A DNA stretch of 64,000 bases from an uncultured Fibrobacteria bacterium. GTDB lineage: Bacteria > Fibrobacterota > Fibrobacteria > UBA11236. The notes beneath the pieces were generated by a model, which saw only the letters and a program-made list of their open reading frames with translations, ran no database searches and was not told the origin of the DNA. Both the position numbers and the translations under genes were made by a program. Positions 1 through 64,000 of the stretch are shown here, piece after piece (position 1 is the stretch's first letter; every line of letters starts with the position of its first letter). The stretch is from positions 2,464,001 through 2,528,000 of the forward strand of contig OY970309.1 of the NCBI GenBank assembly GCA_963716395.1. Reading direction: 5' to 3'.

Positions 1-159
1 GGCGGCGTCCGGCATCGGAAACCGCGACGCCGAGGCGGCGTTCGCCGAAGTCGAGGCCGAGCACGGTTCCGGGCATGCCCCGAATTTAAATCCCCCGTAC
101 GCGCGGGAAGGCGAACGACACAAAATCGATGGGGGCCGGTCGGTTGGAACCCGAGGCGG

Positions 160-1968
160 TCAGGTCGAAGTGCGACGGCGCTGGGTGTCGTCGAGAATGA
201 TTTTCCGCAGGCGCAAATTCTTGCCCGTGATCTCGACGGCTTCGTCGTCGTTGATGAATTCCAGGCCTTCTTCCAGCGACAGTTCGCGGTGCGGGGTGAG
301 CACGGTGGCTTCGTCGGCCGCGGTGGTGCGCATGTTGGTCAATTGCTTGGTCTTGGACACGTTGATGATGAGGTCGTCGCCGCGGCTGTGTTCGCCCACG
401 ATCATGCCGGGATACACATTGGCGCCCGGGCCGATGAACATGACGCCGCGATCCTCCAGCTTCCACAGGGCATAGGCCACCGACACGCCGCGCTCCTTGG
501 CGATGAGGGCGCCGGTGGACCGCTGTTCGATGCGCCCCTTCATGGGCTCGAAGCCTTTGAACAATTGCTGGAACACGGCGTAGCCTTTGCTCAGCGACAG
601 CAGGCGGGTGCGCAAACCGATCAGCCCGCGGGCGGGAATGTCGAACACCACCCGCGTCTGTTCGCCTTCGAGCGCCATGTCGCGCATTTCGCCGCGGCGC
701 CGGTTGATTTCGTCGATCACCATGCCTGCGTATTCCTGCGGCGCGTGGATGGTGATGGTTTCCACCGGTTCCAATTCGACGCCCTCTTCGACCCGGGTCA
801 AAACGCGCGGCCGGCCCACGGTGAATTCGTATCCTTCGCGGCGCATTTTTTCGATGATGACCGAAAGGTGCAGGACGCCGCGGCCCGCGACGCGAAAGGC
901 GCCCGGTTCGTCGAGCCGCTCGACGTGCAGGGCCACGTCGGCCAGCGCCTCGCGTTCGAGCCGTTCGGCCAGGTGGTTCGAGGTGAGAAATCGGCCGCCG
1001 TCCAGCCCGCAAAAGGGCGAATCGTTGACCCAGAACCGCATGGAGATGGTGGGCGGGTCGACGTGGATGCGCGGTAAGGCCACGGGATTTTCTTCGCCCG
1101 ACAAGGTGTCGCCCAAGGTGAAATCGGGTACGCCGCACAACGACACGATTTGACCGGCCACGGCCTCGGGAATCTCCTTGAGCTTGACGCCCTCGGGGTA
1201 GAGGATTTTCGAGATGCGCACTTTCTTGACTTCACCCGCGGCATTGAGATGGGTGAGGCTTTGATTGGTGCGCAGCAGCCCCTGTTGCAGGCGGCCTACG
1301 GCCATGCGACCCATGAATTCCTGATAGTCGAGGCTGGTGATCTGCAGAATGGGCAACGACCCGGTCCCGACCTTGGGTGCGGGAATGCGATCGAGAATGA
1401 GTTCGAACAAGGGCGCCAGATTGGAATCCGGATCTTCGAGTTTGCGGCGGCAGGTGCCGTTGCGGCCCGAAGCGAAGATATACGCGAAGTCGAGCTGGTT
1501 CTCATGCGCGCCCAGATCGATGAACAAATCCAACACCTGATCCATGGCCCGCAGCGGTTCACAGCCGGGCCGGTCGATCTTATTGATCACCACGCACAAC
1601 GTCAGGCCCAGTTCCAGGGCTTTCTTGGTGACGAAGCGCGTCTGCGCCATGGGCCCTTCGAAGGCGTCGACGATGAGCAAGGCGCCATCGACCGTGCCCA
1701 ATACGCGTTCGACCTGGCCGCCGAAGTCGGCGTGGCCGGGCGTGTCGACGATGTTGATCAGATAATCGCGGAACACCACCGAGGCGTTTTTGGAAAAGAT
1801 GGTGATGCCGCGTTCGCGCTCCTGATCATTGGAGTCGAGCACGCGCTCGTTGACGACCTGGCTTTCGCGGAACACCCCGCTTTGCTTGAGCAAACCGTCG
1901 ACGAGGGTCGTCTTGCCGTGATCGACATGGGCGATAATCGCCACGTTGCGGATTTTTGAACTTTCCAT
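160..1968 (-). CDS. typA: Translational GTPase TypA/BipA
   Basis: [20 protein letters not shown]-loop, [19 protein letters not shown] and the C-terminal KQLTNMR...[19 protein letters not shown] BipA signature. Confidence 0.97.
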
Positions 1969-2361
1969 CGCTGTCTTTCTGCGCCCGCCGCCAAAGAAAT
2001 CAAGCTGAAACGAACGGCGCCCACCGCCCGCTCGTCGGGGCGGAAATAGGAACAGAATCGACGGTTCTTGTCAAGAACGCCTTCCGGCCTCCAACCGAGT
2101 CCCAAGTCCGGGGTCTCTCTGCGGCCCCACGACTACGGTTTTGAGTGTGCGATCGGTTTCAATCCATGCCGCGCTTTCGCGGGCCCGTTCCACACCCGGG
2201 CCGAAACCGCCGGCGTGATTTACGGGAGCCGGAAGGCCGGGGCGGGAGGTTTCTTCTCAATAAAATTCGTTACGGCGATCGGAAAAGATCGCATAATTGA
2301 CGGTGACGGCGGAGCGACCCGATAGCTCGGTTGTCCAGCGCGCAGTTTGGAAGGAGGCATT

Positions 2362-5300
2362 ATGAAGATCCGGATCGCGGGCCTGGGCCTGCGCTTGGTT
2401 GCGGCCGTTGCGGCACTTCTCGGCATCACGTACAGGGCCGCTTGTGCCGATTTGCCGGCGGCTTGGGATTCCCTGCTGGCCAACCGGCCATTGGCCGCGC
2501 GCGCCGAGTTCGAGAAATTCCTGCGCGCCCCCAATCCCCGCGTGGCCGGTGAAGCCCGGCGCGGCCTGGGAATGGTCGCGCGCTTTCTCGGCCAACCCGA
2601 GACCGAAACCCAATGGAACTTCGACGCTTTTACCCAAGACCATGACACCTTGGCCTTTCTGGCCCCGGCGAATCGGCGCTATCGCTTTGAACGCTCGTGG
2701 TGGGGGCATACCCTGGCCGCCGGATACGCGGTGGACAAGTCGATGGGTGCGCATCCGCCGCTGCTCACGGCGACCCTGGCCGCCGAATTGGCCTTGCGGC
2801 TGGCCAATGACGGCGATCTCCAGGGCGCGGCCAAGCTGGAAGCACGCCTGGGCCTGGTGCGCCGCTGGTGGGCCATCGGTCCCTTCGCCAATATTTCCGG
2901 TAGCGGATTCGATCAGGTGTATCCGCCGGAAACCGCCGTGCAATTGGATTCCGCGTACCGGGGCAAGAACGGGAATACCGTGCGGTGGTTTCCGCTCACC
3001 ACGACGCCGCCCACCACCTGGATTTTCAACCAATACCATCTGCCGTTTCCCAACGCCGTGTTGTACTTCGCGGCCCAAATCGAAAGCCCCGACGCCCAGC
3101 AGGCTTGGGTGTCCTTCGGAGCGTCGGGCAGTTTCAAAGTCTGGGTGAACGACCGGTTGGTGCTGGCCGACAAGGTGTTCCGCAACACGGGTGAAGACGC
3201 CTTCGCCCAACCCGTCGCATTGCATCGCGGCCCCAACCGCATTTTGGTGAAGCTGGGGAATGATTCGCGTTACTCCAATTTCCAATTGCGGCTACTCGAC
3301 GCCGGGGGCCGCGGCCTCGCCGATTTCAAGGAAACCGACCCGCGCGGCGCCTACGCGCATGACACCGGCGTCGTGGCCGATTTACAGAATTCGCCCAACC
3401 TCGCGCGCGCGCTGGACTATCTGCGGGCGCGGCTGGAAAAAAATCCCGGCGACGCCGACGCCGCGCTGTTGCGGATGGATGTGTTCAATGTCAACGAGAT
3501 GACCGACAGCGCCGAAGTGTGGGGGCTGCGGCAATTGGCGCTGCATCCGCGCAGCGCGCTTTGGCTTTCGCTCCTGTCCGAGAGCATGACCCGTAGCGGA
3601 CAGGTGACCCGGTCCCAAGCGTATCTCAAATCGGCTTACCGCAACAGCCCGTATTGCTACGCCGGCTGGATGCAGGAACTCACGCGCCTGTCCAAATCGG
3701 CCGGACCGGAAATGGTGCTCGACTTTCTGGCCAAGAGCCCGCCCGAATTCCGGCAGAGCCAAACCGCGTTGTGGGCTTCGATCGTGAAGCTTGGCGAGCT
3801 GGGACGCAAGGCCGATGCCCTGAATCAGTTGGCCGAACTCGAACGCGTGCCCGAATTCGATGTCGTGACCGCCGCCTTGCTGGCCGGCGTTTACAAGGCG
3901 CAAGGGCGTAAAGACGACGCGCTGCAGATCTGGAAAAAGTTCACCGATTTCCGCCACACCGATGGGGATGCCTATCGCGAAGCGGCCAATCTCGACATCG
4001 GTGCGGGTGAAGTCGCGCAAGCCTCGGCGTGGTTGCGGACCGGCAGCGAATTTTCGCCCGACAATCCCAACCTGCCGATCACCCTCGCCAATCTGGAAAT
4101 GCAGAACAAACAATACGACGCGGCCCAAAAAGACCTGGACCACGCCGAAGCGCTGGCGCCCACCCACCCCGCGGTGCTGGGCCTCAAAGCCAATCTCCTG
4201 TTTCTCAGGGGCCGCCGGCAGGAAGCGCGCTCCACCCTGCTGCAGAGCATCGATTACAACTACAACGACTTCGATGCCTGGGACAAACTCCTGGAAATAG
4301 ACGGCCAGCCCACGTTCGAGTCGCTGGCGCCCCTGCCTTCGGTCGACAGCCTGCTGCAAGCGTCCCGCGGCTGGGAAGGGCTGCAACAGGAACGCGGGGC
4401 CCTCGTCGCCTATCTGCACGACGTTTTCTTCTATCCCAGCCGCGCCGTGCGCACCCGCACCTTTCTGGTGGCGCATCTCACGACCGCCAAGGCGGTGGAC
4501 AACTGGAAGGAATACGATATTCCCTACAACGCCACCTACCAAAGCGTGAACGTCGTCGCGGCGCATACGCGCAAGGCCTCGGGCGAAGAGATCGACGCCG
4601 AAGTGCGCGGCACCGACGTGGTTTTCAAGTCGTTGGAGCCGGGCGACGCCGTGGTGCTCGAATGGACGGACCAAGACGATTACGACGGCGACATGGCCCG
4701 GCAATGTTGGGGGCGTTTCCAATTCCGGCTGAGCCTGCCCACCTTTTTTTCGCGCTTGCGCCTGTATACGGCCGGCCGCGACACCATCGGGTACCACATT
4801 CGCGGCGCGGACATCCGCTTTACGGCCGGCGAAAGCTCCGGGGTCAAAATGCGCAGTTTCGCACGCGGGCCCTACCTGGTTTCGCCCAAAGACTGGTATC
4901 TGCCCATCAACGACTCCACCGCGCCCGACGTGTTGTACTCGACGTTTTCGAATTGGGGGCAGATCGCCGACTGGTACGCCGATATTACCGAGGACAAAAG
5001 CGCGCCGGTACCCATCGTGCAACGGCTGGCCGATTCGCTGTTCCGCGGCGCCGGCGATGACGCCGAAAAGGTGCGACGCGTGCAGCGTTTCGTAGCCTCG
5101 GTCATTTCCTACAGCAGCCTGCCGTTTCGCCAAAGCGGGTGGATTCCCCAGCCCGCGCAGGAGGTGTTGGCCAGCCGGCTCGGCGATTGCAAAGACAAAT
5201 CGGCCCTGGCGAAAAGCCTGCTGGCGCTGGCTGGCATCCCCAGTCATCTCGTATTGGTGGCCACGCGCGACGAGTTCGACACGCGCCCCGGTCCCATCGG

Positions 5301-6132
5301 CCCGCATTTCAACCATTGCCTGCTGGCGTATACTTTGCAAGGGCGCGAGCGCTATTTGGAACTCACCGACCCGTATCTGTATTACACCCGCCTCGCCAAA
5401 GATGATCAGGGCGCCACTGCGCTGGTGATCCGCCGCGGCAACCGCACCCTGATGCGACTGCCGGTGGACGGGCCGGACGATCGCACCAGCGTGCGCACGG
5501 TGCAATGCGTGCTCGACGATTCCGGGAACGCCGCCATCGCCACGCATTCGGTGCGCACCGGCCTGTTCGCCCGCAGCATCCGCAGCGGCTACCGCTTTTT
5601 GTCGCCCGAAGAGCAGAAGACGGAATTGCGTCGCAGTCTGCTCGACGATTACACCGACGTCGACGTCGATTCGGTGCACTTCGGCGATTTGGATGCGGTC
5701 ACCGACTCGGTGCAGTACGTCTACGGATTCACGGCGCGCCAAACCGTCGCCGCTTCGGGAGCCACGCGCATCTTCCGTCTTTTCCTGCCCGACAAGGTTT
5801 CGTCCCAGGAAATTCCCGATGACGCCAGGCATGCCGAGGGCTTGGATTTATACCAGGCTTCGTATAGCATCGGCCGCTTCGATCAAACCGGCCGCATCGT
5901 TTATCCCAAGCGCTGGAAGCTGTTGGATGTGCCGGCCCCGCTGCATGTACGCGGCCCCGGCGGCGAATATTCCCTGGTATTCAAGGTCAAGGGGAACACT
6001 GTGTCTTATCGGCGGCAGGCGGTGTTCCGCGCCGGGGAACCGATTCCGGCCACGCAGGCCAAGGCCGCACGCGATTTTCTCACGCGCATTGCGCGCGCTG
6101 ACGACGTGCAACTGGTGTTCCGCAGCCGCTGA
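2362..6132 (+). CDS. Secreted TPR + DUF3857 + transglutaminase-like domain protein
   Basis: AAGGAGG RBS before ATG 2362; signal peptide; TPR-like helical repeats; FKSLEPGDAVVLEW (DUF3857-like); GDCKDKS and FNHCL transglutaminase motifs. Confidence 0.8.
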   Translation: MKIRIAGLGLRLVAAVAALLGITYRAACADLPAAWDSLLANRPLAARAEFEKFLRAPNPRVAGEARRGLGMVARFLGQPETETQWNFDAFTQDHDTLAFLAPANRRYRFERSWWGHTLAAGYAVDKSMGAHPPLLTATLAAELALRLANDGDLQGAAKLEARLGLVRRWWAIGPFANISGSGFDQVYPPETAVQLDSAYRGKNGNTVRWFPLTTTPPTTWIFNQYHLPFPNAVLYFAAQIESPDAQQAWVSFGASGSFKVWVNDRLVLADKVFRNTGEDAFAQPVALHRGPNRILVKLGNDSRYSNFQLRLLDAGGRGLADFKETDPRGAYAHDTGVVADLQNSPNLARALDYLRARLEKNPGDADAALLRMDVFNVNEMTDSAEVWGLRQLALHPRSALWLSLLSESMTRSGQVTRSQAYLKSAYRNSPYCYAGWMQELTRLSKSAGPEMVLDFLAKSPPEFRQSQTALWASIVKLGELGRKADALNQLAELERVPEFDVVTAALLAGVYKAQGRKDDALQIWKKFTDFRHTDGDAYREAANLDIGAGEVAQASAWLRTGSEFSPDNPNLPITLANLEMQNKQYDAAQKDLDHAEALAPTHPAVLGLKANLLFLRGRRQEARSTLLQSIDYNYNDFDAWDKLLEIDGQPTFESLAPLPSVDSLLQASRGWEGLQQERGALVAYLHDVFFYPSRAVRTRTFLVAHLTTAKAVDNWKEYDIPYNATYQSVNVVAAHTRKASGEEIDAEVRGTDVVFKSLEPGDAVVLEWTDQDDYDGDMARQCWGRFQFRLSLPTFFSRLRLYTAGRDTIGYHIRGADIRFTAGESSGVKMRSFARGPYLVSPKDWYLPINDSTAPDVLYSTFSNWGQIADWYADITEDKSAPVPIVQRLADSLFRGAGDDAEKVRRVQRFVASVISYSSLPFRQSGWIPQPAQEVLASRLGDCKDKSALAKSLLALAGIPSHLVLVATRDEFDTRPGPIGPHFNHCLLAYTLQGRERYLELTDPYLYYTRLAKDDQGATALVIRRGNRTLMRLPVDGPDDRTSVRTVQCVLDDSGNAAIATHSVRTGLFARSIRSGYRFLSPEEQKTELRRSLLDDYTDVDVDSVHFGDLDAVTDSVQYVYGFTARQTVAASGATRIFRLFLPDKVSSQEIPDDARHAEGLDLYQASYSIGRFDQTGRIVYPKRWKLLDVPAPLHVRGPGGEYSLVFKVKGNTVSYRRQAVFRAGEPIPATQAKAARDFLTRIARADDVQLVFRSR

Positions 6133-6158
6133 GCCCGCCGCCCGAATGCGGCGCGGCC

Positions 6159-7223
6159 TCAGCGCGCGGGCAAGGTGAGGCGCGGCAGGTCGGGGGCGAA
6201 GAGGCGCTGCCAGCGTCTTCCCAAAACATCGAAGTAAAGATCCGGCGCGGCCTTCACCGTCATGGCCGGGCGCGGAAAAAAAATTTCGCTGGAGCAACCC
6301 GGCAGGGCCTGCAAATCGGAGCGAATCGAGGTGAGAATGGAATTCCAATTGGAAGTGGGATTAGCCTGCCCGATGGAGATGACGCCGTCGGCGATGCGGT
6401 TGTTGATGTTGGCGGGATTGTCCCAGGCCGTGTCCAACCCGGTGCTGGCGCCCGCGGTTCCATATCCCGCGTCGGCCAGAATGGGCTTTCCGGTCAGGGT
6501 GTGTACCGATGCCCAGGTCATGGTGTTCGAGGTGCGGATGCGCGAACTGCCGGGCGGGCCCTCGGCATTGGTCTCGCCTCCGGAAGTATTGATATACGTG
6601 AAGCGGTTCATGGGCAACGCCCCGAACCATTGGGAGGGACTCGCCACCCAGGGCGAGATGTCCATGGAGAACACGGCATGGGGCAGATATTTCTGAATGC
6701 TGTCGAGCATTTCGCCCATGAAGGTTCCGGCCTCGGCGAAGCTCAGGGGATTGCCGCTTTCACTGCCGGGCTGGGCGTACTGATAGTAATCCGGTTCCAT
6801 CATCCACACCACGGGAGTCGTAGTGCCCAAATCGTTCGCGGTTCCCTGTGCGTATTTGGAAACCTGGCCGAGAATATGCGCGCGCGCCGCCGGGTTGCGG
6901 ATATAATAGGCGCCCGAATCGCACAGGCTGGGAGTGCCCACATTGCAATCCTGCAACCCGTAATCGCGGCGCAAGGTGAAGGCAATGATGTAATCGTAGA
7001 GCACCGGCGTGACGCCGTGCAAAGCGCCGCCGGGTGCGCAGGCTTTCATCATGCTCCCGAGGTCGTAGTTTTCCTCGCTCCCGGCCCATTGCGTGACGAA
7101 ACCGATTTCCGATCCGGTGGATCCGGCATAGGGCGTGCCGAAATTGAAAGTGCAATTCGAAAGCCCGGCGGTCGCCACCTGTGCGGCCCAGAGGGCCAGG
7201 CCGGCGGACAGTATTTTACTCAT
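6159..7223 (-). CDS. Secreted putative glycoside hydrolase with a short FCB-type C-terminal tail
   Basis: Signal peptide MSKILSAGLALWAAQVATA (start moved from 7319); VVWMMEPDYYQY motif; C-terminal YFDVLGRR. Confidence 0.6.
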   Translation of the reverse strand: MSKILSAGLALWAAQVATAGLSNCTFNFGTPYAGSTGSEIGFVTQWAGSEENYDLGSMMKACAPGGALHGVTPVLYDYIIAFTLRRDYGLQDCNVGTPSLCDSGAYYIRNPAARAHILGQVSKYAQGTANDLGTTTPVVWMMEPDYYQYAQPGSESGNPLSFAEAGTFMGEMLDSIQKYLPHAVFSMDISPWVASPSQWFGALPMNRFTYINTSGGETNAEGPPGSSRIRTSNTMTWASVHTLTGKPILADAGYGTAGASTGLDTAWDNPANINNRIADGVISIGQANPTSNWNSILTSIRSDLQALPGCSSEIFFPRPAMTVKAAPDLYFDVLGRRWQRLFAPDLPRLTLPAR

Positions 7224-7574
7224 GACGATCCGTTTCGTTTTCCAAGCGCACCTCGCCTTCAGGTTTTTTTTCGAGGGCTGAATCCGACGCCGTTGCACCC
7301 GCCGGCGAAATCGAACCAAGGGGCGGTCGATTCTTCCCGCTGGAATGTTTAGTAGCAGAAGCCGAGGAAACGGTTTCAGAAGAAGCCGGAAACGGAGGGC
7401 GAGCGGCGAAGGTAACGCCGAGTGGTTTTTTGCCCAGGGCGGTGCCGTGATCCGCCGCTTACCTGCAATCTTCCGGCGTCGTCCTGATGGGTGAGAATGC
7501 GGAAGAGACTTCGCCGGGCCTTTCGGAATGATTTAGTCCGGGGCTCAGCGGGCGGTGCCGAAATGCTGCGCGGA

Positions 7575-9455
7575 TCAATGCGGGCTCAAGGTGAGGACGT
7601 AACCGTCGGAGGCGTTGGCCCAATTAAGGGTTACGATCACCGTGTTGCAAGCGATGAGAACCGCCGCGCTCGAATCGACCACGGGCGCGCTCAGCGCGCC
7701 ATCACCGGCCGGCATTCTTTCGATCAGGACCTTCGTCGCTCCGGCGCCCTGCAGCCAAGACGGAATGTGCTTGATGACGACGTTGACCGACCCGGTGACG
7801 CCGCCCTTGTTGCCGACCACGATGATGGCCTTGGCCGCCGACGCATCCGCATAGGCCACCGCATCCACCTGCGACCCGGCGGTGGTATTGATCCGCAGCC
7901 CGGTTTGATCCGCGTAACGCTGGTAGATCCAGTACTGGCTGTTCGGCTGCCAGTTGGACGCCACCAGGTCTCCCAGGTTGGAAAAGAACTCCGTTCCGTT
8001 GGCCCAGTTGCCGCGCAGGCCCTGCATGCCCGTCCGATCGAAGCGCGCGAGGAACCAGGCGGAGTGGCCCGGATTCTGTTCGGCCTGGGTCCCGTACTCG
8101 TTGACATCGAAACCTTTGAATTCCGTAATTCCCCGGCTGGCAAGACCCTGGGTGATGGTGGCCAAATCCGCCACGGGGTCGGCGCCCCCGCCTTCTTCGT
8201 GCCAGGTGAAGTAATCGGGAATGACGTTGTTGGTCTGGGCGTAGTCGAGAAAGGCGTTCATCCACGCACCGCCCGGGCCGGTCGCGAGGCTCGGCCCTTC
8301 GATGATCGCGCCGGGAATGGCGGCGCGCACCTGTTGGTAGGCGTGCGTCCAGGTAGCGAGCCATTGGGCCTGCGTGCCCGTCCAGAAGATGTTGAGATCG
8401 GGCTCGTTCCACAGTTCCCAGCGCACGTCGGGCCCGGTCATGCCATTGGCTTTTGCGCTGTCGATGAGCTGGCTCATGAAGGTCGTGAATCCCGTCCAGT
8501 CTCCGCCGTTGCCGGGAATAGGGCAGGAGTAGCCATAGTCGTCGCTGACCAAAAGGAGCAGGGTCGCGCCGATCGCCTTCGCGCGCGCGTAGTAGGCCTT
8601 CATCACGCCGAAGTGGGTGATCCAGGATTGGGCTCCGCAGCCTTCCACCACTCCGCGTCCGGCGCGCAGCCCTTTCACTTTGATGTCGGTCAGCAGGGAG
8701 GTGGGCGGCTGGGTGCCGTCCTCGGAAAGGCCGTAGATGAAACCGGACGCGAGATAGGTGGGCGCGCCCCCGGTCACGGCCATGTCGAGCGTGACCGCGT
8801 CTTTGGCCGCAGGCGGCGTCGGCGGGGTGCAGCTTGTGAGCGTGATGTCTTGCGTCTGGTCATAAGCATTGATGCCGATCCACTTCGTCTGGTAACCGGC
8901 GGCCGTGGCTTGGAGCGAATCCACGAAGGCCGCCGCCTTCGCCAGCGGCCCGCTCGCCGGAGTGGTGTACTCCAAGGAGGTGTTTGCCATCCCGCCTGGC
9001 ATGGAAAAGTAGGGGAAGATTTTTGTCTTTTCCCCGACGGAGGCCTTGATGAGCAGCAGGTTTTTCGCCTGGATTCTTTCCGTCACGTTCCAGCGATAGC
9101 TTCCGGCCGCGGCCACGTTCCAGGCGGCCTTGTCCAGGAGATTTCCCTTCAGGCCGAAGATCTCGATGCGGATGGGCTCCGCTTTGGTCACGGTGAGATC
9201 CAGCACGCTTCCGTCGAGTCGGATGTCCGCGGACATGGCCCCGGATGAGGGTTGCACGGCATTGGCGCCCGCGGTCAGGGAATACAGGCCATCGGTCCCG
9301 GTCGTATCCTTCGGCGGCGCGTGCAACAATTCCACCACCGCGTTTGCGATGGGTTGATTGGCGGCGTTCATCACCTCGCCGTGCACGTTGATGGTCTGGG
9401 CGTTGACCGTGATTCCCAGCGCCACAACGATTCCAAAAACCAGCGGTTGATCCAT
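7575..9455 (-). CDS. Secreted GH39-like (clan GH-A) glycoside hydrolase with an N-terminal carboxypeptidase-regulatory-like domain
   Basis: ASGFIYG, WELWNEPD (acid/base), FTWHEE, DVNEYG (nucleophile), GLRGNW; signal peptide ending VNAQ; start could be 9485. Confidence 0.75.
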   Translation of the reverse strand: MDQPLVFGIVVALGITVNAQTINVHGEVMNAANQPIANAVVELLHAPPKDTTGTDGLYSLTAGANAVQPSSGAMSADIRLDGSVLDLTVTKAEPIRIEIFGLKGNLLDKAAWNVAAAGSYRWNVTERIQAKNLLLIKASVGEKTKIFPYFSMPGGMANTSLEYTTPASGPLAKAAAFVDSLQATAAGYQTKWIGINAYDQTQDITLTSCTPPTPPAAKDAVTLDMAVTGGAPTYLASGFIYGLSEDGTQPPTSLLTDIKVKGLRAGRGVVEGCGAQSWITHFGVMKAYYARAKAIGATLLLLVSDDYGYSCPIPGNGGDWTGFTTFMSQLIDSAKANGMTGPDVRWELWNEPDLNIFWTGTQAQWLATWTHAYQQVRAAIPGAIIEGPSLATGPGGAWMNAFLDYAQTNNVIPDYFTWHEEGGGADPVADLATITQGLASRGITEFKGFDVNEYGTQAEQNPGHSAWFLARFDRTGMQGLRGNWANGTEFFSNLGDLVASNWQPNSQYWIYQRYADQTGLRINTTAGSQVDAVAYADASAAKAIIVVGNKGGVTGSVNVVIKHIPSWLQGAGATKVLIERMPAGDGALSAPVVDSSAAVLIACNTVIVTLNWANASDGYVLTLSPH

Positions 9456-9793
9456 ATATCGACTTTCTCGCGCCTTATGGCGCACCTACTCGCTCGGTCT
9501 CGGCCTTCGATCCCTCGACCGGGTTCGACATCCCTTGGCGTCCCCTGGGCCGGCTCGAGAACCGGCTCAGGCCTTACGCCGTAGGCGGATCCCGGGTGGA
9601 CCGATTATTGGAGTTGCCCTTAATAATCTAAGGGGAGCGCGAGATCACCAAAGGGCTTTTGTGACCGAAATCATGCCCCTGTATCACCGGTCGGGAATGA
9701 CTGCGGGGGGCGGGGGATCGACGGCTCGGGGGCGCGATTGACGGGGAGTCGAATCGGCTCCCCGTCGCGAAAGCTTTAAAAGAAGCAAGCCGC

Positions 9794-10393
9794 CTAGCGG
9801 GCCACGGCCTCCGCCTCGCGCTTGGCGGTCTGCGCCGGCGCATGCTCGCGCAACCAGGCCATCACCTCGCGGTAGAAACCGGGATGGTCCTGCCACGTGC
9901 GCGCGCTGATCAGGTTGCCGTCTTTCACGCATTCGCGATCTTCGTATTTTCCGCCGCCCGCCTCCGCTTCCCAACGCACATGCTCGTAGCAGGTCACGCG
10001 TTTGCCTTTTGCCAAACCTGCGGCCGCCACGATTTGCACGCCGTGGCAAATGGCGAACAGTCCCTTGTCGGCGGCGGCAAAATCGCGTAGTATCGACCGG
10101 ACGCGTTCATCATTGCGCAGGTATTCGGGCGCGCGTCCGCCGATGACGAGCACCGCCTCGTAATCGCTTACCTTCACTTCGGCGAAGGTGATGTCGGAGG
10201 TCCAGCGATATCCGGTCCGCTCTACGTAGGTGTCCCAACCGGGTTCGAAGTCATGGATGACCAGATGCAACGCGCGCTTCGAAGGGGCGGCCACCACGGG
10301 CACAAAATTGTCTTCCATGAAACGGTGGTTGGCGTAAAGCGTTTCGTAACTCTCGCCGCCGTCGCCGACGATGATTAGGATTTTGCGAGCCAT
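9794..10393 (-). CDS. DJ-1/PfpI family protein (glyoxalase III/deglycase-like)
   Basis: GDGGESYE, GGRAPEYLR, AICHG nucleophile elbow, DGNLISARTWQDHP. Confidence 0.92.
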   Translation of the reverse strand: MARKILIIVGDGGESYETLYANHRFMEDNFVPVVAAPSKRALHLVIHDFEPGWDTYVERTGYRWTSDITFAEVKVSDYEAVLVIGGRAPEYLRNDERVRSILRDFAAADKGLFAICHGVQIVAAAGLAKGKRVTCYEHVRWEAEAGGGKYEDRECVKDGNLISARTWQDHPGFYREVMAWLREHAPAQTAKREAEAVAR

Positions 10394-10670
10394 GTTTCCC
10401 CCTGCGGATGATTGAAGTTGGACGGTTTCGGAAGCCAGAGGGACTAAAATAACATGCTCCCGGTTGGTTTACCACCGGGTTATGGATGCAAGTGAAATGC
10501 GCCCTACGTCGGCCGAGCCCGGTTTCGAGGTCCCTCGAAAAGCTCGGGAACCCGGTTCAGGCCTCGGCTGGAACCCCATGCAGAAAGGGCTCCAAATCGA
10601 AAGTCGCGGCATATTTCCAAAAATGTGACCTCCGGCCAGCAGTCGCGGTTAACGGATTTTCAATCCGATA

Positions 10671-10701
10671 TTTGCAATTTGCACTTTGCAATTTGAACTT
10701 T
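10671..10701. repeat. Four tandem heptamers TTTGCAA/TTTGCAC/TTTGCAA/TTTGAAC
   Basis: Read directly; lies about 30 nt upstream of the ALDH start. Confidence 0.8.
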
Positions 10702-10729
10702 ATTCATCGCCTTTTACGGAAGGATTCGC

Positions 10730-12232
10730 ATGGAAGTAGCCTCTTTACCCGCACGCGATCCGGCCCAGAGCCGGTTTTCCGCTCCCGGCCAGCTTTTGAT
10801 TGACGGCCAATGGACGGCGGGCGAAACCGAAATGGAAGTCCGGGACAAGTACACCGGAGAAGTCTTGGGGACCATCGACTGCGCCGGCCCCAGCCAGGTG
10901 GAAGCCGCCCTTGTTTCCGCCCGCAAAGCGAGCGAAGTCATTTCGCGCCTGCCGGCCCATCGCCGCAGCGACATCCTGGAAAAGGCGTCGGCACTGATTC
11001 GCGCGCGGCGGGACCGGCTCGCCGATTGCATCGTGCGCGAATCGGGGAAAGCCCTGAAATTCGCCCGCCTCGAAGTGGATCGCGCCGTCGACACCTTTCA
11101 CCTGGCCGCCGAAGAAGCCGGGCATCTGCATGGCGAATCCGTCACCATGGACGCCGTGAAATCCGGCGAGGGCCTCGTAGGCTTCTGGCGCCGCCGGCCG
11201 GTGGGCGTGATTGCGGCCATCACCCCGTTCAATTTTCCCCTCAATCTGGTGGCCCACAAAGTTGCGCCGGCCCTGGCCGCCGGAAATGCGGTGGTGCTGA
11301 AACCGGCCGAAGTGACGCCGTTCTCCGCCGCGCTACTGTGCGAAATTCTCGTCGAGGCCGGGGTTCCCGCAGGCGCGCTCAACCTGATCCACGGAACCGG
11401 GGCGGCCGTGGGCGATCCCCTGGTGCGCGATCGCCGCGTCGACAAGGTGACCTTCACCGGCAGCGCCGCTATCGGACGCCGCATCCTGGCCGCGGCCGGT
11501 ATCAAGAAGGTTACCCTGGAGTTGGGGAATTCCTCGCCGGTGATCGTGGCTTCCGATGCGGATCTTCGCGTCGCCGCGGCCAAATGCGCTATCGGCGCCA
11601 ATTATTGTTCGGGCCAGGTGTGCATTTCCACGCAGCGCATCTTCGTCGATGCCGCCGTGGCCGAGGAATTTCAAGCGCGGTTGGCCGAAGAGACCGGCCG
11701 CCTGGTCGTCGGCGACCCGCTCGATGAAAACGTCGACGTGGGGCCGATGATTCGCCTAAGCGAGGCGGAACGCGTCGAGACCTGGGTCGCCGAAGCCGTG
11801 CAGGGCGGCGCCCGGGTGGTGGTCGGAGGGCGCCGGGAAGGCGCGGTGCATTGGCCCACGGTGCTGGAAAGAGTGACGCCCGCCATGCGCGTGGTCCGCG
11901 AAGAGGTCTTCGGACCCGTCGTTTCCGTGCGGCCGTACCAGGATTTCGAAGAGGCTTTGGCCCAGGCCGATGACACCGAATACGGATTGCAGGCCTCGGT
12001 TTTCACCCGCGACCTCGATCGCGCCTTTCGCGCCGCGGACCGGCTCAATTTCGGCGGGGTGATCATCAACGATACGCCCCACCTCCGTCCCGATCACATC
12101 CCCTATGGGGGCAACCGGCAAAGCGGGCTGGGACGGGAAGGCCTGCGCTTTGCGATGGAAGAGATGACCAATATCCAGATGATCATGATCCGCACGCCGG
12201 CTTCCGGCGCCATCCCTCGGAGCGCGAAATGA
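10730..12232 (+). CDS. NAD(P)-dependent aldehyde dehydrogenase
   Basis: ITPFNFPL, LKPAE, FTGS, LELG, catalytic Cys in GQVCIS, EEVFGPV, GREG. Confidence 0.95.
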   Translation: MEVASLPARDPAQSRFSAPGQLLIDGQWTAGETEMEVRDKYTGEVLGTIDCAGPSQVEAALVSARKASEVISRLPAHRRSDILEKASALIRARRDRLADCIVRESGKALKFARLEVDRAVDTFHLAAEEAGHLHGESVTMDAVKSGEGLVGFWRRRPVGVIAAITPFNFPLNLVAHKVAPALAAGNAVVLKPAEVTPFSAALLCEILVEAGVPAGALNLIHGTGAAVGDPLVRDRRVDKVTFTGSAAIGRRILAAAGIKKVTLELGNSSPVIVASDADLRVAAAKCAIGANYCSGQVCISTQRIFVDAAVAEEFQARLAEETGRLVVGDPLDENVDVGPMIRLSEAERVETWVAEAVQGGARVVVGGRREGAVHWPTVLERVTPAMRVVREEVFGPVVSVRPYQDFEEALAQADDTEYGLQASVFTRDLDRAFRAADRLNFGGVIINDTPHLRPDHIPYGGNRQSGLGREGLRFAMEEMTNIQMIMIRTPASGAIPRSAK

Positions 12233-13359
12233 AAACCGAAGCCGCCGTTCTCTATGAAATGGGTCAAACCCGACCGTATGCCGGAAGCCGGCCCCTGCAT
12301 ATCGAGACGCTGGAATTGGAAAGCCCCGGACCCGGCGAGGTGTTGGTGGAAATCGCCGCCGCCGGCCTGTGCCACTCCGACCTTTCGGTCATGAACGGAT
12401 CTCGTCCCCGCGTCATGCCCATGGTGATGGGCCATGAGGCCAGCGGCATCGTCCGCGAGATCGGACCCGGAACGCGCGGCCTGGTTCCCGGCGACCATGT
12501 GGTCTTCTCCTTTGTTCCGCATTGCGGCCATTGCCTGCCCTGTAGCGAAGGCCGGGCGGTGCTCTGTGAACCGGGAGCGCAAGCGAATACGGCGGGCTCG
12601 CTGCTCAGCGGATCGCGAAGATTCCACGATGCGCAGGGGCGGGCGCTGCACCATCATCTCGGCGTCTCCGGATTCTCGCGCTACACCGTGGCCATGACCG
12701 AATCCCTGGTGAAAATCGATCCGGAATTCCCCGTTGAGAAGGCCGCCTTATTCGGCTGCGCCGTGCTGACGGGCGTCGGCGCGGTGGTGAATACGGCCAA
12801 GGTGCGTCCCGGTGAAAGCGTCGCCGTGTTCGGATTGGGCGGGGTCGGCATGAGCGCGGTCATGGGCGCGCGCGCTTCCGGCGCCTATCCCATTATCGCC
12901 GTCGACCGTCTGGAAGCGAAGTTCGCGGCGGCCCGGCAGGCCGGAGCCACGCATGTGGTGCCGGCCGACGATAATGCCGTCGCCGAAATCCGCGATCTCA
13001 CCCGCGGCGGCGTGCAGTACGCCTTTGAGGCCGTAGGCAATGCCCGGGTTTTGGAAACCGCGTACCTGGCCACCGCGCGCGGCGGAAAAACCGTATCCAT
13101 CGGATTGGCGCATCCCGAGCAAAAGCTGTCCATCCAGGCCGTCAGTCTCGTGGCCGAAGAAAAAACCCTGATGGGATCGTATATGGGGTCGGCGGTGCCA
13201 TCCCGCGACATCCCCCGGTTCATCTCCCTGTACCGCCAAGGATTGCTCCCCGTCGATCAGTTGCTGTCCAAGACCATTCATCTCGATCAGCTCAATGCGG
13301 CCTTTGATGAATTGGATCGCGGCGAAGTCCTGCGGCAATTGCTGGTCTTTCACGCTTAG
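12229..13359 (+). CDS. Zn-dependent medium-chain alcohol dehydrogenase
   Basis: GLCHSD, GHEASG, structural CGHCLPC...C, GLGGVG; ATGA overlap with ALDH. Confidence 0.95.
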   Translation: MKTEAAVLYEMGQTRPYAGSRPLHIETLELESPGPGEVLVEIAAAGLCHSDLSVMNGSRPRVMPMVMGHEASGIVREIGPGTRGLVPGDHVVFSFVPHCGHCLPCSEGRAVLCEPGAQANTAGSLLSGSRRFHDAQGRALHHHLGVSGFSRYTVAMTESLVKIDPEFPVEKAALFGCAVLTGVGAVVNTAKVRPGESVAVFGLGGVGMSAVMGARASGAYPIIAVDRLEAKFAAARQAGATHVVPADDNAVAEIRDLTRGGVQYAFEAVGNARVLETAYLATARGGKTVSIGLAHPEQKLSIQAVSLVAEEKTLMGSYMGSAVPSRDIPRFISLYRQGLLPVDQLLSKTIHLDQLNAAFDELDRGEVLRQLLVFHA

Positions 13360-13367
13360 GTGCGGAC

Positions 13368-14171
13368 TTGCTGCCCTCTTCCGGCCCGCAAGACTTGCTC
13401 CTCGACACGTCCGGATCGGGCCCCGCCTTGCTTTGCCTGCATGGCGTCGGCGGCTGCGGGGCCTGGTTCCGGGGGCTGGCCGAAAGGCTGAAACATCGCT
13501 TTCGCATTCTCGCGCTCGACCTTCCCGGCACCGGAGTCAACCGCGAAGGCCAGGCTCCCTTTTCCCTCGAGCATAGCACCGAAGTCTTGGCGCATTACCT
13601 CACGACCCAGGAGCCGGAACCCGTGTCGATTTTGGGTCATTCTCTGGGCACCATGATCGGCATGCAATTGGCCCTGGCCTGTCCGGAGAAGGTGCGCGCC
13701 ATGCTCTGCGTCGGAGGCTTGCCGGCGGTGACCCGCGCCAACCATCAACGACTGTCGGAACGGCGGGAAATCATTCGGAAGCAGGGGATGGCGGGACTGG
13801 GCTGGAAGGCGGCGATGGGAAATTTTTCTCGAACCACCTTGGCCGACAAGCCGGAAATTCTCGCTCTCTATGCCCGGCTTTGGGAGTCGCAATCCGCTTT
13901 GGCTTATATCGAAGGCATCGATGCTTTGCTCTCCGCTTCGCTCGACCATCTTACCGCAGCGGTGAAAATACCTTGTTGGGTGCTCCGGGGTTGTGAAGAC
14001 GGTTATGCGCCTCCGGAAGAATCCCGCCGCTTCTTCGCCTCTCTACCCGGTACCAAGCGATGGATCGAAATGCCGGATTGCGCCCACATGCCCTTTCTCG
14101 AATCCCCGGCGGCCTTCGCCGGTATCGTGACGGAATTCCTGGACGTCTATACTTCGCCGTCGGGGGAATGA
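13368..14171 (+). CDS. Alpha/beta hydrolase (enol-lactonase-like)
   Basis: LHGVGG, DLPGTG, GHSLG nucleophile, GCED, AHMPFLE. Confidence 0.88.
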   Translation: MLPSSGPQDLLLDTSGSGPALLCLHGVGGCGAWFRGLAERLKHRFRILALDLPGTGVNREGQAPFSLEHSTEVLAHYLTTQEPEPVSILGHSLGTMIGMQLALACPEKVRAMLCVGGLPAVTRANHQRLSERREIIRKQGMAGLGWKAAMGNFSRTTLADKPEILALYARLWESQSALAYIEGIDALLSASLDHLTAAVKIPCWVLRGCEDGYAPPEESRRFFASLPGTKRWIEMPDCAHMPFLESPAAFAGIVTEFLDVYTSPSGE

Positions 14172-14905
14172 TTTGTCCTGGGCGAGGTCGGTGCCGACTC
14201 GAGATGCTTGTTGCGAAACGCAGTGGGTGAAAATCCGGTGTATTTCTGAAACTGGTGGGCGAAATGGCTGCTGTCGTAAAAGCCAGTTTCGCGGCTGATC
14301 TGCGTCACGGGTAACCGCGTCATGGCCAACAATTGCTGCGCGGCATCCAGCCGAAGGCGCTGGATATAGCGCACGGGCACTTCGCCGTATTGCTGTCGGA
14401 ACTTCCGTTCGAATTGTTTGACCGACAGGGAGACCATGGCCGCCAGCGCCGGAATTTCGATTTTGCGGGAGTAGTTCTCCATGATGTATTCGATCACGGC
14501 CGGCATTTTGGTGGAAGGCGCCAAGGGAGTTTTCGCCTGCTTAAGGTAGCGGCAAACGCCCTCCAGGCCGGTGGTTTTTCCCCCGGCATCCCAGAGCGGC
14601 ACCTTGGTGGTGGCAAACCATTCCGCGGACCGATCGCTGCTGGCCACGATTTCAACGCGGTTCACCAAGGGTACGCCCGATTCCACCACGCGCTCGTCGT
14701 CTTTCACGTAATGCACGGCCAAAAAGCGCGGCCAGACGTCGAAATCGGTTTTACCCAAAACCTCCGTTTCGGCATGCAGGCCCGTCATCTCGATGAAAGC
14801 GGGATTGGCGGCGGTGAAGCGGCCGCGACGGTCCTTGGCAAAATAGGCCAGGTCGGGGAAATATTGCAGCAAACCGTAGCTTCCCGCTCGAATGCCTGAT
14901 CCCAT
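14147..14905 (-). CDS. AraC-family transcriptional regulator with an N-terminal PAS domain
   Basis: FAKDRRGRFTAANPAF...LGKTDFD PAS motif; ETGFYDSSHFAHQFQKYTGFSPTAFR AraC HTH. Confidence 0.92.
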   Translation of the reverse strand: MGSGIRAGSYGLLQYFPDLAYFAKDRRGRFTAANPAFIEMTGLHAETEVLGKTDFDVWPRFLAVHYVKDDERVVESGVPLVNRVEIVASSDRSAEWFATTKVPLWDAGGKTTGLEGVCRYLKQAKTPLAPSTKMPAVIEYIMENYSRKIEIPALAAMVSLSVKQFERKFRQQYGEVPVRYIQRLRLDAAQQLLAMTRLPVTQISRETGFYDSSHFAHQFQKYTGFSPTAFRNKHLESAPTSPRTNHSPDGEV

Positions 14906-14911
14906 GATTCG

Positions 14912-14917
14912 ATTATA
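14912..14917 (-). promoter_or_regulatory. -10 box TATAAT 6 nt before the AraC ATG (leaderless promoter)
   Basis: Minus strand reads cgaTATAATcgaatcATG; no SD. Confidence 0.65.
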
Positions 14918-15005
14918 TCGCCGAAAGTTGAAACGGAGGCTGGGAGACTCGGTAAAGATCCGTCATCGGTTTGCAGCCTTTGGCCGGACATGAAAACGCC
15001 GGGCC

Positions 15006-15512
15006 GCGAACCTGGCCAAATCCCAATTCAATCTGGTCGTGTGTGAGAATGAAATGAAGTTCCAACCCACTAAACCTTCGGAAAACCACTTCGCCCACCG
15101 CGCCGATCCCACGGCCAAGCTCTACTACAATGAACACGGTGCGCAAGGATCGGGCGGAAAATCGGATGCCGACTACAACCTGGCAAAACGCCGGTTGAAT
15201 TCCGGGGTTCTGCTCGACGGAATCGGTTGGCAATGCCACCTGACCAGCGGAGGTTTTAAAGCGGGTGATATTTCGGCGAATATCCGGCGGCGGGGGGCTT
15301 TGGGGCTGCGGGTTTCCATGACCGAAGTCGATATTGAGAACGGCACCAGGGCCGATTGGACCAATTTGCTTGGTGCCTGCCTGGAAGACTGCAACGGCAC
15401 CGCTTTCGTGACCAGGGGTCTGTATGACGGCGCCTCCTGGGCTCCGGTTTTCTCCGCGCGAACAGGCGCCGTCGACCTGCCGGGACGGACCCAGGTCGGG
15501 GCGCCGGTTTGA
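15006..15512 (+). pseudogene. GH10 endo-1,4-beta-xylanase relic with an internal deletion
   Basis: ANLAKSQFNLVVCENEMKF fused in frame to FAHRADPTAKLYYNE, DGIGWQCH, GLRVSMTEVD, GLYDGASW; central HTLVW and WDVVNE motifs and signal peptide are absent. Confidence 0.75.
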
Positions 15513-15597
15513 CGGGGGGCGCAGAAAGCCTTATTGCCGTAACGCCGAGGATTAAAAGTGCTCTGGGATTTGAGCCGCGCGCAATGCGTCGCTCAAC

Positions 15598-18500
15598 CTA
15601 TTCGATGATTTGCACCTGACGCGTCCATTGCGCCGGCAAGCCTTCGCCTTGCAGGCGCAGCCAGAGGAAGTAGATGCCCCGCGGCAAGGGGGCGGAGGAG
15701 TGGCCCTGGAAGTCGTGGTCGAGCGAAAGCGTGTAGCGGCCGGCTTCCATCCAGCGGGCCGGCATCCATTCGGCCGTGCGCCCGTCCACGGTGACCAGTC
15801 GGGCTGCGAGGCGGGCCTGTGACGGCAGATTCAAATCCAAAAGAAAGTTGCGGCCGGCGGGAAAAAGCTGCAGGCTGAAAGCGGGCAAGGCGGTTTTGGC
15901 GGCCACGAAGATTCCCGACTTGGCCAGGGCCGCCGCCGGTCCGGCCAGGATCCACACGGTGTCGGCGCCGGGCGCAGGTTGAAACGCCGACCCCCGGGAG
16001 TCGAGGGCGAGTTTAAGGTGCCGCTGCGGCGCGACCAGCCAGGCCCTGACGCCGGCCGGCAACTCCACCGACCCGAGTCCGAGGGGCGGACCGGAGGCCG
16101 AGGCGCCGCGCACCACCACTTCCCATTGGGCCAGGGAGTCGGGTTGCAGGGGCAGATAATCGGACTGCAGCCAATGTCCCTGGCGCAGAGAGGCGAAGGC
16201 GGTTTGGCTGTCGAGCGCGGGCAGGGTGGATTCGTCTTCGACGCCTAGGCCGGTTTTCGCGTCGGGAAACATGCCGAGCTCCAAGGAGCGGTGGCCGTAA
16301 TCGAGCACGATGGCATACGGATTGGAGGCGGCCGCCGGTTTGGCCGCCGCCGAAGGCGAGGTGGTCAACTCCACCGTGGTATCGCGCGCGTAACTGTAGA
16401 CGAAGTAGCCGCGCCACGGTTCCAGCGAGTCGGAAGGGGTGTAATCTCCCAGGCCGCTGTCGAAGGCCCACAGCCCTTTGACCGTAGAGAGGCGGTAGGC
16501 GGTGCTGGTGCGGGACATGGGCCAGTACAGGGTTTGCGGCAGGGGATCGCCGATCAGGTTCCAGCCGCTGTCGAGATGCACGTGCACCGGCACGGCGGGA
16601 GCTTGCAGCGACAAAGCCGGCAGCCACAAGGAGGAAAAGGCCGCGGAGGCGCCGACCCAATAACCCCGGCCCGCGACCAGCGTGTCGCCATTTCCGCCCG
16701 CGACGTATTGCCCGCCGGCGCTTCGATACGAGAACACGCCGAAGCTCGCGATGTGGTTGGCTGCCGCGATCTGGCCGAACGAAGGCTGAGGTTCGGCCTG
16801 CACGGGAAAGCTGATGAGATCCCACGGGTAAGCCGGCGTCGCGCCGATGTGCAGCACCGCGGGGCTTTGGGTGGCGGCGATATGTTGGGCCAAATACCAG
16901 GGGGTGCCGTCGGCGGGAAAGCGCACCGATTGGGTGTGATCCGAAACCGTGAAGGATACGTACAGGGGCGCCAGCACGCCGGCGGGATTTTTCAGGTTCA
17001 GATGCACGGTGTCGGGCGTCTCGGCCGCCACCTGGCTGAGGTCGCGGCGCGGATCGTCGGATCGCTGTAGGCTGTAGAGGATGTTGGCGACGTTGTCGTT
17101 CACCACGAAATTGGCGCGCACCGAATCCAAAGCAGTCGTGACGGAGTTTATAAAAGTGACGGTGGGCGGCACCGTGTCGAGGCCCAGGAAATAAATACCG
17201 GAAGCGGTGATGGCGACGCTGTCGGCGGCGGAGACGAAGTCGATGCGGCCGTCGGGGCCGATGACGTACAGCGCGCGCGCATCGCTCGCGGGTTTGGTGA
17301 ATTGCAGGCCGGGAAAAGGCTGGCCCGGCGCGGCCGGATTCAGCAACATGGCGAAGGGGATGGAGGCGATGCCCGGCGCCGAGACGGTATCGGGCGGCGC
17401 CAACACCACGCGGGCGCTGAAGCCCGCGGCCCCGGGATTATAGAACGCGTAGCCGCCGGTCGCGAAGGTACCGCCGGGCGCGATCACGGTATCGGCGCGT
17501 GCGGAGATGTTGTAAACCAAGGTGCGGGTGGCGCTGACCTGGCTACCGGCCGCGGCCGCGGCTTTGAGCACCGAGCTTTGCTGCAAAGTGAAAGGCCCGG
17601 TGTAGGCGAAGGCCGTGCCCGGAACCGGCGTCGAACCGTCGAGGGTGTAATAAATTCCGGCTTTGGGCGAAGCATCGGATAGGGTGATCTGCACCGCGCC
17701 GAAGTATTGGCCGCCCGGCGGATGGACGGACGGGGTATCGGGGGCCAGCACGTAATTTTCGATCAGGACCTGGCTGGGGAGATAGCCGGATTGGACGGAG
17801 ATGGCCTGCAACGTGACGGTGGTGTCGAAGCGCAAAGGCTGGCTGTAAAGCGACGAGGCGGCCGTCGGAATCGCGCCGTTGGTGGTGTAATAAACCGCTG
17901 CGCCCGCATTCGGAGGCTTCAAGGTGACGATCACGGTATCGGCGAACAGTTGCCCCGAAGGCAAGGCGCCCGGAGGCGGAAGCGCGGATCCCAGCTTGGT
18001 GAAGAAGCGGGTCAGGGTATCGCTGGGGATGTCGCCGTCCATGGCCACCGCCACCAAGGTCGCGCTGGCGGTGAGATGGATGGGCCCCAGGTATTGCGCG
18101 GCGCTGACCGACTCATGGAATTGCGGGTCAATCGGCGCGCTGCCGTCCGCGGTGTAGTAGATCGGAAAGTTCCCCGGCACCGTCAACGTGACGGTCAAGG
18201 TGGAGGCGAAGGTGGTGTCCTGTCCGGGAACGCAGACAATCGGGCCCGGAGCCTTGGAATAGGTTTGCGTCAGGAGGTCGCTCGACTGCCAGTTGAGGCG
18301 GGTGGCGGCGGCTTTGAGCACGGTGGTTTGCGACAAGACCAGAGTCAACCCCATCGAATACTGTTTGCGGGTGGAGGAAGACAGGGGATCGGTGCTGTCG
18401 GTGGTATACCAGATCGAGGCGGAATCGGTGGCGCAGAAAAGCTGCACGCCGACGGAATTGTGAAAGCGCTCTCCCGATGGGGTGGCCACCGGCGTGGCCA

Positions 18501-21500
18501 CCTTGGTGAGGGACTGCTGCAAATGGTAGGTCAGGGTCAGGGTATCGCTGGGCGAAAGGCCGGAGACCGTCGCCACGGCTTTCACGGTTGTGGTTTGATA
18601 AATCCAAAAGGGAGCACTGTAGATTGTCGTCGTTCCCTGACCCGGAATCGATCCGTCCAGGGTGTAATAAATTACGGCTCCCGGTGTCGGGGAACTCAAG
18701 GCGATTTGCACCGAGGTGGTGAAATTGGTGTCGGTGGGCGTCGCCATGGGAGGCGCGGTTTTATTGGGCGGCGTGAGGTTGTAGACCGCCGTCAACATAT
18801 CGCTGTTGGTTTCTCCGGATTTGAAGGCCACGGCTTTCACACTGGTGGTCGCCGTCAGCACCAGGGGTTGGGAGTAGACCGCCGAGGTGGACGTGGGCGA
18901 GGTACCGTCGGTGGTGTAGCGGATGACGGCGCCCACGGTGTCGCAGGAAAGCGCGACGCTGAGAGTGGGATAAAAGGAAGTGTCCCGCGGTAAAACTTTG
19001 GGCGTGGCCACTTTGGGAAGGTTCACGGTCAGGGCGGCGAAGGGGCTGACGGCGAAGGTGCTGGAATCGTTGCCGACGCTGGCAGCGTTCCTGACCACAA
19101 TGCGGTAGCGGCCGGCGTCGCCGGAACCCACGCTGGCGAATGTCAGGGTGTCGCCGGTGGCGCCGGCAATGTTGACCGAATCCTTCTGCCATTGATAGGT
19201 GAAGGGCGAGGTGCCGGCGACGGCTGCGGTCAATAACACCGCTTGGCCGACCGTAACCGTCTGCGAGGCGGGCGCGGTGGTGATGATGGGCGGTACCACC
19301 TGGGCGGTAAGGGTGAGCACCAGGGTTTTTGTATCCTGGCCCGTGGTGTTGGCGGCGGAGAGGGTGACGTTGGTGATACCCGTCGCCGTGGGAGTTCCGG
19401 AAATCAGACCGGAGGAAGAGTTGATGGAGAGCCCTGCGGGCAAGGGCGAGGCGCCGAAGGTGATGGGTTGGGTGCCGGAAGCCGTAATGGTATATGAAAA
19501 TGCGGTTCCCGCCGTGCTGCTGGTGGTTAAGGCGCTGGTGATGGAGGGGGCCAAGGACGCGGAAGAAATGGTCATCACCAGGGTTTTGGTCGGGGCGGCT
19601 CCCGCCGCGTTCGTGGCGGAGAGGGTGACGTTGGTGATACCGGAGGTCGTGGGGGTTCCGGAGATTGCGCCGGTGGAGGAGTTCACGGAGAGCCCCGCGG
19701 GCAAAGGCGAGGCGCCGAAGGTGATGGGTTGGGTGCCGGAAGCCGTAATGGTGTAGTTAAAGGATTGGCCGGTGGTAGCGGTCACGGTGGTGGGGCTGTT
19801 GATGACGGGCGCCACGGGCGCGGCGGATATGCTGAGGGCCAGGGTTTTGGTCGGCGCGGCCCCGATCGAATTGGTGGCGGAGAGGGTGACGTTGGTGGTA
19901 CCGGTCGCCGTGGGGGTACCGGAGATGACGCCGGTGGTGGTGTTGACGGAGAGTCCGGCGGGCAAGGGCGCGGCGCCGAAGGTGATGGGCGCCGTGCCAA
20001 TGGCGGCGATGGTGTAGCTCAAGGGTACTCCCGCCGTTCCGGTGGTGGAAAGATTCGTGTTGGTGATGGTGGGGGCCACGGGAGCGGAAGAGATGGTGAT
20101 GACCAAGGTTTTGGCCGCCGCGGCTCCGGCCGCGTTAGCGGCGGAGAGGGTGACATTGGTGGTCCCTGCCCCGGTGGGGGTTCCGGAGATCAAGCCGGTG
20201 GAAGCGTTGACGGAAAGTCCCGTGGGTAAGGGCGCGGCGCCGAAAGTAATGGGTTTGGATCCTGAAGCGGTGATGGTGTAGGAAAATGCGGCTCCCGCCG
20301 TTCCGCCGGCGGTCAAGGCGCTGGTGATGGTCGGCGCCACGGCCGGGTAGATGGTGAGGGTCAAGGTTTTTGTCGGCGCGACTCCGGCCGCGTTGGAGGC
20401 GGAGAGGGCGACACTGGTAGTTCCTGACGCCGTGGGAGTGCCGGAAATCGAGCCGGTGGCGGTATTGATGGAGAGTCCCGTCGGCAAGGGCGCGGCGCCG
20501 AAGGTGATGGGCGAAGTTCCGGTGGCGGTGATGGTGTAGGAGAAGGGGGCTCCGACCGTGTCCGAAGCGGAAAGAACGGTGTTGGTGATGGTTGGAGCCA
20601 CAGTAGCCGCAGACACGGTGATGACCAAGGTTTTGGCAGGTGCGGCCCCGGCCGTGTTGGTGGCGGAGAGGGTGACATTGGTGGTCCCTGTGGCCGTGGG
20701 AGTGCCGGAAATCGCGCCGGTGGTGGCGTTGACGGAGAGCCCCGCGGGCAAAGGTGAGGCGCCGAAGGTGATGGGTGCGGTACCGGTGGCGGTGATGGTG
20801 TAGGAAAAGGCAGTCCCCGCCGTTCCGCCGGCGGACAATGTGCTCGTGATGGTCGGCGCCACCGGGGCGGGAGCGATGGTGAGGACCAGGGTTTGGGGAG
20901 TCGCGGCTCCGGCGGTATTGTGGGCGGAAAGAGTGACACTGGTGGTACCTGCCGCTGCGGGGGTTCCGGAGATCTTGCCGGAGGAAGAGTCGATGGAAAG
21001 TCCCGCGGGTAAAGGCAAGGCGTTGAAGGTGATGGGCGTGGTGCCGGAAGCGGTGATGGTGTACGAGAAAGTGGTACCGGCCGTGCCGCTAGCGGTCAAG
21101 GCGCTGGTGATGGCAGGGGGCACGGGTGCCGGAGTGACGGTGAGGACCAGAACCTTGGGAGTGGCATCACCGACCGCGTTATGGGCGTAGAGGGTGTCAT
21201 TGTAGGTACCGGCGACGGTGGGGATACCGGAGATTAATCCGGTGGTGGTGCTGACCGTGAGCCCCGTCGGCAAGGGCGAGGCTCCATAGGTGATAGGTGC
21301 CGTGCCGGTGGCGGTGATGGTGTAGGAGAATGCGGTTCCGGCTGTGCCCGTAGCGGTAAGGGTGGTGTTGGTGATGGTCGGAGCCACGGCAGCCGGAGAG
21401 ATAGTGAGGATCAGGACCTTGGGAGTGGCGTCCCCCGCCGCATTGTGGGCATAGAGGGTGTCGCTGTAAGTACTGGCGACCGTGGGGGTCCCGGAGATCA

Positions 21501-22545
21501 GGCCGGTGGTGGTGCTGACGGTGAGCCCGGTGGGCAAAGGTGAGGTGCTGAAGGTGATGGGTGCGGTGCCGGAGGCGGTGATGGTGTAGGAGAAAGGCGC
21601 TCCCGCCGTGCCGCCAGCGGTCGAGGCGCTGGTGATGGTGGGTGCTGTGGCTGGGTAAACGGTAAGGATCAGGGTTTTGGCGGGCGCGGATCCGGCCGCG
21701 TTGATGGCGGAAAGAGTGACATTGGTGGTACCTGTAGCCGTTGGGGTTCCGGAAATTACCCCGGTGCCGGTATTAACGGAGAGCCCCGCGGGCAAAGGTG
21801 CGGCGCCGTAGGTGATGGGGGCGGTGCCGGTGGCGGTGATGGCGTAGGAGAAGGGAACCCCAATCGTGTCCGAGGCGGAAAGGGTGGTGTTGGTGATGGT
21901 GGGAGCCAGGGAAATGGTAAGGACCAAGGTTTTGGTGGGCGCGCCTCCCGCCGCATTGTTGGCGGAGAGGGTCACGTTGGTGGTCCCGGAGGCCGTGGGG
22001 GTACCGGAAATCACGCCGGAGGCGGGGTCTACGGAGAGCCCCGCGGGCAAAGTTGAGGTGCTGAAGGTGATGGGCGTGGTGCCGGAGGCGGTAATGGTAT
22101 AGGTAAAAGGAGTTCCCACAGTTCCGCTGGCGGTCAAGGTGCTGGTGATAGCCGGTATTGAATCGACCTGAATCAAACAGGTATCTGATACGGAGTCCAG
22201 CAGGGTGGAGATATCCCAGGCGGAAAGTACAACGCGGTATAACCCGGTATGGGTGAAACTGATACTGGTGGTCAAATTGGTCGGGTCATGCAGCGTGCCG
22301 CCGTCCGGAGCATTCCAGATATATCCCACCAAGAGTGGGTCGTTCGGAGAAACCGTTCCATTCAACGCCGCAGTCGCGGACGAGGCCTGAAAAGCGATGG
22401 TGGTATCGGGGCCGGCATTCACCTGCAACAGGAGGTTTTGCGCTACAGCCGGCCGAGCGCCCACCAAAACGGAAACAAACGCCACGGCGAATCCAAGATT
22501 CGTCTGCAACCTTCCCAAGGTGCGTATTCGTAAAGCGCCGAACAT
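15598..22545 (-). CDS. Giant secreted surface protein: PKD-like, 11 He_PIG/putative Ig repeats, I-set Ig, 6 chitobiase-C/Fn3-associated repeats, FlgD/T9SS-like C-terminus
   Basis: Repeats LPAGLSV...GVISGTPT; repeats IYYTxDGSxP; YQWQKD...DAGRYRIVV Ig; C-terminal TVDGRT...LPRGIYFLWLRL. Confidence 0.9.
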   Translation of the reverse strand: MFGALRIRTLGRLQTNLGFAVAFVSVLVGARPAVAQNLLLQVNAGPDTTIAFQASSATAALNGTVSPNDPLLVGYIWNAPDGGTLHDPTNLTTSISFTHTGLYRVVLSAWDISTLLDSVSDTCLIQVDSIPAITSTLTASGTVGTPFTYTITASGTTPITFSTSTLPAGLSVDPASGVISGTPTASGTTNVTLSANNAAGGAPTKTLVLTISLAPTITNTTLSASDTIGVPFSYAITATGTAPITYGAAPLPAGLSVNTGTGVISGTPTATGTTNVTLSAINAAGSAPAKTLILTVYPATAPTITSASTAGGTAGAPFSYTITASGTAPITFSTSPLPTGLTVSTTTGLISGTPTVASTYSDTLYAHNAAGDATPKVLILTISPAAVAPTITNTTLTATGTAGTAFSYTITATGTAPITYGASPLPTGLTVSTTTGLISGIPTVAGTYNDTLYAHNAVGDATPKVLVLTVTPAPVPPAITSALTASGTAGTTFSYTITASGTTPITFNALPLPAGLSIDSSSGKISGTPAAAGTTSVTLSAHNTAGAATPQTLVLTIAPAPVAPTITSTLSAGGTAGTAFSYTITATGTAPITFGASPLPAGLSVNATTGAISGTPTATGTTNVTLSATNTAGAAPAKTLVITVSAATVAPTITNTVLSASDTVGAPFSYTITATGTSPITFGAAPLPTGLSINTATGSISGTPTASGTTSVALSASNAAGVAPTKTLTLTIYPAVAPTITSALTAGGTAGAAFSYTITASGSKPITFGAAPLPTGLSVNASTGLISGTPTGAGTTNVTLSAANAAGAAAAKTLVITISSAPVAPTITNTNLSTTGTAGVPLSYTIAAIGTAPITFGAAPLPAGLSVNTTTGVISGTPTATGTTNVTLSATNSIGAAPTKTLALSISAAPVAPVINSPTTVTATTGQSFNYTITASGTQPITFGASPLPAGLSVNSSTGAISGTPTTSGITNVTLSATNAAGAAPTKTLVMTISSASLAPSITSALTTSSTAGTAFSYTITASGTQPITFGASPLPAGLSINSSSGLISGTPTATGITNVTLSAANTTGQDTKTLVLTLTAQVVPPIITTAPASQTVTVGQAVLLTAAVAGTSPFTYQWQKDSVNIAGATGDTLTFASVGSGDAGRYRIVVRNAASVGNDSSTFAVSPFAALTVNLPKVATPKVLPRDTSFYPTLSVALSCDTVGAVIRYTTDGTSPTSTSAVYSQPLVLTATTSVKAVAFKSGETNSDMLTAVYNLTPPNKTAPPMATPTDTNFTTSVQIALSSPTPGAVIYYTLDGSIPGQGTTTIYSAPFWIYQTTTVKAVATVSGLSPSDTLTLTYHLQQSLTKVATPVATPSGERFHNSVGVQLFCATDSASIWYTTDSTDPLSSSTRKQYSMGLTLVLSQTTVLKAAATRLNWQSSDLLTQTYSKAPGPIVCVPGQDTTFASTLTVTLTVPGNFPIYYTADGSAPIDPQFHESVSAAQYLGPIHLTASATLVAVAMDGDIPSDTLTRFFTKLGSALPPPGALPSGQLFADTVIVTLKPPNAGAAVYYTTNGAIPTAASSLYSQPLRFDTTVTLQAISVQSGYLPSQVLIENYVLAPDTPSVHPPGGQYFGAVQITLSDASPKAGIYYTLDGSTPVPGTAFAYTGPFTLQQSSVLKAAAAAGSQVSATRTLVYNISARADTVIAPGGTFATGGYAFYNPGAAGFSARVVLAPPDTVSAPGIASIPFAMLLNPAAPGQPFPGLQFTKPASDARALYVIGPDGRIDFVSAADSVAITASGIYFLGLDTVPPTVTFINSVTTALDSVRANFVVNDNVANILYSLQRSDDPRRDLSQVAAETPDTVHLNLKNPAGVLAPLYVSFTVSDHTQSVRFPADGTPWYLAQHIAATQSPAVLHIGATPAYPWDLISFPVQAEPQPSFGQIAAANHIASFGVFSYRSAGGQYVAGGNGDTLVAGRGYWVGASAAFSSLWLPALSLQAPAVPVHVHLDSGWNLIGDPLPQTLYWPMSRTSTAYRLSTVKGLWAFDSGLGDYTPSDSLEPWRGYFVYSYARDTTVELTTSPSAAAKPAAASNPYAIVLDYGHRSLELGMFPDAKTGLGVEDESTLPALDSQTAFASLRQGHWLQSDYLPLQPDSLAQWEVVVRGASASGPPLGLGSVELPAGVRAWLVAPQRHLKLALDSRGSAFQPAPGADTVWILAGPAAALAKSGIFVAAKTALPAFSLQLFPAGRNFLLDLNLPSQARLAARLVTVDGRTAEWMPARWMEAGRYTLSLDHDFQGHSSAPLPRGIYFLWLRLQGEGLPAQWTRQVQIIE
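19290..22150 (-). repeat. Eleven tandem intragenic repeats of about 260 bp encoding He_PIG domains
   Basis: Recurrent DNA such as ggtgatggtgtaggagaa and ggagagccccgcgggcaaagg at about 260-nt spacing. Confidence 0.85.
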
Positions 22546-22761
22546 GGGAGCATTACCCCCCTCCCCACCGCAGTATTCAATTTTGTGTGTTGCGCTGGAG
22601 ATTCCTCTTCCAAAGGTAAATAGAAGCGAAAATTCGTCGACGGCCCATTTTCTGCGTTTTCACAAGAATTGGCAAAGTTTGAGCTTACTGTCAAGATGAA
22701 TCGCGCCGCAAATAACAAATCAGAAGCAGGCCGCTTAATTACCCAAGTAATATTTTTTTAC

Positions 22762-23277
22762 ATGATCAAAATGCAAGAAATCATGGAACTCAAATCCTAC
22801 GTCGGATTTCCCTGCCTCGTTTTTGCTTCGGCAAAACCCATTGGTGACGAACACGCCGCGCAAATTGCCGATCATTTGCGCCCGTTTTTCTCCGCCTGGG
22901 AAAGCCATGGCGTGCCGGTGCAAGGCATGGCCGCTGGCATCGAAAACCGATTTTTAATCGTGGCCCATCGGCCCGTGGAAATTTCGGGATGCAGCCGTGA
23001 CGCCTTGCTTTTCCGCGTACGGGAAATCGGAAAAGAATTCGGTGTGGACTGGGTGGGCGGATCGCGGTTGTTTTATCGCGACCCGCAAGGCCGGGTGGCC
23101 GATACGGATCGCATCGGGTTCAAAGCTTTGGCGCGTTCCGGCCGTATCACGCCGGCTACCCCGGTTTTCAATACCTCCTTGACCGAAGTCGACGCCTGGT
23201 TGGCGGGAAAGTTCGAAATACCCGCGGCCGCGAGTTGGCATGCCCGTTTGCTCGACGTAGTGACCACTCCGGTTTAG
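22762..23277 (+). CDS. Conserved FCB-type hypothetical protein (WxSHG...SGCSxD family)
   Basis: WESHGVPV, RFLIVA, ISGCSRD, VFNTSL, SWHAR motifs resemble a conserved Bacteroidota protein; start 22762 or 22783. Confidence 0.65.
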   Translation: MIKMQEIMELKSYVGFPCLVFASAKPIGDEHAAQIADHLRPFFSAWESHGVPVQGMAAGIENRFLIVAHRPVEISGCSRDALLFRVREIGKEFGVDWVGGSRLFYRDPQGRVADTDRIGFKALARSGRITPATPVFNTSLTEVDAWLAGKFEIPAAASWHARLLDVVTTPV

Positions 23278-23285
23278 CGCTTGTC

Positions 23286-24122
23286 TTATCCGGAACGCCG
23301 CCGGGTTTTACCCGGACCCGATTCCGAAAATCCAAAATCGAGAACCGGTCGTCCGCGCCCGAGGTTCCGGGCGTGAAGAATGGCTTGGCCGACAAAGGCC
23401 TTGGCGCCGCGACAGGCGGCGAGCAGGCTTTCTCCCCGGGCCAGGCGGGCCGCGAGGGCCGATGACAATGCGCATCCGGTGCCGTGGGGCGTGAGGCCAA
23501 AGCGCGGACCGCGCAGGCGCCAAAGACGGCCATGATCGAACAGGAAATCGTCGCTGCCGGCGTCATCCCCATGCCCGCCTTTGAGCAGAATCGCATAGGG
23601 CTTGCCGGCCGCAAAGGCGCGCAGAAGCTCGGGAGCTTCAGCTATCGTCACGGGTTGCCCGCACAGCGCCGCGAACTCGGGCAGATTGGGAGTGAGAATG
23701 CGGCAGCGGGGAAACACGGATCGCGCCAGTTCCGGTTGCGCGCCGGCTTCGAGCAAGGCCGCGCCCGAAGTGGAGCGCAGAATCGGATCCAGCACCACGG
23801 GTATGTCGCGCGCCGCCGGCGACCGCAGCAAGGCCGCGACGCGGCGGAGCATGGCCCGGGAACCCAAGGCGCCGATTTTGATCGCGTCGGGGCGCAGGTC
23901 GGCGAACAAGGCCTTGGCTTGCTCCCGGAAAAAATCGGGATCGGCCCAGCGCACGCGCTGCACGCCCCGGGTGTTTTGTATCGTCCACAAGGTCGGCAGC
24001 GCCAGGCCGAAAACCCCGTGGGCCTGAAAGGTTTTCAGATCGGCCTCCAATCCCGCGCCGCCGCTGGGATCGGAGCCCGCAATGGTCAAAGCCATCCGCA
24101 GTCGCTGGGGCCTGGATTTCAT
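23286..24122 (-). CDS. thiD: Hydroxymethylpyrimidine/phosphomethylpyrimidine kinase
   Basis: LTIAGSDPSGGAGLEADLKTF, KIGAL, VLDP, TPNLPE, LKGGH, HGTGCALS; ATGA overlap with the upstream gene places the start at 24122. Confidence 0.92.
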   Translation of the reverse strand: MKSRPQRLRMALTIAGSDPSGGAGLEADLKTFQAHGVFGLALPTLWTIQNTRGVQRVRWADPDFFREQAKALFADLRPDAIKIGALGSRAMLRRVAALLRSPAARDIPVVLDPILRSTSGAALLEAGAQPELARSVFPRCRILTPNLPEFAALCGQPVTIAEAPELLRAFAAGKPYAILLKGGHGDDAGSDDFLFDHGRLWRLRGPRFGLTPHGTGCALSSALAARLARGESLLAACRGAKAFVGQAILHARNLGRGRPVLDFGFSESGPGKTRRRSG

Positions 24123-25993
24123 TCGGGGATGAACCGCGTGGCCCAGGCGCGCACGCGGCGGCCATTCAAGACGTGAAAGCGGCGCAGCCGGCGCAAGGTT
24201 TCGGCGCCGAAAGCGCCGGCGGGAATCCACACCAGCCGCTTGCGAAACCCCGCCGCCATTTGGCGCAGCCGCAACCCCGGCTTTTCATGGCTCACGTAAG
24301 CCACCGCGCGCTGGGCCGAGTGCCGCAAGGCCCCGTACACCAGTTGCTCGGCCAGGTTTTGGAATCCGAACTCCTCGGCCGGCAGCTTGAAAACGTCGGG
24401 AACCGGCCGCGGCGGAAAGAGCAGGCTGAAGCCCCCGAATTCGGCGCGCGCGATGCCCGGGCCCACCATGTCGTCCCAGGGATCGGTGCCGAAAAACGTG
24501 AGCATCGACTCCTCCGCATGTTCATAAGTCCAGGCCATGCGAAACGGGTAACGCGCATCGTGATCGGGATCAAAAATCGCCACCACGGTGTCGACCCGGC
24601 CGCGTACCGGCGGCGCTTCGCGCACGTGAATGCGGCCCGAGCCCGCGAGCTGGCGCAGGGTTTCGCGCGCGTCGACGCCGTCTTTGAGCGAGGCGGTCAG
24701 AGGTTCGGAACGGCTCTCGCCGTGAAACAGCATTTCGCGGCTGCGCGCGCGCGCCGTGCGGTTGAAGCGCTCAATGCGGATGTCTTCGGGAACATGCGAA
24801 CACATGCCGCGTGCATCCCAGAGGTAGCGGTAGCGCTGCTTCCGCTCGGGATCGGGATCGCGTTGCAGGCGCAGGGTTTTCCAGATTTTCGGCGAATGCT
24901 CCAGCAGGTTGAAGGCGGGCTGGGCTTCGCCGCCGGGCACGCGCACTGTGTCGCGACCGATTTCCAGCCAGCCCTCCGAGGTTGACGGGACGAAGGGATA
25001 ACGGCGTGCGGATTCGAACAGTTTGGCTGCGAAGCCGTGGCCGAATACGCCTTTGGCCGCAGCCACCAGATCGAGGAGACCCGGCGTGAGGCGGCCTTGC
25101 ACCGCGGCCAGATTGCGCGTAAAGGTGAGCGCGGTTTGTACCTGCTTCACCGTGGCGACCGCGGCTTCGATGCGATCTTTGCGCAGGGCGGCGCGGGTGG
25201 CGATGAACAATGATTTCACCAAATCGAAATACGGCCGCGGCGTCATCCAGGGATTTTGCCGTTCCTTTTCCATTTCCCCGGCATAATGCGGCAGCTCTCC
25301 CAGGGCGAAATAAAGATGCTCGGGTTTCACAGGCCACACTTCGGCGTCGACCTGGTCTTCTTCGTCCGGCGGCTCTTCCGCTCCCGCATTTTCGGCGCGG
25401 CCCGCAGCGCACAGCTTTTCCAGCGCGAAGAAAGCGGGAAAGTCACAGAGCAACAGGAGCGGTGCGGGTGCGCCCCGGCGCGCCACCAGGATTTCTCGCG
25501 CGCGCGCTTCGGCGTCGGCCGCTACCTCCGGCAGCCCTTGCAAGGCTTGCCGCGCCAGCGATTGATACGCGGCGGAGCCCAACTCGGGCAAAAGGGCCGC
25601 GTCGGGCAGCAGGTAACGCAGCGGTTTCCTCAGGCGCCGGTTGCCTTCGAGAAAAAACAGGGGCAGCCGGCGCGACAACGCCTGCCGCAGTCCTTCGATA
25701 TAGGCGTCGCCGGGGTCGGCGGGCAGATAGGCGATAAGTTTTCCGTCGAGCCGCACGGCGGCCGCGTGGATTTCCGGCAATTGTTCCGCTACTTCGAGGG
25801 CCGCCGCGCGCAAAGCGGCGGGAAAGGCCAGGGCCAGAGCTGCGTCGCGCCGCTCCCACAGCAGTTGGCGCACCGCCATGGCGAAAGGCGCGGCGCCATG
25901 CGCGATGGGGAAAACGTCCAACCCCGGAGCCAGCGGAACGGCGGAAAGCGGGGCGCGGGCGGAAGAGTGGGACGAAGAGTGGGACGGGTTCAT
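24119..25993 (-). CDS. Uncharacterised MoxR-associated protein (possible degenerate VWA C-terminus)
   Basis: 624-aa ORF directly downstream of MoxR; CSHVPEDIRIE, DGVDARETLR motifs. Confidence 0.7.
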   Translation of the reverse strand: MNPSHSSSHSSARAPLSAVPLAPGLDVFPIAHGAAPFAMAVRQLLWERRDAALALAFPAALRAAALEVAEQLPEIHAAAVRLDGKLIAYLPADPGDAYIEGLRQALSRRLPLFFLEGNRRLRKPLRYLLPDAALLPELGSAAYQSLARQALQGLPEVAADAEARAREILVARRGAPAPLLLLCDFPAFFALEKLCAAGRAENAGAEEPPDEEDQVDAEVWPVKPEHLYFALGELPHYAGEMEKERQNPWMTPRPYFDLVKSLFIATRAALRKDRIEAAVATVKQVQTALTFTRNLAAVQGRLTPGLLDLVAAAKGVFGHGFAAKLFESARRYPFVPSTSEGWLEIGRDTVRVPGGEAQPAFNLLEHSPKIWKTLRLQRDPDPERKQRYRYLWDARGMCSHVPEDIRIERFNRTARARSREMLFHGESRSEPLTASLKDGVDARETLRQLAGSGRIHVREAPPVRGRVDTVVAIFDPDHDARYPFRMAWTYEHAEESMLTFFGTDPWDDMVGPGIARAEFGGFSLLFPPRPVPDVFKLPAEEFGFQNLAEQLVYGALRHSAQRAVAYVSHEKPGLRLRQMAAGFRKRLVWIPAGAFGAETLRRLRRFHVLNGRRVRAWATRFIPE

Positions 25994-26045
25994 GGTGCGG
26001 GGGACCGGTTCCGGGCCGCGGCCGGCCGGCGCGGGCGCGGCGGTT

Positions 26046-26963
26046 TCAGTCCCGATCCGGATTCATGGGATCGCCTTCGTCAAAAAAGAAATCGCCCAAT
26101 TGCATATTCGGCATGTGAAAACCCTGTTGCTTGCGCTTGGAGGCGTAGGCTTCCAGGTCGAGGGCTTCGTCGCCCAGAATCTGGCGGACGGCTTTGCGGA
26201 ACAGGGGCTCCCAGCCTTGCGCCTGCATGTGTCCCAGCTTTTGCGAGAAGCGCACGGCGTGAATGCCGTCGCGCACCGAATAAGGCAAATCCAGTCCATG
26301 CGCCTTTTGCAAAAAACCCAGGCAGATGCGCAGCAATTCTTCCGGCGCCGCCGGCAAATTGTAGCGCAGAATGCGCAACTCTTCTTCTTCGGGCGGGAAG
26401 GGCAATTCGATGCCGGGTTGCAGACGCGAAAGGATGTAGTCGGGAATCTCGAAAGCGGAATCATCCTGATTCATGGTGATGGCGCAGCGAAAATCGGCAT
26501 GCGCCTGAATCGTGACGCCCGCCACCACCGAGTCGATGGAGCGGCGGTCGTCGAGCAGGGGCGCGAGCGAAGCCCAGCATTTTTCCGGCATGCGATTGCC
26601 TTCGTCGAGCACCACGGCGCCGCCCCGCAACATGGCCGTGACCAGAGGCGAAGCGCGATATTGAATGGCGCCGCCTTCGCTGAGCACCGGGGTGATGAGC
26701 AGATCTTCGGGACGCGTGTCGGCGGTGCATTGCACGACAAAGGCGGGCTGGCCCCGCCGCTGCGCGGCCGCCAGGGCCAAGGTGGTTTTACCCAAGCCGG
26801 GATAGCCCACGATGCGGGGCGAAAGCGGCCGATCTTGTGGGGTCAGTGTCAGCCAGCAGGCCAGAAGCTCGGTCATCGGCTCTTCCTGGCCAATCCATTC
26901 CACCGCGGACGCGACCGGGGCGCTCAAGTGAATTTCGACGCCGTCGATGCGCAGGGAGTCCAC
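26046..26963 (-). CDS. MoxR-family AAA+ ATPase (CbbQ/NorQ-like)
   Basis: Walker A GYPGLGKTT, Walker B VVLDEGNR, LLDDRR, TMN, SRL arginine finger; GTG start 7 nt after TATACT. Confidence 0.88.
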   Translation of the reverse strand: MDSLRIDGVEIHLSAPVASAVEWIGQEEPMTELLACWLTLTPQDRPLSPRIVGYPGLGKTTLALAAAQRRGQPAFVVQCTADTRPEDLLITPVLSEGGAIQYRASPLVTAMLRGGAVVLDEGNRMPEKCWASLAPLLDDRRSIDSVVAGVTIQAHADFRCAITMNQDDSAFEIPDYILSRLQPGIELPFPPEEEELRILRYNLPAAPEELLRICLGFLQKAHGLDLPYSVRDGIHAVRFSQKLGHMQAQGWEPLFRKAVRQILGDEALDLEAYASKRKQQGFHMPNMQLGDFFFDEGDPMNPDRD

Positions 26964-27098
26964 GCGGGGAAGTATAGCTAGAAGGTGTGGCCGAGATTCA
27001 GGGCGGGCCGTAGCATATTTGCTGCGTTTGGCCGCGAAGGTAACAGGAAAATCGATCATTTATAAATTGAATTCTTTCTTCCAGTCCGGAGAGTTTCC

Positions 27099-28061
27099 AT
27101 GAGCGACACCGTCGAAAATCTCGTCATCATCGGTTCGGGACCGGCGGGCCATACCGCCGCCATCTATGCCGCGCGCGCCAGTTTGAACCCGCTGATGTTC
27201 GAAGGCTTCATGGCGGCCGGCGTGGCGGCGGGCGGCCAACTGACCACCACCACCGAGATCGAAAACTTCCCCGGGTTCACCACCATCGGAGGTCCCGAGC
27301 TCATGGCGCGCATGCGCGAGCAGTCGTTGCATTGCGGGGCGCGCATCCAAACCGAAACCGTGGCCAAAGTCGATTTGTCGCAGCGGCCGTTTCGCGTGGT
27401 TTCCGAAGAAGGCGGCGAGGTGCGGGCAAAAGCCTTGATCATCGCCACCGGAGCCACGGCTAAGCGTATGCGGGTTCCGCACGAAGAAGAATTCTGGCAA
27501 AAGGGCATTTCGGCCTGCGCGGTGTGCGACGGCGGTTTGCCGCTGTTCCGTAACCAACCGCTGGTGGTGATCGGCGGGGGCGATACGGCCGTGGAAGAAG
27601 CCACCTATTTGACCAAGTTCGCCTCCAAGGTTTTCCTGGTGCATCGCCGCCATGAATTGCGGGCCAGCAAGGCCATGCAACAGCGCGCCTTGAGCAATCC
27701 CAAGCTGGAAATCGTCTGGGACACGGTACTCGAAGACGTGTACGGCGGCCCTGCGCTCGCCGGGGTGAAGCTGCGCGATCTCAAAGCCGAGCGCTTGTAT
27801 GACCATGAAGCCAAAGGCCTGTTCTACGCCATCGGCCATACCCCCAATACCGAATTTTTGGAAGGCCAATTGGACGCCGACGAGACCGGTTATCTCATCA
27901 CCGAACCCGGCACCACCCAGACCAGCGTCGCCGGTGTTTTCGCCGCCGGAGACGTGCAGGACAAACGTTATCGCCAAGCCGTCACCTCGGCGGGAACCGG
28001 GTGCATGGCGGCCCTGGACGCCGAGCATTTTCTTTCGTCCGAAGCCGTCGGCGGGCATTGA
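27099..28061 (+). CDS. trxB: Thioredoxin reductase
   Basis: [48 protein letters not shown]. Confidence 0.97.
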
Positions 28062-28243
28062 TTCCCGGCCCCGGATTTTCGCCCCGGAGCGGTCGGCCCG
28101 GGCCGCTTCCCGCCCCCGGACGCGGGAAAAACCCGGAATAAGTCCAAAAAAACGGAAAATTGCGGGGTACCGCACCCGGCATGTTTCGGAAACATGGCCA
28201 GCACCCGAAACTTCAAAGGGACGTAACCGGCGACCTTCCCCTC

Positions 28244-28272
28244 TTGACGGAAGTTAACCTATGAGTTAACCT
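28244..28272 (+). promoter_or_regulatory. Sigma70-type promoter TTGACG-N17-TAACCT overlapped by two AGTTAACCT repeats
   Basis: Read directly; repeats at 28252-28260 and 28264-28272. Confidence 0.6.
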
Positions 28273-28314
28273 TGGCAGGACGGAACCGGGAGGGCCGGAA
28301 GCGGTCCCAGCTCG

Positions 28315-28354
28315 GGTTTAAAACGATTTAGAACGTTTTAAAACGGTTTGAAAT
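28315..28354. repeat. Four tandem 10-mers GnTTTRRAAY
   Basis: GGTTTAAAAC GATTTAGAAC GTTTTAAAAC GGTTTGAAAT. Confidence 0.75.
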
Positions 28355-28391
28355 GTCGGCCGTCCGGCAACCATCAAGAAAGGAGCGGGTC

Positions 28392-28643
28392 ATGGGCAAA
28401 GGCAAGAAGAGCAAGGATTCCGGCAGCAAAAAGCGCGGGAAGGGGTATGACTTGGCCGTGGGCGACATGATCCGCAAAGCCCGGGAAAACGGCGGCATTT
28501 CCCAGGAGGAATTGGCCATCCGCCTGGATACCAAACGCACCGCCATCTCCCGAATCGAAAACCATGCCGAAGACATCAAACTGAGTACTTTGAGTCGCGT
28601 GGCCAAGGCCTTGGGCAAAGACCTCAAGGTGAAAATCGGCTGA
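28392..28643 (+). CDS. XRE-family HTH protein (HigA-like antitoxin, no adjacent toxin)
   Basis: IRKARENGGISQEELAIRLDTKRTAISRIENHAEDIKLSTL; AAGGAG RBS before ATG 28392. Confidence 0.85.
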   Translation: MGKGKKSKDSGSKKRGKGYDLAVGDMIRKARENGGISQEELAIRLDTKRTAISRIENHAEDIKLSTLSRVAKALGKDLKVKIG

Positions 28644-28702
28644 CCTTTCGCCGCTCCAAGGCGGATAATCAATCCCGGCGGCGGGGGTCCCCCGTCCGGG
28701 AG

Positions 28703-29347
28703 GTGCTTGTGAAAGCCAACACGTGGATTTTAATCGGCGGATTACTGGCTTTTCAGGGGGCCCGTGCGGAGAGCAAACCCGTGGCGGCGGGCATGCTGGG
28801 CGGCCTGAACGCCGCCACCTTATGGGGCCATAATGTGCATGATTTTGACGTGCGCTTTTGGCCCGAAGTGGGATTCAGTCTGAATGTGCGTTTTCCGGTG
28901 CTCGTGGGGCTGGAAACCGACCTGCTTTACGCCAGCCGTGGCAGCACCTTCAAATCGGATGACAGCGCCGGTTCCCGAGTCAATACGTTTCACCTGCAAA
29001 CGTTGACCCTCCCCTTGCTGGTCAAAATCACGGCCCCCATCGGCTATGAGGTGCAACCCGTCTTTTTCGGGGGCCCGTCTCTGGCCTATGCGTTTTCTAA
29101 GAGCAATACCTCCGAGGTCATCGCCACCGACGTCAACGGCAATGTGACGACCGAAAACCTGGACCCGTTGATACCGCCTGCGGATTTGCAAACCCTCGAC
29201 GTGCTTCTGACCGTGGGCGGCGGGCTGGAATGGGGCCTGGGGACTTTGCAGGCGCGTCTGAACTTCGGCGAACGCCCGTTGGACAAAACCGGGGTGGTCG
29301 ACGTCCACACCTTCACCCTCGACGTCATGGCGGGATTCACATTTTGA
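28703..29347 (+). CDS. Outer-membrane beta-barrel protein (PorT/porin-like)
   Basis: Signal peptide; GGLNAAT, LETDLLYASRG, LTLPLLVK, FFGGPSL; C-terminal GFTF. Confidence 0.8.
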   Translation: MLVKANTWILIGGLLAFQGARAESKPVAAGMLGGLNAATLWGHNVHDFDVRFWPEVGFSLNVRFPVLVGLETDLLYASRGSTFKSDDSAGSRVNTFHLQTLTLPLLVKITAPIGYEVQPVFFGGPSLAYAFSKSNTSEVIATDVNGNVTTENLDPLIPPADLQTLDVLLTVGGGLEWGLGTLQARLNFGERPLDKTGVVDVHTFTLDVMAGFTF

Positions 29348-29882
29348 GACGGCGGGGGGGCGACGCCATTTCGATCAGACCCATTACTGGAATCACAAAT
29401 AATACCGCGCCGGCCAGAAAGAATCCCAGCCCCACCGCCCCTTTCAACAGGGGGCGCAACAGGTTGCCATGTTTGTCCTCCACGAACGAATCCTTGGGGT
29501 CGTGCGGGTTCACATAGGCCGTGACCGTGTCGCCCACGTGGTAGCGGTCGAGGCGGCGCTGCCAATACCAGAAAGGACGCGGCTCTTCCTCGAAGGAGAA
29601 GCGCCAGCCCCAAACGCTTTTCCCCCGCACGGAATACGCGTAGAGAACATCGGGATAATAGGCGTTCACGGCTCCGGAAGTATCGCGGCGTTCTCCGACC
29701 CTCAGGAATTTGGCCGGCGTCGGCCGGTAGACCTGGTCGAGATGGGTTAACCGGTGCACGATGCGGTAATCCTGCATCATGGATTTAAGACCCATTACGG
29801 CCAGTACCAAACCGGCTATCAAGGCCAGGATTTGCGTTCCCGCGGGAATTTTGCCGGTGTCGTCCGGATGGCGTTTGGGCAT
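29337..29882 (-). CDS. DUF3592-like membrane protein
   Basis: Two TM segments flanking YYPDVLYAYSVRGK and YHVGDTVTAYVNPHDPKDS. Confidence 0.75.
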   Translation of the reverse strand: MPKRHPDDTGKIPAGTQILALIAGLVLAVMGLKSMMQDYRIVHRLTHLDQVYRPTPAKFLRVGERRDTSGAVNAYYPDVLYAYSVRGKSVWGWRFSFEEEPRPFWYWQRRLDRYHVGDTVTAYVNPHDPKDSFVEDKHGNLLRPLLKGAVGLGFFLAGAVLFVIPVMGLIEMASPPRRLKM

Positions 29883-29970
29883 GAAAGGTTAAAAGGCCAC
29901 AGGCCGTCCGCCTGTGACGGAGCCGCTAAAGTAGTTTCCGCGTCCCGGGTCGGAAATCCGAATTGGGGCT

Positions 29971-30727
29971 TTACGCTTGGTCCGGTTTGCGGGCGAGAAA
30001 ACGCAGACGGGTGTAGTCGGCGGTCCAACGGCCGTCGGCGCCGCAAAGTTGCGGACGCAGTGCCTCTTCGACTTCCAGGAGAAAGCCGGGCCGGTCGGGC
30101 TCGGGTAAAGCGGAAGTAAAGGATTGGGCAAATGTTTCCAGCCAGGTGCGCAGCGAACCGGGCAAAGGGGTGGGCCGTGGAAACACCCCGATGGTTTCGA
30201 CCCGGAAACCCGCGCGCGTCAGGCGGCCTCCGTATTCTTCCGCCGTGGGGAAATACCAGGGATTCCAATCCGCGAAATTGAGGTTGCGGCGGCGCAGGGC
30301 TTCAGCCAAGGCACCGCGGATAGCGGCCACGCAGCCGTCGCCGCCCAGTTCGGCCGCGAAGCGGCCGCCGGGTTTCAAGGCCCGCCACACACCGGCAATG
30401 GCCGCATCGGCATCCCTGACCCAATGCAGGGCGGCGTTGCTGAACACGGCGTCGAAGTCGGCGTCGAAAGCGAGGTCTTCGGCGCGCCCGACCACCGCTT
30501 CGATCCCGGCGCGGCATGCGGCTTCGACCTGCGGTAAGCTGGCATCGACGCCCACCATTTTACCGCCTTGCTCCGCCAACCGCGCCGTGAGAAAGCCGTC
30601 TCCGCAGCCGAGGTCGAGAATGCGTTCGCCGGGCCGCGGGTCGAGCAAGGCCACCACGGGGCCGGCCAGATCGGCCACGAAACGCGCCTGGCGCGCATAG
30701 CGCTCCGGATCCCAGGTTTGCCGGGCG

Positions 30728-30735
<8 letters not shown>
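29971..30735 (-). CDS. Class I SAM-dependent methyltransferase (trans-aconitate methyltransferase-like)
   Basis: WDPERY, ILDLGCGDG, FDAVFSNAALHW, ADYTRLRF. Confidence 0.9.
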
Positions 30736-32317
<1,582 letters not shown>

Positions 32318-32367
32318 TTTTCCGCCTTTCACAACCAACGATTCCCGCCCTCAAAATTGGACCCAAC

Positions 32368-32400
32368 AAAAAAGCCCGCTCGGTGGGGAGCGGGCTTTTT
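32368..32400 (-). terminator. Intrinsic terminator (attenuator) upstream of cimA
   Basis: Minus strand AAAAAGCCCGCTC-cccacc-GAGCGGGC-TTTTTT. Confidence 0.88.
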
Positions 32401-32419
32401 CGGGGTCGACGCAATTCCC

Positions 32420-32518
32420 TTAAAGTCCGCTCCCGCAGGGCGCAATAATTCGAATCAGCCCGCCCAAAGACAGACCGATTCCGTTGCACGCGTTGTGAGA
32501 ACGAAGCGTCATAGACAT
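32420..32518 (-). CDS. cimA leader peptide (Ile/Leu control codons)
   Basis: MSMTLRSHNACNGIGLSLGGLIRIIAPCGSGL*; last codons GGGAGCGGACTTT are complementary to the terminator 5' arm; start 32518 or 32512. Confidence 0.75.
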   Translation of the reverse strand: MSMTLRSHNACNGIGLSLGGLIRIIAPCGSGL

Positions 32519-32559
32519 TAAGTTAATCATTTCCGGCCGGTGCGGCGCCAGCATTTCGT

Positions 32560-33591
32560 TCAGGTTTTGATTTCCATCAGCCAGCCGCGGTGATCTTCGC
32601 TTTCACCGTATTGCACAGCCTGCAAGGCCTGATACAGGCGGGTCAAGGTGGGACCGGCCCGGTCCTGGTCGCCGAAGGTGAATACGCGATCGCCGTAATG
32701 CACCGAACGGATGGGAGTAATCACCGCGGCCGTGCCGCAGGCTCCGACTTCGGAAAACTGATCGAGTCGATCCAGCGCGATGGGTTCGCGCCTTACCTTC
32801 AGGCCCATGTCCTGCGCCAGCACTTGCAGGCTGTCATTGGTCACGCTTTGCAGAATCGAATGCGAAGCGGGCGTTTTATATTCGCCCGCGGGCGTGATGC
32901 CGAAGAAGTTCGAAGTTCCGAATTCATCGGCGTATTTGTTTTCCTTGGGATCGGAAAACAGCACGATGGGAAAGCCCTTCTTCTTCGCCAGGGCCGTGGG
33001 CAAGAGGCTGGCGGCGTAATTGCCGGCCATCTTGGCACGCCCCGTGCCGTTGGGGGCGCAGCGATCGTAGTCGAGTATCACCAATGCGTCGACGGGGTGG
33101 AAACCGTCTTTGTAATAGGGACCCACGGGCGTGACCAGCACCGCGAAGGTGTAGGTCGACGAAGGCCGCACGCCCACCATGGGTTCGGTGCCGATGAGAA
33201 AGGGGCGGATGTAAAGGCTGGCGCCGGTGCCGTAAGGCGGCACGAAATCGAGATTGCACTCCACGGCCAAGCGGCAGGCCGAGACGAAGATCTCGGCGTC
33301 GGGTGCCTGCATGCACAGCCGTTCGGCCGACAGGCGCATACGCTCGGCGTTGCGGTCGGGACGGAACATGACCACACGGCCGTCGCGCGTGCGGAAGGCT
33401 TTCAGGCCTTCGAAAATCGCCTGGCCGTAATGCAGGCAATTGGCCGCAATGTGCATCGGCAGCACCGGATCGGTTTTAAAAACCGGCGTTCCCCATTTCC
33501 CGTCGGCGAAATCGCATTGCACATGGCCATGGGTAGGCAGGTATTGGAATCCCAGGTTTTTCCAGTCCAAGGTTGTGGTGGCGGTCGGCAT
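32560..33591 (-). CDS. ilvE: Branched-chain amino acid aminotransferase
   Basis: LHYGQAIFEGLKA, LYIRP, PLP lysine in AKMAGNYAAS, CGTAAVITP; start could be 33603. Confidence 0.95.
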   Translation of the reverse strand: MPTATTTLDWKNLGFQYLPTHGHVQCDFADGKWGTPVFKTDPVLPMHIAANCLHYGQAIFEGLKAFRTRDGRVVMFRPDRNAERMRLSAERLCMQAPDAEIFVSACRLAVECNLDFVPPYGTGASLYIRPFLIGTEPMVGVRPSSTYTFAVLVTPVGPYYKDGFHPVDALVILDYDRCAPNGTGRAKMAGNYAASLLPTALAKKKGFPIVLFSDPKENKYADEFGTSNFFGITPAGEYKTPASHSILQSVTNDSLQVLAQDMGLKVRREPIALDRLDQFSEVGACGTAAVITPIRSVHYGDRVFTFGDQDRAGPTLTRLYQALQAVQYGESEDHRGWLMEIKT

Positions 33592-33729
33592 GGCTTGAAT
33601 CATAATACCGGGATTATCTAGCAAAAAGGCTTAGCGTCACCGGGTTCGGGTTCAAGCGCCTCGCGCCCGGCCCGCACCCAGCATGCGGCCGTGGTTTTCG
33701 TGAGACGGGGCGGCGCGGAAGGTGCCGGT

Positions 33730-36471
33730 TCAGGCGTTCATCAAGGCCAGCAATTCGCCGATGAAAGCCGGCTCCTGCGAACGCGGGCGCTGCCGTTTGG
33801 GCCGCGCGGATTTATGGGTAGAGCCGTGGGCCGAACCCGTCATGCCGAGATCGGCCAGCAGCCGGGAGAGAATGCCGTCGGGCTGATATTCGGCGGCGCG
33901 CAGGCGGCCGCGCGCGGCCAGGTCTTTGCGCCGTTCGGGATTTTGCAGCAATTCAATCGCCCACCGGGCCATGTCTTCGGGGCCGTCGGCCAAGAGACCG
34001 CCCTGCTCCTGATCCAGGATGTCGCGCGGCCCCTTGGTGCGGAAGGCTACCGCGGGCAGGCCGCAGCTCAGGGCTTCGAGCAAAGAGCAGGAGAAGGTGT
34101 CGAACCACGAAGGCAGCAGCAGCAAATCTGCGGCCGAATAGGCCTGCGCCAGCTTTTCCGGATCGAGCCAACCCAGGAAAACGGCTTCGGGCAAGGCTGC
34201 TTTGAGTTCGGCTTCACACGGGCCGGTACCGGCCAGGACCAGGCGCGCCTGGGGAACCTTTTCCCGGATAGTCCGGAAGATTTGCGGCAATTCCAGCACC
34301 CCTTTTTCGCCGCTCAAACGCCCGGCGTACAGCAGCACCGGACTGTCTTCGCTCACCTCCGGGAAGATCTGGGATTTGGAAACGGTGCGCGGCTGGAATC
34401 CCGCGTCGGTCCAATGCGCCGTGAGGAACAACTTGTCCGCCGAGAGGCCCATGGCGGGCGAAGCGAAACTTTCGCGCTGTTCGCTGTTGAGCAGAAACAC
34501 GCCGTCGAACAACTGGTAGAAGGCACGCAGAATGCGGCGCAGCCGATCCTGTTTGCGCGTGTCGAACTTGAGCACGCGGCGCGCGAAATCGAGCCAGTCG
34601 GTATGCACGTAGAAATAAGCCGGTACGGCAAAGGCATGTTTGAGATACAGCGCCAGCAGGCCCATGGGGGCTTCGGTGGAGCAGACGATGCGATCGTAGC
34701 CGCCTTCTTCGAAAATCTTCTTCAACTCCAGCACGTCCGGCAGGCGAATGCTTTGGTCGCGGTAGAACGCGGCGGAAAACTCCGAGAGTGGTTTTTGCAC
34801 CAGCAGATGGTTGCCGCCGGAGCCGGGGCCGCAGGTGAGGAAGTCGATGGGCAAATCGCGGCGGCGGATTTCGGCCAACATGGATTGCAGCACATGCGAG
34901 ACGCCGTTTTTGTCGGTCAGGGTGTCGGTGAGCCACAACACGCGCCGTGGGTGTCGGTGTTGCCCCAGGCGTTCCGCCAGTGCGTTGAAATAGGGCCGTT
35001 TGGCGAACAGGACGTTGGACGAAGCGAAGGAGATGCCGCCCAGCACCAGCGATCCCAGCAGCGGAAAGGGGAGTCCGTCGCTCCATTTCCCCAGATCGAG
35101 GCCGTTCAATTCGCCGCCGGGAGCCTTGGCCTCCGAACCGAACAGGGCGCGGAAATGCACGGGCAACTCCACTTTGTTGATGAGTTCGGGAGTGCCGGGC
35201 CGCCGGCCTTCCTCTTCCATCCGGCGTAACTTACCGGTGACCCGTTCGGCTAACAGGGCCGACAGCGCGTGGAACATGGCCGGCAAGGAAGTGCGCAGGG
35301 TGGCCACCAAATGTTCGGCCGAGACGTTGCGCGCGGCGGCGATGGCGTCCATTTCTTCGAGCACGGGTTTATAATGCGGTTTGGTCAAGAGCGAGACCAG
35401 CAGCCCAGGCCGCCGGCCCTGCAGGCATTCGTGGAAAAGCTCCAGGAAGCGCGAGGTGTATTTGTGCCGCCGCAATTCGAACACTCCGTTGGCGATGCCC
35501 AAGGCCAGGAATTTTTCGCCCGCCGAACCGCGGTGCAGCAAGAGTCGGATGAGCCCGGGATCTTTCATGCGCAGGGCCGCTTGGCAGAAGTAATCGAGCA
35601 GCGCGGCCGTGAGCTTGGCCTCTTCGCAGGGCACGCCGTAGGGGGCCATGCGCGCTTCCCGCAAGGCGCGCAGCGCCAGTTCCGAGCGCTTCTCGCGCGC
35701 CGTGCGCCAGCCGGGCGCATGCAGCCGGGTGCCCGTCGCTCCCGCGAACACGCCGATATGGCAATCCGATCCGCCGGTGATGCTTTTGGCATAGGGTCGG
35801 CGGCAAAAGGCGTCGGCCCGCATTCCCGTACGGCGCGCGGCGGCCTCCACGCCCTCTTCGTCGAGGCTTTGCACCCAGGCGATGGTCAGCAGGTTTTGCC
35901 AGGCGTCGCGCTGGCCGTTCAGACCTTCGAAACGCTCGAAGAGGACGGCGAAGCGATCCATCAATTCCAGCGAAGGCAGGCCGCGCGGGCTGTGGAATTG
36001 CAGCGGATGCGCCAGCACAGTGGGCAGGTCTTCGGCCGCGGCGTATTCCAGAAAGCGGTAAATGTCTTTGCGCAGCCGCACCAGTTTGCTTTCCTGCTCG
36101 GGGGTAAAGCCGAAGGTGAGCACGTGCACGCCCACCGCGAAGTCGGGCAAGGTGCAACTGAATTCGGCCGCGGGCAGAACGTCTTCGCCGCGATCCAGCA
36201 AATCCCAGCAACTGCGGGCATTGTTGTGGTTGGTGATGGTGAGGGCGTCGACGCCGTTGCCCCGCAAGGTGTGTACCAGCTTGTCGGTGGGCAGCCAGGT
36301 TTCGGGCGCGCCCAGAATGCGTCCCAAAGTTTCGTCGGGCACGTCGCTGTTGCGGTCATGGCAATGCAGGTCGATTTTAAAGGCGTCGTCGCCCAATATT
36401 TCCGCCTGCCTTTGCATGAACCCATTCAATTCCCGACGCAGGGTGGCGCGGAAGGTGGAAGCTTCAGACAT
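33730..36471 (-). CDS. PHP phosphoesterase - GT4 glycosyltransferase fusion
   Basis: N-terminal DLHCH, TNHN, AEF, AHP, EGLNG, GGSDCH; C-terminal NGVSH, YAGRLSGEKG, DTFSCSLLEALSCGLP. Confidence 0.85.
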   Translation of the reverse strand: MSEASTFRATLRRELNGFMQRQAEILGDDAFKIDLHCHDRNSDVPDETLGRILGAPETWLPTDKLVHTLRGNGVDALTITNHNNARSCWDLLDRGEDVLPAAEFSCTLPDFAVGVHVLTFGFTPEQESKLVRLRKDIYRFLEYAAAEDLPTVLAHPLQFHSPRGLPSLELMDRFAVLFERFEGLNGQRDAWQNLLTIAWVQSLDEEGVEAAARRTGMRADAFCRRPYAKSITGGSDCHIGVFAGATGTRLHAPGWRTAREKRSELALRALREARMAPYGVPCEEAKLTAALLDYFCQAALRMKDPGLIRLLLHRGSAGEKFLALGIANGVFELRRHKYTSRFLELFHECLQGRRPGLLVSLLTKPHYKPVLEEMDAIAAARNVSAEHLVATLRTSLPAMFHALSALLAERVTGKLRRMEEEGRRPGTPELINKVELPVHFRALFGSEAKAPGGELNGLDLGKWSDGLPFPLLGSLVLGGISFASSNVLFAKRPYFNALAERLGQHRHPRRVLWLTDTLTDKNGVSHVLQSMLAEIRRRDLPIDFLTCGPGSGGNHLLVQKPLSEFSAAFYRDQSIRLPDVLELKKIFEEGGYDRIVCSTEAPMGLLALYLKHAFAVPAYFYVHTDWLDFARRVLKFDTRKQDRLRRILRAFYQLFDGVFLLNSEQRESFASPAMGLSADKLFLTAHWTDAGFQPRTVSKSQIFPEVSEDSPVLLYAGRLSGEKGVLELPQIFRTIREKVPQARLVLAGTGPCEAELKAALPEAVFLGWLDPEKLAQAYSAADLLLLPSWFDTFSCSLLEALSCGLPAVAFRTKGPRDILDQEQGGLLADGPEDMARWAIELLQNPERRKDLAARGRLRAAEYQPDGILSRLLADLGMTGSAHGSTHKSARPKRQRPRSQEPAFIGELLALMNA

Positions 36472-38893
36472 GGGATCTCCTCAGAGGGGAAAGGGTTTCG
36501 GCCGCGGATTTCGGCACGTGGCCATTGCGGGGCGGAGACGATTCTTCCGCCGCGGTGGCCGCGTAAAAGGTCAAGGTTCCCGCATCGCCGGTGAGCGGGA
36601 CGCGGTGGGCGTTGCCTTCCGCGGCTACGGAAGGTCCGGGTTCCAGACCGGCGGCGCGGGGCAGCGAGAAATACAGGGGTGCTTCGTCCTGATGCGCCTT
36701 GCGGCGCAGGTTCCAGGAAAGGGTGGCCGACAACATGCCCTGGCGAAAGGAGTAGTCGACCGTGCCGTGCAAGGTGCGGGCGCCGGTCACTTCGAGGTGC
36801 AGGCCGGGGCGGAACCATTCGGGCGGCGCGGATTCGGCCAATTGTAGCGCGCCGGGCCTTTCGACCACAAGCATGTCGCGCACCAGGTTGAGGAATTCGG
36901 CGGCCGACCAGCCGTGATCGCCGTCGCCCATGCAGCCGCCGAAGAAGCGCGGGTGCATGGCTTCGGGCCAGGTATAGGTGGGCGAGGCGCGACGCAACAG
37001 GGCCGCCAGAATCGCCGACCAGCGCCCATCGCCCAGCGCCATCATGGCGCGCGCCAATTGCGCGGACAGATACGGGTTGAGACCGGTATGCACGATTTTG
37101 TGGAAGAACAGGCCGTCGCGCAAATTATTGGCGGCGAGGTAGTTCACCGTGCCCGGCAACCAGGAAGGATCCGGCGGCAGCACGGCCAGGGGCGAAATGC
37201 CCACGAGGTTGCCGATGGCCGCGGAATCGGGCGCGCGGTAGGGAGAACAGGGCAGGGCGGCGCCGCCGTTTTTCTTCCAGGCCCAATCCATCGAGGCGGC
37301 GATGTCGCCGCGGTAATCCTGCAGCAGATCTTCGACCCAGGCCGTGTCCCGCCCGCGGCCCAACCGGCCCGCGGCCCAACGCAGGGCTTCGAGCCCGGCC
37401 AGGGCCCACAGGTTGTCCCAGTAATAGTGATCGTTGGGGCCGAAATGCTCGGCGGAAAATCCGGGCGGCAACAAGCCGTAATGCGGGGAAGGCACATCAC
37501 GGGTGCGATCGCGCATTTTGGCAATCCACTTGGCGCCTTTGAGCAGGGACGGATACCATTTCTCCAGCCAGGCGGGGTCGCCGCCGCGGCGCACATGCTG
37601 GACCATGGCCCACATGGCTTGGCCGTTGCTGTCCCATTCCCCCTGCTGGCTTTTGAAAAAACCGTCGCCCCCCTGCAGACGTGGGTAACCGGCGAGTTTG
37701 GGCGTGACGCGCCGGTGCCAGCCCAGGTTTTCGAAGGCCAGGGCGATGAAGGAGGCATCGCGAAACCAATGCTTATGGTAGGTAAAGGTTCCGGGTGAAA
37801 AGTGATCACCGTCGTCGAAAACATGCAAATGGCCCTTAACCGCGTAGAAGGCCTCTTCCAGGCGCGCATCCGGAATGCGCAGGCGCAGGCCCGCTTCGCG
37901 GACCTCGCGCAGATGTTCCAGGCGTTCGCTGCGCGCGCCGTCCCACACCGCGGGCGGACGGGCCGAGGGCGCCGCGGGTGACGCGGCCAGAACTCCAAAG
38001 GTATCGTAGGTCTTGGCTTCGCCCGGCCCCAAGGTGAGATCGTATTCGGCCAAGGCGCAAGCGATTCCCGAGCCCGATTTCAGGCTGGTGCGATCGGCGA
38101 TTTGCACGTCGCGCACCAGTGGGTCGCCGTGGTGGCGATCGGAAAGCGTCACCCGGTCGGGTTCTTCGCTCAGCCACAGGCCGGGTTCGTCGTTCACGGT
38201 CCAGAGGCGGTCCTGATAGCGGATGGAATTGATATGTCCGATGGTGAGCGGATTGTAGGGCCGCAGGGTGAGGCCGAAACGCAGCGATAGCGGCGTGCGC
38301 GAACGGTTGGCCAGCAGGTGACGGTAACTCAGAAGTTCCTGCCCGCCCAATGCCAGCGCCAGGGCTTCCGACTTCCATTCCAGATCGGGATGAACGGAAT
38401 AGGCCGTGACTACGCAGGGCAGGTTGCCTTCCAGCAGGCTCTGGTGCACCTGCCCGCGTCGGAACATGCGGGGCGGGAAATAGTTGCGGCCGTCGAACCG
38501 CACATAGGGGAAGACCGACCAACCGTAGGGCCGCAGCGTCAGCATGCCCACCGGATCGACCATGCCTTCCTGGGCGCTGTCCTCCAGGCCTAGGGAGGTC
38601 CAATTGCGGTTGGTGAGGTTGGTTTTGATCAGGTTGATGGCGGTGGGGATGAACTCGTCCCATTCCGGATCGGCTTGGCGTTCCACCCAATGCGGCCACA
38701 CCCAGTCCAGATTGCTCTGGATGGCCATGGCATTGTTCAACCCCGAAAGCACGATGGATAAACCCTGCTCCAGCAATTCCAGCGGAAAAAGGTTGGCCGA
38801 CGGACGTCCCAAATGGGTCAATCCGTGCAGAAAGGGGCTGAGGTGGCGTTTTCCCGTCCACTTGAGATAGGTGTGGAGCAGTTGTTCTAGCAT
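36464..38893 (-). CDS. Six-hairpin (alpha/alpha)6 glycoside hydrolase-like protein
   Basis: WFRDA, GEWDSNGQ, SAEH, YYWDNLW, WPEA, MGDGDHGW; overlaps the start of the GT fusion; start 38893 or 38935. Confidence 0.7.
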   Translation of the reverse strand: MLEQLLHTYLKWTGKRHLSPFLHGLTHLGRPSANLFPLELLEQGLSIVLSGLNNAMAIQSNLDWVWPHWVERQADPEWDEFIPTAINLIKTNLTNRNWTSLGLEDSAQEGMVDPVGMLTLRPYGWSVFPYVRFDGRNYFPPRMFRRGQVHQSLLEGNLPCVVTAYSVHPDLEWKSEALALALGGQELLSYRHLLANRSRTPLSLRFGLTLRPYNPLTIGHINSIRYQDRLWTVNDEPGLWLSEEPDRVTLSDRHHGDPLVRDVQIADRTSLKSGSGIACALAEYDLTLGPGEAKTYDTFGVLAASPAAPSARPPAVWDGARSERLEHLREVREAGLRLRIPDARLEEAFYAVKGHLHVFDDGDHFSPGTFTYHKHWFRDASFIALAFENLGWHRRVTPKLAGYPRLQGGDGFFKSQQGEWDSNGQAMWAMVQHVRRGGDPAWLEKWYPSLLKGAKWIAKMRDRTRDVPSPHYGLLPPGFSAEHFGPNDHYYWDNLWALAGLEALRWAAGRLGRGRDTAWVEDLLQDYRGDIAASMDWAWKKNGGAALPCSPYRAPDSAAIGNLVGISPLAVLPPDPSWLPGTVNYLAANNLRDGLFFHKIVHTGLNPYLSAQLARAMMALGDGRWSAILAALLRRASPTYTWPEAMHPRFFGGCMGDGDHGWSAAEFLNLVRDMLVVERPGALQLAESAPPEWFRPGLHLEVTGARTLHGTVDYSFRQGMLSATLSWNLRRKAHQDEAPLYFSLPRAAGLEPGPSVAAEGNAHRVPLTGDAGTLTFYAATAAEESSPPRNGHVPKSAAETLSPLRRSHV

Positions 38894-39117
38894 GCTGTTG
38901 CCGCCTCGGAGGGACTTGCGGATAACATTTTTCAACAGATTATAAACGCATCCGGGTAGAAATAGAACGCCGAACGGACGAAGAAACGGAACTGAAATGC
39001 AACTGTGACTTTGTAGATACGGAAATAGAGATGTTACGATGGATCCTGCAAGCTACGGCTGCGGTTATCCACGGTCTGTGCGGAGAAAGTTGAAAACACC
39101 GAGATGATGCGCGGCGT

Positions 39118-40557
39118 TCAGGTGAATTTGAGCCGCCGCGCCGCGTACGCGACCATGCGCAACAGCCTCCACCCGTCGCGGAAGCGTGCGATGTTGGGCG
39201 CGCCGTAGCGGCGAGAAAGATAGCGCACGGGAATGTCGACCATTTTCAGATTGAGCTTGGCGGCCCCGAACAGCAAATCGAAATCGCCAAAGGGGTCGAA
39301 GTCTCCGAAATAGGCGCGGCCGCGCGCGATGCGCTCGTAATCGGAGCGCCACAGTGCCTTGGTGCCGCATAAAGTGTCTTTCACCGCCTGTCCCAGCAAA
39401 GAAGAGAAGGCCAGGCTGAAAAATTTGTTGGCCAGAAAATTGAGCGGGCGCATGGCGTTTTTTTCCACGGGATAGACAAGGCGCACGCCGTTGGCGAATT
39501 CGGCGGCGCCGCTTTGCAGCGCCTCACGGAAGCGTGGCAGCATTTCCGCGGCCACGGTCAGATCCCCGTCGAGAATGACGAGCAGATCGCCCCGTGCCGC
39601 GGCGAATCCCGCGCGCACCGCATCGGCTTTGCCGCAGCCCGGTTGCCGCAACAGCCGGCCGGGGAAGCCGGGGCGGGCCGCCAGGCCTTCGACCACGGCC
39701 GCATAGGTGCGGTCGCGCGACGCGCCTTCGACGAAGAGGACTTCGTCGCCGGGGTCGAGATGCTGCAAAGATTCGAACAGGCCGGTCACATGGCCCTCTT
39801 CGTTGCGCACCGGCACGATGACGCTGAGCGTCGCCCGTTCCCGGGGCCGGGGCTGGGACCGGGCGGCCACGAAATTCGTCAACGCCAAGGCATTGCCGGG
39901 TGGAATTTTGGCCAGCCAACGATTGAGCCCGGGCTCCAGTAGGGGAAGGGGAAAGGGGCAGAGTATTTCCGTCCAGCGGCGCAGCGGCTCCCATTGCGAC
40001 AGCCGGAGAAAATGATTCAGGTCCTGGGCCGTAATCCAGTTCTGGGGCGCACGCCGCCGGGCCCAACCCAGGCGTTGGGCCAGCCAGAGCGGTGGTTCCC
40101 ACACGCGGCTGTAGAAATTCGCAAACAGCCGTCCGCGCGGCGTGGCCACGCGTCGCGCTTCGGCAAGCACGGCCTGCACGTCCCATAGATCGCCTACCAA
40201 ATCGGAAAGCGCGACGGCGGCGACGCAGCCGTCGCGAAACGGCAGGGCCTGCGCATCGGCCACCACGATATGTAGTTCAGGATACCGCGCTTTCGCGCTC
40301 CGGGCGGCGGCAAAAGAAAAATCGACGCCCAGGCCGAATCCGGGCCGCAGCGAGGCCAGCAGGGCACCGTCGCCGCACCCCAGTTCGAGCACGCGTTCAC
40401 CGGCGGGTATGAGAAAGCGGTAAACCTCGGCGAGACGGCGATGGTAGGTCCGGCCCGCCCAGGCTTTTCCGCGGCGGCGGTAATTGCTTTCCCAAATCGC
40501 GCGCACCAGGCGACGGTGTTCGGCTTCGGCGGCTTGATAGGCGCTGACGACACTCAT
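39118..40557 (-). CDS. SAM methyltransferase - GT2 (polyprenol-phosphate glycosyltransferase-like) fusion
   Basis: VLELGCGDG; SVIVPVRNEEG, ILDGDLTV, DTLCGTK, DPFGDFDLLFGA; ATGA overlap gives start 40557. Confidence 0.88.
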   Translation of the reverse strand: MSVVSAYQAAEAEHRRLVRAIWESNYRRRGKAWAGRTYHRRLAEVYRFLIPAGERVLELGCGDGALLASLRPGFGLGVDFSFAAARSAKARYPELHIVVADAQALPFRDGCVAAVALSDLVGDLWDVQAVLAEARRVATPRGRLFANFYSRVWEPPLWLAQRLGWARRRAPQNWITAQDLNHFLRLSQWEPLRRWTEILCPFPLPLLEPGLNRWLAKIPPGNALALTNFVAARSQPRPRERATLSVIVPVRNEEGHVTGLFESLQHLDPGDEVLFVEGASRDRTYAAVVEGLAARPGFPGRLLRQPGCGKADAVRAGFAAARGDLLVILDGDLTVAAEMLPRFREALQSGAAEFANGVRLVYPVEKNAMRPLNFLANKFFSLAFSSLLGQAVKDTLCGTKALWRSDYERIARGRAYFGDFDPFGDFDLLFGAAKLNLKMVDIPVRYLSRRYGAPNIARFRDGWRLLRMVAYAARRLKFT

Positions 40558-42203
40558 GGCCCCTTCCCTTCGGCCAAGGAGTCCGCCGGGGAAAGCCGCA
40601 GGTCGAATAGCGCAAAGCGATGCGGCAGGTTTCTCGCACGGTAACGCGCGATGAATTCGGGATCGAAGGCGTCGGCCAGAATCATGCCCGGGGACAATTC
40701 GGCCGTGAAGACCTCGACCGGCCGCACGTGCGACGCCAGGGAATCGAGGCGGGGGGCGCGGCTCCACTTGGGAAAACGGCAAGTAGCATCCCAGATGAAC
40801 CAGTCGCCCCGGCGCGCGGATCGGTCGATGCGTCGACCCAACTCATACCGCAAAATGCCGTGGGCATAACCGCCAGTCAAAAACGTGTCAGCGATCACGC
40901 CTCCCCGGGCGTCCTGATCGGCGGCCAGATGAGCCGCGGCGGTTTTCCAGGGCGAAACGGCCCGCATCAGGGCGAACAGTCGCGGGGATTGCACGGCGAA
41001 CAGGGCGATCAAAACGAAACCGGCCACGACGGTAACGCGCTTGTAACCTAAGGTACGCTCCAGTCGCAAGCAGGCCAGGCCTGCGCCTTCGGCGGCGCCC
41101 ACACACAAGGCCGGCAAGGCCGGCGCGAAACTGCGCGGCGCCGGGTAGCCGAACCAAGTCCAAAGCGCCGCGGGCACCAGGATGAAAAGCAGCCAGACGC
41201 GTGCGATCGCGTCGCCCCGCAGCGTCCGCCAGCCAAGATGCAGGCAGCCCGCCATCAGCACGGAGGCAAACAGGGGATGCTCTTGGCGGAACAGGAAGAT
41301 GGGTAAAAACGCCGGGGATAAGGCCCGTTGCGGACCGCCATGCCACAAAAAAATCTGGTTATACAATTGCGTGAAATACGTTTCCAATTGAAAAGCGATG
41401 GCGGCGCCGGCCTTCGCCTGATGGCGGAAGGCCCAGAGCAGGCCGTATTTCCAAGCCCAACTTAAAGCCTCGAATCCCAGGACCGGCAGTGCCATCCAGA
41501 ACGCGGCGCGGGTTAGCGATCGTACCCGACCGGTCACGGTCGAAACCTCTTTCCAGGTTTCCCCGGCCAACAGGCACCCGACCAGGGACGGCAGCCAGAA
41601 GAGGTTGTAATGCGAGGTGAAGGCTATTCCGGCGGCCAGGCAAAGCGCCGCGCGTTGTCGGGCGGAGCGCGGCGCTGCGCTCCGCCGGGGTAAAAGCCAG
41701 AGGACGACGCACACGGTCAGCATGCTTACGGCCTCGGTCAAGGCGCAGCGCGAATATTGCACGTGCCACAGCGAAATCCCGAGCAAGGCGGCGGCGAAAA
41801 GTCCGCTCCATTTTTCCCCGGCGACCGGAATCCGGAGCATCAGCGCTACCGATGCCAGGCCCGCCACGGCGGAGATGCCTTGCGCCACGGCCACCGAATC
41901 ACCGAACAAAAATGCCCCGACGACGAGCAGGCTTTCATGCAGCGGCCGGGCATGCAGCCACGGGCTGCCGCCAGCCTGCCACAAGGCGTGGGCATCGGCC
42001 AGCAGGGCATGCGCATCGATCCGCCCATGCAGCAATTGCTCCAGCAGGGCGCGCAGTAGGCCGCCGAAGTAGCGGCCGTTGCCGACGAACATAGCTTCGT
42101 CGAAGTAGTAGAGTCCGCGTTGGGGCAGGTTCCAGAAGCGAATCAACGCCGAGAGGGCGATGACCATGCCACCCAGGCCGCGCCACCCGGCGCGGGGGTT
42201 CAT
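40554..42203 (-). CDS. GT-C membrane glycosyltransferase (ArnT/PMT-like)
   Basis: IRFWNL...YYFDEA, ARPLH, HVQYSR...TE; multiple TM helices. Confidence 0.78.
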   Translation of the reverse strand: MNPRAGWRGLGGMVIALSALIRFWNLPQRGLYYFDEAMFVGNGRYFGGLLRALLEQLLHGRIDAHALLADAHALWQAGGSPWLHARPLHESLLVVGAFLFGDSVAVAQGISAVAGLASVALMLRIPVAGEKWSGLFAAALLGISLWHVQYSRCALTEAVSMLTVCVVLWLLPRRSAAPRSARQRAALCLAAGIAFTSHYNLFWLPSLVGCLLAGETWKEVSTVTGRVRSLTRAAFWMALPVLGFEALSWAWKYGLLWAFRHQAKAGAAIAFQLETYFTQLYNQIFLWHGGPQRALSPAFLPIFLFRQEHPLFASVLMAGCLHLGWRTLRGDAIARVWLLFILVPAALWTWFGYPAPRSFAPALPALCVGAAEGAGLACLRLERTLGYKRVTVVAGFVLIALFAVQSPRLFALMRAVSPWKTAAAHLAADQDARGGVIADTFLTGGYAHGILRYELGRRIDRSARRGDWFIWDATCRFPKWSRAPRLDSLASHVRPVEVFTAELSPGMILADAFDPEFIARYRARNLPHRFALFDLRLSPADSLAEGKGP

Positions 42204-43060
42204 GCCGCCCATCCGACGGCGGCCTGCGGACCCGCGAACACCACGTGGCCGTAACGTTTTCCCGGCAGACGAGACGGCAAAACCCCGGGATCGGGCAAAG
42301 GTTCCAGGCGGCGTCGGGGTTCGTCGACCCAGGCGAGTCGAAAGCGCAAATCGATCAAATCAGCGAGTATCGCAACCGGATCTTCGCCGGCTTGGGCCAG
42401 CCCATAGGGCCAGAATTCCAGCAGTCCCTGCAGGCGCGGGTTAGCCTGCAACAACCCGCGCATGCCCCGCAAGGCGCGGCCTTCGCCGCCTTGAATGTCG
42501 AGCTTGACGCAGTCGACGCGGAACTGATCGTGCAGAAACTCGTCCAGCGCCACCATGGAAATGGGTTGGAGCGCAGTTTGGCCGTCCCGGGTTTTTCGCA
42601 CGCGGTGGTCGCCGCTGTTGCAGGCGGAACGTTGTAAATACGCCGGTGCCGTCGCGTCGCCGGCCGCCAAGCCCAAGGCACGCACATTGGCGGCACCGTT
42701 GGCGAGCAGGTTCTCCGTCAGCGCCGCATGGTTCACGGGATCGGCTTCGAAAGCGAAGACGTTTCCGTTGGGGCCGACCCAATCGGAAAAGGCCAGGGTA
42801 TAAAGACCCAGATTGGCCCCGAGGTCCAACGCCGTACCGCCGGCCAGACACATGGGGCGCAGGACTTCGAGCAGAAAAGCATCCGGGGCGAACAGGCGGT
42901 GCGTTTGCAAATACAACCAGCGATCCAGGCAGGGCGCGCGCATGGTCCGGCCGCCGAGGGTGACGGCGAACCGGTGCCAGGGAAAAGGGAGGGCGTTGAC
43001 CCAGGCGCCGGCGCCTGCGACCCAGGGATTTTGCAAAAGATTCTGCCAAAGCGCCTGCAT
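42200..43060 (-). CDS. FkbM-family methyltransferase
   Basis: LDLGANLGLYT, VFAFEADP, VKLDIQGGE, EFWPYGL. Confidence 0.9.
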   Translation of the reverse strand: MQALWQNLLQNPWVAGAGAWVNALPFPWHRFAVTLGGRTMRAPCLDRWLYLQTHRLFAPDAFLLEVLRPMCLAGGTALDLGANLGLYTLAFSDWVGPNGNVFAFEADPVNHAALTENLLANGAANVRALGLAAGDATAPAYLQRSACNSGDHRVRKTRDGQTALQPISMVALDEFLHDQFRVDCVKLDIQGGEGRALRGMRGLLQANPRLQGLLEFWPYGLAQAGEDPVAILADLIDLRFRLAWVDEPRRRLEPLPDPGVLPSRLPGKRYGHVVFAGPQAAVGWAA

Positions 43061-43196
43061 GGGGGCCGAAGCGTCGATGCCGGATTATACCATGCTCCGT
43101 GGTTGCCGCACGATGTAAAGCCACCCGGGCCGAATCCTTGGTCGTGGACCGGGGCGCGGATTCGGCTTCGGATTTCGGCACCCTTCCTCTGGCACC

Positions 43197-43226
43197 TTGA
43201 CAAGCTCTTGCAACGAGAGTGATATT
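43197..43226 (+). promoter_or_regulatory. Promoter TTGACA-N18-GATATT driving a leaderless leader ORF
   Basis: Perfect -35 at 43197-43202; -10-like box at 43221-43226 lies 6 nt before ATG 43233. Confidence 0.6.
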
Positions 43227-43232
43227 GGGTGC

Positions 43233-43343
43233 ATGACTTCGGTCCAAATCCGGTTTTCACTATCCGTGCAGCTTCCGATTGCCGCCCCCAAAAAAGGCCT
43301 GGCTTGGATTGTGCGCGCGCATGCGGGAGAGGGAGCGGGTTAG
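43233..43343 (+). CDS. Putative attenuator leader peptide of the EamA transporter
   Basis: MTSVQIRFSLSVQLPIAAPKKGLAWIVRAHAGEGAG*; final codons AGGGAGCGGGTT pair with GGCCCGCTCCCT of the terminator. Confidence 0.68.
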   Translation: MTSVQIRFSLSVQLPIAAPKKGLAWIVRAHAGEGAG

Positions 43344-43368
43344 CCGGGTCGGATAACCAATCAGGTCG

Positions 43369-43406
43369 AAAAGGCCCGCTCCCTTTCCGGGGGGCGGGCC
43401 TTTTTT
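43369..43406 (+). terminator. Intrinsic terminator (attenuator) 14 nt before the EamA start
   Basis: AAAAGGCCCGCTCCC-tttcc-GGGGGGCGGGCC-TTTTTT. Confidence 0.88.
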
Positions 43407-43420
43407 GTTTGGGGGAAAAA

Positions 43421-44326
43421 ATGTCGGCATCTCGATCTTCGCCCTATGTGGGTTATGGCGCCGCGGTCTTATCTGCCGTGCTCTTCTCCATGAAGGGCAT
43501 CTTCATCAAGCTCGCCTATGCGGCCCAGGCCACGCCCCTGGATTTCGTGGCTTTGCGGTTCGGCTTTGCCATGCCGGTTTTCGCGTGGATCGCCTGGAAA
43601 GGGGGTAATACCGGAGCTACGGCGCCCCGGCCAGCGGCCAAGGATTGGGCCTTGACTGCGCTCGCGGCCCTGTTGGGCTATTACGCCGCCAGCTTCATGG
43701 ATTTCGAGGGCTTGCGTTTTATTTCCGTGGGATTGGAACGCATCATCTTGTACTTGCATCCAACCTTGGTGGTGCTTTTGATCGCCGCCTTGGGGCGCCG
43801 CCGCATTCGCCGCGTCACTTGGGCGGCGCTCGGCTGTTCTTATCTCGGATTGGCCCTGTGCTTCTCGGATGAGATCCGGGTTACGGATCACCACGGAACC
43901 TGGTTGGGAGCGGGGCTGATCCTCGGTTCCGCGGCCTGTTATGCTCTGTTCCTGGTATTGGCCGAAGGACTGATTTCCCGCATCGGGACTCATCGCTTCA
44001 CCGCCACGGGAATGTTGATCGCCACCGTGATTTTCGTGTTTCAAGACTTGGTCCACAACCCCCATTCGTTTTTGGGGTATGGCCCGCGGGTGTACGGATT
44101 GGCCCTGGGCATGGCGGTGGTGGGCACTTTGCTTCCGGTGTATTTGTTCGGCGTCGCGCTGCAAAGGATTGGGGCGTCGCGCCTGTGCATCGCCGGCATG
44201 GTCGGACCCGTTTCCGTGCTTCCCCTGGCGGGATTTTTCCTCGGGGAATCTGCGGGAGTATTGAAATGGGTGGGGTTTGCCTTCACGCTGGTCGGTGGAA
44301 TCATCCTGACCCGGGAAAAAAAATGA
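43421..44326 (+). CDS. DMT/EamA family transporter
   Basis: Ten TM helices; FSMKGIFIKLAY, ALRF, GLRFISVGLERIILYLHP; start MSASRSS lies after the terminator (ORF-track start 43229 rejected). Confidence 0.9.
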   Translation: MSASRSSPYVGYGAAVLSAVLFSMKGIFIKLAYAAQATPLDFVALRFGFAMPVFAWIAWKGGNTGATAPRPAAKDWALTALAALLGYYAASFMDFEGLRFISVGLERIILYLHPTLVVLLIAALGRRRIRRVTWAALGCSYLGLALCFSDEIRVTDHHGTWLGAGLILGSAACYALFLVLAEGLISRIGTHRFTATGMLIATVIFVFQDLVHNPHSFLGYGPRVYGLALGMAVVGTLLPVYLFGVALQRIGASRLCIAGMVGPVSVLPLAGFFLGESAGVLKWVGFAFTLVGGIILTREKK

Positions 44327-44399
44327 ATGGTAGGTCGCGCTTCGCGCCGCTACGCTTCGACCAAGCGTGGGGGCGCGAACCGGCCTCCGCCCGGCTTCC

Positions 44400-45167
44400 T
44401 CAGGAATGACGGCTTTTTTCTTCCGCCAGCATTTCCAGCCAACGCCGCAGTTCCGCCAACTCGAATTGGCCGCGCGGGTTTTCGTCGGGGTGGATCATCA
44501 GCTCGAAGTTTTGCTGCGGATTTTGCGCCACGCGCTGGGCGAACGACTGAAAGGCTGCGGCGGTGAAATGCAGGCTGGCACCCACCCCGAAAAAATGCTC
44601 GTCCGCCCCATGGCGCCGCAGCCAGGCCAAAGTTTGCAAAGCCAGACCAAAGGGGAAATTTTTGCGGGCGGCGTGCCCGGTGCCTTCCCAAGGCACGCGC
44701 AACCTCGGAATGGAAAACTCGCCCTGCAAGCGCCGGCCCACCACCCACAGGCCCGGCAGCACATGCACGTGCTGGTGGCTGTCGAGATGGGAAAGAGTGC
44801 GGCCGCCGAGCCGCTCCCGCAGGAGTTGGATTTGCGCGCGCCATTCCTGGTAGACGGCCGCAGGGGCGATTTTTCCCCGGAGATAGGCGCGCAAAAAGGC
44901 ACGGTAATCGCTGGGTGGTCCGTCGGAAAAGCCCGGGGGCTTGGTCAGGAAGGGGACCTCCAAAAAGGTGAGATGGGCGCCGATGCGCAGCTCCGGCCGC
45001 GCCGCCACGGCGCGCAACCGGGATGCGGTTTGCGCATCGGAAAAAGGCGTGACGCTGATTGAATTGATCAACCCCGCCTCCGCCGCAGCCGTGATGGCGC
45101 GCGAAACGGAAGGCGAAAGGCCGAAGTCGTCGGCATTAACGCGCAAGTTACCCGGAATCGGTATCAT
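44400..45167 (-). CDS. YdjC/ChbG-family carbohydrate deacetylase
   Basis: VNADDFG, GAHL, HLDSHQHVH, ELMIHP; ATGA overlap gives start 45167. Confidence 0.88.
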   Translation of the reverse strand: MIPIPGNLRVNADDFGLSPSVSRAITAAAEAGLINSISVTPFSDAQTASRLRAVAARPELRIGAHLTFLEVPFLTKPPGFSDGPPSDYRAFLRAYLRGKIAPAAVYQEWRAQIQLLRERLGGRTLSHLDSHQHVHVLPGLWVVGRRLQGEFSIPRLRVPWEGTGHAARKNFPFGLALQTLAWLRRHGADEHFFGVGASLHFTAAAFQSFAQRVAQNPQQNFELMIHPDENPRGQFELAELRRWLEMLAEEKSRHS

Positions 45168-45943
45168 GGAGCGGTCGGAATTTCCGCGAGCCTCGGCTGT
45201 TGCAGCAAGGCCTCGATGGCCGTGGCCAGAAATTCTTCGCAACCTCCGGCCGCGGGCAACGGCAGGGTCGGCCAACCGAATTTGAGGCGGTAATCGGGTC
45301 GCGAGAAATAGCGGTCCAGGGCGCACAGGCAAAGTCCTGCCGCCGTGGCTCCGCGCCGGAAGCGGCGCAGCGAGAAACGGGTGGCGAACACCGATGCCAT
45401 GTCCCGTTCCAGTGCGGCTTGCTGCTTGTAGGCATTGCCCCGCAAGGTCACGAGACGGCGGAACCAGGGCTCGGGCAAGAGGTGAATCCACGGCAGCCGC
45501 GCCCAAAGCCCCTGGCCATTATGCTGGTGGCCGCCGAAGGGCCCGGCAAACGGGGCGAAACTGGCGAACAGGTAACCTCCCGGTTTCAGCAGGCGGGCGG
45601 CCCGTTCCAGGGCCGCTTCGGGGCGGACGATGTGCTCCAGCACGTCGCGCATCAAAATCAAGTCATAGGGACCGCCGCTCCAGTCGAAAAAATCGTCCGC
45701 GGAAAGAGCCACGGCGGCGGGCAGGCGGCCGCGGCCGGCGGCGATCATGGTCGGGTCGAGGTCGATGCCGTGCACGGCCCAATCGGGCGCGGCGGCATGC
45801 AAGGCTTGCAGGGTGCCGCCGTAGCCGCAACCCACGTCGAGAACGGCGCCGCACGCCGGCAAGGCGCCGTGACCCCGCAGCCAGGGCAAGAGATGGACGC
45901 GCGCCAAATCGGCCTCGTAGCGGAAATAATCGGTGATGGCCAT
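45164..45943 (-). CDS. Class I SAM-dependent methyltransferase
   Basis: VLDVGCGYGG, YDLILMRDVLEH, PFGGHQH. Confidence 0.88.
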   Translation of the reverse strand: MAITDYFRYEADLARVHLLPWLRGHGALPACGAVLDVGCGYGGTLQALHAAAPDWAVHGIDLDPTMIAAGRGRLPAAVALSADDFFDWSGGPYDLILMRDVLEHIVRPEAALERAARLLKPGGYLFASFAPFAGPFGGHQHNGQGLWARLPWIHLLPEPWFRRLVTLRGNAYKQQAALERDMASVFATRFSLRRFRRGATAAGLCLCALDRYFSRPDYRLKFGWPTLPLPAAGGCEEFLATAIEALLQQPRLAEIPTAP

Positions 45944-46193
45944 GCGGCTCCCGCGTCATTGTCCGCTTTTTTCGCGCCGCGGAAAAGGGGCGGAACCAAC
46001 GAATTCTTTTTGCTTCAGGTCGTTCCCATCTCACCGGCGGTACGCGGCGATCACGAATCGTTCCTGCTTCGTTTTTTGTCGTCGCGACCGTGCCCGGTTG
46101 GAAAACCCTTGTATTTATGGTTCCCGCCATGGGTAACACGCAAGTTGCCAGGCGCGGGTGGGCGCAGTCGTTGCCCGCAGCCGGGAGGGAGAT

Positions 46194-46652
46194 ATGAAAA
46201 CATCGTCGGAGTTCTCGTGTACGCGCCGAGAATTTTTTGCCCGGGCCGCGGGGGTCGCGGCCGTCGCCTTGGCCGGCGGTTACTTCGAGGGCTGCGCCTT
46301 GAAGCCGGTGGGACCGCCGTCTTCGGGCACCACCACCGTGAATCTTTCCAATCCCAAGTACGCCGCCTTGCTTTCCCCGGGCGGGGCCATGAAAGTGCCT
46401 TGGAAAAGCAATGAATTGCCGATTATCGTGCGCTGCCGCGGCACGGGCGTTTACGAAGCCTATTCCTCTTCCTGCCCGCATGCCGGTTGCGAAGTCACCT
46501 TGCCCGACGCGTCGGGCATCATCGATTGCAATTGCCACGGCTCGGAATTCAATGCCGACGGCCAACTCTTGCGGGGGCCAGCGCGCAGCAATCTGTATCC
46601 CGCCTCTTCGGTCAGTCTTTCCGGCAACACCCTCACCATCACCTTTGGATAA
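46194..46652 (+). CDS. Tat-exported Rieske [2Fe-2S] lipoprotein
   Basis: TRREFF Tat motif, FEGC lipobox, CPHAGC and CNCHGSEF ligands, GPA. Confidence 0.88.
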   Translation: MKTSSEFSCTRREFFARAAGVAAVALAGGYFEGCALKPVGPPSSGTTTVNLSNPKYAALLSPGGAMKVPWKSNELPIIVRCRGTGVYEAYSSSCPHAGCEVTLPDASGIIDCNCHGSEFNADGQLLRGPARSNLYPASSVSLSGNTLTITFG

Positions 46653-46654
46653 GC

Positions 46655-47446
46655 ATGCCTGCTTCCGCGAAGTTTTTCCTCGTATCGTTTCTGGGCTGGG
46701 GGGCGTTTTCCGCCGCGGCCGGGACCAATTCGCCGCTTCCGGGGTCGGACGAAGCCGCACGTCCCGAGGCGGTTTCGGCGGCGCCCGGTGTTCCTGGGGA
46801 GGCGACGGTTGCCACCGTGATCGCCCTTCCCGTCGACAGCGCATCGTCCGCGGCGGTTCCGCCGGCGATGGTGCCCGCGCTCGGCGCCACCGAGGCCGGC
46901 GCCGCGTTGGACACGATTCCGCTTCTTCCCGATCACATCAGTCCCATTGAAAAACTGCTGTGGGGCGAGCATGGGTGGGTGCGATCCTTGGCCTCGGATC
47001 CGCTTAATAAGGAAGATCGCGAAAAAGAAATGCGCGTGCGCCGCGCCATGCTCACCACCCATCAAATCATGGGGTTCTGCACGCTCGGGTCGTTGATCAC
47101 CACGCTGGTGTATGGGCAAATGGTGCTCGACGGCCGCGGCGATATGCGCCGCTCGCATTTCATGTGGGCCGACATCTCCATCGCTTCCTATTCCCTCACG
47201 GCCCTACTGGCCCTGGCCTCGCCGCCGCCGCTGGTGCGGCGACCGGGCTGGAACACGATCAAATGGCATAAAGCTCTGGCTTGCGTGCATTTCACCGGCA
47301 TGGTGTTGACACCCATTCTGGGATCGATCATCAAAGGCCAGATCCGCCAGGGCGAAAACCCGGTGGGGTTGGAGCGGTTCCACCAGATTTCGGGATATGT
47401 CACCACTTCGGCCTTGGCCGCGGCCATGATGGTCGTTACGTTTTAG
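46655..47446 (+). CDS. Membrane protein with conserved His in four TM helices (cytochrome b561-like)
   Basis: Signal peptide then THQIMG, RSHFMWA, KWHKALACVH, RFHQISG. Confidence 0.6.
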   Translation: MPASAKFFLVSFLGWGAFSAAAGTNSPLPGSDEAARPEAVSAAPGVPGEATVATVIALPVDSASSAAVPPAMVPALGATEAGAALDTIPLLPDHISPIEKLLWGEHGWVRSLASDPLNKEDREKEMRVRRAMLTTHQIMGFCTLGSLITTLVYGQMVLDGRGDMRRSHFMWADISIASYSLTALLALASPPPLVRRPGWNTIKWHKALACVHFTGMVLTPILGSIIKGQIRQGENPVGLERFHQISGYVTTSALAAAMMVVTF

Positions 47447-47455
47447 GAGGATCTC

Positions 47456-48022
47456 ATGCGTCCCTTTTACATCGCCCTGGCCGTGTTGGCCCTGCCCTTC
47501 GGTCTGCGCGCGAAAACCTATCAGGCCGTGCGGGGCGAATCGACCCTGACCTATGTGCTGGTGCATCCGCTGCACGTCATCCGCGGGGTGAACAAGAATT
47601 TCGACTGCACCGTGGAAATGCCCGAAGATCCGCCCCAGGATTTTTCCCGGGTGCGCATCCATGCCGTGGCCGATGTACTCGGCTTCAATACCGGCAATTC
47701 TAACCGCGATTCCCACGCCATGGAAGTGGTCGATGCCATGCGCTATCCCAAGGTCGAATTCACCGGGACGGCCGTGGGCCCCGAAGGCCACGGGTACCGG
47801 GTCGCCGGCCGATTGCGCTTTCACGGGCAGGAACATCCCGTGAGTTTTGTAATGATTCCGACCTTCGCGGGCCGCAAGGTGACGCTCACCGGCGCATTCA
47901 CCGTGCTGCTTTCCGACTACGGCGTGCCGCGCCCCTCTTTGCTGCTCATTCCCGTGCACAACGAGATGCAGATTCTCATCAAAGCCGTGGCTTACCGCGA
48001 TTCATCCGCGTCCGGTTCCTAG
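47456..48022 (+). CDS. YceI family polyisoprenoid-binding protein
   Basis: HPLHVIRG, FNTGNSNRDSH, YPKVEF, GRLRFHG, SDYGVPRPS. Confidence 0.9.
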   Translation: MRPFYIALAVLALPFGLRAKTYQAVRGESTLTYVLVHPLHVIRGVNKNFDCTVEMPEDPPQDFSRVRIHAVADVLGFNTGNSNRDSHAMEVVDAMRYPKVEFTGTAVGPEGHGYRVAGRLRFHGQEHPVSFVMIPTFAGRKVTLTGAFTVLLSDYGVPRPSLLLIPVHNEMQILIKAVAYRDSSASGS

Positions 48023-48034
48023 GCGCGTCCGGCT

Positions 48035-48703
48035 TCATTCCGCCGGGCGCAGAATCAGGAGATCCGAAGGCGGCGTGGTGGGCAGCGGCACGGTGCGCGC
48101 CGCGGCGCCGAGCTTGCGGGCCCGCGACGCGAACCATTCCGGGTTTTCGGACGAGGCCACGGCGCCCGACGATTGGGTGTGGCCCAGGGCCACCATGATC
48201 CGTTCCTGGGCAAAGGTGCGCCAGCGTGGCCAACCGCGCAGCGCCGGCAGGATTTTGAGCAGCAGGGCGCCGTCGCGCTGCGGGGCGAGCAATCCCCAGG
48301 CGAAGGACAGCATCGCGTCCTGTAAATCCAGGGGTAACAGGTAGAATACGTCGAGCGCGACGACGGCATCGAAGTCCCGGGGCAAAGCCTTCCAGGCGCG
48401 GGCGTCGCCGGCAAAGAGGTGGAAACCGTTTACGGCGCCGGCGGCGAGCCCGGCTTGGGCCAGGGCGATTTTGCGGGCATCGATGTCGCAAGCGAAATAT
48501 TCGATCTCGGGCCGGACTTCGCGCAGATACCAGCCGAAATGTGCGAAGCCGCAACCCAGGTCGAGCAGCTTGCCCCGCAAGGGGAGATACGGCAGCAACT
48601 CGGCATAGGGGCAGCGCTGCAGCCGCTGCGCCAAGTGAAAGCGATTCCAGGTCGAAGCCGTGGGATAACGGGCGACGATGCGCCGGATGCAGGCGGAGTC
48701 CAC
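48035..48703 (-). CDS. Class I SAM-dependent methyltransferase
   Basis: LLDLGCGFA, DIDARKI, FDAVVALDVFY. Confidence 0.85.
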   Translation of the reverse strand: MDSACIRRIVARYPTASTWNRFHLAQRLQRCPYAELLPYLPLRGKLLDLGCGFAHFGWYLREVRPEIEYFACDIDARKIALAQAGLAAGAVNGFHLFAGDARAWKALPRDFDAVVALDVFYLLPLDLQDAMLSFAWGLLAPQRDGALLLKILPALRGWPRWRTFAQERIMVALGHTQSSGAVASSENPEWFASRARKLGAAARTVPLPTTPPSDLLILRPAE

Positions 48704-48716
48704 GGCCTCCAGCGTA

Positions 48717-51035
<2,319 letters not shown>

Positions 51036-51044
51036 ACAGCGAAA

Positions 51045-51266
51045 TCAGGCGCGTCCGGTACGTTTCGCCTTGGTGATCCAATCCTCGGTCAGGGGAAACT
51101 CCTTCGTTACGGGCGGCGGTGGATTGGGGACCTGGCAAGGCGCTGCCAGCGCTTCATCCAGAATGGCACGGATTTCCCCGCTCTTGGATCGATGATGCTC
51201 GTTGGCCTTGGTTTTCAGGCCTTTGGGCAACCACACGGGCAACCATTTGATGAGAAACGCGGCCAC
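51045..51266 (-). CDS. FitA/VapB-like ribbon-helix-helix antitoxin
   Basis: FLIKWLP...LKTKANEHHRSKSGEIRAILDEAL; C-terminal AKRTGRA; TG-n-TATACT 6 nt upstream. Confidence 0.72.
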   Translation of the reverse strand: MAAFLIKWLPVWLPKGLKTKANEHHRSKSGEIRAILDEALAAPCQVPNPPPPVTKEFPLTEDWITKAKRTGRA

Positions 51267-51460
51267 TCGAAAAGTATACCAAAAATATAGCGGACGGAAA
51301 TTTTCCGGCGTCGGAGCGGGAACGAAAGGCAGCCGCCATCGCGTCTTCCGGGGGACCGCCCCGTACCGCTCTGGGCGCAGGCCGTGGCACAGCGCTCGAA
51401 CCGCGCGCGAGGGGCTCGTATACTAGGATTCGTATACTTTGATGTGACGGAGGGCACAAC

Positions 51461-52330
51461 ATGAAGATCAACACCGAAGATTTCCAGGTTGCTGCCGGCA
51501 AAACCGTCGATCTTAAACAATGGCCCACGCGGGTGAAACCGTATTACGGATCGAAAGAAGCTTATCGGCATCTGCTCGGCTCCCATGTGGAAGAATTACA
51601 GGCGCTGCAGGAGTTGCTGTACGCCGCGGACAGTTACGCCCTGCTTCTGATTTTCCAGGGTATGGACGCGGCCGGAAAAGATGGGGCCATCAAGCACGTC
51701 ATGTCGGGCATCAATCCCCAGGGCTGCCAGGTGTTCAGCTTCAAGCATCCGGGCCCTGAAGATCTGGAACATGACTTTCTGTGGCGCGCCGCGCGCTGCC
51801 TGCCCGAGCGGGGCCGCATCGGTATTTTCAACCGATCCTATTATGAAGAGGCGCTGATCGTGCGCGTGCATCCGGAAATCCTGCGGGGCGAAAGAATCCC
51901 CGGCGATTTGCTGGCGGACAAAGATGTGTGGAAGCACCGCTACCGCTCCATGCTCGAATTCGAGCGGCATCTGCACGGCAACGGCACCCGCATTCGCAAA
52001 TTCTTTCTCCATCTCTCCAAAGAGGAACAACGCCGACGATTTCTCAGCCGGCTGGACGAACCCGCGAAAAACTGGAAGTTCACCATGGCCGACATCGAAG
52101 AGCGTCAATATTGGAAGCATTACATGAAGGTTTACGGAGCCTGCCTTGCGGCCACCAGTACGCGTCATGCACCCTGGTTCGTGGTGCCGGCCGACGACAA
52201 GGACAATGCTCGGCTCATCATTTCCGAAATCGTCCTAGACGCCCTGCGTGACCTGAAGATGTCTTATCCGAAGCCCGACGCTGCCCGCCGCAAAGAACTG
52301 CGGACCATCCGCGCTCGGCTGCAGAAATGA
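51461..52330 (+). CDS. ppk2: Polyphosphate kinase 2 (PPK2, class III-like)
   Basis: [47 protein letters not shown]. Confidence 0.93.
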
Positions 52331-52339
52331 CGACGGCGG

Positions 52340-52924
52340 TTATTTGACGAGGGTTTGCAATTCCTTGAACTCGGGCGTGCCGGCCTTGCGCAGCCATTCG
52401 AAGATCACCATTTCGGTCGTCACGCGCTGGACTCCCTGCCCTTCGAGCCGGCGCAAGGCGGTGTCGCGATCCACGGCTTTGCGTGAGGCTACGGCGTCTT
52501 CGACCACATAAACCTGGCCGCCCAGGTTTTGCATCACATCCAAGGCGGTCTGCAGAATGCAGACGTGGGTTTCCACGCCGCAGAACACGAATTGATTCCG
52601 CTTCGCGACCCGCACGGCCTGGGCCCATTCGGGCACGTCGAAGGCGCTGAAGGCGAGCTTGGCGAAAACCGGCGTTCCGGGCTTGAGCGCGGCCTTGAGA
52701 TCGCCCACCGTCGGGCCCAGGGCTTGCGGATATTGCTCCGAAACCACGGTGGGCACGCCCAGCCGCGCCGCGGTTTTGGCCAAAATGGCCGCGCGTTTGA
52801 CCACGTCGGCCATGCCCGTCACCACCGGTAAAAACTTTTCCTGCGAGTCGACGACCAGCAGCAACGAGCGGCTCGCATCGAGCAGCAAAGGATTGCGGCG
52901 GTCTTCTTTTTCCGGGAGGAACAT
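52340..52924 (-). CDS. Isochorismatase-family hydrolase
   Basis: LLVVDSQEK, SEQYPQALG, KLAFSA, GVETHVCILQT, EMVIFEW; GGAGA RBS before ATG 52924. Confidence 0.9.
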   Translation of the reverse strand: MFLPEKEDRRNPLLLDASRSLLLVVDSQEKFLPVVTGMADVVKRAAILAKTAARLGVPTVVSEQYPQALGPTVGDLKAALKPGTPVFAKLAFSAFDVPEWAQAVRVAKRNQFVFCGVETHVCILQTALDVMQNLGGQVYVVEDAVASRKAVDRDTALRRLEGQGVQRVTTEMVIFEWLRKAGTPEFKELQTLVK

Positions 52925-53246
52925 GATGTCTCCAAAGCTAATTCGGCCTCCGATGATTGGAAGCTTCCCGGCCCGGTGGTAGGAGGGGAGTGGCCGTTTT
53001 GGAGGGAATGCGGGCACTGGGGCGCGACGTGTTTCTTTCGGGTGAAAAATCCACAAGCCTTTCACCCGGACCCCTTTTTTCCTTGTGCGCAATTCCGGCG
53101 AGCCCGCTATCTTCACCTGGAGTTGCCTCAATGCAGCTCCGCGAAAGCGGAAAAAGGAACGGATTTTAGTGGAAAGTAAACGCACGGATGGCGGTTTTTC
53201 GCCGGCATCGAGTCGCTTCACCGTTTTAAGAAGGAGCGCTTTGCGC

Positions 53247-54611
53247 ATGGGAAAATCGATCCATTTGAACCGATGGCATTTTGTGATGGCCTTCCTGATC
53301 GCATTCGGAATGCAGCAAAAATCACCTTTAGCCGCGACCGGTCCGTGTGATATCTATGCCGCGGGAGGAACTCCGTGTGTCGCCGCCTACAGCACGGTGC
53401 GAGCCCTCTCCAGCACGTACACGGGTCCCCTGTACCAGGTCCGGAAAGCGGGCGGTGGCACGAAGGATATTTCCGATACCAATGGATTCGCAAACTCGGC
53501 GGCGCAAGACGCGTTTTGCGGCACCGACTCCTGTTCGATTTCGATCCTTTATGATCAATCTGGGAAGGGCAACAATCTCATCAAAGCGCCGGCAGGCTGT
53601 TACACCGGGACGGCATCCCTGCCCGATAATGAATCCAACGCCAAAGCCCGCTCCTTGATGGTCAACGGCCATAAAGTCTATGCCCTGTACATGATTCCCC
53701 AGGATGGTTACCGCAACAATACCACCACGGGCATGCCCACCGGCAGCCAGGCGGAGGGCATCTACGAAATTGCGGACGGCAAGCGCTATGGCGGCGCCTG
53801 CTGCTGGGACTTCGGAAATGGGTCGACGAACAATTGCAGCGGCGGTACCGGCAATATGGCTGCGCTCTACTTCGGAACCTCCTACTGGGGCAATGGAGCG
53901 GGCAAGGGGCCCTGGTTCATGGCCGATTTGGAGGCCGGAGTTTGGGCGGGCGGTTCCAATCCGGGCGATCCCGGATGGGGAGCGCTGAGCGGTGCGCACC
54001 CGGCGAATCCGAACAGCCCTTCCGAGACCATGGATTATGCCTTCGGCATTCTCAAGAACAATGCCACGAATTACGCGATTCGCGTCGGAGACGCCCAGTC
54101 CGGAAACCTTACGACAGCCTTCGATGGGAACGTTCCCTCGGTCCTGCATTGGACTCTGAATGGAGCGGTGCTCCTTGGGATCGGCGGCGACAACAGCAAC
54201 TCGTCCTACGGAACTTTCTTTGAAGGCGCCATCACCTCCGGCCGGCCGGCCGATTCCACCGACGCTGCGGTCTTGAAAAACGTCCAGGCCGCCGGTTATG
54301 GGAGCAGCGCTTCGGCGGTGCACTACGACCTGCCCTCCGGCGCGTCGCCGGCATCCCGTTTCCAAATCTCCTACCATCCTTCCCTGGGCAACGCCGTCAT
54401 CCGCTATACCCTGGATGCTTCGCAGCGCGTCACCCTCAATGTTTTCGATCATCGGGGGAAAGTGGTCGCCCGGCTGGTCGACGGCGTGGCTGCGACCGGC
54501 AATCACCAGGCGGTGTGGAATGCCAATCGCGTTTCAGCCGGCATTTACATCGTGAGCCTGGCCATCGACGGGCACACGGAATGGGCGGGGAAAATCGCCG
54601 TCAGCAGATAG
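53247..54611 (+). CDS. Secreted alpha-L-arabinofuranosidase B (GH54) with FlgD/T9SS-like C-terminal domain
   Basis: GPCDIYAAGGTPCVAAYSTVRAL, YDQSG, CCWDFGN, GPWFMADLEAG, LGIGGDNS, GTFFEG; tail VFDHRGKVV...SAGIYIVSL. Confidence 0.92.
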   Translation: MGKSIHLNRWHFVMAFLIAFGMQQKSPLAATGPCDIYAAGGTPCVAAYSTVRALSSTYTGPLYQVRKAGGGTKDISDTNGFANSAAQDAFCGTDSCSISILYDQSGKGNNLIKAPAGCYTGTASLPDNESNAKARSLMVNGHKVYALYMIPQDGYRNNTTTGMPTGSQAEGIYEIADGKRYGGACCWDFGNGSTNNCSGGTGNMAALYFGTSYWGNGAGKGPWFMADLEAGVWAGGSNPGDPGWGALSGAHPANPNSPSETMDYAFGILKNNATNYAIRVGDAQSGNLTTAFDGNVPSVLHWTLNGAVLLGIGGDNSNSSYGTFFEGAITSGRPADSTDAAVLKNVQAAGYGSSASAVHYDLPSGASPASRFQISYHPSLGNAVIRYTLDASQRVTLNVFDHRGKVVARLVDGVAATGNHQAVWNANRVSAGIYIVSLAIDGHTEWAGKIAVSR

Positions 54612-54682
54612 CCGGCGCCGAAACCAACGCGTTCCGGGGCGCGTTCACCTCGTGGCCGAGTCCGCGGCTCCGCTCTTTTTTT

Positions 54683-55285
54683 TCAAGGCAAAGGCAACAC
54701 CACGGCGGTATCCGCCCTTCCAGGCGGTAGCGCAAGCAGCATGATTTTCGGGTTGCCGGGATCGGCCATGGTCCCGATGCCGAGCAAGGGAATGCTGTCC
54801 GCGGAAACATGGGACAAGGTGAAGGCGGCTCCGGTATCGGCGGAATCGCGCAGGGCGTAAGCCTCGGTGCCGGGGATGAAGATGTAGGTCTCCGGCGGGG
54901 TAGAATCCGGCAAGCGCACGATCACCCGCCGGGCCGTATCCAACGCGGCCGCCAGGGTCATGGTGGTGCCGGTCGCCACCGTCACCGCGTGCATCCAGTC
55001 CATGCGCCGCAAGGTGGGGTGCACTACTTCCAACGAATAGCGGCCGGGCGCCATGTCGGGAAAGCCGAAACCGCCGTTCGAGTCCGATAGCATGGTGCGG
55101 GTACGGCCGGTGGGATCGCCCAGGACGGGGTTATAGTCTTCGGGCATAAGCGTGACCCGCGCCGAAGCCACGACCATGCCGTGGTCGCGCACCTGGCCCT
55201 GCACCAAAGCGTTGTCTACGTCGGTGCCTCCGCTGCAGCCGAGAATCCCCGCCACGGCCAGCGCCGCGGGCAGCCGCCGCATCAC
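54683..55285 (-). CDS. Lipoprotein with a carboxypeptidase-regulatory-like domain
   Basis: Lipobox ILGC; GGTDVDN, VTLMPEDYNP, GRYSLEV, YIFIPGT; overlaps the TIGR02147 stop. Confidence 0.72.
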   Translation of the reverse strand: MMRRLPAALAVAGILGCSGGTDVDNALVQGQVRDHGMVVASARVTLMPEDYNPVLGDPTGRTRTMLSDSNGGFGFPDMAPGRYSLEVVHPTLRRMDWMHAVTVATGTTMTLAAALDTARRVIVRLPDSTPPETYIFIPGTEAYALRDSADTGAAFTLSHVSADSIPLLGIGTMADPGNPKIMLLALPPGRADTAVVLPLP

Positions 55286-56133
55286 GCTTCCGTCTCCTGG
55301 GTGAGGGGGAACAGATTGACGTTTAATTGAAACACGGTGCGCGCGCCCGGTTCGGAGGCCGCCAATTCCAGCAGTTCGAAGCGCAGGGCTTCGATGCGCT
55401 TCAAGGCTGTTTCATACCCCTGTCGCGACAGGCTCATCGTCGTGTTGGTCACGCTGCGTCGCTCCTTGGGCAGATGGAATACGGCATTGCGCGCCAGCTC
55501 GGCCATTTGCAGGTGATACGCGCGCGCCGCCACCGACAGGGCCTGTTTCGCGGCCATGTCGCCTGTGGCCAAGGTGCGCTCCTTCGGATGCAGCCGGTGC
55601 TTGGCGTCGCGCTGGACAAAGCCATGGTCGATCAGGAAGGCCAGGGCCGCGCGAATATCGCGCGCTGGCACGGGAAAAACCAGTTGGCGGGCGATCCACG
55701 CGGCGTCTTCCCGGAAATCCGGCAAGGCCGTCATTTCCCGGATGGCCGGCACATACCAATGCCGCAAATAAGCGGCGTCGGAATTTTCCAGCCCGCCGGG
55801 CTGGTTGCGGCGGTGCCGTTGATCGATGCGTTCGAGGTAATGCCGTTTGGCCTCCAGGCTTTTGGACTGCGCGAACTGCACCAGATCCTGAAAGTAGGCC
55901 GCGGCTTCGGTGCCCAGTTCCATGGCCTGGGCCAGTTGCAAGGCGCTTTCGGCCGTCAGGTTTTTTTTCCCCTCCATCACCAGTTTGATGAAGTTCGGCG
56001 AGGAAAACCCCGCGGCTTTGGAAAAGGCGCGGAAGGAATAGCCGGGAGTATTCCGTTTGTGATATTCGTAATAGTCACGCAACCATGCGCGATAATCCGC
56101 ATACAGGAATAAAGCGTCATCCCGCGTCTTCAT
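55282..56133 (-). CDS. TIGR02147 family protein (HTH + DUF4423-like)
   Basis: YADYRAWLRDYY, YSFRAFSKAAGFSSPNFIKLVMEGKKNL, YFQDLVQFAQ, WYVPAIRE, VFQLNVNLFPL. Confidence 0.9.
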   Translation of the reverse strand: MKTRDDALFLYADYRAWLRDYYEYHKRNTPGYSFRAFSKAAGFSSPNFIKLVMEGKKNLTAESALQLAQAMELGTEAAAYFQDLVQFAQSKSLEAKRHYLERIDQRHRRNQPGGLENSDAAYLRHWYVPAIREMTALPDFREDAAWIARQLVFPVPARDIRAALAFLIDHGFVQRDAKHRLHPKERTLATGDMAAKQALSVAARAYHLQMAELARNAVFHLPKERRSVTNTTMSLSRQGYETALKRIEALRFELLELAASEPGARTVFQLNVNLFPLTQETEA

Positions 56134-56191
56134 AGCGAGCACCCCAAGGTAGGATCCGCGCGCCCGGGGCTCCATGGGGCGGCGGGCGCAT

Positions 56192-56294
56192 TGTATTCCA
56201 CATAGTATATAAAAATTATTTGGAATACATAAATGCCCATTTAAATCGATTTAAATTGGATATTTTGCATAATAAATGTATTCTACAGAATTCA
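56192..56294. promoter_or_regulatory. AT-rich divergent control region with TGTATTC-based inverted repeats and an 18-bp palindrome
   Basis: TGTATTCCA-N20-TGGAATACA (56192-56229); ATTTAAATCGATTTAAAT (56239-56256); TGTATTC-taca-GAATTCA (56277-56294). Confidence 0.65.
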
Positions 56295-56316
56295 ATAAAC
56301 CCAATAAGGAGGCAGG

Positions 56317-58161
56317 ATGAATCCTGAATGCAAAGCCACAACCCTGACGCGGTGTATTCTGGGCGCGAGCGCGCTGGCCCTGGGATTGACCGGGTGTATG
56401 ACCGGAAACGGCGATCAGGCCCGAACCAAAACCGTGACCGTCACCGTGATCGACAAGTCCCAAAGCTATGCCAGCTACGAATCCGGCGCGTACGGCATGG
56501 CGCCCACTCCGCCGGGCGATAGTCTGGTCTTCGACTTCGATGCGCCGGTGGGGGCGCGCTTCAGCTTCGCCTCGATGTTCGGCCAAAGCAACGACTGGTT
56601 CTTCGCGCCCGACACCATGGGCATCGCGCTGTACGATTCCTCGGGGCAGCCGATATCCAGTGACGTAACCAGCCAGGTGCGGGTCTGGGACGCGGGCACC
56701 GAGATGGATGAGCCGATCGGACAAGGCCCCAATCAGGCGCCGCGGCAGCCGGCTCCCAACACCGGGCCGGCCGATCCCGACAACCGCGTGCGGCGTGTGC
56801 CGGATTATCCGGTGGGCGTCGCCGGCTCGGCGCCCACGACTCCGGGCGACAGCCTGTCGTTCGAGTTCACCGCGCCCATGGGCACGAGCCTCAGCTTCGC
56901 CACCATGTTCGGCCAGAGCAATGATTGGTTCTTCGCGCCCGACACCGAAGGCATTTCCTTGTGGGACGAAAACGGAAATCCGGTGAGCGGCGACGTGACG
57001 CCGCAGATCAAATTATGGGATGCCGGCACCGAGATGGACGAACCCATCGGCATGGGTCCGAACCAGGCGCCGCGGCAACCGGCGCCCAACACCGGGCCCG
57101 CCGATCCCGACAACAAGGTGCGGCCGGTCGATGATACGGCCTATAACGACGTATCGAAAACCATGCAGGCCATGCTGACTTCGCTCGGCGATGGCACGTT
57201 CCGCCTGACCTTCCACATTCAAGATTCGTCGGTCACCCCGATTTCACCCGTGGTGTATCAGGTGCATCGCGGCCACAACGCCCTGTTCACGCCGGGCATG
57301 CCCGATGCCGGCAAGGGATTGGAACATCTGGCCGAAGACGGCAATCCCATGGCGTTGGCCGCCAGCCTGGCGCCCTATGACTTCGCCGACGCCGGCGCCA
57401 ACATGAAGCTCGCGTTGACTTCCCTGGGGGATGGAAAATTCGAAGCGAAGATCCGCGTGGCCGACGATGGCGTCACGCCCCTGAGTCCGGTTTCATGGTC
57501 GGTGCACAACGGCAGTTCACCGCTGTTCTCACCCGGTCAACCGGCTCCGGATGGACTGGAAAGCCAGGCCGAAGACGGCAACCCTGCGGGTATGGCGGCC
57601 CGACTGGCCTTGTCGACAGGCATCGGCACGCCGCTGTCGCCGGTGGTGTGGGCCGTAGCCGCGGGCCGGCAAAACCTGTTCTTTACCGAAGGCGAGCCCG
57701 ATTACGGGCGGGGGCTCGAAGCCCTGGCCGAAGACGGCAATCCCGCGCCGCTGCACACTTCGCTGCAAGCCATGGGTTTGCAAACGGGCACCGTGGGCAC
57801 GGCTCCGATTGTGGGCGGAGGCGAGTTTTCTTTCGACCTCGACGTGAAGGAGGGCGATACGCTTTTCCTGGCCACAATGTTCGGGCAAAGCAATGACGGG
57901 TTCTATGCGCCCGGCGGCCAGGGCATCGCGCTGTGGGACGGATCGGCCCCCCGTACCGGCAATGTGACGTCGGAAATCCGGTTCTGGGATGCAGGCACCG
58001 AAGCCAATGAACCGCCCGGCGTGGGCGCCAATCAGGCGCCGCGGCAGTCGGCTCCCAACACCGGGCCGGCCGATCCCAACAACAAGGTGCGCATCCATGA
58101 CGACGGCTACTCCTATCCGCCCGTGTCCGATGTGATCGAGGTCGACTTGTCGACGAAATAG
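56317..58161 (+). CDS. Spondin_N domain lipoprotein (three domains, two circularly permuted)
   Basis: AAGGAGG RBS; lipobox LTGC; three copies of MFGQSND...WDAGTE...NQAPRQ and three of PxSP...AEDGNP. Confidence 0.85.
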   Translation: MNPECKATTLTRCILGASALALGLTGCMTGNGDQARTKTVTVTVIDKSQSYASYESGAYGMAPTPPGDSLVFDFDAPVGARFSFASMFGQSNDWFFAPDTMGIALYDSSGQPISSDVTSQVRVWDAGTEMDEPIGQGPNQAPRQPAPNTGPADPDNRVRRVPDYPVGVAGSAPTTPGDSLSFEFTAPMGTSLSFATMFGQSNDWFFAPDTEGISLWDENGNPVSGDVTPQIKLWDAGTEMDEPIGMGPNQAPRQPAPNTGPADPDNKVRPVDDTAYNDVSKTMQAMLTSLGDGTFRLTFHIQDSSVTPISPVVYQVHRGHNALFTPGMPDAGKGLEHLAEDGNPMALAASLAPYDFADAGANMKLALTSLGDGKFEAKIRVADDGVTPLSPVSWSVHNGSSPLFSPGQPAPDGLESQAEDGNPAGMAARLALSTGIGTPLSPVVWAVAAGRQNLFFTEGEPDYGRGLEALAEDGNPAPLHTSLQAMGLQTGTVGTAPIVGGGEFSFDLDVKEGDTLFLATMFGQSNDGFYAPGGQGIALWDGSAPRTGNVTSEIRFWDAGTEANEPPGVGANQAPRQSAPNTGPADPNNKVRIHDDGYSYPPVSDVIEVDLSTK

Positions 58162-58238
58162 CGCCGGCTCGAAATCCGGGTCGGCTGCAAGCATGCGCAG
58201 CCGACCTTTGGAGCCTCTTCAAAGTTCCGGTACGCCGA

Positions 58239-59240
<1,002 letters not shown>

Positions 59241-59325
59241 TTGCGCTGCCTTTCGAAAGGAAAGATTTCTTAATTTAGCAACCCGGCTTCGGTTTCCCAG
59301 TGGCCCGCGCCGCAACGCCCCGATC

Positions 59326-60690
59326 ATGTTCGATCAACTCTCCCAGAAACTCGAAGCGGTCTTCAAGAAGATCCGCGGCCAGCATCAGATCAACGAGGAA
59401 AACGTGGCGGAGTCGCTGCGCGAAATCCGGGTGGCGCTGCTGGCCGCCGATGTGAATTTCCAAGCTGTCAAAGACTTTATCGCGGCCGTCAAAACCAAGG
59501 CTTTGGGCGCCGAAGTACTGCAGGCGGTGTCGCCCGGCCAGATGATAGTGAAAATCCTGCATGACGAGATGGTGGCTTTGCTCGGCGGCGAAGCGGAGGA
59601 GCCGCGCTTTGCCGGCGCGCCTCCGGCGGGCGTGCTCATGATGGGGTTGCAGGGATCGGGCAAAACCACGGCCTGCGGAAAATTGGCCCTGCACCTACGC
59701 GACAAGTGGAAGCGCAAACCTTTTCTCGTGGCCTGCGACGTCTACCGGCCCGCGGCCATCGAGCAGTTGAAGGTGCTGGGTAAACAAATCGGCGTTCCGG
59801 TGTATGACGAAGGCGTGGGCGATCCCGTGCGCATCGCCGAGCACGGTCGGCGGGCCGCGCGCGACGCCGATTGCGACGTGGTGATCTTCGACACGGCCGG
59901 ACGCCTGCAAATCGACGACGATCTCATGGTGGAACTGGAGCGTATCCAGCAGGCGGTGAAGGCGCAGGAACGTTTTTTCGTGGCCGACGCCATGACCGGG
60001 CAAGAGGCCGTCAACGTGGCCAAGGTTTTCAACGACCGGCTCGATTTCACCGGCGTCATTCTCACCAAGATGGATGGTGATGCCCGCGGCGGCGCAGCCC
60101 TGTCGATCAAGTCGGTGACGGGCAAGCCCATCCGTTACATCGGCACGGGCGAAAAACTCGACGCCCTGGAGCTGTTCCACCCCGATCGCGTGGCCTCGCG
60201 CATTCTCGGCATGGGCGATGTGCTGACCCTGGTCGAAAAGGCGCAAGAGGTCTACGACGAAAAGCAGGCCAAACAGTTCGAAAAAAAATTCCTCAAGAAC
60301 AAATTCGACCTCGACGACTTCCTGTCGCAACTGCGACAGATCAAGAAAATGGGATCGGTCAGCGATCTGGTGGCGATGATTCCGGGTATGGGGAAGCTGG
60401 CCGGCACCCAGGTCGACGAAAAGAGATTCGTGCGCGTCGAAGCCGTTCTCTGCTCCATGACGGCGCAAGAACGGCGGCAGCCCAAAATCATCGACGGCAG
60501 CCGTCGCCGGCGCGTGGCCCTGGGCAGCGGCACCTCGCTGCAAGAGGTCAATCAGGTGTTGCGCCAATTCGAGCAGATGCAGAAAATGATGAAGCAGGTT
60601 TCGGGAATGGCCGGCAAGGCCGGGGGGCTGAAGCAATTGCAGCGCATGGTGCAGCAGCGGGGCGGCATGCCCGGTATGCCGGGGTTTTGA
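59326..60690 (+). CDS. ffh: Signal recognition particle protein
   Basis: [44 protein letters not shown], Met-rich M domain. Confidence 0.98.
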
Positions 60691-60740
60691 AAATGGCCGA
60701 CGCTGCGCGTTTTAACGGTTCCCGGGAACTTCAAAAACCC

Positions 60741-60768
60741 TTGCTTTCGGCGGACCTTTTGCTATCCT
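60741..60768 (+). promoter_or_regulatory. Putative promoter of the rpsP operon (TTGCTT-N16-TATCCT, extended -10)
   Basis: Read directly; followed by AGGAGG RBS and TTG start. Confidence 0.5.
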
Positions 60769-60793
60769 TCCCCCTCCAAAGCAGGAGGCCGTT

Positions 60794-61210
60794 TTGGCTG
60801 TTGTCATTCGTTTAGCCCGCATGGGCCACCGTAACCGACCCTTTTACCGCATCACAGTGGCCGATTCCCGTGTGGCGGCTACGGGTAAATTCCTGGAACA
60901 AATCGGATATTACGATCCCATCCAGAATCCGCCGCTGGTGAAGGTGAACGAGGCCAAAGCCTTGCTGTGGCTGAAGAACGGCGCCCAGCCCAGCGATACG
61001 GTGCGCGCTTTGTTGCATCGCCAGGGCATTTTGGAAAAATCGCAATTGATGGCCGCCGGCAAAGCCGATGCCGCCGCTCCGCTTAAGCCGCGGGAATGGG
61101 GCAAGAAAAAAATCAAGGTGCACAAGAAGGCCAAAGAAGCGGCCGCCAAAGCCGCGGCCGAGGCGAAACCCGCCGAAGCCAAACCGGCTGAAGCTGCGCC
61201 GGCCGCTTAA
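60794..61210 (+). CDS. rpsP: 30S ribosomal protein S16 with Ala/Lys-rich tail
   Basis: IRLARMG...PFYRITVADSR...IGYYDP...GAQPSDTV. Confidence 0.97.
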   Translation: MAVVIRLARMGHRNRPFYRITVADSRVAATGKFLEQIGYYDPIQNPPLVKVNEAKALLWLKNGAQPSDTVRALLHRQGILEKSQLMAAGKADAAAPLKPREWGKKKIKVHKKAKEAAAKAAAEAKPAEAKPAEAAPAA

Positions 61211-61326
61211 CGACTCGGGCGCCTGTCGGCCGGGATTCTTGGCCGGCGGGGTGGTGGGTTTTTCCGTCAGCCTTGCGGGAGCGAATCCTTCCAACCCGAA
61301 ATAACGGGACCCGGGAGCTTTATCCC

Positions 61327-61857
61327 ATGGCCGAAATTCCCGAAGACTTGGTGCTGGTGGGACGCTTTCGCAAGCCCTTCGGATTGTTCGGCGAAATCAA
61401 AGTCGATCCCGAAACCTTCGACTTCGAGCGCCACTCCAAGTTGAAATCGGTTTTTTGCCGTCTGCGTGCGAAGGGCGAAATAGCGGCCATGACCGTGCGC
61501 GCCAGCCGCGCCGATAGCCAATTCTGGTATCTGCAATTCGAAAATTGCCATACCCCTGAAGCGGTGGGGCATTTGAGCGGGGGCCAGCTTCTCGTCGCCG
61601 CCGCCGACCGGCTCGAATTGCCGTCGGGCATGGTGTATTTCTCCGACATGCCCGGTTTGGCCGCCGTCGATAGCCAGGGAAATCCGCTGGGAACCGTGCA
61701 GGAGGTGTTGGAGAACGGCGCGCAGGAGTGTTTGATCCTGCTTACACCGCGCGGCGAAGTGGCGGTGCCCTGGAACGATCACTTTGTCCGGCGCATCGAT
61801 TTGGCCGGTAAAGCCGTGGAACTCGACATCTCCGCTCTGCGCGGCATCTTATTCTAA
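61327..61857 (+). CDS. rimM: Ribosome maturation factor RimM
   Basis: VGRFRKPFGLFGEIKV, LGTVQEVLENGAQ, VPW...FVRRIDL; operon position. Confidence 0.92.
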   Translation: MAEIPEDLVLVGRFRKPFGLFGEIKVDPETFDFERHSKLKSVFCRLRAKGEIAAMTVRASRADSQFWYLQFENCHTPEAVGHLSGGQLLVAAADRLELPSGMVYFSDMPGLAAVDSQGNPLGTVQEVLENGAQECLILLTPRGEVAVPWNDHFVRRIDLAGKAVELDISALRGILF

Positions 61858-61859
61858 CC

Positions 61860-62618
61860 ATGCGCATCGATCTCATCGCGCTGTTTCCCGAAACCTTCGC
61901 CGCGCTGGACTCCAGCATTCCGGGGCGGGCGCAAACCATGGGCGCTCTGACGGTGCGCCGCCACGCCTTACGCGATTACGCCATCAACAAGCATGGACAG
62001 GTCGACGACGCGCCTTACGGCGGCGAAGCGGGCATGGTGCTGCGGCCCGAACCCTTGGCGGCGGCCATCGAGGCCGTGTTTGCGAATCTGGGGGCGCGGC
62101 CGCATGTCGTGCTCATGAGCGCCCAGGGCGCGCTGTTGCATCAGGAACGCGTGCTGGCATTGGCTGCGCTGGAAAATCTTCTTATCATTTGCGGCCACTA
62201 TAAAGGCGTCGATCAGCGGATATGCGACGCCTATGTTGACGAAGAAATCAGCATAGGTGACTACGTGGTTTCGGGGGGCGAGCTTCCGGCCATGGTCCTC
62301 TGCGACGCGGTGGCGCGCGTGTTGCCGGGCGTTTTGCACGACGGCGAGTCGGCGGAAACCGATTCGTTTCGCCGGCCGGGCCGGCTGGGTTGGCCGGTGT
62401 ACACGCGTCCGCAGGAGTTTTCGGGACGCGCCGTGCCCGACGTGCTGCTCTCCGGGCATCACGAAAATATTGAGACCTGGCGGCGCCGGGAGAGTTTGAA
62501 ACTGACGCAAAAAAACCGTCCGGATCTGTGGCAACGGCATGCGCCCACCGAAGAGGAAAAACGCCTGCTGGTTCGCACCGAAACCAAGAGCCGGATGGAT
62601 TCGAGAAAGGAAGATTGA
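61860..62618 (+). CDS. trmD: tRNA (guanine37-N1)-methyltransferase
   Basis: [48 protein letters not shown]. Confidence 0.97.
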
Positions 62619-62619
62619 C

Positions 62620-62982
62620 ATGCACCCCACCGTCGCCACCATCCACCGCAGCGGCCTGCGCGCCGACGTCCCCGAATTCCGCGCGGGCGACACCGTTAGC
62701 GTGGACTTCAAAGTCATCGAAGGCAACAAAGAGCGCATCCAGACTTTTTCCGGCGTGGTGATCCAGCGCCGCGGCTCCGGTATCTCCGAAACCTTCACCG
62801 TGCGCAAGATCTCCAGCAACATTCCGGTGGAGCGCATTTTTCCCCTGCACTCCCCGCGTCTGACCGGTCTCAAGGTGAACCGTCTGGGCAAGGTGCGCCG
62901 CGCTCGATTGTTTTATATGCGTGGTTTACAGGGGAAGGCCGCGCGCATCAAGTCGCGCAAGGAAACCGGCGCCGGGGCCTAG
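62620..62982 (+). CDS. rplS: 50S ribosomal protein L19
   Basis: [45 protein letters not shown]. Confidence 0.97.
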
Positions 62983-64000
62983 CTGTCCGAACTGGCGCGT
63001 TTGCGCGGCATCGGTTCCAAGCGCCTCCAGGCCTTGGAGGCCGCCGGAATCGCGACGCTGCGCGACCTAGTCTATACCTTACCCAAACGTTACCTCGATC
63101 GCACCCGCCTCATGCCCCTCGCGACGCTGCGCGAAGGCGATGAGGCTTTTTTCGCCGCGGAAATTCTCGCGACCACGCCCGCCCCCTCGCGGCTCATCGT
63201 GCGCGTGTCGGATGGGGACGGCGAAATCGACCTGGTGTTCTTTCGCGGCCTCGTCTATTTGCGCCCCCGGTTGTTGCCGGGGTTGCGCTTGGCGGTGGCG
63301 GGCACCGTTACGCGCTTCCGCGAATTGCAAATCGCCCATCCCGAATGGGAGATTCTGGCCGCAGGCGAAGCGCCGCGCGGCGGCCTGCTGCCGGTTTACG
63401 CCTTGCATGAAGCCTGGGCCCCCGCGCGCCTGGATCATCGCCGCCTGCAGCAGGCGGCCCTCGAAGCCCTGGAGCGTTTCGAATTTTCCGATCCGCTGCC
63501 GGCCCCCGAACGGGCCTTCCTGCGCCTGCGAAGCGAAAAAGAAGTATTACAACTATTACATAACCCGCCTGCGCTCGACGCCGTCGCCGCCGCATTCGCG
63601 GAAATCAAGACGCGCGAACTGTGGCCCTTGTGCCGCAAACTCGAATCGGCCCGCCGCGCGCGGCGGGGACGGGGGAGAAGCTTCGCGTCCGCGCCGGAAA
63701 CGGAACAGGCCGCGCGGTCGGCCCTGGGGTTTTCCTTGACCGCCGGCCAGGAAGAAGCCTTGCGCCGCATCGGCGCGGCCTGGGAGCAACCGGCCGAGTT
63801 CTACGGTTTGCTGCAAGGTGACGTGGGCTCGGGAAAGACCGCGGTGGCCCTGTTGGCGGCTTTGCGGGTCACCTCGGCCGGGGCCCAAGCGGCGCTTTTG
63901 GCGCCCACCGAAATTCTGGCCGCGCAGCATTTCCGCACGGCGATGGAGATCTTTCCGGCCACCGGAACGGAAATCGCGCTTTTGACCGCGTCCACGCCGC
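62983..64000 (+). CDS. recG: ATP-dependent DNA helicase RecG (runs off the window end; absent from the ORF track)
   Basis: LRGIGSKRLQALEAAGIATLRDLVYTLPKRYLDR, QIAHPEWE, LLPVY, FSLTAGQ, LLQGDVGSGKT, LAPTEILAAQH; start CTG 62983 or TTG 63001. Confidence 0.92.
   Translation, partial: MSELARLRGIGSKRLQALEAAGIATLRDLVYTLPKRYLDRTRLMPLATLREGDEAFFAAEILATTPAPSRLIVRVSDGDGEIDLVFFRGLVYLRPRLLPGLRLAVAGTVTRFRELQIAHPEWEILAAGEAPRGGLLPVYALHEAWAPARLDHRRLQQAALEALERFEFSDPLPAPERAFLRLRSEKEVLQLLHNPPALDAVAAAFAEIKTRELWPLCRKLESARRARRGRGRSFASAPETEQAARSALGFSLTAGQEEALRRIGAAWEQPAEFYGLLQGDVGSGKTAVALLAALRVTSAGAQAALLAPTEILAAQHFRTAMEIFPATGTEIALLTASTP

Follow-up and report, generated by a model that had tools for sequence, protein, structure and literature searches.

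In the classical attenuators of Enterobacteria (trp, ilv, leu, thr and his), a short ORF is followed by an antiterminator and by an intrinsic terminator placed before the gene; the antiterminator strand is masked once a ribosome has come to the end of the ORF and is left free when translation stalls further upstream. The locus analyzed here, which precedes an EamA-type transporter gene in a 64-kb stretch of DNA (64,000 nucleotides, the whole of the sequence that was analyzed; hereafter, the window), is laid out in the same way and would work in the same way. It departs from the classical pattern in several respects: the classical leaders have a cluster of regulatory codons, whereas the upstream ORF (uORF) in the window has no such run; they have an anti-antiterminator, the counterpart of which in the window is found at chance level; they regulate biosynthetic operons, whereas the gene in the window encodes a transporter; and, unlike theirs, the uORF in the window has no Shine-Dalgarno sequence and would be translated from a leaderless start.

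Two other kinds of uORF attenuator are also close to this locus. Reports on vmlR of Bacillus subtilis (PMC9226507) and on topAI of E. coli (PMC12121999) outline uORFs that respond to stress on translation or to antibiotics that target the ribosome. Like the uORF in the window, those of the vmlR/topAI type have no run of codons for one amino acid, and stalling across a broad stretch leads to read-through; the gene in the window could, moreover, be an exporter of the drug/metabolite transporter superfamily. The predicted leaderless start sets the window uORF apart from this type, and for the window the link to antibiotics is an analogy only. The topAI switch works through Rho and not through an intrinsic terminator. 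In mycobacteria, leaderless polycysteine short ORFs act as attenuators, as outlined in a report on them (10.1101/834739): as would be the case in the window, the ORF lies at the 5' end of the transcript and the position of the ribosome picks the downstream RNA structure, but the mycobacterial ORFs have runs of Cys codons and exert translational control by freeing a ribosome-binding site, whereas the window has no run and an intrinsic terminator. The two also belong to different phyla. The original prediction, made from the sequence of the window, noted that no attenuator of this kind was known for EamA genes of this lineage, and literature searches likewise found no paper on such an attenuator for EamA genes.

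The elements of the locus, in their order along the DNA, are these:

43197..43226, plus strand: sigma-70-type promoter (-35 box TTGACA at 43197-43202, 18-nt spacer, -10 box GATATT at 43221-43226)
43233..43343, plus strand: 36-codon uORF (ATG at 43233, stop codon TAG at 43341-43343)
43326..43341, plus strand: 5' strand of the antiterminator (the final five sense codons of the uORF plus the first stop-codon base)
43369..43406, plus strand: intrinsic terminator (A4 at 43369-43372, arms at 43373-43383 and 43390-43400, T6 at 43401-43406)
43411..43416, plus strand: Shine-Dalgarno-like GGGGGA of the transporter gene
43421..44326, plus strand: EamA/DMT transporter gene, 301 aa (start codon ATG at 43421-43423)

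The downstream gene had been identified as an EamA transporter, and this is borne out, in a genome of the Fibrobacterota, by a match to Pfam PF00892 (EamA; E = 9.7e-26) in two stretches that correspond to the two EamA repeats. Its start at 43421 is backed by conserved residues upstream of the start recorded in the database, Met24: F22 and S23 are invariant across 22 sequences. The end of the T-run of the terminator is separated from the transporter ATG by 14 nt. Transcripts of the transporter must therefore pass through the terminator, since this gap and the conserved longer N-terminus leave no room for a separate promoter. The nearest homologues (P0002-P0017, n = 16), at 46-54% identity, come from metagenome sources only. 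A genome scan provided 80 loci with EamA homologues at 36-42% identity, none above 42%, all of them proteobacterial, the set being one to which the window's own genome does not belong. A hairpin with a T-run lies within 300 nt upstream of merely 11 of the 79 loci with an assignable start, and the terminator was for that reason rejected as a trait of the EamA family. Neither structures nor neighbors point to a substrate: no solved structure matches the transporter in sequence at E <= 0.01, and the 42 flanking ORFs, chosen for their closeness in the first 40 loci, are diverse and give no hint (they include a HerA-like helicase, a zinc-type dehydrogenase, a PrmC-like methyltransferase, HPP, an aldehyde dehydrogenase and an SDR, among others).

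The promoter, TTGACA-N18-GATATT with an ATG 6 nt further on, is present just as it had been predicted. It scores 10 of 12 against sigma-70 and is the sole site to reach at least 10/12 across the 64 kb, both strands included; at the looser threshold of 9/12 one site is found in 3 kb, compared with 0.9 expected. Its -10 box, behind a spacer of 18 nt, is matched at only 4 of 6 positions; it begins with G and fails the stricter TAnnnT test. The neighboring FkbM gene has a TGGTATAAT box, which indicates that promoters of the sigma-70 type are in use in this genome. With the ATG at 43233 only 6 nt 3' of the -10 box, the uORF would be leaderless: the geometry of the promoter places the predicted start of the transcript at, or adjoining, the A of this ATG.

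The uORF has the ATG, the TAG and the length of 36 codons that had been claimed for it; in a listing of ORFs its frame opens at TTG 43197, and the peptide is the one originally given. It contains a single Trp, at codon 25, followed by Ile 26 and Val 27, and, again in keeping with the original prediction, no run of control codons. A Shine-Dalgarno sequence was looked for before the uORF and is absent, so that its translation would depend on the leaderless start. Coding bias is absent as well (GC3 of 0.59, compared with 0.73-0.82 in genes), and an open frame of 36 codons is unremarkable at 62.6% G+C, the chance of one being estimated at about 1 in 3. A Pfam search of the peptide gave no family and a single match at E = 0.13; an exhaustive search with the 36 residues at E <= 0.001 gave no short homologue, its two matches both lying within long proteins (436 and 6457 aa). 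That the uORF encodes a conserved small protein was rejected on these grounds.

The terminator had been described as strong, U-tailed and 14 nt short of the ATG, and it is all of these: at -25.9 kcal/mol and with its T6, it is the strongest combination of hairpin and T-run in the window by scan, and the centroid structure of the leader retains this hairpin alone. (A simple terminator scan listed four hits; the hairpin at 43369-43406 is not among them.) The predicted 12-bp pairing of 43330-43341 with 43373-43384 is also real, made up of 10 Watson-Crick and 2 G-U pairs, and it extends to an antiterminator of 16 bp, 43326-43341 with 43373-43388. The 5' arm of the terminator, through 43388, is common to this helix, so that terminator and antiterminator are mutually exclusive. 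The antiterminator duplex is worth -32.3 kcal/mol, compared with -18.4 +/- 2.6 kcal/mol in shuffled sequences, 0 of 2000 of which were as good; when 940 real segments of 136 nt were taken for comparison, two reached this energy, both of which are this locus, and the next best came to -29.9 kcal/mol. The terminator/antiterminator pair is real and non-random. The leader as a whole does not fold with unusual stability (z = -1.29, with 19 of 200 shuffles folding as well), nor is an anti-antiterminator, that is, a 1:2 helix, to be seen above chance: 43326-43352 pairs with upstream RNA at -23.0 kcal/mol at best, and shuffled sequences give -27.4 +/- 3.3 kcal/mol, 1865 of 2000 of them being as good. 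A perfect 11-nt complement between 43289-43299 and 43397-43407 was set aside, its energy not being exceptional (294 of 2000 shuffles as good). A repeat element was likewise rejected: the motif of the terminator arm is not over-represented in the window.

A promoter and a terminator, both strong, could also delimit a stand-alone RNA some 174 nt long, which would be a small RNA or would encode a protein of 36 aa, with the transporter expressed by constitutive leak through the terminator; attenuator-derived RNAs that act in trans are known, as outlined in one report (PMC6614838). Such a transcript leaves the 16-bp complementarity to the terminator arm unexplained, however, and the 36-aa peptide that it would encode is without relatives; a transporter gene without room for a promoter would, moreover, be expressed behind a constitutive strong block, which is an odd mode of expression. 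The stand-alone transcript is, on balance, quite improbable. The hairpin by itself might instead serve as a two-way insulator, stopping minus-strand transcription that runs from the YdjC operon, antisense through the transporter gene, before it reaches the FkbM operon, in which case the upstream complementarity would be functionless. The A4 and T6 flanks agree with this, as does a minus-strand hairpin of -21.0 kcal/mol with a TTTT tail, and between the transporter and YdjC genes, which converge with 73 nt in between, the scan detected no terminator. Yet the minus-strand T-run has just 4 T, plus-strand transcripts of the transporter would still face the hairpin in its stronger orientation, and the arrangement of promoter, ATG, stop and antiterminator, along with its statistics, is left unaccounted for. 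That the hairpin is there as an insulator is thus very improbable indeed.

The reading that we prefer, at a probability of roughly 0.55, is that a ribosome-dependent transcription attenuator with a leaderless uORF controls the EamA gene. What is shown is the set of parts, where each of them lies and a complementarity beyond chance, all as set out above; from these we infer a transcription start, translation of the uORF, termination and a trigger, in the following way. Transcription from the promoter at 43197-43226 would begin at or next to the A of the ATG at 43233 and yield a leaderless uORF of 36 codons. The last codons of this uORF, 43326-43341, would be able to anneal to the terminator's 5' arm (43373-43388), so that the terminator is blocked and the EamA gene is transcribed. 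Were the first ribosome instead to follow closely and to occupy the last ~6 codons or the stop at the moment when the terminator is transcribed, it would cover this strand, the terminator would form and transcription would stop at about 43406. The transporter would accordingly be silent as long as translation keeps up, and expressed when the ribosome falls behind, stalls or fails to load.

Folding in silico agrees with much of this scheme. For nascent RNA ending at 43384-43390 the minimum free energy (MFE) structure is the antiterminator; from 43400 on it is the terminator. Naked nascent RNA adopts the antiterminator. When a ribosome is modeled as a mask on the nascent RNA, all 16 antiterminator pairs form with its A site on 23 of codons 1-27, and 12-15 of them with the ribosome at codons 9, 10 and 24; at codons 28-31 the number drops to 15, 12, 9 and 3, and from codon 32 through the stop it is 0, a test of modeled footprints that concerns geometry only and says nothing of translation of the uORF. 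The stop codon of the uORF sits at the 3' edge of the antiterminator 5' strand. The geometry had originally been likened to that of trp/ilv-type attenuators. The likeness holds in that a ribosome on codons 32 through the stop hides the antiterminator and an earlier one leaves its pairs to form; it fails in that the anti-antiterminator is at chance level and that nascent RNA free of ribosomes goes to the antiterminator. Since the anti-antiterminator is not above chance, absence of translation should give read-through, not termination. Comparison of folds with and without the ribosome footprint, which the original prediction had proposed as a check, also gives a divided answer: the nascent RNA switches, but in the full-length leader at equilibrium the terminator remains the MFE structure with the ribosome at K20-H30, and only ribosomes placed at codons 10 and 16 let the antiterminator win. 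Kinetic trapping is accordingly required by the model.

An antiterminator that forms on naked RNA raises the question of whether a ribosome is needed at all. The same switch might be run by another agent, such as an aptamer in the 93 nt that lead from the start to 43325 (which would constitute an undescribed riboswitch) or a protein or small RNA acting on the G-rich segment 43326-43341, with the uORF there incidentally. The antiterminator, which is the sole statistically exceptional feature of the RNA, needs no ribosome; the uORF has neither Shine-Dalgarno sequence nor coding bias nor homologues, and a frame of its length is not rare at this G+C content; and transporter genes are commonly targets of riboswitches. 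The upstream part of the leader is nonetheless without unusual structure, and no Rfam family was found: Rfam 15 gave no match on the whole window at the gathering score, and for the locus, searched at E <= 10, nothing beyond terminator-like matches below threshold appeared (the leader models match the terminator part only, at 21.1 bits as against a gathering score of 55). An incidental uORF would, furthermore, have its ATG at just the position expected of a leaderless start and its stop precisely on the border of the antiterminator strand; the latter placement recurs in the cimA leader and the distance from promoter to ATG recurs in proteobacterial leaders, both of which are taken up below. 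Control by an agent other than the ribosome is, in sum, unlikely. A tRNA or T-box was also considered for the locus and rejected, tRNA genes not having been found.

The window has a second attenuator of the same geometry as the ribosome-read switch proposed for the EamA gene, and this one, in the leader of cimA, has a cluster of Ile codons. The cimA uORF ends beside the strand that is complementary to the 5' arm of its terminator, and its Ile cluster, at codons 34-37, takes up the final codons at which a ribosome still leaves the antiterminator unhindered. Rfam models match this leader below threshold (Thr_leader at 30.3 bits, E = 7e-4; Leu_leader at 26.6 bits, E = 0.0017). The EamA and cimA terminators are alike (score of 38, compared with 16.9 +/- 2.4; 0 of 500 shuffles), and the upstream parts of the two leaders are not clearly so (42 of 500 shuffles). 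Common descent of the leaders was rejected, the likeness being clear only in the terminators.

Twenty-three of the 80 proteobacterial loci carry a conserved uORF leader of their own before the EamA homologue, detected by nhmmer (E = 1e-36 to 3e-10) with a profile built from 20 aligned leaders; these loci belong to the Nitrosomonadales, Sulfuricellaceae, Thiobacillus, Methylophilaceae and Methylobacter. Nitrosomonas europaea and Methylobacillus flagellatus are among the carriers that can be cultured. Over 563 codons the frame of these uORFs has 0 in-frame stops (by construction), as against 32 and 9 in the other frames, and Trp is the sole invariant residue across 22 of the peptides. In 19 of 20 leaders the uORF ATG is preceded, at a distance of 5-10 nt, by a -10-like box (153 of 2955 control ATGs), which is accompanied by a TTG -35 element in 13 of the 20 (30 of 2955 controls); a layout of -35, 17-18 nt, -10, 6-10 nt and uORF ATG is likewise seen in 13 of 20. 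The proteobacterial leaders resemble the window in their promoter, which is of the sigma-70 type and has its -10 box 6-10 nt ahead of the uORF ATG, in the family of the transporter, in the length of the uORF with its Trp in the second half, and in having hairpins between uORF and gene. A T-run follows the hairpin in six named leaders (scored in L020, L034 and L056, seen by eye in L022, L026 and L052); unlike the window, most have a helix over the ribosome-binding region in place of a terminator. An Arg-Leu-Trp motif that the proteobacterial uORFs share is lacking in the window.

That the window leader and these 23 leaders represent one old and so far undescribed class of leaderless uORF switches with a Trp codon, serving one EamA subfamily and diverged beyond sequence recognition across two phyla, is unlikely. 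The window leader is not hit by the proteobacterial DNA profile within E <= 10; its uORF aligns with the peptide profile (hhalign) at E = 0.8, and in the Trp column alone; and the window EamA protein falls in a sister clade separate from that of the leader-bearing genes. Equilibrium folds of seven proteobacterial leaders with ribosome masks revealed no clear switch. The leaders have no match in Rfam 15, for which 16 leader-bearing loci were searched at the gathering score and L009 at E <= 5; the only hits, elsewhere in two of the 16 loci, are to a tRNA and to an unrelated c-di-GMP-I riboswitch. A local hairpin is seen by eye to begin at the invariant Trp codon, with stems that differ in sequence, so that the Trp may be kept for reasons of RNA structure. 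RNAalifold, applied to the 3' halves of 18 of the 22 uORFs (L022, L052, L056 and L079 being left out), predicted 0 pairs at the Trp codon, and no claim is made for this hairpin.

TnaC-type arrest peptides offer another comparison for the Trp codon: in these short leader peptides, one conserved Trp stands about 10-13 residues from the C-terminal end. A single Trp near the end of the peptide is what they have in common with the window uORF and with its proteobacterial relatives, although in the latter the distance from Trp to stop varies (3, 9, 10, 12, 13, 14 or 16 residues). In contrast to TnaC, a stall at the stop codon in the window would, according to the model, favor termination and not read-through.

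With neither a helix that enforces termination in the absence of translation nor a run of codons for one amino acid, the EamA switch would read the general progress of the ribosome. Past W25, I26 and V27 a stall would no longer free the whole antiterminator, and these three codons are for this reason the likeliest specific sensors, among which Trp is ranked first because of the proteobacterial relatives. The leading candidates for the trigger are thus the Trp, Ile and Val codons or general translation stress.

Regulatory RNA in Fibrobacterota has hardly been explored, and two attenuators of the same design within 64 kb suggest that control of termination read by the ribosome is in regular use in this phylum. 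If the leaderless starts are true, sensory short ORFs of the leaderless kind extend beyond the Actinobacteria and are linked there to intrinsic terminators. The invariant Trp of the proteobacterial leaders provides a testable lead on the function of the EamA subfamily: were window and proteobacterial leaders indeed to form one class, its readout would be the pausing of ribosomes at a single Trp codon, and this orphan EamA subfamily would be a tryptophan-linked transporter, of Trp, indole or a related compound.

The 360-nt spacer between the divergent FkbM and EamA genes holds a promoter, a short upstream ORF (the uORF) and a hairpin. Every element listed in the original prediction is found in the sequence, and the lineage that it named is right: the Ffh protein has relatives, at 76-85% identity, that carry the names Fibrobacteres or Fibrobacterota.

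Features of the EamA locus
42200-43060, minus strand: FkbM-type methyltransferase gene, divergent from the EamA gene
43197-43202, plus strand: -35 box TTGACA, followed by an 18-nt spacer
43221-43226, plus strand: -10 box GATATT, 6 nt ahead of the uORF ATG
43233-43343, plus strand: uORF of 36 codons, from ATG 43233 to TAG 43341-43343; its frame is listed from TTG 43197
43373-43383 and 43390-43400, plus strand: arms of a G+C-rich hairpin flanked by A4 and T6
43421, plus strand: ATG of the EamA transporter gene, 14 nt past the T-run of the hairpin
44400-45506: YdjC-family gene, downstream of and convergent with the EamA gene

Promoter, hairpin and antiterminator (the helix that excludes the terminator) each exceed chance. 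The promoter is the sole sigma-70 match of at least 10/12 in the whole window, both strands scanned; a looser scan of 3 kb at 9/12 yields 1 site, with 0.9 expected. No other hairpin-plus-T-run in the window is as strong as this hairpin (-25.9 kcal/mol), and it is all that the centroid fold of the leader retains; it is absent from the list of a simple terminator scan. The antiterminator pairing reaches 16 bp (43326-43341 with 43373-43388), with a duplex energy of -32.3 kcal/mol, where dinucleotide shuffles of the 136 nt upstream give -18.4 +/- 2.6 (0/2000 as good); real 136-nt windows reach this energy in 2 of 940 cases, both the locus itself, the next best being -29.9. The stability of the whole leader is not unusual (z = -1.29), and the leader element matches no Rfam model.

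The public protein of the transporter gene (278 aa) starts 23 codons later, at Met24, than the 301-aa protein read from 43421. Since residues upstream of Met24 are conserved (F22 and S23 are invariant in an alignment of 22 sequences, and residues 11-23 are conserved in 21 homologues), the start at 43421 stands and 43421-43489 would be coding. This long start leaves no room for a promoter of the gene's own, so that transporter transcripts must cross the hairpin. The frame is also open upstream across the entire leader and terminator, as a 365-aa ORF from GTG 43229 to 44326; similar long N-terminal extensions in two database homologues (P0010 and P0017) are probably over-called starts.

With the usual spacing between -10 box and start, the transcript would begin at or beside the A of ATG 43233. 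The uORF has its ATG 6 nt past the -10 box and no Shine-Dalgarno sequence and would therefore be leaderless, if translated; it has no coding bias (GC3 0.59 vs 0.73-0.82 in genes). Folded stepwise from 43233, the transcript first makes a long, loose hairpin (RNA ends up to 43372), then the antiterminator (ends at 43384-43390) and finally the terminator, once its 3' arm has emerged, from 43400 on. Folding with and without a ribosome footprint, suggested at the outset as a check, sends naked nascent RNA into the antiterminator, and a footprint at codon 32 to the stop abolishes the pairing. In RNA ending at 43392, with a mask reaching from 12 nt upstream to 15 nt downstream of the first P-site base, all 16 antiterminator pairs form when any of 23 codons among codons 1-27 is in the A site, and 12-15 at codons 9, 10 and 24; the count then falls through 15, 12, 9 and 3 at codons 28-31 to none. 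At equilibrium the terminator is favoured by the full leader in most ribosome states, so the switch must be kinetic, as in known attenuators. A ribosome keeping pace and reaching the end of the uORF would bring about termination; one that lags, stalls or is absent would permit read-through. The original interpretation thus holds in part: the terminator/antiterminator switch is real, and a ribosome on a leaderless uORF is its most likely reader, which we put at somewhat better than even (about 0.55). What survives of the trp/ilv-type geometry first claimed is the switch itself and the loss of pairing once the ribosome nears the stop, but not an anti-antiterminator: the antiterminator strand pairs with upstream RNA no better than shuffles do (1865/2000 as good). 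An 11-nt stretch at 43289-43299, complementary to the base of the terminator, was rejected, its energy being unexceptional (294/2000 shuffles as good).

A second leader in the same window offers a parallel.

Features of the cimA leader
32339-32560, minus strand: cimA leader, with antiterminator strand 32436-32422 and terminator 32395-32368, then T6
32554-32420, minus strand: 44-codon ORF with a Leu/Ile-rich end, between ilvE and cimA (citramalate synthase)

The 5' arm of the terminator has its complement in the last codons of this ORF, moderately above chance (87/2000 shuffles as good), and Rfam returns Thr_leader (30.3 bits, E = 7e-4, gathering 55) and Leu_leader (26.6 bits, E = 0.0017, gathering 50), both below threshold. 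It is probably an Ile/Leu leader-peptide attenuator and, so read from its sequence, shows the attenuator design in use in the organism of the window. The ORF has its ATG 5 nt past the ilvE stop and could be translated by re-initiation after ilvE. The EamA and cimA terminators are alike (0/500 shuffles as good); the upstream parts are not clearly so (42/500). In the ribosome-mask test the last codons of the cimA ORF to leave the antiterminator free are its Ile cluster, codons 34-37, and the EamA uORF has W25, I26 and V27 at the matching position. The original proposal that these three codons may carry the signal thereby gains a positional argument and nothing beyond; they form no codon run.

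The surroundings of the transporter gene have features of their own. The FkbM gene has an extended -10 box (TGGTATAAT, 43084-43092, minus strand) 23 nt ahead of its ATG; this promoter, the divergent partner of the uORF promoter, gives a transcript with a short 5' leader lacking a Shine-Dalgarno sequence. Between both promoters lies a perfect 9-nt inverted repeat (GCCGAATCC, 20 nt, GGATTCGGC; 43129-43166), which could serve as an operator or, within the minus-strand leader, as an RNA hairpin. The 73 nt that separate the convergent transporter and YdjC genes (44327-44399) hold no terminator in the hairpin scan, and so minus-strand transcripts may run antisense through the transporter gene to the two-way hairpin (43400-43369). 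The gene is enclosed in a glycosylation-type run (33730-45943) of a GT4 glycosyltransferase (913 aa), 823-aa and 552-aa proteins without family, a methyltransferase-GT2 fusion (554 aa), the FkbM methyltransferase, the YdjC-family protein and a class-12 methyltransferase; this cluster, and not amino acids, could be what the transporter is linked to.

Sequence search finds no solved relative of the transporter. Its nearest homologues (46-54% identity) come from metagenome sources only, and a FastTree phylogeny groups the window protein with 16 metagenome proteins in one clade (support 100), apart from the other 84 rows, almost all proteobacterial. A genome scan gives 80 loci at 36-42% identity, mostly Betaproteobacteria, with diverse neighbours (42 ORFs from the first 40 loci). 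Reading their upstream regions reveals that part of the proteobacterial clade shares a conserved leader.

Proteobacterial leader
about 80-260 nt upstream of the EamA homologue, among loci L002-L079; example L009:3719-3943

A DNA profile built from 20 aligned leaders matches 23 of the 80 loci (E = 1e-36 to 3e-10), carried by Nitrosomonadales, Gallionellaceae, Nitrosomonas, Methylophilaceae, Sulfuricellaceae, Thiobacillus, Sterolibacterium and Methylobacter; just 2 changes across the tree account for the leader label (0/500 shuffles as low). An ATG-started uORF of 21-44 codons is present in 22 of the 23 (L069 has the match without a uORF). Across 20 leader uORFs (563 codons) the other two frames contain 32 and 9 stops, the in-frame zero being by construction. 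A TAnnnT box ends 5-10 nt upstream of the uORF ATG in 19/20 leaders, 13 of the 20 with an additional TTG -35 box 16-19 nt further up; among 2955 control ATGs from the same loci, 153 (5.2%) have the first box and 30 (1.0%) have both. With a promoter box so close, these uORFs would be leaderless too. Downstream lies a conserved helix with compensatory changes in 6/8 pairs, followed either by another helix across the ribosome-binding region or, at six loci, by a T-run. A c-di-GMP-I riboswitch about 3 kb upstream of one Nitrosomonadales homologue (L035:597-680, minus strand, 70.9 bits) is unrelated to the leader.

As for the trigger, the only invariant residue in the 22 related peptides is a Trp, mostly inside an Arg-Leu-Trp motif that persists through synonymous changes in L076, which points toward the Trp codon as a possible trigger site. 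By eye a local hairpin has its foot at that codon, whose invariance may therefore be partly structural; RNAalifold leaves the hairpin unconfirmed (0 pairs, 18/22 sequences). The Trp stands anywhere from 3 to 16 residues ahead of the stop, a spread that speaks against a fixed-geometry arrest of the TnaC type. General translation stress fits, as the modelled switch would answer any delay of the first ribosome, much as is reported for antibiotic-sensing uORFs (PMC9226507, PMC12121999).

The EamA leader would work as leader-peptide attenuators do, and has neither codon run nor anti-antiterminator, both of which define the classical family. In the trp paradigm, moreover, the 1:2 helix terminates without translation, whereas here an absent ribosome would give read-through. 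Closest in logic are the translation-stress uORF attenuators; closest in start are the mycobacterial leaderless sensory ORFs, which act on translation and not on a terminator (10.1101/834739). The original statement that no such attenuator is known for EamA genes of this lineage agrees with full-text searches of literature outside subscription journals, which give no EamA leader peptide with terminator, no DMT transporter with uORF transcription attenuation and no paper on leader-peptide attenuation in Fibrobacter; of 4 papers pairing EamA with uORFs, none is bacterial by title. Comparative studies of attenuators in Bacteroidetes reportedly include Lopatovskaya et al. 2010, cited in PMC4833913.

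The window and proteobacterial leaders share a layout: -35 box, 18 nt, -10 box, 6 nt and ATG in the window, a short uORF (36 codons) whose one Trp precedes the stop by 11 codons, then a hairpin and, downstream, a member of the same transporter family. The proteobacterial DNA profile does not match the window leader, and in the peptide profile nothing but the Trp aligns (E = 0.8). The window leader is therefore an analogue and not a member of the proteobacterial family, possibly a very distant relative. The proteobacterial leader matches no Rfam family and is, as far as searches go, undescribed, which raises the interest of the finding in the window.
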